This document shows, one piece after another, positions 1 through 64,000 of a DNA stretch of 64,000 nucleotides. The notes under the pieces are model-generated. The model had not been told where the DNA came from. It saw only the letters and a program-made list of their open reading frames with translations, and did no database searches. Numbering within the stretch: the stretch's first letter is position 1; each line of letters starts with the position of its first letter. Source of the DNA: Torpedo marmorata (lineage: Eukaryota); contig OZ360226.1 in NCBI GenBank assembly GCA_977017645.1, positions 133,300,001 through 133,364,000 of the forward strand. The letters are read 5' to 3'. The position numbers and the translations under genes are program-made.

Positions 1-597
1 GGAGAGAGACTCCAATAATTTTCTCCGCTGCCCTCACTATCCTCTGCAGGGTCTTTCGGTCCGAGGTGGTACAGTTTCCAAACCAAGCAGTGATGCAATT
101 GCTCAGAATACTCTCAATGCATCCCCTGTAGAATGTAGTAAGGATAGGGGGTGGGAGATGAACTTTCCTCAGTCTTCGCAGGAAGTAAAGATGCTGCTGG
201 GCTTTCTTGAATATGGAACTGGTGTTTAGGGACCAGCTGAGACTCTCCGCCAAGTGCACTCCAAGAAACGTGGTACTCTTTAAGACCTCAACGGTAGAGA
301 TGTCCATGGTCAAAGGAGAATGATCCCCCCGGGCCCTTCTGAAGTCGACAACCAACTCTTTTGTTTTGTTTACGTTCAGCTGCAGGTTGTTGTTACCGCA
401 CCATTCCGTTAGCGACTGCACCTTATCTCTGTATGCTGACTCATCATTCTTACTGATAAGGCCCACCACGGTTGTATCATCAGTAAACTTTATGATGTGA
501 TTCGAGCTGTGTTTTGCTGCACAGTCATGAGTCAGCAGGGTGAACAGCAATGGACTAAGCACACAGCCCTGGGGAGCCCCCGTGCTCAATGTAATGA
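1..597 (-). mobile_element. Rex1/Babar-like LINE RT fragment, 5'-truncated, running off the window start
   Basis: Minus-strand translation gives [20 protein letters not shown]...KFTDDTTVVGLI...FYRGCIESILSNCITAWFGNC, the same RT type as ORF 5660..6484. Confidence 0.85.
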
Positions 598-1085
598 CCT
601 TCAAGCAGAAGTCGAAGACAGAATTTGCGTATTTTTGGATTGCCTGAAGATATAGAAACTGATGATTCGATTAAGTTCTTTACTAATATGTTGGCTGAGA
701 TGTTCCAGGGTGTTTTGAAGAAACCCCCGCTTCTGGATCGAGCACACCGAGCTTTAAAAAGGAAACCTTCTGCTGAAGCTAGACCTCGTCCAGTGATTCT
801 TTGTTTTCATTACTTTCAAACCAAAGAAGCAATTATTCGTGAAGCTCGTAAGCGTGGGAAAATACTTTACAAAGAAACTGAAATTCGTTTTGTGGAAGAT
901 TACCCTCAAGAGGTTCTTGCCAAGAGAGCTAAATACAGAGATGTTATGACTGAGCTCTATAAAAAGCAATATTGACCTTCTCTTCGCTATCCAGCACGTC
1001 TGAAGATCTTTCCGAAGGATAATCCCCCTAAGTGGTTTGTTTCTCCTGATGAAGCATGGAAGTTTCTGCAAGATAGTTCAACTAC
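598..1085 (+). pseudogene. L1 ORF1p fragment (RRM/CTD-like)
   Basis: ORF 625..975 with RIFGLPE, LDRAHR, PRPVILCF, IRFVEDY; premature stop. Confidence 0.8.
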
Positions 1086-1129
1086 TTCAATCAACATGAA
1101 CATTTTAACCTGGCTGTGTGGTTGAAACT

Positions 1130-4100
1130 GTTGCCTTAACCCATTTATTGACAGATCTTCTTCAAATCCGATGCTGCCTAATAAATCTGCAACTTTTATC
1201 AATTCTTTTTTGTTAGATTATGGACTTGTTGATATATGGCGTTTTTTTTACACCCTAATGATAGAGTTTTCTTTTTTTCACATGTTTATCATCAATATTC
1301 TAGGATTGATTTTTTCTTTGTTGATAATCAATTAGTTCCCTCAGTAACGGATTGTACGTATGGCGCAATTGCTGTTTCTGATCATGCGCCTTTGAAACTC
1401 TCTTTAACACTCTCTGATGTTGCTTCCAGAGCCCAGCAGTGACGGTTTAATTCGACCTTACTTCAAGATGGAAAATTTGTAGACTTTATTAAGAAGCAAA
1501 TCTCTTATTTTTTCTTAATGAATTTAACTGAGAAAATGTCGAGTTTAACTGTCTGGGATAAGTTTAAGGCATACCTTCGGGGACAAATAATTTCCTATTC
1601 AGCTGGGTTAAGAAAACGTACAAAGGAAGAATTATTGCTACTGAATAATAGGATTAAAGAAATTGATAGAGTATATTCAAGGATGCCTAATGCTGATCTT
1701 TATAAGGAAAGGGTAGAACTTCAAACACAACATGATTTACTTTTAGCATATCCTATTGAAAGCCAACTCCTTAAACTTAAAAGTCAGTTTCATGTACATG
1801 GGGATAACTCCGGTAAATTGTTAGCTAGTCAATTAAAATCAGCTATGGCCAAAAGACAGATTACTAACATTTGTAAAAAAGATGGTAGCATTGTGTTTGA
1901 TCATGTTGAAATTAATAAGACATTTCAGGAATTCTATTCTGATTTATACAAATCTGAGTTTCCCGATAATTCTGTCTCTGGATAGATTCCTGCAACGGTT
2001 GAATATCCCTAAAATTTCTCCTAATGATCAACTTTTATTGGAAGCTCCAATTTCAGAGATGGAAATTTTTAAAGCAATTTCCTCCCTTCAGTCTGGCAAA
2101 GTGCCAGGCCCGGATGGTTACACCGTTGAGTTTTTAAAATGTCTTGCTAATATACTTACCCCCCGACTTTGTAAGGTATTTAGTGATTCTAATCTTTTTA
2201 GAACCTTGCCACAGACATTTTATGAAGCGTTAATTTCCTTAATTCCTAAAAAGGATAAAGACCCTTCTGATTGCGCTTCCTATAGACCAATATCTTTATT
2301 GAATGTTGATTCTAAAATTCTTTCCAAGATTTTAGCTAATAGATTGGAAAATATTCTTCCTCAGATTATCTTTATAGAACAAACAGGATTTATAAAGAAT
2401 CGATATTCATATTTCAATATCCGTAGATTAATGAATAGAATTTATTCCCCATCGCTTAAAACTCCAAAATGTGTAGTGTCGTTAGATGCAGAAAAGGCTT
2501 TTGATAGAGTGGAATGGAAATATCTGTTTGAAGTTTTGAAAAGATTTAATTTTGGCCCTGGTTTTATCTCTTGGATTAACTTGATTTATCAAGCTCCAGC
2601 CGCTGCTGTAATTACGAATAATCAAAAATCTTTACTTTTTAAGGTTATTTCGAGGAACTAGACAGGGTTGTCCTCTTAGCCCTTTATTATTTAATTTAGC
2701 TTTGGAACCCCCTAGCAACAGCACTTCGGGATTTTAGTGATATTTGGGAATTAATAGAGGAGATGGAATTCACAAAGTATCTTTATATGCAGATGATCTT
2801 TTAGTATACATTTCAGATCCTGAGAAATCTATTCCTCCAATGTTGTCTTTGCTTTCCCAATTTGGTAGTTTCTCTGGATATAAATTGAATCTTTATAAGA
2901 GCGAGTTATTCCCAATAAACATGCATGTACCTGTTTATAATCACATACCTTTTAGAGTGGTTAAAGATCATTTTACCTATCTTGGGGTTAAAATTACCAA
3001 AACATTTAAAGATCTATGTAAATTTAACTTTCTTCCTTTGATAGATTATGTGAAACAATCTCTTTCTAAATGGTCTCCATTGGTTTTATCTTTAATAGGT
3101 CGTATTAAATGCTATTAAGATGATAATCTTACCTAAATTTTTGTATTTATTTCAAGCAGTTCCAGTTTTTATTCCAAAATCCTTTTTTTGATAATATTGA
3201 CTCTAAAATATCTTATATTTGGAATAAAAAGACATTGAGTAAATTCCATCTGCAGAAATTAAAGAAAGATGGTGGTATGGCTTTACCTAATCTTAGACTC
3301 TATTATTGGGCAGTTAACATCCGCTATATTATTTTCTGGATCTACTATTCTGATAAATTTGAACTCCCTTATTGGGTAGATTTGGAATTGAATTTCCGTG
3401 CAGAGGTATTCAGTAGCCTCTTTATTGGGAGCAGCTCTTCCTTTTACACTTTCTAAGATTAGTAGGCATACCTTCAACCCAATACTTAAACATACATTAC
3501 GGATTTGGTTTCAATTTCGGGAGTTCTTTGACTTGAAAATTTTTATTTTATCTAGTACCATTTCTCTTAATTATTTTTTTCAACCGTCTATAATTGATCA
3601 AGCCTTCTCTTTTTTGAAAATTAAAGGAATCGTCTCTTTTTCAGATTTGTTTGTAGATGGTAGCTTAATGTCTTTTGAACAATTATCCAATAAATATAAT
3701 ATACCTAAGTCACATTTTTTTAGATACTTCCAAATTAGAAATTTTCTGAATACTTTACTGCCTAACTTTCCAACATTGTACCAACCAGATTTGATTGATA
3801 CTTTTTTCATTTGAATCCTCATAAGGGCTTAATAGGTAATATTTATAAGTTATTAAGATCACAATCAAATTCTGATGACAAAATTAAAAGGGCCTGGGAA
3901 GAGGAACTTCAGTTACATCTTCCAGAGGAATAATGGGAGAAGATTTTTGGATTGGTTAATACCTCTTCAATATGTGCTCGTCATTCTTTGATTCAGTCTA
4001 AAGTGGTACATCGGTCTCTTATGTCGAAAGACGAATTGGCCCGTATTTTTTCTAACATTAGTCCTATTTGTGATAGATGTAAATCAGAAGTGGCCTCTCT

Positions 4101-5156
4101 AACTCGTATGTTTTGGTCATGTCCTATGTTGGAGAGGTATTGGATAGATATTTTTAAGACTTTGTCAGCTATACTGGATAATAGTTTGCAACCTAACCCA
4201 TTGACTGCTCTTTTTGGAATTATAGTTTCAGAAGTGGGACGAGTTCCCACTTCCACACATCGGGTTGTAGCCTTTTCTACATTGTTGGCTAGAAGAGCTA
4301 TTTATTTAAATGGAAAGATTCTAATCCACCAACTTTGACTCAACAGTTCTCTCAAATTACTGTATTTGATGGCATATAAGACCCCCCTTTTTTCCCCAAA
4401 AAATTGCCTCAAAACCACCAAAGTGGCCCGTGCTTTCCTGAGTCGCTGCCGCTCACTTCCCCCGGTAAAAAGGCTCGCTCTCTCCCTCCCGCTCGCCCCC
4501 GCTCGCTCGCTCCCGCCCGCTCGCTCTCACCCACAGTGCTTTGAGGGGAGAGCTGGGCCTCGATGATCAGGCTTTGTTTGACGAGCACGGACCCCCGAGC
4601 AAATTGAATGAGGCGCGGGGGCGGGTGGCAGTGAGCGAGCAGCCTGTCAAGCTCAGCTCAACAGGCCGCTCGCTCACTACCACCCGCCCCCGCGCCTCAT
4701 TCAATCTGTTCGGGGGGCCGTGCGTGTCAAACAAAGGCTCAGCGTGGAGCCTGATCACCGAGGTCCAGTGATCCCCTCAAAGCAAGCGATCGATCGTCTG
4801 CTCCCCGCGACGGTGGGCCTGGGCCCTGCCCATTGTCCTGGCTTCTCTCCCTCCCACCCTCGTGCGCCCGTGGGTCACAGCACACCTGTCAATCAATTAG
4901 CGTTTGGACGGTGGGGTGAAGCAGCCTGAGCCTCAGCGGGCAAGAGGACGTGTTACTGCTGTGAAGGTAAATACACTAAAACAAATTTTTCCTGAAATCT
5001 CACGCTAAAAATGAGGGTGGGGGGGGGGTCCTAAATGCCGTCAAATACGGTATGTCATGTTTAAGTTTAGAGAAAGTTAGGAGTCGAACATTTGATACTT
5101 CTGTTAAATTTGAAGAGACTTGGCAACCTTTTATAAATTATTTCCACACGACCTAG
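1130..5156 (+). pseudogene. L1 ORF2 (partial endonuclease, RT, C-terminal domain), frameshifted
   Basis: ORFs 1236..1442, 1518..1985, 1882..2661, 2744..3118, 3398..3814, 3952..4338; the frame resumes after the MITE as MSCLSLEKVR...WQPFINYFHTT*. Confidence 0.88.
4360..5050. mobile_element. Non-autonomous Tc1/mariner-superfamily (Tc2-type) DNA transposon
   Basis: Terminal inverted repeats (TIRs) CTGTATTTGATGGCATATAAGACCCCCC and, reverse-complemented, CCGTATTTGACGGCATTTAGGACCCCCC; TA TSD at 4358-4359 and 5051-5052; removing it restores the L1 ORF2 frame. Confidence 0.9.
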
Positions 5157-5398
5157 TTAGTATAATTATTTTCCCTTCTGGACTATATTTAATTTTATTT
5201 TCTTTCTCTTTGTTGGTGAAGACCATACAATTAATTTTATTAATAAATTCTCAGGATCGGCTGCCCAATCTTTTGTTTTGTTTTTGTTTTTTTTTTTAGA
5301 TTAGGTGGGGTTCTATATAATTTAAAAAAATCCTTTTCCCATTTTCTTTGAAGATTTCAGTTTGAGAAGTTGAGAACATATTCGTTAATTGTGGTGTA

Positions 5399-7250
5399 AT
5401 TAGATTAGATTAGATTAGATGCACTTTATTGTCATTGTACCAGTTCAAAACAAGCCAATGAGATGCAACTAGCATCCAACCAGAAGTTAAAAAATAGTGC
5501 TATATACATCACAGTAAAACATGTGCAATTAAAACTAACAACAACCTATTCAACAAAACAACAACCTATTCAACAAACAAACTATTATAAAAGTACTGAT
5601 ATTACACTGAGTGCAGTACCACTCAGCGCTGTGATTCAGTGTTCATCAGGCTCACAGCCTCATGAAAAAAAACTCTTCTTCAGCCTGCTGGTACGCGAGC
5701 AAAGGCTCCTGTAGCGTCTGCCCGATGGGAGAAGAGTAAAAAGTCCGTGATTTGGGTGTGATGCATCCTTTATGATGTTCCTCGCCCTGCCAAGACACCG
5801 TTCTCTATAGATGTTCTCGATGGTAGGCAACTGCATGCCAATAATCCGCTGGGCAGTTTTCACCACCCGCTGGAGTACTTTGCGGTCATGTACTAGGCAG
5901 TTACCATACCACGCCGAGATGCCATATGTTAGTACACTCTCAATGGTGCATCTATAGAAATCCAGCAATATCCTGGGACAGAGGTATACCTTCCTCATGC
6001 TTCGCAGAAAGTAAAGACGCTGTTGTGCCTTTTTAATCAGCATTGAAGAATTCAAGGACCAAGTAAGATCTTCGGAAATCTGGACGCCAAGAAATTTAAA
6101 GCTTGACACACGTTCCACCACAGCTCCATTGATGTAAATAGGGACGTGAGTGTGGCTTCCAGCACGCCTAAAGTCCACAATGATCTCCTTGGTCTTCTGA
6201 GTATTAAGTGTCAGGTTATTATCGGCACACCACAAGGCCAGGTGCTGAACCTCATCCCTATAGGCCGTTTCATCGTCCCCTCTGATCAGGCCAACCACCG
6301 TGGTGTCATCTGCGAACTTGATTATAGAGTTTGTACTATGTACAGGAATGCAGTCGGAGGTAAAAAGGGAATACAAAAGAGGGCTCAACACACAACCCTG
6401 AGGTACGCCGGTATTCAAGGTGAGAATGGAAGAAAAAAGATTGCCTAACTTAACAGATTGGGGTCTGTTCGTTAGAAAGTCCAAAATTCAATTACAGAGG
6501 GATGAGCTGATACCAAGCAGACGAAGTTTGGTAATCAGCTTGGAGGGAATCACAGTGTTGAAAGCCGAACTGAAGTCTATGAACAGCATTCTGACATAAG
6601 AGTTAGAGCTGTCCAAGTGAGTCAAAGCAGAGTGGAGCACTGTTGAAATAGCATCCTCGGTCGACCTGTTGGTACGGTAGGCAAATTGATGAGAGTCCAT
6701 AGTGGCAGGCAAACAGAATTTCAAATGTGATAAAACTAATCTCTCAAACTACTTTGCGATGATGGGGGTGAGTGCAACTGGACGGTAATCATTCAAGCTC
6801 ATGACAGTAGAACTCTTCGACACTGGCACGATGGTAGCGATCTTGAAGCTCGTTGGAATAACTGCCTTGGCTAGGGACAGATTGAAAATGTCCGTAAAAA
6901 CCCCAGCCAACTGTTCTGCACAGGCTCTAAGCACACGGCCAGGTATGCCATCCGGACCAGCAGCCTTCCGTACATTCACCCTACTCAAGGTGGCCCATAC
7001 ATCAGAGATGGAAAATAAGAGAGGCAATTCATCAGGTAAAAGATCAGCCTTGGAAGTGACCTCCTTATTCTCTCGGTCAAAGCGAGCGTAGAAATAGTTA
7101 AGCTCCTCAGAGAGGGAGGCACAGCTAGAAGGAGGCGCAATACTAGATGATTTGTAGTCTAATAATCTGTATGCCTTGCCACATGCGCCGAGGGTCCGAG
7201 GATTTAAAATGCTCTTCGATCTTTTGTTTATATGTATATTTAGCCTGAGA
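5399..7250 (-). mobile_element. Rex1/Babar-like LINE, 5'-truncated, inserted in the L1 3' UTR
   Basis: ORFs 6749..7027, 6488..6724, 5660..6484 ([31 protein letters not shown]); (ATCTA)n tail at 5399-5420. Confidence 0.9.
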
Positions 7251-7409
7251 GATGTTATATAGTGATTTTTTTTTCTTCTTGATTATGTACTCCTACTCTA
7301 CTCATGTATTGTTTACCTATTATATGATTAATAAAAAGATTGAAAAAGAAAGATTGATTAGAATTTTTTTTTAAGCCAAATAAAAGGCTTGTGTGGAACG
7401 ATAGCAGCA

Positions 7410-8152
7410 ATGGACATTGAGAAGTTTGTGGGATCGCCCACCCTTGCAGAGTTGCAGGGAGCGAGAATGAGTGAGTTGTTGACTATCGCACAAAAGTTGG
7501 AACTTGCGGCGGTCAAACAATCGATGAAAAAGGCACAGATTCATAAAGTTATAGGTGACTATTGTGTGATAAAAGAGAAGTTTGGAGAGGAGGAGGTAAA
7601 ACAATTTCTCCAGAGGGAATCCTGTGAGCAGAGGCTACCAGTAGAACAAATTGAGTTGGAAAAACTTAGTTTGGAGTTTGAGAGGGAAAAACTTAGAAAG
7701 GAGGAAGCTGAGAAACAAAAGCAGTTGGAGCTAGAATTAGAGAAACTGAGAAATGCAGAGAGGCAAAGCAGTTTGAGCTAGAATTAGAAAGACTTGAGGC
7801 GGAGGAAGCCGAGAAACAAAAGCGGTTTGAGCTGGAATTAGAAAAACTTAGAAGGGAGAAAGCCGAGAGGCAAAGACAATTTGAGGAAGAAATGGAAGCT
7901 TGGCAGGAATCTGCTGAAGTAGCGGATGAGTATGCTTTAACCCACAGGGTTAAGTTGGTGCCAAGTGGATCCTTCCAGAGGGTTAAATTTGTGCCAAATA
8001 AAACCTTCCAGAGGGGTAATGTGGAATATCCACGTAAGTCAGAAAACAAATTGGGAAATGACCTTGCAGAGGGTAAATTTGTCCCTGCGGTGAGGTTGAC
8101 TGCCATTGGGAAAAAAAGACAGATTCGGATATATATCCAGCCTGTGCAGTGA
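7410..8152 (+). pseudogene. gag remnant with coiled-coil tandem repeats
   Basis: MDIEKFVGSPTLAELQ..., LELEKLRKEEAEKQKQ repeats, and a ...AEVADEYALTH motif. Confidence 0.7.
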
Positions 8153-8289
8153 CGCGAGCTATGTCTAAAAAGCTTGCCAGTGCAGACGGTTTGGACCAGA
8201 GTTCTTGTGTTAAACGCAAGAGGAAGGATTTGTCGTAGTCCCGAAAAGAGTTTATAACGGGGCAGAACAGAGATCCTGATCTTGCTGAG

Positions 8290-9480
8290 GTGAGAGATAA
8301 GGCTCTCTCTGAGGAGGAAATTAAGAAAGTGCCAGTTGGATATTATTTTAAGGAAAGGGTGCTAATGAGGAAATGGAGACCACTTGATATCCCTGCCAAT
8401 GAAGAGTGGGCAATTATTCACCAGGTAGTAGTTCCTAAAGCCTATAGGGACGAAATTTTAACCTTGGCCCATAACACACCCTTGGGTGGTCATCTTGGTA
8501 TAAAGAAAACTATATACAAGATCATGAAACAATTCTGGCCTAGCCTGAGAAAAGATGTGGCATTTTGCCGGACCTGTCACACTTGTCAGGTTGCGGGGAA
8601 ACCTAATCACGGTTCCCCAGTAGCTCCTTTAAAACCTATTCCTGCTTTTGGCAAACCCTTTTCCAAAGTTATTGTGGATTGCGTTAGCCCCTTGCCCAAG
8701 ACAAAAACTGGGAATCAGTATTTGCTAACTGTCATGTGTACAGCCTCCAGGTTTCCAGAAGCAATACCGCTTAAAAATATTAAAGCTAAGACTGTGTCGA
8801 GAGCTCTTGTGAGATTTTTCACTTTAGTTGGTTTGCCTAAAGAGATCCAATCAGACCAGGGAAGTAATTTTATGTCGGGATTGTTTCAGCAGATAGTTTA
8901 TGAATTGGGAGCCAATCAAATCACATACTTTGCCTATCCAGAATCTCAAGGGGCCTTGGAGAGGTTCTATGTGACCCTCAAAACCATGATGAGGACATAA
9001 TGTGTTGAGAATGAGAAGGACTGTGATGAGGGTGTCCATTTGCTCTTGTTTGCAGTAAGAGGGTCTGTGCAAGAATCCTTAGGCTTTAGCCCTTTTGAGT
9101 TGGTGTTTGGACATAAAGTTAGAGGACCTTTAGTGTTGTTGAAGGAACAATGGGTTAATGAGGATGTGCGGTTGAATTTGTTGGATTATGTCTCGAAATT
9201 TAAAGATCGTTTGCAGAAAGTCTGTGAATTAGCCCAAGAGAACTTGAAAACAGCTCAAGGTAAAATGAGTCTGGTATGATAAAAAGGCCAGAGTGAGAAC
9301 TTTTAAAACGGGATAAAGTATTAATTCTTTTCCCAACAAATTCGAATCCCCTTAGGGCAAAATTTTCAGGCCCTTATGAGATAGAGTCAAAGGTAAATGA
9401 AGTTAACTATGTAGTTAAAACACCTGATCGGAGACATAAAACGCAGAGTTGCCATGTCAACATGTTAAAACCGTATTTCG
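8290..9480 (+). pseudogene. Integrase (HHCC, DDE, GPY/F)
   Basis: AH...GGHLG...CRTCHTCQ; VDCV; SDQGSNF; PESQGALERF; FSGPY near 9363. Confidence 0.9.
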
Positions 9481-10297
9481 AGAACTTGGCTTGGAGCAAG
9501 GAACAGCCTTCACCAGAGGTGTTGGTTGTTGATATAACGGAGGAATTTAGGGACCCTGAGATGGCACAAGCTGACTCTTGTGAGGGTCACTTCAAACTAA
9601 ACATTGTCCCGGTTCATCTGTCTAATTCGGATATTTTGCAGAATTTGGATGCTAAGTTGGCTCATCTTCAGCCCCAGGAAAAGGAACAAATGAAACAGCT
9701 ACTTTTAAAAAAAATTTAGGAACTTGTTTCCAGATGTGCCTAAGAGAACCCCAATAGTTTGTCATGATGTTGGAGATGCCAACCATATCAAACAACATCC
9801 CTATCAAATGAATGTGGAAAAGAGTAAACTGGTAGATCAAGAAATTGAATATATGTTAAAGAATAATATTATTAGACGTTCTACCTCAGATTTGAGTTCA
9901 CCTTGTGTCCTGGTGCCAAAATCAGAAAGGATGGTTAGATTTTGCACTGATTATAGGAAAGTTAGCGCGGTAACAAAGACAGATGCTTATCCTATCCCTA
10001 GGGTGGATGATTGTGTGGACAAGGTTGGAAAGGCTAAGTTTCTTACAAAGATGGACTTATTAAAAGGTTACTGGTGTGTTCCCTTAACAGAGAAAGGTGG
10101 GGAAATTTCTGTGTTTGTGACCTCGTCAGGATTATATGAATATAATGTTTTGCCATTTGGAATGAAGAATGCTCCAGGGACATTCCAAAGAATGATTAAT
10201 TCTGTAACTCAAGGTTTAGAGCAGTCATTCCCAAAGTGGGCGGTGCTGCCTCCCTGGGGCGATGAAAAGATCCAAGGGGGCGGTGAGGAATAAGGGG

Positions 10298-10525
10298 GCG
10301 CGCCACGACATAGCCCTTGGCCACCAGTGCCTTGAGGGCAGCCAGCGAGAGGTCGCGCCACTCCTTGGCGGCCGCCGCTGCCGACAGGACGCGATCGGTC
10401 ACCGTGGGGCCTTCCGCTCCCTTGCAGCTCCGCTGCTGCTGCCTCTTGCTCCTGGTCGCCTTGTCTGCTCCGCTGCCCCCTCCGCCGGGTTCGCCGACTT
10501 CTTCAGCCCTGGGGTTCTCAGCCAT
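10298..10525 (-). pseudogene. Captured 5' fragment of a linker histone H1-like gene (N-terminal tail plus first half of the globular domain)
   Basis: ORF 10196..10525 reads MAENPRAEE...GPTVTDRVLSAAAAAKEWRDLSLAALKALVAKGYVV, compared with the canonical H1 [37 protein letters not shown]; Kozak context GCCATGG. Confidence 0.8.
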
Positions 10526-10613
10526 GGCGAGTCCCCCTCTCTGTCTGTCTCATCCTCGCTCTTCACACTGCCACAGCCAAAAGCGGTGGGAACTGGAGGA
10601 GCAAGTGAGCCCC

Positions 10614-10700
10614 TTTATACCCGGGAAGCGGATGGAAAGGAGAAACCCTTCCACCACCCCACCCTCGCACCTTGGCCACCCAACTCATTTTGTGTTTCTC
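10614..10700 (-). promoter_or_regulatory. Histone H1-type promoter: H1 box, GT/GC box, TATA
   Basis: Minus strand shows GAGAAACACA (10700-10691), GGGTGGGGTGG (about 10664-10654) and TATAAA (10619-10614), with the TATA about 90 bp upstream of the H1-like ATG. Confidence 0.65.
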
Positions 10701-12051
10701 ACCTCTGCTAAACCCCCGGAACGCCGGCAAACTCGCCCTCCCCGACCCACCAAACCCGCTGCATGCCTACCCGTCGACTGCAGAGCATTGGAATCCCCCG
10801 GCATCTCCACCCGCATTTGCCCGAACTCGCCCCAATCTCCGTCTAGTTCCAAAAACTCTTCAGGCGCATTAACATTTTACCCATTCCTTGGCAGAAATTG
10901 GGCATTGAACTCGATGCTTGTGAAATACATATGCTTGTATATAGTGTTAGATTAGTTGTTGTTTTAAATTTGCAGTGACCTAATACCAAGAAAGAGGTGT
11001 GTGTTTGTTGTGTGTGTGCGGGGTGGGGGGGGGGGGGGGTGGGGCGCTAGGGATGTGGCCTGGCAGCCCGAAAAAGTTTGGGAACCACTGGTTTAAAGCA
11101 TATGGATGCTTATATTGATGATTTGGTTACAGGGAATGACACATGGGAAGCACATATCTCTGAGTTAGAGAAATTATTCAACAAACTTTCAAAAACAAAC
11201 CTTACTGTGAATTTAGCGAAAAGTGAATTTGGCCATGCTACTGTGACTTATCTTGGTTACGTTGTTGGTCAGGGCAAGTTGGCGTCTGTTCAGGCGAAAG
11301 TTCAGACGATTTCTGAGTTTCCCATACCCACGGGTAAGAAAGCTATTAGGAGGTTTTTGGGAATGGTTTGGTATTACAGAAAGTTCTGTAAAATTTTTTG
11401 CTGATATAGCCCTTCCTTTGACAAACCTTTTGAAGAAGGGTGAAAAGTTTGTTTGGACAGAACTTTGTCAGGAGGCACTTGATAAACGGAAAGCCATTTT
11501 ATGTCACCAACCTGTGCTTAAGCCACCTGACTTTGAGAAGCCATTTTCTTTAGCAGTAGATGCTAGTGATGAAGCTGCAGGAGCAGTGCTTTTACAAAGG
11601 AATGGTTGTGATGGTATTGGCCATCCAGTGGCTTACTTCTCCAAGAAATTCAATAAACATCAAAAGAATTATTCTACTATAGAGAAAGAATTATTGGCCC
11701 TTGTACTGGCTTTGCACCATTTCGAGGTTTACATTTGCACAGCTCAGGGACCACTTGTTGTGTATACTGATCATAATCTCTTTGTGTTCTTGAGTAAAAT
11801 GAAAAACAAAAATATACGATTGTTAAACTGGAGTTTAATTCTACAGGAATATGATTTAATGATAACTCATATTAAGGGCAAGGATAATGTAATTGCTGAT
11901 TGCCTTTCAAGATGTTAAGTTTGCAACGTTACTGAAAAATGTTATATTTGTCTGTATAATCTCTTGTAAATAGTGAGTATTATTTCAATCATTGTAGTTT
12001 GCAGTTAAAATTTTGCTCTTACAGCTCAAAATTTTCTTTGTTGGTGGGAGG

Positions 12052-12996
12052 TATTACGTGCTCCCCTTTTCAGTTCATTTTCATTTGAGTGGGACAGTCA
12101 CTTTAAGAGAACAAATCAAGCTGCCAGCCCTGCAAGTTATGAGAGATTGACTGAGCTGGCAGGCGAGGAACGACGTGTACTCAAATTGGATACTTCTGAA
12201 GAGAGAGGAAGTGCCTGGAGACACAGGTGCGGAGACCATGTGACCAGCGTGTTGAAGACACAGTGCACTGTTTGCTCAGGGGCCATTTTAAGGAGACAGA
12301 ACTTGGAGAAGCATCCTTTGAAGTAATACTGTGCTGAAGTGGCCTCGTGTGGTGATAGACAATTTGTCAGATGTCTCCGTGTTATAGGGGAATGTGTAGG
12401 GGCCATTTTAAGGAAACACCACCTAGAGAAGCATCCTTTGAAGGGATATTGTGCTGAAGGGCCTCGTGTGGTGATAGACAATTTGTCTGATTTCTCCGTG
12501 TTATAGGGGAATGAGTATACCACTCCGTGACCAAAAGGGAAGGTCACTTTGAACGGCTGACCCACGAAAGGGTTCTGGAAGCTTTGTGAAAATCACTCGT
12601 TTCATGTCCCCTACGCCAGAAAAAGGGGAGTTTTGATTGCCACTCTTCTGAAAAGGACATTTCTCTGGAAGCACCTCGACAAGGATTTCGTGAGTTTATA
12701 AACAACCTATCACCTACTTCGGGAACTTCTTTGCATCAATTTCAAGACTGCGTGTCAACACTGAATTTCTGAGACTGAACTTTGAACTGCCTTTCGAGAA
12801 TCGTGCCTGAGCTGTAGTGGCTTAGGATCTGCCACACACACACACAACCACACCCACAAGTATATTTGTGCATAGTTGGGGGTTAGGTTTAGATAAGTTT
12901 AGATAAAGTGTTATATTATTGGTAATTAATAATTTAAAATATTATTTTAAATATAACACTGGGCTAATTTCTATTGCTGCTGTCTGGTACGTAACA
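12052..12996 (+). repeat. 3' LTR of the Gmr1-like element
   Basis: Follows the PPT; termini TATTACGT...ACGTAACA (TG mutated to TA); internal ~120-bp tandem duplication at 12278-12397 and 12398-12517. Confidence 0.8.
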
Positions 12997-13153
12997 CTTT
13001 GAATTCAGCTTTTGGTTTCCCTGGTTGGAGCAAAGCTGCTTTGGATCTGAATGGTCATGGCAAAGCCCAAATCTGACAATGATTAAGTGACGCTTGATAG
13101 CACTGCTGACATTATCTTCCATCATTTGGAGTAGATCGATGCTGTGACAATTA

Positions 13154-13973
13154 CTGTATATTTTGGCGTATAAGTCGAGTCTTGAAGCCCTCAAAAAACG
13201 GGGGTCGACTTATACGCCGGATATACTTTTGAGACCTTAAAATCAGCTCAAAAAGTGCTCCACACCGATTCAGCGTATAAGTCGACCCTTGAAAACCCAA
13301 TTCGGCGTATGTCGACCCATGAAAAACTGATTCGGCGTATAGGTCGACCCTGGAAGCACCTCCCCACCGCCGGCGCCGCCGCTCCCCGACACCTTCCCAC
13401 CGCCGGGCGCCGCCATAAACCACCCAGACATTCTACAATTGTTGAGCCCGAGGTCCCCATTCCTGCCCGGTAAGCCGAGGCTCCTGGCCGGTAGGGTGAG
13501 GTTGCCGCTCCTGCCATGTAAGCCAAGGTCGCCGCTTCTGCTGAGGAGAATGAGGTCACCGCTCCTGCCCAGGAGCCGACACGTAGCCATGGTTCCTGCA
13601 CCGAGCACACTTGGGCAGCGAGGCGACTTCTTCGATGCGGACAGCACCACACCCGATGTGGAGAATGGAGTCGCCGTCGCCGACTCTGGCTGAAGCTGAA
13701 GACTTGGACCCAGCTCCATTTGGCATCTTCCCGCCAGAATCAAAGGTGTATTTTTTTTTTTTTTTTTACTGTTTTTTACTTGCTTAATTTACAGCTTTGT
13801 TACTTGGTGATTGGGGTGTTGTAACAAATTTTGGGTTGTTGCTGGGAGGCCTGGACAGCCCGAAAATTGGGGGGTCGACTTATATGCCGGATATACAATA
13901 AAACCATTAAAATGAGGCTGAAAATGGGGGGGTTGACTTATCCGCGAGTCGACTTATACGCTGATATATACGG
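13154..13973. mobile_element. Non-autonomous Tc2-type DNA transposon
   Basis: TIRs CTGTATATTTTGGCGTATAAGTCGAGTC and, reverse-complemented, CCGTATATATCAGCGTATAAGTCGACTC; TA TSD at 13152-13153 and 13974-13975. Confidence 0.9.
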
Positions 13974-14713
13974 TAGCTTAATTAAAGTTCTGCTGTATTT
14001 GGAGAAGGCCTAGTGAGGGAGTTTTTATTAAACATTGTTACAGTATGCTGAAATAATCAAAAACAACAACTTGATGGAAGTGCAATTAGTTTTTAGGCAC
14101 ATTTTCAACAGAGCTAGGCTGATGTTGGGGCCCATGACCCCACAGTGCTCTCAGATATTTGTTGCTTTCCTGTTGAATGAATCAAATTATTCTTATAAAC
14201 GTGTGTGGCACCTGTAGAATACACTTTCATCTCTGAATGCCTGGGTGAAATATTGCTGGGTGCAATTATGAAGCTGATAAAATGAGTTAAGTCTTGGATG
14301 ATCAAAACATTTTGAAATGGCATTTTCTCCTTTTTGGTATTGGTACAGATACCAATACTGTGTATTCATTCATTATTAACTGAGAACAGATAATTTTCAT
14401 TTCCAATATCCAGTACATAATCATTTGTTTAATACAGTTTTATGGCAATATTGATCAATTTTTTTCATACAAAAGTTGAGTAAATTTGTGTTTTGATCGT
14501 TGTTCACTGGGTACCTGCAAAATTTTCAAAGTATGAACAGAATTTGAGAAAAAATCCATAGAAAGGCATTTAAGGACAGTTTTGTCCATCAGTGGAAGCA
14601 ATTTTTTTGCTGCAACTTTTCAAATGCTTTTGTTCATGACCGATTTATCTGTAGTTGTGAGAATTTTGAAGTGTATTTTTCCACTAATAATGTCAACTGT
14701 TTCTTTTGATTAG

Positions 14714-14792
14714 TGGTCCTAATCGAGGGCACTACATTGCAATAGTGAAGAGCCATGACTTTTGGTTGCTGTTTGATGATGATATTGTAGAG
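14714..14792 (+). CDS. USP12: Ubiquitin carboxyl-terminal hydrolase 12, penultimate exon (His box)
   Basis: Acceptor ttttgattag|T, donor GAG|gtatgt; encodes [26 protein letters not shown]. The IAI and SHD residues favour USP12 over USP46. Confidence 0.95.
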
Positions 14793-14861
14793 GTATGTCA
14801 ATTATTACCAAATAATATGATTGAACATTGTTTTCTGAAATTGTTATCAATCCAGTTTAGG

Positions 14862-14941
14862 ATGCTATAGGTGCTCTGTGGTTAGTAAGGGATTACTTAA
14901 GGTGGTATGTGAGTGGGGGGGAAAAAGGTTGAGAACCATTG
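14862..14941. mobile_element. Right half of a short hAT MITE
   Basis: Ends in the hAT-type TIR AAAAAGGTTGAGAACCATTG; left end not found. Confidence 0.55.
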
Positions 14942-16639
14942 GATTAAAGGATCATGACGTTCTGTGCAATATTTAGGTCTTGCACACTTTAAACGTTAAC
15001 GATTGAATCTCGGACCAGAATTTATATTTTCCAGTAACTGATGAAGTAAACTTTTCTAAGAACTGTTTATGATTCACAAAAACTCATGGTGAGGGTGTAT
15101 ATTCGGCATGTGCTAGTGGGTCAGAAGGGCCTGTTACCGTGCTGTATCTCTAAATTATTTTTTTTAAACATTAAAAGTGTAAAAGGGGCTAAAACGAGAC
15201 ATGTAGATTAAAAAGAGAATTCTTAATAATTCACTAAACTTTGAATAATTCATAGAACTTTGAGATCACATATAAACTGTCCCTGTTTTATGTAGAATTT
15301 GAGTTCCTGTATTAATCTATTGGGAGCAATGGAATACATACCGATCAAAGCAAATGAGGGAAATTTGTCTGCAATAGAGCAATCAAATTCTTGTGGACTG
15401 CCGACAACTGTTAAAGGACTTGGTTATGAATAGGAAAGGAAATCTGAAGTGCAACAATGATATTATCAAGCTATCAAAACATGTAAGTTACAGGCAGAAC
15501 TTCCACCTGTTAATTAACAGATGTAGAGAGGTAAAGCTTAATTTGCTATGTTAATGAACAATTTTAACAAGTCACAGTAAAACCCCAAAAATTCAAATTC
15601 TTGAGACTTGGTACTGGATTAGTGGATTCCAATGAGCTGTGGATAGTATTACTTTATTTATACACCAACAGATATTTGGGTCACCTTTGTTCAAATGTTA
15701 CAGAATAGTATAACAAACGTGTGTGTTAAAAGGAAGCATTCGAAACTGGATGCAAGTGAGTTTAAAGTGATTACTGGAAACTAGGTTCCAGAGAGTTTAA
15801 ACAAAGCATTGGAATGCATAAACTTCATTGAAGTAGCCATCTGATCTCATCGACCATAACCCACTGACTATATTCCCTTGCACATTTTCTCTCCCTTCTG
15901 TTTCTGCCTCTTTCTTTGGGTCCACCCTTCTCTGCCTCTGTCTCTCTGGTCCCATTCTTCTGTCTCTAGCCCCACCTGTCTGCTTTTCTGCCTGTCTGTC
16001 TATCTCTCCTAGAATATTAAAAATAAAGATAATAATTTCAATAATACCATTGAAAAGAACATTTGTTTCTTTTAAATAAAAATTCATTTGTAAATTGCAA
16101 GGAGACCAAGCTGCTTGGTAATTCTTTGAGAGTCAGTTAGATATGATGGGCAGAATGGAACTGCTCAATTCCATGTGGCCCTGCATTGTTTTTTTAAAAC
16201 ATGTTTTGTTTCAAATGTTCTAAAGTGATCTGGCAACTATGTAAAGCATAGTTCTAAACTTAAAGGTTAAATATGAATCAATAAACAACTTGTCATGATT
16301 TCCCATATCTGGTAGTAATTTATATAGTGCAATTGGAAATGATCCTATGCTTGGGTAGGCAATGTTTATTCAGAGTAACAAGTACACAAAAGATTTCTAG
16401 AATGTCATTTATGGAATGTGTTTCACTATATTAAATGTTAAACATCAGTATTTTGATTGTTTTTAAAAGCAATTTTTTACCTTTTTGAGAAAGGTCACGA
16501 CAGAATGTGCACTGGAGTTGCATGATGTGCTGAGGGAGGTTTTGTTCTTGCATTGCCTCCAGCTAGCAACTTAGTAGCATAGAGCAGCAAGGCCAAACTG
16601 GGGCGTAACACCTCATTTACCAGGAGCGTTGCTTAAATA

Positions 16640-17210
16640 GATGATCCCTACTATCCATCGCACAGAATCTTTAACCTACTGCCATCAGGTAGGAGATACG
16701 GTGGCATCTATATCAGGACTGCCTGGGCTGGGAAATAGTTTCTTCCCACAAGCTGTGAAATTATTGAATGGTATCCTGTAACCTTGGGTTTCCTATCTAT
16801 GAAACTGAGAAAGTTATTCCAAAATGTTTGTACATATTTTTATTATATTTCTATGTATGTGATTATTATTTGCTATGTGAGAAATGTATTGTGTGTATAT
16901 GTGTGCATTGTGGTCCAGAGAAATGCTGTTTCGTCTGGTTGTATATGGGCAGCATGGTTGGCGTAGAGGTTAGCGCAATGCCTTTACAGCGCCAGTGATC
17001 GGGACTGGGGTTCTAATCCCGCACTGTCTAAGGAGTTTGTACGTTCTCCCCGTGTTTGCGTGGGTTTTCCCTGGGAGCTCCGGTTTCCTCCCACCGTTTG
17101 AAACGTACTAGGGGTGTAGGTAAATTGGGCGGCACAGACTCATGGGCTGAAATGGTCTGTTACCGTGCTGTATGTATGTGTGTACAGTCAAATGATAAAC
17201 TTGAACTTGG
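16640..17210 (+). mobile_element. Old Rex1-like LINE 3' end interrupted by a SINE
   Basis: LLPSGRRY...SFFPQAVKLLN C-terminus; tail ATAAACTTGAACTTG. Confidence 0.65.
16947..17172 (+). mobile_element. tRNA-derived SINE (HE1/V-SINE-like)
   Basis: A/B-box-like head (TGGCGTAGAGG...GGTTCTAATCCC), V-core-like GTTCTCCCCGTG...CCGGTTTCCTCCCAC, CR1-like tail TTACCGTGCTGTA. Confidence 0.8.
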
Positions 17211-17282
17211 AAAAAAATATATAAGGGGAGCAGAAATAGAGGCCTGTCCTATAAATCCACTGACTCCCACACTCACCTAGAC

Positions 17283-17484
17283 CAGCTATTCTCAACCTTT
17301 TTTTAGCTATGGCCCCCTTAGGACTCTGCTCAAATTTATGAGACCCCTTCCCTGTGAAGCAGTCAAGTTTAGTTGGTTTCTTCCATACTTCTCTCCTACT
17401 GACCAAACTAAAAAAAACAAAAATATTTTATGATTTCAGTCCGTGGCCCCCTTAAATGTGCTATGGTACTGGTGAGAATGGCTG
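17283..17484. mobile_element. hAT MITE (family with 3 copies in the window)
   Basis: TIRs CAGCTATTCTCA...TGAGAATGGCTG; TSD ACCTAGAC and ACCAAGAC. Confidence 0.85.
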
Positions 17485-17499
17485 ACCAAGACTGCACCT

Positions 17500-19309
17500 G
17501 CTGAGGGCGAGATCAAGGGCGTTTAAGGCCAGGGTTCCAGATCTCTACAAGAAGTCCAGGTGCGACCTGCGGAAGGCCATCTCTGAAACAAAGTGGCAGT
17601 TCTGGAGGAAGCTAGAGACAGAGACAGATACACGCCAGCTATGGCAGGGAGTGCAGGCCATTACAGCCTACAAAATGAGGGCGAACACTATAGACGGTTG
17701 TGATGCTTCACTACCCGATGAGCTGAACACCTTCTATGCTCACTTTGAGAAGGATAACCCAACAGTGCTTACGAGAATCCATGCAAAGGCTGAGGACCCT
17801 GTGATATCTGTCTCTAAGGCCTGTGTCAGAACATCATTCATGAGGGTGAACCCTCTCAAGGCGTCAGGCCCTGACGGTGTACCTGGCAGGGTAATGAAAA
17901 TGTGTGCCAACCAACTAGTCGGAGTTTTCACGGACATTTTCAACCTCTCATTGCTGCAGTCAGAGGTTCCCATCTGCTTCAAAAGGGCATCAATCATCCC
18001 AGTGCCCAAGAAGAGCAGAGTGAGCTTCCTCAACGACTATTGCCCAGTAGCACTAACATCTACTGTGATGAAATGCTTTGAGAGGTTGGTCACGGCCAGA
18101 ATTAACACGTACCTAAGCAAAGGTCTGGACCCACTGCAATTCGCCTATAGTCACAATCACTCCACAGCAGACGCAATATCACTGGCTCTCCACTCAGCTC
18201 CGGATCACCTCGAAAACAACTCATACGTACGGCTGCTCTTCATAGACTACAGCTCAGCCTTCAACACCATTATTCCCTCAGTGCTGGTCAATAAGCTCCA
18301 AACCCTGGACCTCTGCAGCCCTCTCTGCAACTGGATCATTGACTTCCTCATTGGAAGACCACAGTCAGTACGAATTGGAAACAATGTCTCCTCCTCACTG
18401 ACTATCAACACAGGCACACAAGGATACATGCTTAGCCCACTGCTCTACTCACGATACACCCATGACTGTATGGCCAGGCACAATTCCAATGCCATCTACA
18501 AATTTGCCGATGAACCACAGTTGTCGGCAGAATAACAAACGGAAATGAGGAAGCGTACAGGAGGGAGATAGATCAGCTCGTTGAGTGGTGTCACACCAAC
18601 AACCTTGCACTCAACGTTAGCAAAACCAAGGAGATGATTGTGTACTTCAGGAGGAAGTCAGGAGAACACGATCCAGTCCTCATCGAGGGCTCAGTAGTGG
18701 AGAGGGTTAAGAACTTCAAATTTCTGGGTGTCAGCATCTTCGAGGATCTGTCCTGGAGCCTCCATGTCGATGCAATCACAAGACTCGCTAGCGGCTATAC
18801 TTTGAGGTGTTTGAGGAGATTTGGTATGTCACCAAAGACTCAACCTTCTGCAGGTGTAAAGTGGAGAGCATTCTGGCTGTTTGGCACCTCCGTACCAGAC
18901 AGTGATGCAATGCTCAGGACAAGAAAAAACTCCAGAGTGTTGTTAACTCGGCCTGCGACGTCATGGGCACCAGACTTCACTCCATCAAGACATCTACAAA
19001 AGGCGGTGTCTTAAGAAAGCAGCCTCTATCCTCAAGGACCCCCACCACCCAGGCCATGCCCTCTTCACTCTGCTACCATCGGGCAAAAGTTACAGGAGCC
19101 TAAAGACGAGCACTCAGTGGCACAAGGACAGCTTCTTCCTCTCTGCCATGAGATTCCTGAATGATCAATGAACCAATGACACTGCCTTACTTTTCGTGCA
19201 CTATTTTTATTTATTTTTTGTAAGGTGGTTTGTATTAATGTCTGCACTGTGATGCTGCTGCAAAACAACGAATTTCGTGACTTGTTCATGTCAATAAATT
19301 CTGATTCTC
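17500..19309 (+). mobile_element. Rex1/Babar-like LINE, 5'-truncated
   Basis: ORFs 17651..18535 and 18634..19014 with RT motifs; tail CAATAAATTCTGATTCT. Confidence 0.9.
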
Positions 19310-20575
19310 ACCTCCTCCCACCCTGCCCTTTGTAAGGACGTCATCAGTGTCTCCATTCTCACCGGCATTTGTTCTCCAGAAGAAGCTTTCCACTCCAGGA
19401 CATCTGAAATATCCTCCTTTCTCTGGAAACATGGATTCTGTCTAACTGTGTTGACTGTGTTGATGGAGTCCTCACTTGCATCTCTTCATCCTTCCAGCCT
19501 CTGCATCCAGGACATCATTCTTTGTCAGTTCCGCCAGCTTCAACGTGATCCCACCAGTCATGTATTCCCCTCCCCATCTTTTTCTGCTTTCCCCAAGGAC
19601 AACTCTGTGACTCTGGATTGTCCATCCATTCACATCCACAAGTGCATTCCCCTGTAAGACCTGTCCCTCTACATTCTCCCTCTTCTCCATCCAGGGACCA
19701 AAACAGCACTTCCAGGTGGTGGAGATTCACATGCACCTCGTCCAGCCTTGTCTATTGTATTGTGTACTTTCGATTTGGCCTTCTCAACATCAACGAGACC
19801 AGGGACGTACTGGGAAACGACTTTGCTGAGCACCAATGCACTGTCAACAGCGGATATCTGATTGCAAGCCATTTTAATTTCTTTCCCCATTCACACACTG
19901 ACCTGTCTGTTCTCGGCTTCCTCCGCTGCCATGGTGAAGCTAACCGCAAACTAGAGGAACAGAACCTCATTTTGTACCTGGGTAGTCTACAACCCTTTGA
20001 CATGAACATTGAATTCTCCAATTTTGTTTAACCTACTCCCTCTAATTTCCTTTTGCATTCTTTTGATCTACCCAGGTTCCCCACACGCACACCTTTCTTT
20101 CCACAGCACACCTCCCAATCCCTGTTACCCAGTTTCTTTCCCCTCCCCCACCTGGCTCCATCTGCCCACCAGATAAACACTCCTCGCACTGGTCCCCTTT
20201 CCTCACAGTTCCCATCTGTCCAGTATCCCTCCCTTATCTAGTTCTACTCCACACTTTGTCAGATTCCTTAATCTGCGGCTCTTGGATTCCACCTGTCTCC
20301 TCAGCCTCTGTCAAAACTCCATCCTTTCCTACCCCCACATGGATCCATCTGTCCATCAATCCCTCCTTGCCTGGATCCACCTCTTACTTTCCAGCTCCTG
20401 CCTCATCCATCCCCCTCCCCTCTTTATACTGACTATCCCCTTTACACTCTCGGTCCTAATGCAGGGTCTTGACCTAAAGCATCAATTCTTTTCTGCTAGA
20501 GATGCTGTTGAATCCACTGAGCTTCTCCAGCAGCTTGTGTTTTGCACCAGATTGCAGCATCTGCTGTCTCTTAAC
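19310..20575 (+). mobile_element. Penelope-like element remnant (RT thumb, GIY-YIG endonuclease, 3' tail)
   Basis: FTCTSSSLVYCI...INET...FAEH...IASHFN...RKLEEQNLI..LGSLQP..MNIEF in ORF 19618..20031. Confidence 0.8.
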
Positions 20576-20718
20576 CTGAAAAATAGAAGAGTAGGTTTAT
20601 TTTCTGTATAATAATTTGGAGCTACAGTACTTTTTATTCCAATGCATTATACAGTATGCTTTTAACATGTAACAATAAGCAATTTGATGATTACATTGCT
20701 GATATTGAAATAAGGGTA

Positions 20719-20751
<33 letters not shown>

Positions 20752-20753
<2 letters not shown>

Positions 20754-20982
20754 GTACAGCACGGTAGCAGGCCCTTCCGGCCCACGAGCTCATGCTGCCC
20801 AAATACACCCAATTGACTTACAACCCCCTTGCGTTTTGAAGGGTGGGAGGAAACTGGAGCACCCGGAGGAAACCCACGCAGACACAGGGGAAAACAAACA
20901 AACTCCTTACGGACAGCGCCAGATTCGAACCCTGGTCGCTGGCGCTGTAATAGCGTTGCGCTAACCACTATGCTAACCGATT
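20752..20982 (-). mobile_element. tRNA-derived SINE (HE1/V-SINE-like)
   Basis: Reverse-complement homologue of 16947-17172 with B box GGTTCGAATC. Confidence 0.8.
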
Positions 20983-21099
20983 TCAATTAACCAATTTGAT
21001 TTGGTAATTGCTCTTATTTTACGCAACTTTCAAAGAAATGGTTTTCCTCAGGAATATAGATTTCTTACCCCAAGTCTTAAAGCTCTAAATGCCATTCCA

Positions 21100-22200
21100 C
21101 AGTTTGCTTCTCCATTTTTAATTGTCCTGGCTAAGGATTCCTATAATTTGGTGGGGATGCCGTACTTTTTCAGAGGCTTTGAAGATTCTTTGAACAGTGT
21201 CTGTTTATGGAGACTGGCACTGGGAATGTGAATTGATGGTCTTGCTGTTGTAACTGAGTGTTATTGAAGCCTCTGCTGGTGATTTTGGCCTGGCAAAGAA
21301 CTCTGGCATTAGTTCACTTATCCTGCCAGTAGATTTGGAGGATTTTATGAAGATAGTGTTGGGGTCCACCGTGCTTAGGTGTGCCTCCTGTAGGTAGTCT
21401 ATGACTAGGTTTCACTCCTGCCATTGTGGACCATGAGTTCAGTGCATTGTTTGGGGTCTTGGTCTACAAAACCCTCTTTTTCTCACACAGCTGAAAGCAA
21501 TGATGAATTTCACTCATGTTTGTCATCATTGAGAGTTGGCTCCCCAAATATGGCAAATGATTCGTGCTTCTCCAAGGTCTTGTCATAGACTTTTAATCAT
21601 TGTACAGTAACGGCAGCTTTGATTTGTGGTTGCAAGGCTTGTTTGCTTGTATGTTTCATTGAATGAGTTAGTGATGTCCCCATCGAATGTAAGCTCATGC
21701 ATGTGTATTGCAGCTCTATTTCCAAATTTGGGTCAGCTTAGTTCTGAGTGAAGGGAATGTCCTGTCGGCTATCTCGCTTTAGTGGGAAGCTTGTTGGAAA
21801 TGGAATGCAGCATTGTTAGGGCAAAGATTGAGAAATGTGTTGGGGCAATAAATTAGACGACACCAGTTTTATATTAAGTTGGGACTGGTTTGTTCCCACT
21901 GGTTCAGAATGGTTTGTGTGCAAAAAACAAGATGAAGATAAATTTCTCTATTAAGCCTTATTTGAGAAGGATGCGCTCCCCATTGATGGAGTCAAAGACT
22001 TTGAGATTGGTGAAGGACACATTTAATGGTTGCTGTTCTCAGAGTATAATTAAAGTTAAGGACTGGTTGTGTTTGAAATTTTTCCTAAGCACTCTTGCAA
22101 AACAAGTGATAGTAAATCAGTACACTGCAATGTCCACTTTTGATTTCTCGTCACCCTTGTGCTTCAATTAACTTTAAATTCTCCACCCAACAGAGTAGAT
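21100..22200 (-). mobile_element. Highly decayed RTE-like LINE
   Basis: Minus-strand remnants resemble F.DL.K.FDSIN (about 21985-22020) and the RTE C-terminus FK..LK.SLKKYGIP...ESLA (about 21125-21200). Confidence 0.55.
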
Positions 22201-22379
22201 TGTTAATTTGAGGACTTTTGATTGCAAGGAATGTAGATTGCCTGCACCTTTGACAAAAGCCTTTTTGTGATCCATTTTAGCACTAACTGTATTGAATTGT
22301 TTTTGAGTATTTTGAAAGACTGAGCTTATGAGAGTTGTACTTTTTCCTCCATTAACATTATTTGTTATCTATCAAACAG

Positions 22380-22481
22380 AAAATAGATGCACAAGCCATT
22401 GAGGAGTTCTATGGATTGACTTCCGATATTTCAAAGACCTCTGAATCTGGTTATATCCTTTTCTACCAGTCCAGGGATTAA
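22380..22481 (+). CDS. USP12: USP12 last coding exon
   Basis: Acceptor caaacag|AAA; encodes [33 protein letters not shown], in phase with the previous exon. Confidence 0.96.
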
Positions 22482-25195
22482 ATAGTGCAGAACAGTTCCA
22501 TCTCACTCCCAAACGCTCAGCCTTGAGGAACAAGGCACTGAGATCATGCAGAAAAAGCAGAAGATGGAAAACTTCTCATTTTGTTTGTGGAGTTTGAGTT
22601 GCACTAGAGTAATACTGATGGTAATGGTAAATCTTAAGTATCCATGTGATGAAAGCAGTTTTACTCATTAAGATATTGCATTGAAATAATTAACAGCTAT
22701 GTATGTTTGCTTAAGTGGGCTACTGAGCTGGTGATAGAATGTTGGTTCCAGAGCTTAATTTGATGTCATTGGTGTGATGCATGCTAAATGCATATGTATG
22801 AAACCAAAGTGAACTGATAATTGATTAATCTTCCCATGTTTCAAGTTGGCATTTTAAGTTGAGCATTTTTTCCATCCTCAAATTTTGGAACAACTGAAAT
22901 TATTTGTATCTTGTAATTGACCAAAAATGATGAAAGCTTATATAACAAGTTTGCGCAGAAATTGTCACCAAAGACTAAAGTGGTATGGTAGACTTCTAAA
23001 TCTTCCAAAAAAAAACCTGACCAACATCCAGTCTTGCAGATGTCTATTTTCAATTTCCATAAGTTAAATATGTAATATTTCAGCAGTCTTGGTGTTAAGT
23101 TGCATTAAATTTGAGGTTTTTATTTTACTATCTAATCATAAATCTGCACTCTTTGTTTAAAAAAAAAATCTGGTGCTGATTACTGAAGTTATCTAATGCA
23201 CAAGAAGCATCAAATATGTGTAGATTTTAAAAACCGGGCAGGACCAATGGCAGAGTTCTAGAGCCTTGTAAATACAACATTCATACAATTTTAGTGTCAA
23301 AAAAATAAGTACATTTTGTAAGATTTTTTAATCCCAGAGAAATTAAGTGACAAGGTGTTACAAAAATAATTCCAATTGTTTTTGTCTCCATGCAAATATA
23401 TCATGAAATGGTAAATGACCATATTTTAAATGCCTCAATAGAACGAAATCCTGTTCTGGTATATATTGGAGTGCGCACTAATTATTTTCAGTTGTATATA
23501 GTATATAAATAATGTGATTATACATTTTAAGGTTCAATAATTTGTATTAACTATTTCATTTCCTATAAATCTTTGGTTGCTCACTATTGTGTAAAATTAT
23601 TCTTTGTCATAACATTTTGGAATTTCTCCTGCATTGTGTTCACATTAACTTGTACGTCAAATTAAGTAACAATATTTTGCCCGGGAAAAGTATGTTCTGT
23701 GCTCCCGTGCACTTAAACTCACAGTCACAGGTGAATGTAATTTCGGAAGACACTGTTTACAGTTTTTCATTTCTGTTTATGGGTATCAAAGCACACAGTT
23801 TATATGGTTCCCATAAATGGCAGTTTTTTGTAAACATTCCTACTTCCCTGTATTAGTTTCAAATTGAGTAATTAAGTTCAATCAAACCTAATTGTAAATC
23901 TTTGCCTGGCTCCTCCTTATGATACACACCAACCCATGCCTTTGATGCAAGTTTTGAAGCTGTCTGATTTTAAATGTCCATAGCAGAAATGTTTGTAATT
24001 GGAAGATAGATTGGTGGCATTTAATTCAACAGGATCTGAGCGTCTAAGCTACTGATTGATTGTGAGAGTTTACTATATTCATCAAAAATGAATTTTAAAG
24101 TGGCCTGCAAAAACTTTAACCTAGGGTTTAAGACCAGAATCACTGTTTTGAATAAACCAGGTGGACAACTTTCCCATCTTTCACTTGTACAGTACTTAAT
24201 ATTAATATTTTGAAATCCAATGAAGAATGTCTATCTGCTGCTAAAAATAAAACTATTCATCAGAAAACATTCTGTAGCTACTAGAATAATGCTTTTTGAC
24301 ATGTTGCCTCAGGAAATACTGTGGTCTTAACAATTGATGCCATTTCACCCTTGGCATTTATGTATAGATTTCATCAGAGAGGTATAGCATTATGTTATTG
24401 TGGCAAGATGTAAAGTTGTGGGGAACAGGGGTTCAGTCTGATTGGCTTCTAAGTAGATAACATAGTCGTGTAAGTCCAAAGGTACTTTATTTTTCTTTTT
24501 TTAATTTTGTTTTTCTTTAAAGCCTGTTGGACCTAAAAGTACTTCAGTTAATGTCCTTCTATCCCTGCATTAAAACACCGTTTGGGATTCAGAAATAGAG
24601 AAGCCATGTACATTCTGTTGACACATTTTTGCCTCCTCTTCTCTGCCTCCTTACTTTTATCTTTGGAAGGATTGTACACTTAATAGACACTCTATAGTTT
24701 TTAAAAAAGAGAATGCTACAATTAAATAAAAGATGACCCAAATCATTGGTAGAATGAGATATCTAGAATATTGCAGCATTATGCTTTTGTTCCTGTGTTT
24801 GCTCGGGCTTTGTGAAACAATGTTTTGGGTGTGGATTTTAGTGATTAGGAATTGATTTGGCTATTGTATTGCATTTTAGCCATCAGAAATCAGGGGAAAA
24901 ATGTAACCAGTGAATAATGGAATTGATTTGTTTCTTTGTCAAGAAGTTCTTTGGGACACAGCTGAATATTTTGTATATTGCGTCAGAAATTTCTACAGAA
25001 AAAATGTATGTTCTTTGATAGCATAATATTGTATGTGTATATATACAGTATATATATATATTGAAAAATTACTCTAAATTATAAATTGTTGCACTTTTGA
25101 TACTGATTTTTAGGTGTATTTAAGGGGTTATGATACAGACTGTTGTTTAATTATGTTTTTGTCTTACATAAATAAAAATATATAATTTACTGGTC
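22482..25195 (+). other. USP12: Probable USP12 3' UTR
   Basis: AT-rich and free of recognisable mobile elements after the stop codon; ends near an AATAAA followed by T-rich sequence. The end point is inferred. Confidence 0.6.
25171..25176 (+). terminator. Candidate polyadenylation signal
   Basis: AATAAA with upstream TGTA motifs and a downstream T-rich tract; other candidates exist (AATAAA near 24246, ATTAAA/AATAAA near 24721). Confidence 0.5.
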
Positions 25196-25254
25196 TAAGG
25201 ACTGCTTGAATTTTATTTCTCTTTTCAAATGATGGAGAAAATTCCTAAAATCTA

Positions 25255-25337
25255 ATTACATTTTATTGCACAAGATAATGCTTTGTTCTGTTTTATTACA
25301 TTTTATTGCACAAGATAATGCTTTGTTCTGTTTTATT
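25255..25337. repeat. Perfect 40-bp tandem duplication
   Basis: ATTACATTTTATTGCACAAGATAATGCTTTGTTCTGTTTT repeated twice. Confidence 0.95.
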
Positions 25338-26576
25338 TAACCCCTGCTAGAATAACAAGTCTCAACTATAACATTTGCAGTTTGTCACAGTTGTCAAAAA
25401 GAACAAAATTTTGATAAATGTCTTGCTGATGCGAATAGGACGGGAATGTACATTTCATAAATCTCTTTCACTGGCGGTTAAGACACCTGGAATTGCACTT
25501 GTTAAAAGTTTACAGCATACACAAATGCTTGTTGCTTAAATTTATTATTGCTTAGATGTATGGCAGTCTTCACACTTTTGGTAGTTCAAAATGTATAAAT
25601 ATAATCTATTGCATGTACTTTCCACTTTTCAGCACATCATTTGCCATACTAAGTTGCATGATTCGGCTTGCTTTGTAAACAAAGTGGAGTCTGTAGGTGA
25701 TGCAGTGTTGTACTGGAGGAGCTTATTAGACATGAATGCACAATGTGATTTGGTCCCATTTTGAAGTAATACATTTGTAGCAAGAAGGTCTAATTGTAGC
25801 CCAATTATTTGAATTGCGATCATAGTACTTTATGCCAAAAAAAAGTTGACAGGACAGAATTTACAGACAGATTTTAAATCTAGATTTATAATGCAATCTG
25901 TGACCTGAAATTTCTGTTATTATTAACAGACTAATTTAGTATGTAAACATTAATTTTGTAATAACTGGAAACATTTAACAACCAATTAAATTATTCTTTC
26001 AGGTGTAAGATTCTTTTTAGCAATTAAAATTGATTCTCAGAGAAAATTCTTGTTAGCAATTGAAGCGAAGGTTCTCAGTTAGGTTTAAGAACTTATAAAA
26101 ACAATGACGTCCCACTTTTTTTTCTACTGCTTTTTAAAATCTTCATTGATGGCTTACACTTGAATACCTCTCCAAACATTTTCCAGGTGTTACCAGGCTG
26201 GGTAACAATGTCAGAGATTAACAAGTTTCCAGCAGATTGGGTATGTGTATGTGTGGAATTTCTCATATTACATAAATAAACTTTAAAGAGTCATTTTGTT
26301 TTCATTGATAGGATGTGGACAGTGCTTGCAGTTTAAAAAGTTGGGTACATTAGGTGGGTGTGGAGTCTCATGAGGGCCAGACTAGGTAAATGCAGTAGAT
26401 TCTCTTTCCAAAGAACATTAGTGAACCAGATGTATTATTACAACAATTTGGAAGTTCTGAAGTCAAGCATACTGAGATTTTAAAAATTCCAGATTTGTTT
26501 ATTTGAATGTAAATTCCCCAACTGATATGGCAGGATTTAAATGTGTCTCTAGATCAGAAGGGTCAGGGCTCTAGAT

Positions 26577-26760
26577 CAACCTTTTTTTGGGCTATGGCCC
26601 CCTTAGGACTCTGCTCAAAGTTTATGGCCCCCCTTCCCTGTGAAGCAGTTTAGTTGGTTTCTTCCACACTTCTCTCCTACTGACATTAAAAATTATTTTA
26701 TGATTTCAGTCCGTGCCCCCCCCTCCTTAAATGTGTTGTGGCCCCCATTGAGAATGGCTG
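26577..26760. mobile_element. hAT MITE, left TIR partly deleted
   Basis: Homologous to 17283-17484; TSD CTCTAGAT and CTCTCGAT. Confidence 0.8.
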
Positions 26761-28876
26761 CTCTCGATACTAGGTCAGTAACTTTTCTGCCTTGCTGCTA
26801 TGTCCTTGAAATGAAATGTCACCCTCCCTTTTTCAGAAAAAAACCCAAGATTAAATGAGCATTTACTATGCTATGTTAGGGAGGATGTAAATCTCTGCAC
26901 TAAATAACTCATCTGCTCACAAGCAAACTACTTTTCACTGCCAAACTACACATTTGGTGTAATCAAACAATGTGCTGGGTTCACTGAATTCTTCCATCAT
27001 CTCAATGCTTCCTCTTAAAACTTTATTTTGTTTGCTAAAAATTATGAATAGAATCTAATAAATTGCCTCTTGTGATGCAAGCTTCTAGTTGCTGTTTCAA
27101 AAGGGTTTTGAGTATTTTGCAATTTTTCAGCAAGAGGCAGGATAAATTATTCATTTTGTTTGAATTTTCTTGGCATATTTAGATTCTGGGGCCTTCCAAT
27201 TATTTAACAACCTGCATCATTTGGTTTGAATTAATTCACTTGCTACTGCTTGCTAGGTCGTTAGAATCAAAGACATTTGATTTTGAGACATCAAATTCTT
27301 CTAATAACTTGAGTTTAATGAGTCATTATCTTGACCTAAAAGGAATTCATCATATTTTGTACAAAGCTATGGAGTTTTTGTTGTGTATTCTAGATCTAGA
27401 AGTATACTAGCACATGGAGACGTGGTGCTTCATTTATTCTTTATTACTAATCTAAAAATGGTTTCCCGCGCCACACAATATATGTGTTACGATGTCATAC
27501 GCCGGCTTGCGTACCACGCCTGCGTGTATCCACAACACTCTTTTCCCCCCTCACAGAATAAATGTCATTAAACATGCCCATAGTAATAAGAATGCTGAAC
27601 TACAGTGACTAAGGAGTATATATTGTGACTGAACTACAGTAACTAAGGAGTATATATATTGATTGTTAATTCGCAACGTAAATATAACATGCCAAGAGGC
27701 CAAGTCATGGTACGTAGTCCCTCAGACGTTCCGGAGAACGTCGTTGCCTTTTTGATCTTCTTGGCGAGGCCAAGTCCGTCGGGATACTTTGCGGCTTCTC
27801 AGGACTCTTTGCCTTTTCGGGAAAGTCCTCCTCGGGTAGTAGGGACTGGGAGCTTGGTTTCCGATGAGCACTATTCGGAATTTGGGCTGTACTGCTTCCA
27901 CGGCTCTCCTGAGCAACTGACGTTGATGGCGTCTCATCTATTGATGTTATCTCAGGAATGTCGTCGTTGGCCCAAACTGGAAAGTCTCGGGAATCGTCTG
28001 TATTCACGATTGGATCATCTACCGCTCTCAGTTGGTCGATGTGCCGCTTCCATTTGTTAGTTCCCACTTGTATAGAATACGAACAGGGGCTTAGTTTCTT
28101 AATGATGACGCCTCTTATCCAAGTTTCTTTATTGTCTCTGTAATCTCGCACAAGCACTCGTTCTCCCACTTCCAGTGATCTAGTTCTGTCTGTTCAGTCT
28201 AAGGTAGGGGCAAGCGTGATAAAGCATCGGCATGGCCGTTTTGTTTTGCCGGTTTATGTTTCAAGTCGTAATCGTAAGCGGCGAGCACCGTGGCCCACCT
28301 CTGCATTCTTGTCGCCGCTAGCACCAGAATGCCCTTTTTGGGACCCAAGATCAAACTCTGGTTTGTTGTCGGTTACTAAGGTGAATTTCCTACCATACAA
28401 GTATTGGTGAAATCGTTTGATTCCAAATATTATGGCCAGTCCTTCTTTCTCCAGTTGTGCATAATTACGTTCACAAGCCATCAAAGAGCGGGACGCATAA
28501 GCCACCAGTTGTTCTCCTTTTTCCGTGACTTATGACAATACCGCACCCAAACCTACTGGCGAGGCATCAACCACTAGAGTTACTTCTTTGTCTGGGTCGT
28601 AGTAGACGAGCACATTATCGCTTGAGGTCAACAGCTTTCTTAAGCAGTTGAATATCATTTGATTTTGTATTCCAGCACCATTTCTGGTCTTTTAGCAACT
28701 GGTTCAGTGGGTTGCACAGCGTGGACATGTTTGGGATGTGCTTTCGATAATGGTTGACCAAACCTAAGAATGATTGTGATTCGGCTCTGTTTGATGGGCA
28801 GGGTGCTCTGCGGACGGCTTCAGTACCTGCCGTATCCATTCGGACTCCTTCACTATTAATTGTAAACCCTAAATAT

Positions 28877-29717
28877 TCAAGATTCAATTTATTGTCATAG
28901 TAATAACACAGTGTCATATTCCATAAAATTTCTTTTTGCCTGCTGCAAGGCAGACAGATTCGCCACTGGCAGAAATTGCCTAAGCGCCTCTAACATTCCT
29001 TACAGTCAGAGAAAGAGAAGCAAAAGAGAGTCCCCCCAGAGTCACCGAGTGTCCGTAGATTCGCCTCCAGCGCTTCCGCAGCCACACAGAGTCCAGTCCA
29101 AACCATGGCAACCCGAGCTCCAGATCCGGACCTCCGACACGGTCAGGGCGCCCTCAGCACCCTCTCACATACCGGTTCCGATACCTGGTACTCCTCCAGC
29201 CAGTTTGAGCCAGCCTCCAGCAGTCCGCAGCCCGGCGTGAGTCCCCCGACAGCAGTCTCCAGCAGCCCACAGCCTCCGCGGGTTCCTCGCCTCGAGTCGC
29301 CAGCAGCCCGCCGCATGCACTGGTCCTTCAGCCTCAGAGCCCCTCACTGGTCCGCCGCCATGGTCACCGTCCCTTGGGTCGTCTCCTCCGCTTCTCCTTC
29401 TCAGACGGGGGGTGATCTTCCCGTCCTCTGGTGCCCTGCTCCAGTCTTCCACTTCCCCGGAGTCTGCAGCCCCTCGTGACTGCTGCTGGTTAAAAGGTGC
29501 TGCCATCTTGGACGCAGACCCCGTGGTCGCGGGGTCGTAAATAAAACCACCGTCGGCTCCTCAACGGGCCGTTCAAGGCCCGCGCGGAACCGACAGCAGT
29601 CGACTGCGTGGTTGGATCCCGCGGGAGCGCTGTATCTCCGCTCCCCGTGGTTTCGCACCAACGGCAGTGCTGCTGCTACAGCAACTCCGGCAGCGCCGCC
29701 ATCTTCCATATGTTTAG
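28877..29717 (-). mobile_element. GC-rich non-coding retroposon with a Rex1-like tail, inserted in the RT of element A
   Basis: Splits MVPSVTY|LGFTINS; 5' end GGAAGATGGCGGC; 3' end ATGACAATAAATTGAATCTTGA. Confidence 0.75.
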
Positions 29718-29935
29718 TATGTTACTGAGGGTACCATAAATACATATTTGTCTTGGCGTAGCCAGACATCCGCTTGTTGTAGACGGAATAGGACTTTTTC
29801 CAGGTTCGATAGATGCTCTGTGTCGTTCCGTCCTGTAATGATGATATCCAAGTCGTATCCCACATTTATACCGTGCAGTAATTTGTCCATAACTGCTTGA
29901 AATATTGCAGGAGCTGCTGATATTCCACATGGCAT

Positions 29936-31202
29936 TGTGACGGATGTATTAATGTTAATATTTAAAGTTAAGTTATAGAATTATATAGCTTAGTAAGGTT
30001 AGTTGTGGGCTGGTACAGGGTCACACACAGGTCACAGCACATTTGCAGGGAAAAAATCCCCTTACTCAGAGAGAGAGTTCAGTTTGGAGTCGCCGCGTCT
30101 AGGAGGACAACAGCCAGTAATGAAACAGAAGTGCATTTAAGTGAGTTAAAAACTGAAGTGGTTTTTAAAAGCCTTATGATAGCAGCTGTTGCAAACTCAA
30201 GTGCCATTTGAGTGACATATGCCAGACTATTCGGAGTCGTAATCACTTAAACCTCTTGAAACAGAGATGAGTTCAGATGTTTTTGGAAGTAAGTGATTTT
30301 GAAGAAAGGCATGAGGTAATGCTTTCAAAAATGAAACTAAAACTGTGGTGATGTAATGTCACATGATGTCAGAAATATATAATGAAAGCAGAGAGATATT
30401 TTGAAGCAGATTGAACCAGACTGGAGAAACTATGACACTTCGGAAAGACGAAGAAACAGTTTAAGAAAACTGACACTTCGGAAAGATGAAGAAACATGTT
30501 AAGAAAACTCTGACTCTTTGGAAAGACGAAGAAACAGTTTAAGAAAACTCTGACACTTCGGAAAGACGAAGATATAAAGTCTGAAGAACTTTAATATTCT
30601 GGAAAGGCAGAATTAAGTCTGAACAGTGATCTCTGAGTGAGGAGGTGTTGTTTCTGTGTATTATCCTTATAGGAGATACACCATATAAGTGGCTTTTAAA
30701 ATAAGTAAGACCACTTTCAAATTGTTTCTAAGAAAAGAGGACATCAGCATATGTTACTCCTGATTAAGAAAGAAATCATTTTGAAGATTACAGTTCCGTA
30801 ACCCTAACAAGATAAGGGGGAACCTTGTATGAAGACTATCTCTGAAAGACAACTCATCAAAAGACGTGTGAGTTTGAAAGAAATGGAATACTCCATTCTT
30901 TTCATAACATCTGAATCACAATTTAAAAGGGATCCTGAAGTTCAACAAAAGAAGTTGGAAACTGGACTTTAAAAATTGACTTTTTCAGATTTAAGTTTAA
31001 ATTGAAATAGTTTGGACTTTAACACACCCACATTTACATTTGAGCACAGTGGGGTTTAAGTTAGAGTTAAGTTTAGAGATAAGTAAGATATGTTATATTA
31101 TTAATAGTTTAAATAAAAACTATTTTTGAATTTACCATTGTCTGGTGTATATTTCATTGCTGTTCCTTTGTTAGTACTAGCAAGGTTTGTTAGTTCATAA
31201 CA
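29936..31202 (+). mobile_element. Solo LTR inserted in the RT of element A
   Basis: TGTGACG...CATAACA termini; 4-bp TSD GCAT (29932-29935 and 31203-31206); 3' part resembles LTR 12052-12996; internal ~40-bp x4 repeat at 30433-30572. Confidence 0.88.
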
Positions 31203-33384
31203 GCATTCTAGTATATGTGAATAATCCCAAGTGAGTATTGATTGCCACATACTTTTTTTGATGCCTCATCCAATTTGATTTGCTGATATGCCTGTGATAA
31301 ATATAGTTTTGTGAACTTTTTCCCGCCATTTAGGGATTGAAATAACTCCTCTGCTCTTGGCATGGGATGTTCAGGTATTTGCAGAGCTTGATTAATGGTG
31401 ACTTTGTAATCCCCACAAATTCGGATTTCTCCATTGGGTTTTCGGACTGGCACGATGGGAGCTACCCAATCACTATATTGAAGTTTTTCAATGATTCCTT
31501 CGTTTTCCAATCTGTTGAGTTCTGGTTCAGTCTTTCCTTTTATTGCAAAAGGTACTGTCCTTGGCTTATAGAACTTGGGTTCCGCTCCAGGTTTCAATTG
31601 TAACTTTGCCTGGACTCTGATTTTCCCCAGGCCTTTTCCGAAAACTGTTTGATACTTCTTAAACACCTGTGTCAGCTTTGATTTTGGTTCATTCTCAGTA
31701 TACATCTTCAGTACTGACCCGATTTCCATCCAATCCAATTGGATGTATGATAACCAGTTTCTTCCGAACAATGCATGTCCCTTTGTGTCAACGATGACGA
31801 GAGGTAAATCTTTCGCAAAAATCTTTCCTTTATATTCGACGTTTACTTTACATTTACCAAGCACCTTGACTTTCTCCCCTGTGACCGTTTTCAACACCAT
31901 GTCAGACTGTTTCATGATAAGGTTGGGCAATAGTCGTGCTTTCACATTTTTTGGCATTAGAGTCACCGATGCTCCGGTATCCAACTCCATCCGAAGAGGT
32001 TCATTGTTGATTTAACCTCGACATAAATTTCAGATTTCTTATCCCCGACACTGCAGACATGCATTATATCCACTGCCTTTTCCCCCTCGGAGTCATTAGA
32101 TTCACTGCTAGGGGTTCCATCCTTCTCTTCCACATTTTTCACTTTGGGCGGCTGTTTGTTGTATCTTGGTTTCTGTTTTTTCTTTTTTGGCTTATTTTCT
32201 ATTTTCTTTTTTCCTTGGACATCTGGACTTGATGTGTCCCTCCTTGTCACATAAATGGCATTTGGCCTTTTTAAAGTAACAGTTATCAGGGCTGTGGTTG
32301 CTTTCCCCGCATCGGAAACATTCTTGTCGGTTTACTTTTGTCACTAACCCCACTGTAGATAGCTCTCCTTGTATGATATCCATATTTTGGCTGGCCATTT
32401 TGAAACTCAACGCTGTAGCATACGCAGACTTAATGTCTAAATCTTTCTTACTTAGCAATCGTTGTTGGGCATTATGGTCAGCCAAACCCATGACCAATCT
32501 GTCCCTTAATGATTCGTTCAAGAATTCTCCGAACTCTCAATGTTCTGGCAGCCTACGTAATTCTGCTAAGTATTCGCTTATGGGTTCGCCTGCCTTTTGC
32601 TTTCTGGAATAAAATTTGTGTCCTCCTGCAATTATTACTGGTTTGGGGAATAGGTGTTCCCCTATTACTGCGCACAACTCCCCATAAGACTTAGCACTTG
32701 GTCTTTCAGGTGCCAAAAGGGACTTCATAAGTTTAAACATCTTGCTTCCCACTTCACTTAGAAACAGCGCTTGTTTTCTTTTTACTATCGGTGTATCTGT
32801 TATATCATGGGAAAGACAGTACATATTGAATCTTTCAATGTAGTCATACCAGTCTTCTGAGTCATTGTACTCTCCAAAACGGCCTTCCGCCATTTTGAGT
32901 CATTTTTCCCATGTCTTTTCCTTTGTTCTTTGTGTTTGAGCCTGTGGGGCTCACTGCTGTGGTAGGCTTGCGTTTCTTCTTTAAATCTTCTTTCCGATGT
33001 TCGGAGCATAGAGGAAGTTCATTTCGATCCTCGTCACCAATCTGTTGTGTATTCTAGATTTAGAAGTACACTAGCACACGGAGACGTGGTGCTTCATTCA
33101 TTCTTTATTACTAATCTAAAAATGATTTCCCGCGCCGCACAATATATATGTGATATGACGTCATACGCCGGCTTGCGTACCGCGCCTGCGTGTATCCACA
33201 ATAGTTTTAAAAGTATTTTCAAATTATTTGATTTGAATATAGCACTTAAAAATAAGTTAATAGTTCCTATTCTTTAAAGCTATTCAAGTTAATGTTAAGC
33301 ATCTGCTCTTCATAGATAACAAAAATATTTTTTCCAAAATAATTCATGGTAACCTTGTTTACCTCCAATTTTGTAATTTCACAA

Positions 33385-34670
33385 GAGATCTGCAGATGCT
33401 GGGGTGTAGTGCAGTAAACAGAATTGCTGGAGGCCTTGTCATATACATGGAAAGCAATAAGCAGTTGATGTTTCGGACCTGACCCTTTTCTCATGTATGC
33501 AGAAAATCAGGCAGATGCCTGAATAAGAAGGTGGGGGGAAGGGGGAAGAGCACAGGTTGGCAGGGGATGGGTGGATATAGGTAGGAGGGCAAAGAATAGG
33601 AAGGGGATGAGAGCACTGAGAAAGATGCTCTCTGACAGGATAAAGGAAGGGGGTGGGAAATGGAGGAAGGGAGTCAGGGATGAGGGAAAGTGAGAACAGG
33701 AAGAGGAGTTACTGGAAATTGGAAATGTTGATATTGATGCCACCTGGATGGAGACTGCTGAATTTGTTCCTCCAATTTATGTGTGGTCTCAACCTGGCAG
33801 TACATGAAGCCATGAACATATGTCAGTGTGGCAAAGGGGTGTGGAATTGAAATGGCTGACCACTAGGAGCTCCTTGCTGCTGCAGTGGACAGAATGAAAC
33901 TATTTCACCCAATCTGTCCTGTCTCCCTGATGTCAAGGAGGCTGCATCGGGAGCACCAGATGCAGCAAATGACCATTAAAGATTCACAGATCTGAAATCG
34001 CTAAGAAGTGTTGCTTCCCTTGGAAGGACTGTTTGGGGCCCTGAATGGTGGTGAGGGAGGAGGAGTAGGTGCAAGTGCAGCACTTCTTGCAGTCACAGGA
34101 GTAGGTACTGGGGGGTGGCGATTGGTGGGAAGGGATGAGTGAACAAGGGAGCTGAGGAGAGAGCAATACCTATGGAAAGCAGGGAGGGGAGGGGAGGGGG
34201 AGGGGAAGATGTGTCTGATTGGGGTCACTTGTATGTGGCAGAAATTGCAGCCAATGATATGTTGGATGCAGGTGTTGGTAGGTGAGGATGACTGGAACCC
34301 TATCTTTGCAGATGAGGTGGAGAGGGGTGAAGGAGCCAGGCAGATGTGTGAGAAATAGAGGAGATGCAGGCGAGGGCTGCATTGATGGCAGTAGAGGGGA
34401 AGCCATGTTTTTAGAAGAGGACATCTCGGATATTCTGGAATGGAAAGGCTCATCCTGGGAGCAGATGTGGCAGAGTCAGCGGAATTGAGAGAAAGGAATA
34501 AATCCCTAAAGGAGACAGGGTGGGAAGAGATGTAGTCGAGGTAACTGTGGGAGTTAGTGGGTTTATAAAATATGCCTCTTTCCTAAATGGAGACAGATCA
34601 AGAAAGGGGAGAGTTATCAGATATGGACCAAGTGAATTTAAGGACAGGGTAGAAGTTCATGACAAAGTTG
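33385..34670 (-). mobile_element. Penelope-like element remnant
   Basis: Reverse-complement homology to 19310-20575 and 58610-59570 (TTIQGPKQSF motif, C-rich 3' region). Confidence 0.75.
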
Positions 34671-34674
34671 ATAA

Positions 34675-35075
34675 TAAATGCTACACTTGCACCTCCACTT
34701 CCTCCTTCACTACCATTCAGGGCCCCAAACAGTCCTTCTAAGTGAAGTAATGCTTCACCTGTGAATCTGTAGGGGCTATTTACAGCATCCTGTGCTGCTG
34801 GTGTGGCCTCCTCTGCATTGGGGAGACTGGACGCAAATTGGGGATTGCTTGATTTTCGGCATTCCTGAAGAAGGACTGCCTATTGTTTTCCATGGATGTT
34901 GTATGACCTACTGATTTTCTCCAGCACTTTTCTGTATTGTACTAGTTCCCCAGCATCTACAGACTTTTTGTTTACCCCTTGAGGCATACCTGATGAAGGG
35001 TTCCAGCCCAAAATGTCTGCTGCCTATTGCTTTCCATGGATGCTGCAGGACCTGCTGATTTTCTCCAGCAATGTT
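34675..35075 (+). mobile_element. Penelope-like inverted partial copy with duplicated tail
   Basis: CYTCTSTSSFTTIQGPKQSF repeated in the opposite orientation to about 34020-34095. Confidence 0.7.
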
Positions 35076-35279
35076 TTAGACCTGTTCTCTCAAAGTCACT
35101 GGTTTCTGAAGGGATATAGTTTCATGAACCATTTGCAAAAGTACCCTGATGTTGCTGTATTCTCTGAAGATGATGCAGAATTCCTCAAACAGAAGAATTT
35201 TACAAGACAGAAACACTGAAACAGGCCCTTTGGCCCATCTTGTCCACGTAGATAAGTTGTCTATCTCAGTCCCATTTGT

Positions 35280-36120
35280 TTAAGTTTATTATCATCTGAT
35301 TGCACAAGTACAACTCGATGAAACAGCGTTCTCCAGTCCTCGGTGCAAAACATGCAGACACACAACCAGACATAAGACACATACAGACAAATAATACATA
35401 TGCAGGACAAATATAGAGATAACAAAATAAATAAACATTGTTTCGTAAATATTAGAGTCTCGGATGGTTAGTGTGAGGAGTTCCTTTGGATGTTCAGCAT
35501 TCTCACTGCCCGCGGTAAGAAGCTGTTTCTCAACCTGGTGATGCTGGCTCTGATACTCCTGACGGCAGTAGCTGAAAGATGCTGTGTGCAGGGTGGTAGG
35601 GGTCCTCAATGATCCCGGTAGATCATGTTGATGGGGGAGTGGGAGACCCCAGTGATCCTCTCTGCCACTCTTGTGGTCCTGTGGATGGTCCTGTGGATTG
35701 ACCTTTGATCCAATTTTTCTACAGCAACCGTACCACACTGTGATGCAGCCGGCCAGGATGCTCTCGATAAAGCTCCTGTAGAAAGTTGACATGAAGGTGG
35801 CCGGTAGCCTTGCCCGCTTCAGTCTTCTCAGGAAGTGCAGTCCCTGTTACGCCTTCCTGATAAGTGAGGAGAAGAGTGTCCATGATAGGTCACTTGTTAA
35901 GTGAACTCCAAGGAACTTGGTGCTCTCTACTCTCCACTATTGAGTTATTGATGTGTAGTGGAGGGTGGTTGTTCCTGGTCCTCCTGAAGTCCATGATCAT
36001 CTCCTTCATCTTGTCCATATTCAGACTCTGATTGTTACTCTTGCACTATATCATGAGATTTTCCACCACTTCTCTGTAGTGCGACTAACCATTGTTGCTG
36101 ATGAAGCCAACTACTGTTGC
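35280..36120 (-). mobile_element. Rex1-like LINE 3' part
   Basis: STFYRSFIESILAGCITVWYG in ORF 35292..35792; tail GATAATAAACTT. Confidence 0.8.
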
Positions 36121-36914
36121 CAACTATTTGTCTTTAAACCATGAAGAAAGTCACACTCCTGACAAAGCCAGCTATTTTAAATATCTCTACTGAATGTCAA
36201 AATGTGAGGACTTCTGTGGAACTGATCTTCCCAAGTTCTGTGGCTGAACACTAGCTTTTCATGCAAAAATATGGAGCCTTCAGCACAATTCCACAGGTGT
36301 TCCAGGCTGTATTAATATCAACCTGATAAATTTCACAAACATCGTCAAAGACCAGCTGTCTTTTCTCACTTAAATTTGAACTGGAGGTTTTTGGCAGTTT
36401 TTTGCTACGGCTTGACATTTCACTAGAATGACAATTTCACAATAAAACTAAAACTGAGCATATTCGTGATTTAAGTTTACAATTTTTAATTTTTGTTCCT
36501 AATTCATTTGACAGTCCAATATAAAGAAATGTATATTATTTCCCTAAGTAACATATGATGATTTGAAGTTGTGCTTCAGTAATGACTAGTTTTGATAAAT
36601 CCTTAACCCTATATGTTTTTTGGAAGAATGCAATTTATTTTTAAATATGTTCATTAATATGATGAGTTTATTGTCATGTACATTGTAATATATAGATATG
36701 TAGAGAAAGAGATACCACAATTCTTGCAGCCAAAGAGCTAATTGTAAAAAAAAAACACTAACAAACTTAACCGAATTAAAAGAGACAATAAATACACAAG
36801 ATAAATACAGTAATCATAGTGGAAAAAGGTGACTTGCAGTAGTGCAAACAGTCCTTTTGTTCTGTCAGAGCAGGCCATGGTTGGTGTAACATGGGGAGGT
36901 TCACGAGTCTGATA

Positions 36915-37118
36915 GGGAAGAATGGACTAGACAGTCTCAGAGAGACATCTGCGAAAAACTGATAGGAGTGAGAAGGGGAAGATGTGGCTGGTAGTGGGAT
37001 TGCACTGAAGTTGGCAGAAGTATCAGAGAATGTGTTAGATGCAGAGGCTGGTGGGGTGGAAAGTGAGGACCAGAGGGATTCTGTCCTTGTTCTGCCTGGC
37101 TGGAGGTAGGATGAGGTG
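36915..37118 (-). mobile_element. Penelope-like fragment split by Gypsy B (continues at about 42736-42810)
   Basis: Similar to 34200-34400; continuity across the TSD AGGTG. Confidence 0.55.
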
Positions 37119-40100
37119 TGTCATGTATTCTATGTTGAAATGCACTGCAGACAAAGGCATGAAAAGGGCATCAATCATCCCGGTACCCAAGAAGAGTAGT
37201 GTGGGCTGTCTCAACGACTACCGCCCAGTAGCACTAACTTCTACTGTGATGAAATGCTTTGAGAGGCTGGTCATGGCCAGAATTAACACATACCTAAGCA
37301 AAGATCTGGACCCACTGCAATTTGCCTATCGCCACAATCGCTCCACAGCAGATGCAATATCGCTGGCTCTCCACTCAGCTCTGGATCACCTCGAAAACAG
37401 CAATTCATACATACGGTTGCTCTTCATCGACTACAGCTCGGCCTTCAATACCATTATTCCCTCAGTGCTGGTCGAGAAGCTACAAACTCTAGGCCTCTGT
37501 ACCCCCCTCTGCAACTGGATCCTTGACTTTCTCATCGGAAGACCACAGTCAGTACGAATTGGAAACAACGTCTCGTCCTCACTGATTATCAACACAGGCG
37601 CACCCCAAGGATGCGTGCTTAGTCCACTGCTCTACTCGTTATACACTCATGACTGTGTGGCCAGGCACAAATCCAATGCCATATACAAGTTTGCCGATGA
37701 CACCACAGTTGTCGGCAGAATCACAAACGGCAATGAGGAAGCGTACAGGAGGGAGATAGATCAGCTCGTTGAATGGTGTAATTGACAACAACCTTGAGCT
37801 CAACGTCAGCAAAACCAAGGAGATGATTGTGGACTTCCGGAGGAAGTCAGGGGAACACGGCCCAGTCCTCATCGAGGGCTCAGTCGTGGAGAGGGTCAAG
37901 AACTTCAAATTCCTGGGTGTCAACATCTCTGAGGATCTGTCCTAGAGCATCCACGTGGATGCAATCACAAAGAAGGCTCGTCAGCGGCTATACTTTGTGA
38001 GGTGTCTGCGGAGATTCGGTATGTCACCAAAGACTCTCGTAAACTTCTACAGGTGTACCGTGGAGAGCATTCTGGCTGGTTGCATCACTGCCTGGTATGG
38101 TGGCGCCAACTCCCAGGACAAGAGAAAACTCCAGAAGGTTGTTAACTCGGCCTGTGACATCACAGGCACCAAACTTCACTCCATCGAGGACATCGACATG
38201 AGGCAGTGTCTTAAAAAATCAGCCTCTATCCTCAAGGACCCCCACCACCCAGGCCATGCCCTCTTCACTCTGCTACCACCGGGAAAAAGGTACAGGAGCC
38301 TAAAGACGAGCACTCAACGGCACAAGGACAGCTTCTTCCCCGCTGCCATCAGATTCGTGAATAATCAATGAACCATAGACACTACCTTACTTTTCGTGCA
38401 CTATAGTTTATAATTTTTTATAGTAATGTCGTTAGATGGTTAATATGAATGTTAATTGCACTATGATGCTGCCGCAAAACACCGAATTTCATGACTTGCT
38501 CATGACAATAAATTCTGAGTCTGATTCTGATGATGCTTTGTTAGTCGTTTAATACAAATCTGAAAATGGTTCTCCCGCCACACACAGTATATATCAGTCA
38601 GAACGTCATCACATCGACGTGATGATGTCATACGCCTACAAGCGTATACATACATAACACTCTTTCCCCCCCCCACAAAATAAATGCTTGTGAAATATAT
38701 ATATATATATGTGTGTGTGCAGTATTTATAATAAACTGCAATAACTATGTGTGGGTGCAGTATTTAGGCGTAATACATGGTGCCTCTAGACTAATGGTGA
38801 TTACAATTACAATGTAACTTAAGTATAAAAATGATAAAATGTTAAGTTACTGAACATAGTCTTTCAGTCGTTCTGGCAGACGTTTTTCCCGTTTTGATCG
38901 TCTCAGAGAGGTCGACTCTGTCGGGATATTTTGCGGACTCTTCGCCTTTTGGGGTGGTATCTCGGTTGGTGGCAAGGGCTGTGAACTTGATCTTTGGCGA
39001 ACCACACTCGGCTGTTGTATAGGACTGGGTTGTTGAAGAGGACTGCTCTGTTGAGGGCTGCTCAGTTGAGGAGGGGTCTCCCTTCTCACGGATATTTCTG
39101 GAGCCCAGGGAATTTCATCTGGAAGCTCATCGGGATCTTGAGCCGAAGGCGTGGCCATAGGATCATCTACTGCTCTTAACTGGTCGATGTGTCATTTCCA
39201 TGTTTTAGTTCACCAGTATAGAATAAGAACAGGGACTTAGTTTTTTAAGAATAACCCCTCTTATCCACGGCTCCTTGGGGTCTCGGTAATCCCGTACCAG
39301 TACTCGCTCTCCCACTTCTAGAGATCTGGTAGGTTTACTTGGAGACGTGGATTGCTGTATGCGAAGGCCGATGTTCGGATGTACTGTAGAAAGTCTTGTT
39401 CTTAAGTTACGTCCAAACATTAATTCAGCCGGTGTTCTTTTGGTTGTAGAGTGGGGCGTGTTTCTATATCCTAATAGGAAATCTGCGATTTTGTGATTCC
39501 ATGATGTGTTTAGGAGTTTTTTTAGTTTTCGTAGCTTTTTTGAAATTTGCACAAAACGTTCTGCTTCTCCATTAGTGCTGGGGTGGTAGGGTGCAGATAA
39601 GACATGTCGTATATTATTATTACGTAGGAATACTTTAAAAGCATCTGATACAAACTGTGGACCATTATCGAAAACCAGTTCAATAGGCAATCCATATAAC
39701 GCAAATATACTTCGTAGTCTTTCAATGGTCTGGTCTATTGTTGTTTTTTTCATGTGGGATACCACTGGCCATTTAGTGTGTGCATCGACAACAATGAGGA
39801 AGTTTTCTCCCATAAATGGACCAGCGAAATCAATGAGAATTCTGTGCCATGGTTGCGATGGCCATTTCCATGGATTAGCTTCGGCTTGAGGAGCTTTGGG
39901 TTGCCTATCTTGACAAATGCCACATCTTCTTACTGTTTGTTCAACATCAATGCCTATTGAGGGCCACCAGACATGCATACGTGCCAATGCCTTCATCCGA
40001 ACCATCCCGGGGTGGTTGTTATGGAGTTCGGATAACATGGCCGTCTGCCATTTTGTAGGGATGATTGTTCTGGTCCCCACAATAAACAACCTTCTTCAAT

Positions 40101-42735
40101 CGATATCTCCTGCCGTCGTGTATAATAAGGTCTTAGCTCTTCAGAAATAGCTTCGGCCTCGGGCCATCCATTTAATGTGAAGTACAGGACTTTTGATAGT
40201 TTAGCTTCTTTCTGTACTTCTTTGCTGATCGTCTTTGCCGTAATTGGTAAGCGGTGAAGTTGTTCTTGATTAATAGCTGTAGCTTCTGCCATCCATTTAA
40301 TTATCTCGTCTTTTTGTTCAGTTTCTGGTAGCGGTAAGCGAGACAGAGCATCAGCATGGTTGTTTTGTGTTGCTGGTTTATGTTTCAAATAGTAATTATA
40401 CGCGGCGAGCATCATGGCCCACCTTTGAATTCTGGTTGCAGCTAGCACTGGTATCCCCTTTTTAGGGCCTAAAATCAAACTTAGTGGTTTGTTGTCTGTT
40501 ACTAAGGTAAATTTCCTGCCATATAAGTATTGGTGGAATCGTTTGACACCAAATATTATGGCCAGCCCTTCTTTTTCCAGTTGTGCATAATTACGTTCAC
40601 AAGTCATCAAAGACTGGGAGGCATAAGCCACCGGTTGTTCTCCTTTTTCTGTTATCTGTGACAACACTGCTCCTAATCCTACTGGTGAAGCATCCACCGC
40701 AAGAGTCACTTCTTTTCCTGGGTCGTAGCGGACGAGAACAGTGTCACATGACGTTAATAGTTCTTTCAAGTGATCCACCACGTGACTAGTCTCTTTATTC
40801 CAGCACCATTTTTGGTCTTTTCTCAATAATTGGTTAAGAGGGCTGCATAGAGTTGACATATTTGGGATGTGCTTCCTATAATGGTTAACCAAACCCAGGA
40901 ACGACTGCAATTCGGCGCGATTTGTGGGATAGGGTGCTCTGCGGACAGCTTCGGTACCTACGGTGTCCATTCGGACTCCTTCACTGTTAATTGTAAAGCC
41001 TAAATATGTTACGGAAGGTACCATAAATACACACTTGTCTCGGCGCAGACGGACGTTTGCTTGTTGCAATCTCTGGAGTTCTGATTCAATTTTTTCTTTT
41101 ATAGCAAATGGTACTGTTCTGGGTTTAAAGAACTTTGGTTCCACCTCTGACTTCAGGTGTAATTTTGCCTGGACTCCTTGGATTTTTCCCAGGTTTTTTT
41201 CGAACACCGTCTGGTATTTCTTGAGAACTGGCTCAAGTTGTTGCTTGGCCTTATCTTGCTTGGCCTTATCTTCCAGGCCTAAGTTCATTATGGATCCAAT
41301 TTCTATCCAGTCTAGTTGAATGTGTGACAGCCAGTTCCTTCCGAACAGCACGGGCCCCTTGGTGTCAACGATGTAGAGGGTTAATCTTTTTGGTGTTTGA
41401 TCTTTATATTTCACGTTTACGTTGCCTTTTCCAAACACCTTGACCTTCTCCCCCGTAACTGTTTTTAACACCGTGTCGACCTCTTTAATGGTGAGGTGGG
41501 GTAGCAATCATCTTTTTAAATATAGTGGCATTAATGACACTGCTGCCCCTGTGTCCAACTCCATTCGAAGAGGTTCGTTATTAATTTTCACTTTGACGTA
41601 AAATTCCAATTTTTTTTATCGTTCAATCCGTGAACATACATAACTTGCACTGTCTTGTCTTCTTCCGAGTCATTTGTTTCAGTGCTGGTTCTGGTATTTT
41701 CATCCTTCTCTTCCACCGCCCTTACTCCGGGTGAATGCTTTCCATATTTCAGTCCTGTCTTTCTATCCTTTTTACCTTTGTTTCTTAGACATTTGGATCT
41801 GATGTGACCCTGTTTATCACACAGATGGCATTTTGATCTTTTAAAATAACAATTATCAGGACTGTGATTGCGTTTCCTGCAGCGAAAGCATTCTTGGCGG
41901 TAAAATCTGCCCACCACTAGTGGATCGCCTTGGCTAATGTCCAAGTTATTATCGGCCATTTCGAAACCCAAGGCTGTATCATATGCTGAATCAAGTGTTA
42001 CTTCTTTTTGACTTAGTAATCGTTGTCTGGCACTGCGGTCTGCTAAACCCATTACTAATCGGTCTCTTAAGGCTTCGGTTAAGAATTCACCAAACTCAGT
42101 GTTGTGAAAGTTTACATAATTCAGCCAAAAATTCGCTTACCGATTCGCCTGTTCTCTGTTTTCTGAAGTAAAATCTTTGTCTTTCTGCCATTACAGGTGG
42201 TTTGGGGCTTAGATGTGCCCCTATTATAGCACACAACTCTGCATAACTTTTTGTTCCTGGTCTTCCAGGTGCTATTAAAGATTTTATCAGTTGAAATGTC
42301 TTACTTCCCATTTGGCTTAGAAATAGTGATCGTTTTCGGTTTTCAGTAATATTATAGGCAAGGCAGTGATGATCAAATCGCTCTACATAGTCATACCAGT
42401 TTTCTTCGGAGTCCACGAACTTTCCAAACGGTGTTTCAGCCATTCTGAGTTTTTATCTTTTTCTTTGTTCTTGAGCTTGTGGGGACCACAAGCGTTTCCT
42501 TTTTAGCTTCTTCACTCCAATATTTGGAGCATAGAGGAGGTCCGTTTGAATCCTCGTCGCCAATCTATCATGTATTCTATGTTAAGAAATACACTGCAGA
42601 CAAAGGCATGATGCTTCGTTAGTCGTTTAATACAAATCTGAAAATGGTTCTCCCACCACACACAGTATATATCAGTTAGAACATCATCTTCGACGTGATG
42701 ACGTCATACGCCTACAGGCGTATACATACATAACA
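37119..42735 (-). mobile_element. Mag-like Gypsy element B (two LTRs, RT core deleted)
   Basis: LTRs 37119-38659 (split by Rex1) and 42566-42735; TSD AGGTG; PBS TGGCGACGAGGAT; gag, protease, RH and IN ORFs 42096..42443, 41588..42052, 39993..41507, 39205..40089. Confidence 0.93.
37163..38530 (+). mobile_element. Rex1/Babar-like LINE inserted in the 3' LTR of element B
   Basis: ORFs 37039..37785 and 37955..38371; tail AATAAATTCTGAGTCTGATTCTGA; same family as 17500-19309. Confidence 0.9.
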
Positions 42736-44376
42736 AGGTGGAAGTATGAGAAATGGAGGAGATGAGGGTATGGGCTTGATCAATAAAGTGAGGGAGAATC
42801 CACATTTATTGTATGTATGTATGACTTACTATTTCTTAATTATTTTAGTTATTTCTTTAGTTAGTCATTAATTATGGAGGAAAGTAAGCATTCTTCCTAA
42901 TATTAAATTTCAGTATTGGCATTAATTGGCTAAATGAAGTGTTATTTGTGATCAAGTACGTTGACATTTTTGTGGGTCTGTGACAGATTGAATGCTATCA
43001 TATTTCCCAGGCAAAGTCAGAGAGACTGCGGTGATGTGCTTTTCAATTATCGATACTCTTGGGTTTCAAAGGAAATATTATTTGCAGTTGCTGAAATTTT
43101 ATTTGTAGGTAATATGTGATAAACTTGCCAGAATTGTGCAACCAGGATAAATGTATGAAGCTAGAATATTAAATATTAATGAAGTGCTGATGGATTAACA
43201 TAACAATTTATTAATGTAATGTAATTCCTAAAACTTTAATTTCCAGGCTCTTGCAAAACAACCACTTATGAAACAAACATGATTTAACATTGATGTTTGT
43301 AGATCTAACATCGATGATCAATGCATTTGATTGCAAAAAAAACTAAAACATTTTAAATTTCTACTATATTTTGCTGGTCAAGAACGGGTCCCTTTGCAAA
43401 TCCTGAAGATTATATAGTATATTCAAGTAGGATCGTCCAGATTTTTTACCCAAAGTTGGCACGTTTCTGGCATTCTGTTGAGCAGACCAATACCATTTGA
43501 TGCCTTTGTGTTCGTTAGCAAGAACATGTATGTCTGATAGATGAAAAGAATATGGAAGGGAAGTCTTTGATGTGATGTTAATGAAACATTAAAGATGACT
43601 AAAATCACTTGACCCACATTCCCTTTGAGAATACTTGTAGAGAGGGCTTGAAGACTGCATGCTTTGTGTGTATGTGCTGTTGCGTGCAAACATACGAGGA
43701 AGGGGGGGGGGGTGTCAGTTGTCTTGAAATTATAATGTGTTTGGTTCATAAGTATTTTGAAGATGCCAGCTTACCAAGTGATCCATATGGTTAACACAAT
43801 GCACAAAATTAAAACGAGCTATTTAAAAACTCGAGAAGTTCCAAATCCACGGATGATTTCATCTCAAGATGGCAATAGGAATGCTCCCATGGATTTTGTT
43901 ACCACTTAACAGGCTTTAATCAGCCAGTGCTCTCACTTCTGGTCAGTATTTACTCTATTAACTCAAGTCAGAAAACTTGATTATCTTCAATAACCTGGCA
44001 TTTTAATTGGTGCCTAGCAATTTATCCAATCAGGTTTTCTCTTGGTTATCTCTAGAAATCAATGTACTTTCATTTTCACATTTTACACATTTAAAATTTG
44101 CACCAAATGCTTTGATATTTTGATGTGTTTAATAAGGGTCTCTTTTGTAAACAGCCAATCATACTGAATTTGGGAATATCCAGTGTAAATTTCAAGAAAT
44201 GTGTGCTTGCACAAGTCTCCTTTGTTTATCTATGTTGGAAGTGATTCAAAAAGTTCAATTAGATGTAGGTTATTCTTAAGTTTATTTGGTTGGTCTCTCC
44301 ATCCAACACATTTGCTAAATTAGATGTGTTGGCACTTTGATGCAGACTTTAGGATTTGAGGAGGTAAACATGGTGA

Positions 44377-44963
44377 ACATAGAACATAGAACACAGAACA
44401 CTACAGCATAGTACAGGCCCTTCGGCCCTCGATGTTGTGCCGACCCATATATTTCTTTAAAAAATACTAAACCCTCCCTACCTCGTAACCATCTATTTTT
44501 CTTCCCTCTATTTTTCTTTCATCCATGTGCCTATCTAAGAGTCTCTTAAATGCCCCTAATGTTTCAGCCTCCACCACCATCCCTGGCAAGGCATTCCAGG
44601 CACCCACAACTCTCTGTGTTTTTAAAAAAAAAACCAAAAAAACAACAACCTATCCCTGATGGCTCCCCTAAGCTTCCCTCCCTTTACTTTGTACATATGT
44701 CCTTTGGTGTTTGCTATTCTTGCCCTGGGAAACAGGCGCTGGTTGTCCACCCTATCTATGCCTCTCATAATTTTGTAGATCTCTATTAAGTCTCCTCTCA
44801 TCCTTCTATGCTCCAAAGAGAATAGTCCCGGCTCTGCTATCCTTGCCTCATAAGACTTATTTTCCAACATCCTGGTAAATCTCCTCTGCACCCTCTCTAA
44901 GCTTCCACATCCTTCCTGTAATGAGGTGACCAGAACTGAACACAATACTCCAAGTGTGGTCTC
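44377..44963 (-). mobile_element. CR1 LINE 3' fragment (continues at 55084-55245)
   Basis: PHLEYCVQFWSP..., LERVQRRFTRM, RGDLIEIYKIM; (TTCTATG)n-like tail. Confidence 0.85.
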
Positions 44964-46174
44964 TGTTGTGAACATACGCCAACGTGCGTGTGACATCATC
45001 ACGTATATATATTGTGTGCTGTGGGGGAACCATTTTACAACTACAATAAAGGATGAATGAAGCATCGCAACTCCGTGTGCTAGTGTATTTCTAAGCCTAG
45101 AATACACAACAGATTGGCGACGAGGATCGAAACGAACTCCCTCTATGCTCCGAACGTTAGAGTGAAGATTTAAAAGGGAAACGCAAGACTATCACCACAG
45201 TGAGCCCCACAGGCTCAAGCACATAGAACAAAGGAAAGAAGACTCAAAATGGCAGAAGAACAGTTTGGAAAATTCGTTGACTCAGAAGAAGACTGGTATG
45301 ACTGTCGAAAGATTTGATCAAGACTATCTTGCCCATAATATTACTGACACACCACTTTTGAACCAGAAACGGGCACTGTTTCTGAGCCAAGTGGGAAGCA
45401 AGACATTTAAACTGATGAAATCTCTTTTAGCACCTGAAAGACCAAGCACAAAAACTTATGCAGAATTGTATGCTATAATAGGGTCACATCTATGTCCCAA
45501 ACCACTAGTCATCGCAGAAAGACAAAAATTTTACTTCAAAAAACAGAAAACAGGTGAAATTTTGGCTGAATTAAATAGACTGTCAGAAACCTGTGAGTTT
45601 AGTGCATTCTTAAACGAAGCATTAAGAGACCGGTTAATAATGGGTTTAGCTGACCGCAGTGCCAGACAGCGATTGCTAAGTACAAAAGATGTAACCCTTC
45701 ATTCGGCGTATGACACAGCCTTGAGTTTTGAAATGGCCGATAACAACTTGGACATTGGCCAAGTTGAACCACAGGTGGTGGGAAAACTTTCCAGCCAAGA
45801 ATGTTTTCGCTGCGGAAAAAGCAACCACAGTCCAGATAATTGTTATTTCATAAAATCTAGATGTCATCTACGTTACAAAGAGGGACACATCAGAGCCAAG
45901 TGTCCAAGAAAGAAAGAAAGAAAGTGTCAACAAGAGAAAAAGCGAAGACCTAAATACGAAAAACAGCCCTCTGGAGTAAAAACCGTGGAGGAGAAGGATG
46001 AAACCCCTCGCAGTGAAACTAACAACTCGGAGGAAGACAAGGCAGTGGAAGTAATGTATATTCACGGATTAAAGGATAAGAAATCGGAAATCTACGTCCC
46101 TGTGAAAATCAACAACGAACCTCTTCAAATGGAATTAGACACGGGAGCGGCAGTTTCGTTAATACCACTAAAGT

Positions 46175-49100
46175 AAGATTTACCTATAACTTTAATAGGA
46201 AGGGTAAATTGTATTAAAATGAATATCTTTCCAAGAATTCAATATCTTTTTCAATCAATTCCTTATGAAATTCCTCAAAAACCTTTTAAGGATTTAAATT
46301 TAGTTATTAGGAAATTTTTGTGGAAGGGAAAGTTGGCTAGAGTAGGAATGGAGAAATTAACTTGGAATTATGAAATAGGAGGTTTACAACTTCCCAATTT
46401 TCAAAATTATTATAAGGTAGTTCAATTAAAATTTATTAATGAAATGTTTGATTTAGGAAAATCTTCTGCTTGGATCAGAATAGAATTAAATAATATAGGA
46501 GAGGATTCGAAAGAAGTTGTTATTTATAAATGGAATTCTAAATTACTATTAAGAGGAGGTAAAAACTCTCCTATTTTAAAGCTTTTGTTAGAAATATGGA
46601 AGAAAGTGGATAGGGAGATAGGAGGGAAAGGGTTAATTTCTTGTAAAATGCCTTTATATCAAAATAAACTTATCCCATTTACTATGGATAATCAATTGTT
46701 TAAAATTTGGTTTCAAAAAGGGATTAAAAAAAGTAAATGATTGTTTTGAAGCTAGTAAATTTATCACTTTTCAAAGAATGAAAGAAAAGTTTAATGTATT
46801 AAATAATACACTCTTTGCTTATTATCAAATGAGAGCATTTTTAGTTGAAAAGTTGGGTCATAGTTTAATTTTATCAAGACAAAGTGAATTGGAGTTATTA
46901 GTTAATAATGGGGGTATAAATAAATTTATTTCTTAAATGTATAAATTGTTACAGAAAAAAATGCCTAAACCAGGAATTCATAAATCAAGATTAAAATGGG
47001 AATCAGATTTGAATGTAACAATAGATGAGGAACATTGGAAAGAAATATGTAAACAAAGTATGACTAAAATTATTAATGTTAGATATAGGTTAGTACAATA
47101 TAATTTTTTGCATCAATTATATTTAACGCCTAAGAAACTAAAGAAATTTAACTCGAGATTATCAGATTTATGTTTCAGATGTAATAGAGAAGAAGGTTTT
47201 TTTGTACAATCTACGTGGCTTTGTCCAAAGATAGATGCTTTTTGGTTGAAAGTTAAAAAGCTTTTAGACAAAGTATTAAGAATTACACTCCTAATGAACC
47301 CTATGATATTTCTGTTTGGAGATATTAAAAGAATTAGTATTAAAATGAGATTAAATATGTACCAAATAGAATTTTTGCGAATTGCTTTAGCTGTTTCAAG
47401 GAAATGCATTGCTATTACATGGAAATCTGATGTAGATTTAGGGTTAGAAAGATGGCATGCAAAACTTCGTTCATGCATACCTCTTGAAAAAATTACTTAT
47501 AATTTATATAATAAATATTATTTCTTTTTTTATATATTTTATTTAAAATTTTAAATCACACAGTACGTAGCTTAAACTGCAAAGTTATCAAATTACATGT
47601 GATACATTTTCACCCCCCTTCCTCCCTCCCTCCCTCCCTCCCCTCCCTAACCCTCCCGAAAAGAAAGAAAGAGAGAAGAAAAAGATAAAGTAAGGAGAAT
47701 GTCACTCTAAACAAAACTACTATAACCTAATTTTATAGTGGAACACAGGTCCGCCAGTCAGATCCAGTATGTGGAGATCCTCAAATCCTTAAACCGACAG
47801 CTTTTATATATGGGCTCCATATTTTCAAAAAGAAATGATATTTATTACGTAAATTATAAGTAATTTTTTCAAGTGGTATACATGAACGCAATTCAGCATG
47901 CCATCTTTCTAACCCTAAATCTACATCTGATTTCCATGTAATGGCAATACATTTCTTAGAAACGGCCAAAGCAATACGTAAAAATTCTGTTTGATACATA
48001 TCTAATTTCATTTTAACACTGGTTCCTTTAATATCTCCAAACAAAAATATCATAGGATCCATTGGGAGTGTAATTCTTAATCCTTTGTCCAAAAACTTTT
48101 TAACTTTCAACCAGAAATCCTGCATCTTTGGACAAAGCCATGTAGAATGTACAAAGGAACCTTCCTCACTACTACATCTAAAACATAAACCAGATAATGT
48201 CGGATTAAATTTCTTTAGTCTTTTAGGTGTTAAATATAATTGATGAAAAAAATTATATTGCACCAATCTATATCTAACATTAATAATCTTCGTCATACTT
48301 TGTTTACATAATTCCCTCCAGTGTTCTTCATCTATTGTTACATTCAAATCTGCTTCCCACTTTAATCTTGATTTGTGAATTCCTGGTTTAGGCAATTTTT
48401 TCTGTAACAATCTATACATTTGAGAAATAAATTTAGGAACACCTCCAGTAGTAACTAATAATTCCAATTCCGTCTGTCTTGATAAAATCAAACTATGGCC
48501 CAACCTTTCAACTAAAAATGCTCTGATTTGATAGTAAGCAAAGATTGTATTATTTGCTACATTAAACTTATCCTTCATTCTTTGAAACGTAATAAATTTA
48601 CCAGCTTCAAAACAATCATTTATTTCCTTAATTCTCTTTTGGAACCAAATTTTAAATAATTGATTATCAACAGTAAATGGGATAAGATTATTTTGATACA
48701 GAGGCATTCTTCGAGAGATTGACCCTTTCGCTCCTATTTCTCTATCCACTCTATTCTATATTTCTAACAAATGCCTAAAAATAGGAGAATTTTTCCCTTT
48801 AGTTAATAATAATTTAGAATTCCATTTATAAATGACTTATTCTTTCAAATCCTCTCCTATATTATTTAATTCTATTCTAATCCAAGCAGAGAGTTTCCCT
48901 AAATCAAACAGTTTGTTAATAAATTTTAGTTGGGCTGCTTTATAGTAATATTGAAAATTAGGAAGTTGTAGACCACCCATTTCATAATTCCAGGTTAATT
49001 TCTCCATACCTACTCTAGCCAACTTTCCTTTCCACAAAAATCTCCTAATAATTAAATTTAAATCTTTAAAAAAATTCTGAAGGATTTCATAAAGAATTGA

Positions 49101-51336
49101 TTGAAAAAGATATTGAATTCTCGGAAAAACATTCATTTTAATACAATTTACCCTTCCCATTAGAGTTATAGGCAAATCCTTCCAATTCTCCAGATCTCTT
49201 TTTATATTCACAAATAATGGTAAATAGTTTAATTTATACAGATTAGTTAATTTTGTATCAATCTTTATTCCCAAATATTTAATTCCTTTCTCTGACCATT
49301 TAAATTGTGTATTTTCTTTACATTTACTATAATCCCCTTGTGTTAAAGGCATAATTTCACTTTTATCCGAATTAATCTTATAACCAGATATTTCCCCATA
49401 TTCTTTCAATAAAACAGACAATTGCACTAAAGAATTAATAGGTTTTGTCATATATATCAATACATCATCTGCAAATAAACTAATTTTGTGTTCTTCATTA
49501 CCAACTTTAATACCTGCAATCTTAATATCTTGTCTAACTAATTCAGCTCAAGGTTCTATTGCTAAAATAAACAATGCTGGCGATAAAGGACAACCTTGTC
49601 TAGTAGACCTAGTTAAGGAAAATTTTGAAGATATTTGTCCATTTGTGACCACTCCAGCAGAAGGTTCTTTATATATAGTTTTAATCCAATTAATAAATGT
49701 ATTTCCAAAACCGAATTTTTCCAGTACCTTAAATAAATAATTCCACTCTAATCTATCAAAAGCCTTTTCGGCATCTAATGTAATACTAATGCCAGTTCCT
49801 CTCTCTTTTGTGCCACATTTATTAAACTAATTAATCTAGCGATATTATCTTTTGAATATCTGTTCTTAATAAAACCTGCTTGATCTACATGAACTAAATC
49901 TGGTAAATACTTAGCCACTCTATTTGCTAAAATTTTCGCCATTATTTTATAGTCCACATTTAACAATGATATTGGTCTATATGATTCTGTTTTCAACAAG
50001 TCTCTATCTTTTTTCGGTATGACTGTTATTATTGCATTTGAGAAGGTTTCCGGTAGAGAATGAGTTTCCGTTATTTGTTTTAACACCTCCATATAAGGAG
50101 GTATCAATAAGTCCTTAAATTTCTTATAAAATTTTGATGGGAAACCATCCTCCCCCGGAGATTTCCCACTTGTTAAAGAACTAAGAACCTCATTAACTTC
50201 CCTCATCGTAAATGGTGAATCTAAAGATTCTTTACTAAGTGTATCTAACCTAGGCATCTTAATTTTGGATAAAAATGTGTTAATCTTAGAATCATCTTTA
50301 TCGACTTGAGATGTATATAAATTCAAATAAAAATCTTTGAAAGAATCATTTATTTCTCGCGGTTTATAAGTTATTTTCTTAGAATTCTTTTTTATAGCCG
50401 TTATAGTTCTAGAGGTTTGTTCCTTCTTTAATTGCCAGGCTAAAACCTTATGAGCTCTTTCTCCCAATTCGTAAAACCTTTGCTTAGTTCTTTCAATGAG
50501 TTTTTCCAATTTATATGTTTGTAACGTATTATAATATAATTTTTTCTCAATTAAATCCTTCTTCTTTTCTTCTGATCTCTTTCTTTGTAAATCCTTCTCC
50601 AAAAACTCAATCTCCTTCTCCAAGTTATCCAATTCCTGAATATTCTCCTTCTTAACTTTTGCTGAATAACTTATTATCTGACCTCTTAAATAAGCTTTCA
50701 AAGCATCCCAAATAATAAATTTATTTTCAATGGAATCAGAGTTGATCTGTAAGAATTCTTGGATTTCTCTTCTTATATATTTACAAAAATCCGCTCTTTT
50801 TAATAAAGAAGAGTTAAACCTCCATCTATATATAATTTTTTCTTTTTCCGGAATTATGCATGACATTAATAAAGGCGAATGGTCAGAAATTAATCTCGCC
50901 TTATATTGTACTTGAGTCACCCTATCTTGTAATTGTGCTGACAGCAAAAACATGTCTATTCTAGAATAAGAATCATGTCTAGAAGAATAAAAAAAATATT
51001 ATTTCTTTTTGAAGGTATGGAGCCCATATACAAAAACTGTGGGGTTAAAGATTTGAATATCTCTTGATACCAGGTCTGACTGGTATCAAGAGATAAGTAA
51101 TTATAAGTAATTATTGGTGTTCCACAATAAAAATTAATAGTTGTTTTTTCTTTTAGATTGACATTCTCCACATTCTATTCTTTTTTTTTCTATATTATTA
51201 GAGTAGTAGGAGTGGGTGGGTTAGGGAGGGGAGGGTGAAAATATATCACATGTATTTTGATAATTTTGAATTTTGTAAACATGTATTATCGTGTGATTAA
51301 AAATTTTAAATAAAATATTTTTTTAAAACATTTTTA
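46175..51336 (+). mobile_element. 5'-truncated L1 (copy a) inserted in the protease of element C
   Basis: TSD AATRCCACTAAAGT at 46161-46174 and 51337-51350; ORF2 C-terminus in 46219..46740 and 46937..47554, resuming at about 51005 as FLKVWSPYTKTVGLKI*. Confidence 0.9.
47530..50993 (-). mobile_element. 5'-truncated L1 (copy b, same family) inserted antiparallel in copy a
   Basis: TSD AAATATTATTTCTTTTT at 47513-47529 and 50994-51010; ORFs 49775..50953, 48837..49460, 47781..48749 with SDHSP, YRPISLLN, DAEKAFD, FADD. Confidence 0.92.
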
Positions 51337-53594
51337 AATGCCACTAAAGTTTAAAAACACGACTGTTACCCCACCTCACCATTAAAGAGTCCGATATGGT
51401 GTTGAAAACGGTCACAGGGGAGAAAGTCAAGGTGTTTGGAAAATGCAAAGTAAACGTGGAATATAAAGGACAGACACCTAAAAACTGGTTATCCCACATC
51501 CAACTAGATTGGATGGAAATTGGATCCATAATGAACGTATGCCTGGAGGATGAGGCCAGGCCAAAACTGGAGCAAGTGCTTAAGAGGTATCAGACGATTT
51601 TCAGAAAAGGCCTGGGGAAAATCCAAGGAGTCCAGGCAAAGTTACACTTGAAACCCGGTGTTCAACCCCGGTTCTATAAGCCCAGGACAGGACCGTTTGC
51701 AATAAAAGGGAAGATTGAATCAGAACTTAACTGGTTGGAAAATGAAGGAATCCTGGAAAGAATTCAATACAGTGACTGGGCAGCTCCCATCGTACCAGTC
51801 CGAAAAGCCAATGGAGAAATCCAAATTTGTGGTGATTACAAAATCACCATTAATCAGGCTCTGCAAATACCTGAACATCCTATGCCCAAAGCGGAGGAAT
51901 TATTTCAGGCCCTGAATGGGGGTAGAAAATTCACGAAATTGGACATCCCAGGCGTATCAGCAAGTCGAATTGGATGAGGCCTCAAAGAAATATGTGGTCA
52001 TCAATACTCACTTGGGGTTATTCACCTATACCCGAATGCCATATGGAATATCAGCAGCCCCAGCGATATTTCAAGCGATCATGGACAAATTGTTGCACGG
52101 CATAAATGTAGGATGCTACCTCGATGACATCATAATTACAGGTCGAAACGACTCAGAGCATCTATCAAACCTGGAAAAGGTCCTAGCCCAATTGCAACAA
52201 GCAAACGTCCGTCTGCGCCTGGACAAGTATGTAATTATGGTACCTTCCGTAACATATTTAGGATTTACAATTAATAGTGAAGGAGTCCGACTGGATACCA
52301 CTGGTACCGAGGCCGTCCGCAGAGCACCCTACCCACCTACCCATCGAATAAAGCCGAATTGCAATCATTCTTGGCTTTGGTTAACCAGTATCGGAAGCAC
52401 ATTCCAAATATGTCAACGCTGTGCAGCCCGCTGAACCAATGGTTAAGAAAAGAACAGAAATGGTGCTGGAATGAAGAGACAAGTAACGTGGTCAATCATT
52501 TGAAAGAACTGCTGACATCAAGCGATAATGTTCTTGTCCACTACGACCCAGAAAAGGAAGTGACCCTGGCGGTAGATGCTTCGCCAGTGGGCTTAGGTGC
52601 AGTGTTGTCACAAGTAATGGAAAAGGGGGAACAATGGGTAGCTTATGCCTCTTTGACGGCTTGTGAATGTAATTATGCACAATTGGAAAAAGAAGGACTT
52701 GCCATAATATGTGGTGTCAAACGATTTCACCAATACTTATTTGATAGGAAGTTTACCTTGGTAACAGACAACAAACCACTGAGTTTGATTCTAGGCCCTA
52801 AAAAGGGGATTCCAGTGCTAGCTGCAACAAGAATTCAAACGTGGGCCATGCAGTTCGCCGCATATGATTACGATTTTAAACATAAACCAGCAACTCAAAA
52901 CGGCCATGCTGATGCCCTATCTCACTTACTTCTACCTGAAACTGAACAGAAAGACGAGATAATTAAATGGACGGCAGAAGCTACAGCTATTAATCAAGAA
53001 CAACTTCATTGCTTACCAATGACAGAAAAGACTATCAGCAAAGAAGTACGGAAAGAAGCTAAACTGTCAAAGGTCCTATATTTCACATTAAATGGGTGGC
53101 CCGAGGCTGAAGCTATTTTTCCAGAACTGAAACCTTATTATACACGACGCAATGAAATATCAATTGAAGAAGGTTGTTTATTATGGGGAACAAGGACAAT
53201 CGTTCTTACGAAATAGCAGGCTGCCATGTTATCAGAACTCCACAATAATCACCCAGGGATGGTTCGAATGAAAGCTTTGACACATATGCATGTCTGGTGG
53301 CCATCAATGGACATCGATATTGAACAGACAGTGAGAAGATGTTGCATTTGTCAGGAGATGCAACCCAAAGCACCTCAAGCCGAAGCTAACCCATGGAAGT
53401 GGCCATCGCGACCATGGCACAGGATTCACGTAGATTTCGCTGGTCCCTTTATGGGAGAAAACTTCCTTATTGTTGTCGATGCACACTCTAAATGGCCAGT
53501 AGTGTCACACATGTGAACAACAACAACAGACCAGACAACTGAAAGACTACGAAGTATGTTCGCATCATATGGATTACCTATAGAACTAGTCTCC

Positions 53595-53896
53595 TTTTGA
53601 TTTATGGTAGGAAACAAAAATTACAAAATATATATAACCTTCAGGATAAGCTGCTCAGCTGTTTTTTGTTAGTTTTTTTTAGAGTAGGTTAGGTGGTTTT
53701 TTAAAAATATATATAATACTTTTGATGGTTTTTCTCATTGTCACCTATTGCAGTGGAGTGGGGATCGAATTTATACTGTTTGAAGTTTTATTTTAATATA
53801 TATGCATATGTGATATTGTATTTTCAATTTTGTTCCCTTTTCTTCATTGTATTGTATTTCTTATAAAAATCAATAAAAAAGATTGAAAAAGAAAAG
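53595..53896 (+). mobile_element. L1 3' UTR-only insertion in the integrase of element C
   Basis: 13-bp TSD AGAACTAGTCTCC (53582-53594 and 53897-53909); AATAAAAAAGATTGAAAAAGAAAAG end like the L1 at 598-7353. Confidence 0.88.
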
Positions 53897-55083
53897 AGAA
53901 CTAGTCTCCAATAATGGGCCGCAATTTGTATCCGATACTTTTAAGGTGTTCCTATGTAATAACAATATACAACACATCTTATCCACACCCTACCACCCAA
54001 GCATGAATGGGGAAGCGGAACGTTTTGTACAAACTTTTAAAAAGCCCATGAAGACTAAGAAAATCCTAAACATATCATGGAATCACAAAATCGCAGATTT
54101 TCTGTTAGGATATAGAAACACGCCGCACTCTACAAACAAACGAACACCAGCAGAATTGATGTTTGGGCGTGACTTAAGGACAAGACTTTCCACAGTGCAC
54201 CCGAACATCGGCCTCTGCATGGAACAATCCACATCTCCAGGTAAATCTACCAGATCTCTGGAAGTAGGAGAGCGAGTACTGGTACGAGACTATAGGGAGC
54301 CATAGGTGAGAGGCGTGATTCTTAAAAAAACTAAGTCCCTGTTCTTATTCTATACTGGTGGGAACTAAAATATGGAAACGGCACATTGACCAGTTAAGAG
54401 CGGTGGATGATCCTATGGCCACACCTCTGCTCACGAGCCCGATGAGATTCCATTTTGGGCTCCTGCCACCGACGATGTCCCAGAAATATCTTCGGGAAAT
54501 GATGCCCGCTCGATGTCGACTGCTCAGCAGAGCAGTCCTACACTACGTCCGGCTTAACAGAGCAGTCCTACACTGCGTCCTGCTCAGCAGCGCAGTCCAA
54601 TGCAACGTCCAAATAGGGCTCGCCAAAGACTAAGTTCACAGTCCTTACCACCAACCGAGGAGGAGATACTACCCCACAAAGCAAAGAGTCCGGAGAAGTC
54701 GCAAAGTATCCCAGCGGATTCTACCTCGCCAAGAAAATCCAAAAGGGAAAGACATCCTTCAGAATGCCTAAGGGACTACGTACAGTGACTTGGCAACTTA
54801 ACATGTCATACTTACGTTGTAGTGTAATTATGATTCTCACCATTAGTTCATGTGCACCACGTAGTTATCGTAGTTTAGTATAAGTGCTGCCTATATGTTA
54901 TTTTCACGAAGCATTTATTTTGTGGGGGGGAAGAGTGTTGTGAATATACGCCTGCGTGCGTATGATGTCATCATGTATATATATTGTGTGCTGCGGGGGA
55001 ACCATTTTAGAACTACAATAAAGAATGAATGAAGCATCACGACTCCGTGTGCTAGTGTATTTCTAAGCCTAGAATACACAACA

Positions 55084-55245
55084 GTCTCACCAGAGATTTG
55101 TAGAGTTGCAACCTGACCTCTTGACTCTTGAACTCAATCCCCCTATTAATGAAGCCCAACATCCCATAGGCCTTCTTAACTATCCTATCAACCTGCGCGG
55201 CGACCTTGAGGGATGTATGGATTTGGACCCCAAGTTCCTCTGTTG
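55084..55245 (-). mobile_element. CR1 fragment (5' part of the copy split by element C)
   Basis: LKVAAQVDRIVKKAYGMLGFINRGIEFKS...LQLYKSLVR. Confidence 0.85.
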
Positions 55246-55923
55246 CCCTTATCAAATCATCTGCGTTCATCTGCCAAGATCTTGTGTTGGTTTGTTATGA
55301 AAGTTCCGATTGAGAAAGCAACAATTCAAGATGCAGACAGTGAGGGAAATGTGCAGTTTCCCAGAAATGTACATCAGACAAGTTCCATTAAAATCCTTAA
55401 GATAGCTTTTCGAATTAACTGCCATTTCTCTTCCTGGAGTGCCTTGCTGTGTGTTTCCAGTAATTTCTCTGGTAATTTCTGATTTACAGCATCTACAGTA
55501 CCTTGGTTTTAATTCAGATGCCCTGTATTAAATTTTTATCATAACAGTTCTTTCCAAGCAGACGAAAAGATTATTTGTCCAATTTCATAATTAATGCTGG
55601 ACCATTGCAAGTGACTTGTACCTTGGCAGCTATGGTATTGTTGAAGACCATATGCAGTATGTTTTAGTAGCATGCATCACAGAATTTGATTGCTAATGTC
55701 ACTCTCAAAGAGAAATCAAAGTCCAGTTCATTTGTGAGTTCACTTACTGCTTCCTTTCTTTGGTGTTGATATCTTTATGCCAATTGATGTTATGGTAGCT
55801 ACTGCTTAGATGGTTGCATAAGACCCAAAGCTATCTGGCACATGATACCACAATCCAGAAATGATTAAAAGTTGGAAAACAATATGAATCTGCACAATTA
55901 TCAGGATTGTGAACTTTTGAAGA

Positions 55924-58145
55924 GTTCAGATTTCAGATTTATTTTCAGAGTACATACATGACGTCACATAGAAACATAGAAAATAGATGTAGGAGTAGGC
56001 CATTTGGCCCTTCAAGCCTACACCGCCATTCGTTTTGATCATGGCTGATCATCCACTCAGTACCCAGTACCAGCTCTCTCTCCATACCCCCTGATCCCCT
56101 TAGTCACAAGTGCCAAATCTAACTCCCTCTTAAATATAGCTAAGGAACCGGCCTCAACTACTTCCTGTGGCAGAGAATTCCACAAATTCACCACCCTCAG
56201 AGTGAATTTTTTTTTCTCATCTCAGTCCTAAAAGACTTCCCCTTTATCCTTAAACTGTGACCCCTGGCTCTAGACTTCCCCAACATCGGGAACAACCTTC
56301 CTGCATCTAGCCTGTCCAATCCCTTAAGAATTTTGTACGTTTCTATTAAATCTCCTCTTAATCTTCTAAATTCCAGCGAGAATAAGCCTAGTTGATCCAG
56401 CCTCTCTTCATATGCAAGTCCCGCCATCCCTGGTATCAATCTAGTAAACCTTTTCTGCATTCTCTCTATGGCAATGATGTCTTTCCTCAGATAAGGAGAC
56501 GAAAACTGAACACAATACTCCAGGTGAGGTCTCATCAAGGCCCTATACAACTGCATCAATACCTCTCTGCTTCTGTACTCGAATCCTCTTGATATGAACG
56601 CCAACATACCATTCGCTTTTTTTACTGCTTGCTGCACCTGCATGCCCACTTTCAATGACTGATGCACAGCGACACCCAGGTCTCTGCATCTCTCCTTTTC
56701 CTAATCGGATACCATTAAGATAATACTCAGCCCTCCCATTCTTGCCACCAAAGTGGATAACCTCACACTTATCCACATACATCCCTGAGATTCTTTTTCC
56801 TGCGGGCTCAGCAGAATTACCACTAATTGGTAGTGCAAAAAGTAAACTGTACACAGCGTAAACATGTAAACAATCAAAAGAACTGCTAACAGGTAACGAA
56901 TGAAAATGAAACTGACTGTGCAATACAGAGAGAGCAAAGAAAAATCAATAAAGTGCACGAGTAAGAGTCCTTAAATGAGTCTCTGATTTGACTTTGTTGT
57001 TGAGGATTCTGATGGTAGAGGGGTAGCAGCTGTTCCTAAACCTGGTGGTGCGAGTCTTGCGGCACTGATACCTCTTTCCTGATGGCAGCAGCGAGAACAG
57101 AGCGTGTGCTGGGTGATGTGGGTCTTTGATGATTGCTGCTGCCCTCCGACGGCAGCGTTCCCTGTAGATGTACTCAATAGTGGGGAGGGTTTTGCCAGTA
57201 ATGTCCTGGGCTGTGTCCACTACCTTTTGGAGGGCTTTACGCTCAGGGGTATTGGTGTTCCCATACCAGACCATGATGCAGCCAGTCAGCACACTTTCCA
57301 CCACACATCTGTAGAAATTTGCCCAGGGTTTCTGGTGTCATACCAAACCTCTGCAAACTCCTGAGGAAGTAGAGGCGCTGACGTGCTTTCTTCACGATGC
57401 CATTGGTGTGTTGGGTCCAGGAAAGATCCTCCGAGATAGTGACTCCCAAGAACCTAAATTTGCTCACCCTCTCCACCTCTGATCCCCCAATGATCACTGG
57501 ATTGTATATGTCTGGCTTTCCTTTACTGAAGTCAACAATCAGCTCCTTGTGCAAGGTTGTTGTTGGTGCACCATTCAGCCAGGTTTTCAATCTCCATCCT
57601 GTATGCTGACTCATCCCCTTCCTTTATACAACCGACTACCATGGTATCGTCGGCAAATTTGTAGATAGTGTTATTGTCATACCGAGCAACACAGTCGTAG
57701 GTGTAAAGTGAGTAGAGCAGGGGGCTAAGAACACAGCCCTGTGGTGCTCTGGTACTGATGGAGATTGTGGAGGAGAAGTTCTTACCAATCTTCACTGATT
57801 GTGGTCTGGAGGTGAGGAAATCCATGATCCAATTACGCAGTGGGGTGTTAACTCCCAGGTCTTGGAGTTTGCTGATCAGTTTTGAGGGGATGATGGTGTT
57901 AAATGCTGAACTGTAGTCGATAAAGAGCATCCTGATGTATGCATCTTTGCTGTCCAGGTGTTCCAGGGCTATGTGTAGAGCCAGTGAGATGGCATCCGCC
58001 GTAAATCTGTTGCCACGATAGGCGAACTGGAATGTATCCATGTCTCAGCTCAGACAGGAGCTGATATGCTTCATTACCAGCCTTTCAAAACACTTCATCA
58101 CTGTTGATGTAAGTGCTACTGGTCGATAGTCGTTAAGGCAGGTTG
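55924..58145 (-). mobile_element. Rex1-like LINE interrupted in its 3' UTR by CR1
   Basis: ORFs 57532..58041, 57243..57614, 56945..57304; tail AATAAATCTGAAATCTGAAC at about 55924-55943. Confidence 0.85.
55966..56775 (-). mobile_element. CR1 LINE 3' fragment
   Basis: ORF 56197..56667 (KKANGMLAFI, RPHLEYCVQF, RGDLIETYKI); (TTTCTATG)n tail. Confidence 0.88.
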
Positions 58146-58609
58146 AGGCAAGTAAATGATTGTGCCAAAGTGAAGCATCAACTAACAATGTTGGTCAGCA
58201 TAGGGCTAGAAAGAGTAAATGAAAAGTGAATGGTTGGAAAATGGGGGTGAAGATGAAAAGGAGAGATCAGATCTGGGATCTATTGGAAGAGATGAGATTG
58301 GATAGAGTAGAGAAAAGGAAATAAACATCTGAAATTGGAAAGTTAAAAAGAGTCCCACCTGGACAGGTGAACAGGCAAGAGTTAGTGGTGGTGTAATGTT
58401 CTGAAGTAAGGAAACAAAATTAATGTACCTTCACAGAAGGCCTTCATCTCCCAAGCAAAAGGCTCTGTGAACTTCTACTCATTGTTGAAAGAGAGTGGAA
58501 GGAATTGGTTAAAGGATGCTTTGGGAGGTAGCTTGTCATGAAGGAAAGGAATTGTGAGTTGTTCATTAATAGGTACACAATCCTACAGCACAGTAAAAAA
58601 GATTTTATC

Positions 58610-59299
58610 ACCACACACATATTCCCCTCTCCGCCTTCCGCAGGGACTGCTCCCTGGGTGACTCCCTTGTCCACCCCTCCCTCCCCACCAATCATCCTTT
58701 TGGCTCCTACCCCTGTGACCGCAGGAGATGCTCCACTTGCACCCACACCTCTTCCCTCACCACCATTCGGGGCCCCAAACAGTCCTTCCAAGTGAAACAA
58801 CATTTCACTTGTGAATCTATAGGGGTCATCTACTGCATATGGTGCTCCATTTGGTGTTCTCTACATCAGAGAGACTGTGTGCAGACTAGGAGATCGCTTT
58901 GTTGAGCACCTCGGCTCTGTCCACCGCGATAGCTTTGGTGCCTCCTTTGTACTGGATTTGGTTTTGTAGCAGGTGATGTCATTTGGGCCCTGCCACAGCT
59001 GTCGGATATCCTTCATTGTTTCCTTTCTTGTCCGAAATCTCCACTTTGCCTGTGTAGTGTTCTGGATCTCTGGACTTAAATGTGGTAGCGTGGATCACCC
59101 AGTGGTCACCCATTTCAATTCCCCATCCCATTCCCTTGCTGACAAGTCTGTCCATGGTCTCATGCACTGCTAGACTGAGACCACCTGCAAATTGGAGGCA
59201 CAACACCTCATCTTCCATCTGGGCACCCTCCAACCGGTTTCCATTAAACCCCCCCCTCCCCTTTCTTCTTCCCCCTGTCGCCTTTTACCCAGCTCTGCC

Positions 59300-59334
<35 letters not shown>

Positions 59335-59570
59335 TCCCTTTTCCCTCTTTCACAGAGCCAAAATCAATTCTCACATTTCCTCTTATCATATTCAATTAAC
59401 ACCTTTTGTTGGTCTGGACTCCTCCCCCTGTTATTCTTCAGTCTTTATTCTGATGCCTTCCTGTTCTTTGCTTATACCTTGAGGAAGGGCTCAGACCTGA
59501 AATGTCGGTAATATATCTTTACCTCCTGTGGACACTGCGAGACCGGCTGAGTTCCTCCAGCATTTCTGGT
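58610..59570 (+). mobile_element. Penelope-like element remnant
   Basis: TIRGPKQSFQVKQHFTCES.GVIYCI..., HFNSPSHS, LEAQHLIFHLGTLQP. Confidence 0.8.
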
Positions 59571-59610
59571 GAATCTTTGTAACTTTCTATCACCAAAGGC
59601 AGTGGAAGCC

Positions 59611-59690
59611 AAGTCTTAAAATATATTCAAGAAGGAGTGAGGAACATTTTGTATTGTTCCTTGCTCCTTCTTGAATATATTTTAAGACTT
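59611..59690. repeat. 36-bp-arm inverted repeat within a CR1 3' remnant (about 59570-59775)
   Basis: Arms 59611-59646 and 59655-59690 are complementary at 34/36 positions; 8-nt loop. Confidence 0.95.
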
Positions 59691-59903
59691 GTATACAGGG
59701 GGAAAAAGTGGACGATCAGCCATGATCCTATTAATTGGCGGAGCAGGCTTGAAGGGCTGAACACCCTAATGCTGCTCTCGTTGTCCACGCTTTCTCTTCT
59801 TAATCGTCGATGACATCAAAAGAAGCCCGCATTTGTTCTATGCACAAAGAATGCTAGATTGCTAATAAAGCAGTAGAATTCAGGGGAAGGAGAATATGGA
59901 CTG

Positions 59904-60113
59904 CTCAACCTTTTTTTGGCTATGGCCCCCGTAAGTCTCTGCTCAAAGTTTATGCGCCGTCTTCTCTGTGAAACAGTCAAGTTTAGTTTGTTTCTTCTGT
60001 ACTTCTCTACCTACAGAAAAAACATAAATATTTTATGATTTCAGTACATGCCCCCCCACTAAATGTGCTGTAGCCCCCAGGGGGGGCCATATGGCCCCTG
60101 TTGAGAATGGCTG
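59904..60113. mobile_element. hAT MITE, third copy
   Basis: Homologous to 17283-17484; right TIR GTTGAGAATGGCTG followed by CTCTAG. Confidence 0.8.
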
Positions 60114-60949
60114 CTCTAGTGGCTGTTGGGGGAAGGCCAGGACTTGGTATATTTCATGTCAGACTCCCACTTGAGTAGGTGTACGAAGAGAGCTGATGAT
60201 GAAGGAAATGTTCGCCATAACAACTGCAGCTTTTTGTCCTGATTACTGATTAGCATGAACAAATACTGTCAATATTTTTGTGCATTCAGCAAAAATCATG
60301 ATAGCCTATTCATTTGATAAAATATGTATTGTGTTATTACATTCGTTTTATGGTTCAGTTCATGCAGATCCAGTCTCATTGAGTAACACACAGGAAGTCC
60401 TCCAAACCTCAAATGCATGTTTATGTCTCACATTCTTGAGAGATTGGTTATAGTTCCCTAATACCAATGCCTCAGTTGGTGCATGTAAATCATCACAAAG
60501 GACTCACTCATTTCCAGGTAGTCACAGAAGTCGCATACATGTGTTATGCAACTGCATCATCTCAGGCAGCATTTTGATATTTACTTTTAAAATCTGTATT
60601 ATGTTAAATGTGATTAACTTTATTAATCATTTTCCTGATGTTTTCACAGTTGTTTTGTGTCAGCATTTAACAGGCCTATCTGACAAATTGGAGAGCCATG
60701 CAAAAATGTTCATAGCTGTCTGGCACAAATTTCTAGAACAAATTTAGACAAATAGCTAGATGTCACATTTCAATGGGATGTTTGTCATTATTGTATGGGA
60801 GCACAAATCATTTTACATACCGGTAGTTACATGACAGCGAGAGTTTGCCAGGGAGATGACAAAGACTGACAAAAAAAGGCTAATCTGTGCCAACGATTGT
60901 GCAGTATAGCAGAGGAGCCTTGTTTGCAAATTTACACGGCCATTCAAAA

Positions 60950-63543
60950 TCTGAAAATCCTGAGTATTAGGAAGAGAGGAGACAAACTCACAGCATGGGT
61001 CAATATGTGGAACTATGGTGTTGTGGCCATTACAGGGACATAGATGTCTCGGGCAGGAATGGCCGATGAACATGCCGGGCTTTAGCTGTTTCAAAAAGGA
61101 CAGGAAGGGAGGTAAAAGAGGCAGGGAGCAGCATTGCTGATCAGGGATACTATCATGGCTTCAGAAAAGGAGGATGTAGTGGACGATTGTCCACTGGGTC
61201 AGTGTGGGTGTAAGTCAGGAACAGGAAGGGGGCAATAACCCTACTGGGTATATGTTATAGACCCCCCAATAGTAACAAAGACATGGAGGAGCATATAGGG
61301 AGGCAGATTCTGGAAAGGTGCAAAAATAATAAGGTTGTGGTGATGTGTGATTTTAACTTTGTTAATATTGAATGGCATCATCTTAGAGTGAAGGTTTGTA
61401 ATGGAATGGAATTTGTTAGGCATGTTCAGGACAGTTTCCTGACACAATATGTAGATAGGCTAACTAGAGGAGAGGCTATACTTGACCTGGTATTGGGAAA
61501 TGAACCTGGTCAGGTGTCAGATCTCTCAGTAGGCGAACGTTTTGGAGAAAGTGATCACAACTCCCTCTCCTTACCATAGCAATGGAGAAGGACAGGAATA
61601 GACAATTTGGGAAAACATTTAATTTGGGTAGGGGAAAATATGATGCCATTAGGCGGGAGCTTGGGAGCATAAATTGGGAGCAGACATACTCGGGGAAATG
61701 TGCAGCAGAAATGTGGCATTTGTTCAGGGAAAACTTGCATGGCGCTCTGCACAAGTATATTCTATTGAGGTAGGGAACAGATGGTAAAGTGAAAGAACCA
61801 TGATGTACAAGGGATATAGACAATCTAGTTAAAAAGAAAAGCTTCTGAGAGGATTAAGAAGATAGGAACTGAAATATCTCTAGAGAATTACAAGATTGCC
61901 AGGAAAGAGCTTACGAAAGGACAGAAGAGCCAGAAGGGGCCATAAGAAGGCTTTGACGAGCAGGATTAAGGAAAACCCTAAGGTATTCTACAAGTATGTG
62001 AAGAACAAGAGGATGAGTCGTGTGAGGATAGGATCCATCAGGGGTAATAGTGGAAACGTGCATGGAGGAGGTAGCGGAAGTCCTCAATGAATACTTTGCT
62101 TTAGTATTCACCAGAGAAAAGCACCTTGGCAATTGTGAGGATGACTTGGGGTGGACTGAGGCACTGGAGCATGTTGACATTAAGAAAATGGATGTGTTGG
62201 AGCTTTTGAAAAACATGAAGTTATATGTCGTCAGGACCAGATGAGATTTACCCAAGGCTACTGTGGAAAGCGAAGGAGGAGATTACTAAGCCGTTGGCGA
62301 TGCTCTTCATGTCGTCACAGGGACAGGAGAAGTACCGGAGGATTGGAGAGTTGCAAATATTGTTCCCCTGTTCAAGAAAGGGAGTAAGGATAACCCAGGA
62401 AATTATAGACCAGTGAATCTTACTTCAGTGGAGGACAAGCTGTTGGAGAAGATCCTGTGAGACAGGATTTGCAAGCATAAGAGAGGCATAATCTGATTAG
62501 CGATAGTCAGCATGGCTTCGTTAGGGGAAGGTCATGTCTCACGAGGCTGATTGAATAATTTGAGGATGTAACAAACACAGCGATAAAGGGAGAGAGGTGG
62601 ATATAGTGTATATGGATTTTAGTAAGGCATTTGATAAGGTTCCCCAAGCAAAGTACACTCAGAGAGTAAGGATGCATGGAATCAAAGGTTGGTGGTGTTG
62701 TGGATAGTCTGGAGGGTTGTCAGAGATTACAGAGGGACAGAGGATGCAGAGATCGGCTGAGAAGTGACAGATGGAGTTTGTGTGAAGTGGTTCATTTCAT
62801 CAAATTTGAAGGCAGAATACAATGTTAATGGGAGGACTGAGCAATGTGGAAGAACTGAGAGATCTGAGGTCCATGTCCATAGGACACTCAAATCTGCTGC
62901 ATAGGTTGATAGTGTTGTTGTTCTGAAGGTGTATGATGTGTTGGCCTTCATTAACTATAGGATTGAGTTCAGGAGCTGAGGTAATATTGCAGCTGTATAA
63001 GATCTTAGTTAGATTCCACTTGGAATATTGTGCTCAGTTTTGGTCACCTCACTACAGGAGGAATGTGAATGCTATAGAGAGGGTGCAGAGGAGATTTACA
63101 AGGATGCTGCCTGGTTTGGAGAGCATGCCTTATGAGGATAGGTTGAGTGAATTTGGTCTTTTCTCCTTGGAGCGACGGAGGATGTGGGGTGACCTGATAG
63201 AGGTGTATAAGATGATGAGATGCATTGATTGTGTGGATGGCCAGAGGCTTTTTCCCAGGGCTGAAATGGCTGACATGAGGGGACAAAGTTTTAACGTGTT
63301 TGGGAGTAAGTACGGGGGACGTCAGGTAAGTTTTCACACAGAAAATTGTGGATGCATGGAATGCGCTGCCAGAAATGGTGGTACAATAGGATCTTTTAAG
63401 AGATTATTAGATAGGTTCATAGAACTGAGAAAAATGGAGGGTTATGCAGTAGGGAAATTCGAGGCAGTTGTTAAAGTAGGTTATTAGGTGTGCACAACTC
63501 TGTGGGCTGAAGGGCCTGTACTGTAGATTTCTCTGTTCTATGA
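60950..63543 (+). mobile_element. Decayed CR1 LINE ORF2 (endonuclease and RT)
   Basis: YRPP, DFNF..I.W, TRGEAILDLVLGNE, ESDHN, GPDEIYPRLL, NYRPVNLTS, YMDFSKAFDKVP, HLEYCAQFWSP; tail TGTTCTATG. Confidence 0.9.
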
Positions 63544-63654
63544 AAAGTGTCTTATTCATTTTACAGGAAACCTGTTCAATCTCGGAAATCACTGAATGAA
63601 GTGCAGCAATATGATCTATTATAATAAATGGAGAATTTCACTCCAAACAAATAG

Positions 63655-63775
63655 GATAATAAGATTTCAACATTCATCCATGTGCTGGAGAAAATTATCG
63701 AGTTAGGCAGCATCCATGGGTAGAAATGGTCAATCAACACTTTGGGTGATGACCCTTTATTGAGACTAAAGTAAA
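63655..63775 (-). mobile_element. Penelope-like 3' tail fragment
   Basis: Resembles the reverse complement of 34985-35075. Confidence 0.5.
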
Positions 63776-63785
63776 ATGGGGATGA

Positions 63786-64000
63786 TGTTATGTATATTGT
63801 TATGGACCATGACTGACCATTTGGACTGCGGACGGTCAGCAGGAAGGATGAAGTCTTTTGAGTACACACTGGGACCAGGTACAGAAAGAGTTAACTTGCC
63901 CAGGGCTGGCTGTGCTCAGAGAGATAGACACATAGAGAGAGAGAGACAGGCTGTGGAAAAGATACTTTGTTGCACTTTTGCAAAAGCAGGTGCAAACCTC
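63786..64000 (+). mobile_element. Possible start of another LTR
   Basis: Begins TGTTATG with loose resemblance to the start of solo LTR 29936; truncated by the window end. Confidence 0.3.

Follow-up and report, generated by a model that had tools for sequence, protein, structure and literature searches.

RESULTS

A Buster-type hAT element carries the first part of a histone H1 gene

Positions 10222 to 11090 of the window (the whole 64,000-nucleotide stretch of Torpedo marmorata DNA analyzed here) form a non-autonomous Buster-type hAT transposon with histone H1 cargo. The reading that we favor, with a probability of roughly 85%, is that about 620 bp of H1-variant DNA became the interior of a Buster-type hAT in a single repair-type capture, that the product spread in a burst to some 65 sites, and that the cargo is likely inert. 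The cargo-bearing copies ("packs") have one chimeric structure, hold a DNA-level capture, were mobilized with new target site duplications (TSDs), stem from a cargo-free parent family, and have decayed. The parts of the element and its surroundings, in window coordinates, are as follows.

9709-11401, plus strand: decayed reverse transcriptase of Gypsy type, cut in two by the insertion (RVT_1 at 9709-10221 and 11099-11401)
10214-10221, no strand: left TSD copy, gtttagag (7/8 against 11091-11098)
10222-10300, plus strand: hAT 5' end, with a terminal inverted repeat (TIR) at 10222-10237 and subterminal CCGCCCCC-type repeats (88.6% identical to the 5' end of family member L113; identical end in cargo-free siblings)
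10297-10300, minus strand: point where the H1 CDS meets the hAT 5' end; donor and hAT share a 4-nt microhomology here, CGCC (donor, cargo-free siblings, and cargo copies compared)
10298-10525, minus strand: first 76 codons of an Arg-rich H1-variant CDS, captured (from the ATG through the N-terminal tail into the winged-helix domain)
10526-10917, minus strand: captured H1 5' UTR and proximal promoter, about 390 bp (by alignment to the donor upstream region)
10614-10619, minus strand: TATA box (TATAAA), exact in 39/50 ungapped copies
10691-10697, minus strand: H1/AC box (AAACACA), exact in 49/53 ungapped copies
10918-11090, plus strand: hAT 3' end, with a (CA)n/poly-C tract and TIR at 11075-11090 (90% identical to L113 positions 2786-2952)
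11091-11098, no strand: right TSD copy, gtttaaag (7/8 against the left copy)

The description of the element in the original prediction as a non-autonomous hAT bounded by TIRs and TSDs is borne out: the left TIR, CAGTCATTCCCAAAGT, agrees with the reverse complement of 11075-11090, CAGTGGTTCCCAAACT, at 13 of 16 positions, and the TSD copies agree at 7 of 8. The insertion point in the Gypsy reverse transcriptase is immediately before the YIDD motif. About 80 bp of the hAT 5' end and 173 bp of its 3' end are retained; the cargo between them (10297-10917, minus strand) comprises promoter, 5' UTR, and the first 76 codons, is oriented antisense to the lost transposase, and has a GC content of 62%, against 41% across the window. 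Side-by-side comparison of copies placed a blunt junction between cargo and hAT 3' end at 10917/10918. The predicted ATG in a GCCATGG context and the peptide quoted for it are present, with the ATG at 10525 on the minus strand. Of the abrupt end that had been proposed at the subterminal repeats, one part stands and the other does not: the H1 match ends there, but the frame has no stop at the junction and continues from 10525 through the subterminal repeats and TIR to a stop at 109 aa. This 109-aa read-through peptide, searched against 1.8 billion protein representatives, had 7 matches; six were full H1-like proteins aligned over residues 1-76 only, with no hAT-derived tail, and the seventh was low-complexity.

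The cargo comes from an H1 variant with nine donor-type genes in the same genome

An intact H1 gene in the same genome can be aligned with 621 bp of the cargo DNA (474 of 629 columns, gaps included), and this DNA identity settles its origin, in agreement with the earlier claim that a divergent H1 variant had been captured. At the protein level, phmmer matched the fragment to the H1 globular domain 1ghc (E=7e-5). The Pfam Linker_histone scan that had been proposed as a check found 0 families, with or without the read-through tail; as a refutation of H1 origin, this null was rejected, since it is outweighed by the direct DNA match to the donor. The "5' half" of H1 in the original prediction needs correction: the captured CDS breaks off inside the winged-helix domain after 76 of the 188 codons, about 40% of the coding sequence, and promoter and UTR, a non-coding portion that was overlooked, account for over half of the cargo.

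Donor genes were sought through a Linker_histone search of the same genome (6.2 Gb), which gave 110 matches; among 30 loci and 20 further stretches compared, one H1 subfamily aligned to the element over about 620 bp. A search with the C-terminal part of the donor gene found nine donor-type loci, one of them frameshifted, about 88% identical to the cargo at aligned sites. The proposed comparison with a full-length parental H1 could thus be made, and shows one blunt junction and one with 4-nt microhomology. A donor example, L054, encodes 188 aa (15% Arg; Linker_histone E=3.7e-15), and the histone stem-loop is present in both donors scanned with Rfam, L054 among them. The nearest named relatives of L054 are shark/ray H1-like proteins; the protein closest to the pack peptide is from Narcine bancroftii (63%). 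The captured piece starts 363 bp above the donor ATG and includes the AC box and TATA box; the donor TG box lies at -488, 125 bp past the break, and is absent from the captured piece. Neither a complete winged-helix domain with C-terminal tail (the H1 match ends as above, with no Pfam match) nor a 3' stem-loop with full promoter is present: no Histone3 stem-loop was found at L001, and the TG box lies outside.

Around the donor, divergent H1-like genes and short genes rich in Arg/Lys are clustered (loci L118, L074, L079, L067 (G000:C80 9.667-9.742 Mb), and L036-L066); histone stem-loops are present in this cluster, and several subfamilies recur on unplaced contigs. A pattern search of the donor-cluster stretches read gave no core histone genes, and we infer that this may be a sperm basic-protein cluster. 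The C-terminal tail of L054 has two GRP (AT-hook-like) motifs, at residues 158 and 170, the last retained in most shark/ray relatives. About 550 bp downstream of the donor stem-loop is a 5S rRNA-like sequence barely above the Rfam cut-off (L054:506-621 and L055:492-607), which may be a gene, a pseudogene, or a SINE derived from 5S. In a ray orthologue, P0128, an annotated 172-aa N-terminal extension aligns to the donor promoter region read in frame; the annotation therefore likely reads through the promoter.

The cargo has been mobilized to about 65 sites

Junction patterns tolerating up to 3 mismatches gave 60 matches for the left junction and 48 for the right, and reversed-pattern controls gave 0; 44 matches were shared, marking 64 distinct loci on 30 contigs, with a Lincoln-Petersen estimate of 65. 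We fetched and examined 61 copies (4 of the 64 junction-defined copies fall outside the fetched set), of which 47 have both TIRs and 36 of these a TSD of at least 7/8. Among these 36 there are 31 different TSDs, with a central TA. Because the junctions are common to the copies and the TSDs differ, we read the family as one capture followed by one transposition burst. The suggestion that the element had spread its H1 cargo through the genome therefore holds up, as does a count of copies that share the cargo and differ in flanks and TSDs; with 64 distinct cargo-bearing loci, this is a mobilized capture and not a one-off secondary insertion. A multicopy Pack-TIR is defined by 100 to 5,000 bp of non-TE host DNA between the ends of one TIR element, an unlinked parental copy, and several copies with distinct TSDs, whereas transcription or chimeric RNA, known from a portion of the published cases, is no requirement; the torpedo family has 621 bp of such DNA, nine donor-type genes, and the TSDs just described.

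The carrier belongs to a much larger cargo-free hAT family

The cargo-bearing form, at about 65 copies, is a minor derivative of a much larger cargo-free hAT family. Candidates on first look numbered 1,515 to 2,540 for the hAT family, against 74 for the cargo only; a figure of thousands of packs was rejected, as the 2,540 first-search candidates are mostly cargo-free relatives. Among 29 loci chosen by the 173-bp non-H1 end alone, a cargo-blind sample biased to ends resembling the window's, 27 were without cargo. These relatives are either deletion derivatives, which in some cases hold GC-rich minisatellites, or longer copies whose transposase has decayed. A near-full-length copy, L113, spans 2,952 bp with both TIRs and a decayed transposase; both pack ends are 89-90% identical to it, its 5' TIR differing at a few bases. 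Seven siblings (L085, L092, L100, L102, L103, L105, and L108) form a cargo-free subfamily that has, unlike L113, a roughly 60-bp segment and a GC-rich minisatellite, possibly a second, unrelated capture.

By similarity alone, the parent transposase is assigned to the Buster group. A transposase piece in L084 has ZBED8-, SCAND3-, and ZMYM6-like proteins as its named relatives, and identity between the parent transposase and this group is 45-92% among the matches listed; Pfam Dimer_Tnp_hAT gave E=0.005, below the cut-off. ZBED8, SCAND3, and ZMYM6 are domesticated Buster-family hATs. The TSDs agree with a Buster assignment, being 8 bp long with an nnnTAnnn preference: of the 36, 35 have T at position 4 and 33 have A at position 5. 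The same consensus is given for TcBuster targets in PMC3499496. The transposase piece (L084:1755-2741, minus strand) is also 78% identical to a protein of the amphipod Hyalella azteca and 82% identical to a cluster that includes a protein of the prawn Macrobrachium, a similarity that suggests horizontal transfer of the hAT between crustaceans and the torpedo lineage.

The cargo decays like neutral DNA

Median divergence among the copies is 3.7% at non-CpG sites and 13.9% at CpG sites; the high CpG value points to methylation after insertion. The tryptophan that replaces arginine in the encoded peptide had been ascribed to CpG decay of CGG, and the corresponding codon in 50 copies (CGG in 28, CAG in 8, TGG in 3) bears this out. 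The ATG is retained in 34/52 copies and lost in 18/52, and both ATG and frame are intact in 12/47. CpG transitions are about as frequent at synonymous as at non-synonymous sites (13.2% versus 12.1%; p=0.40). A crude omega-like ratio was 0.85 over the CDS (p=0.04) and 0.75 in the globular part (p=0.005); after control for CpG sites and shared variants, the non-CpG ratio was 0.83 (p=0.19), with no deficit of non-synonymous changes against expectation. Purifying selection on the cargo was rejected on this ground, the substitution signal being gone after the controls. In-frame indels make up 23/62 in the CDS versus 8/67 in the promoter (p=0.001 in a crude test), and 11 of the 17 distinct in-frame CDS indels fall within triplet repeats. 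Conservation of the AC box exceeds that of 96% of 235 CpG-free cargo 7-mers (one post hoc test), whereas that of the TATA box does not. A group of copies with a GTG start is linked to a frameshift (p=0.003), which suggests that a broken master copy also spread.

The cargo decays like neutral DNA. We found no sign that functional H1 is made from the spread copies, which are likely silent passengers without function.

Packs and donors form separate groups

The alignment comprised 57 of the 61 fetched copies, the other 4 being set aside for their large secondary insertions; a tree was built from 50 packs and 9 donors (midpoint root, bootstrap not fully settled). A 100/100 split divides packs from donors, and the pack group is star-like, its end branches being near 0.057. 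Donors are 0-2% apart from one another and 11-12% from the packs' column majority. Some N-tail residues and a segment of the promoter are common to packs and ray orthologues, the promoter being compared only via the annotated upstream translation of the ray orthologue; today's donors lack both features, so most of the distance between packs and donors likely arose on the donor side, or else the source was a lost paralogue. None of the nine donor-type genes stands out as the exact source copy.

Proposed origin and alternatives

The cargo extends upstream past the TATA box, so the capture took place at the DNA level, most likely as a single event. The 4-nt microhomology at one junction and the blunt join at the other point to repair-type template switching, which may have occurred during repair of a break inside a hAT copy; a gap-filling/FoSTeST route is the type proposed for such captures in PMC8277862. 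As both ends were intact, the family transposase would have mobilized the chimera in trans, in one burst, and cargo-free deletion derivatives would have amplified alongside it. Inserted copies were likely methylated and then drifted, while the donor genes may have evolved on and been homogenized together, so that the packs would preserve older features of the gene.

An aberrant transposition could also have built the chimera, if hAT ends that had landed within an H1 paralogue or next to it took a piece of it along on excision, and that paralogue was later lost or left unassembled. The pack differs by 11-12% plus indels from all nine donor-type genes, so the true source is not in hand, and small unplaced contigs hold several of the donor copies. 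We nevertheless regard this route as improbable: 15 loci around H1-variant genes hold no trace of hAT, and the junctions lie about 80 and 170 bp inside the hAT ends, where cargo-free siblings continue, which fits replacement of an interior. A third set of routes (an H1 retrocopy landing in a hAT, an independent gain of H1 by each copy, or segmental duplication) we hold to be exceedingly improbable. H1 genes are intronless, and for a retrocopy intron loss would be uninformative; the cargo, however, is a 5' part with about 300 bp upstream of the TATA box, no poly(A), and no inner TSD, and independent gain or duplication is at odds with junctions identical in all copies whose flanks and TSDs differ. 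Promoter content and distinct TSDs thus led us to reject all three.

A different question is whether some copies are alive. The roughly 65 H1 core promoters point outward over the 5' TIR, and AC box, TATA box, and ATG could recruit the H1 machinery in some of them, giving chimeric transcripts and short H1-tail peptides, or small RNAs directed onto the Arg-rich, possibly germline, donor H1 cluster. The AC box is exact in 49/53 copies and the TATA box in 39/50, the 12 copies with ATG and frame read 81-189 aa into TIR and flank, and the CpG transition rate is nominally lowest in the core promoter (8.6%, versus 11.5-15% in most other parts). H1 box motifs have a role in H1 transcription and coincide with CRAMP1 binding in human cells (PMC12240685), and there are precedents in promoter-carrying bat Helitrons (PMC4224331) and in siRNA cross-talk in maize (10.1101/777037). 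Against this stand the absent non-synonymous deficit after controls, a start codon gone in 18/52, the suggested spread of a broken GTG-start master, an upstream TG box left out of the capture, CpG decay that points to germline methylation, and a peptide without helix 3, wing, or C-terminal tail. Such activity appears unlikely, and we retain the reading of a single repair-type capture, one burst, and a probably inert cargo.

DISCUSSION

In the torpedo, parent transposon, donor gene, both breakpoints, and copy burst can all be read in one genome. At least 60 replicate copies of one H1 promoter in varied settings offer a test bed for H1 promoter elements outside their cluster, and a fast-changing elasmobranch H1 variant is preserved in the packs in an older form. 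The copies are likely silent, and in that case their interest lies in evolution and not in function. The literature searched holds no report of this hAT-H1 pack family, which may be catalogued in Repbase or Dfam, and gave no source for the sequences of the AC and TG boxes.

Like Buster hATs such as TcBuster and the ZBED8/SCAND3/ZMYM6 group, the torpedo element has an 8-bp TSD with central TA, short imperfect TIRs, and a related transposase; whereas the interior of MITE-like Buster derivatives is a deletion product, here it is a host gene antisense to the lost transposase. Plant Pack-MULEs and Pack-TYPE elements likewise carry a gene fragment between TIRs and are amplified in trans; they belong to another superfamily and kingdom, and the torpedo pack shows one donor only. 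Among vertebrates, bat Helitrons such as HelibatN3, with the NUBPL promoter, are also DNA transposons that have scattered the promoter, 5' UTR, and beginning of the coding part of a host gene; they are rolling-circle elements with hundreds to thousands of copies (PMC4224331), whereas the torpedo pack is a cut-and-paste element with about 65.

Close counterparts are the animal Pack-TIRs of Tan et al. 2021 (PMC8277862), who counted 370 in 100 animal genomes, with four multicopy families; multicopy TIR gene capture in animals has accordingly been thought rare and small. Pack-hAT-N8_XT of Xenopus tropicalis and Ssk-FB4 of Drosophila similarly combine hAT-superfamily TIRs with a piece of host gene, and the multicopy cases share with ours distinct TSDs on several chromosomes, GC-rich cargo, and junction microhomology. 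For Ssk-FB4 a protein-level function was demonstrated, of which the torpedo pack gives no sign, and a cargo of histone promoter and CDS start sets the torpedo pack apart from the multicopy Pack-TIRs described there. The survey reports no Pack-TIR for the elephant shark, its sole "shark" row; its filters call for 90% identity and a unique top hit, and at about 88% identity to a multicopy donor the torpedo pack would fail them. Surveys requiring a close, unique donor thus miss older, larger Pack-TIRs. The two frog multicopy cases described comprise three and five transpositions (PMC8277862), against about 65 copies here, making the torpedo family about ten to twenty times larger than published multicopy animal Pack-TIRs (3-5 copies): an unusually large multicopy animal Pack-hAT with an H1-variant promoter that is real, well resolved, and likely functionless.
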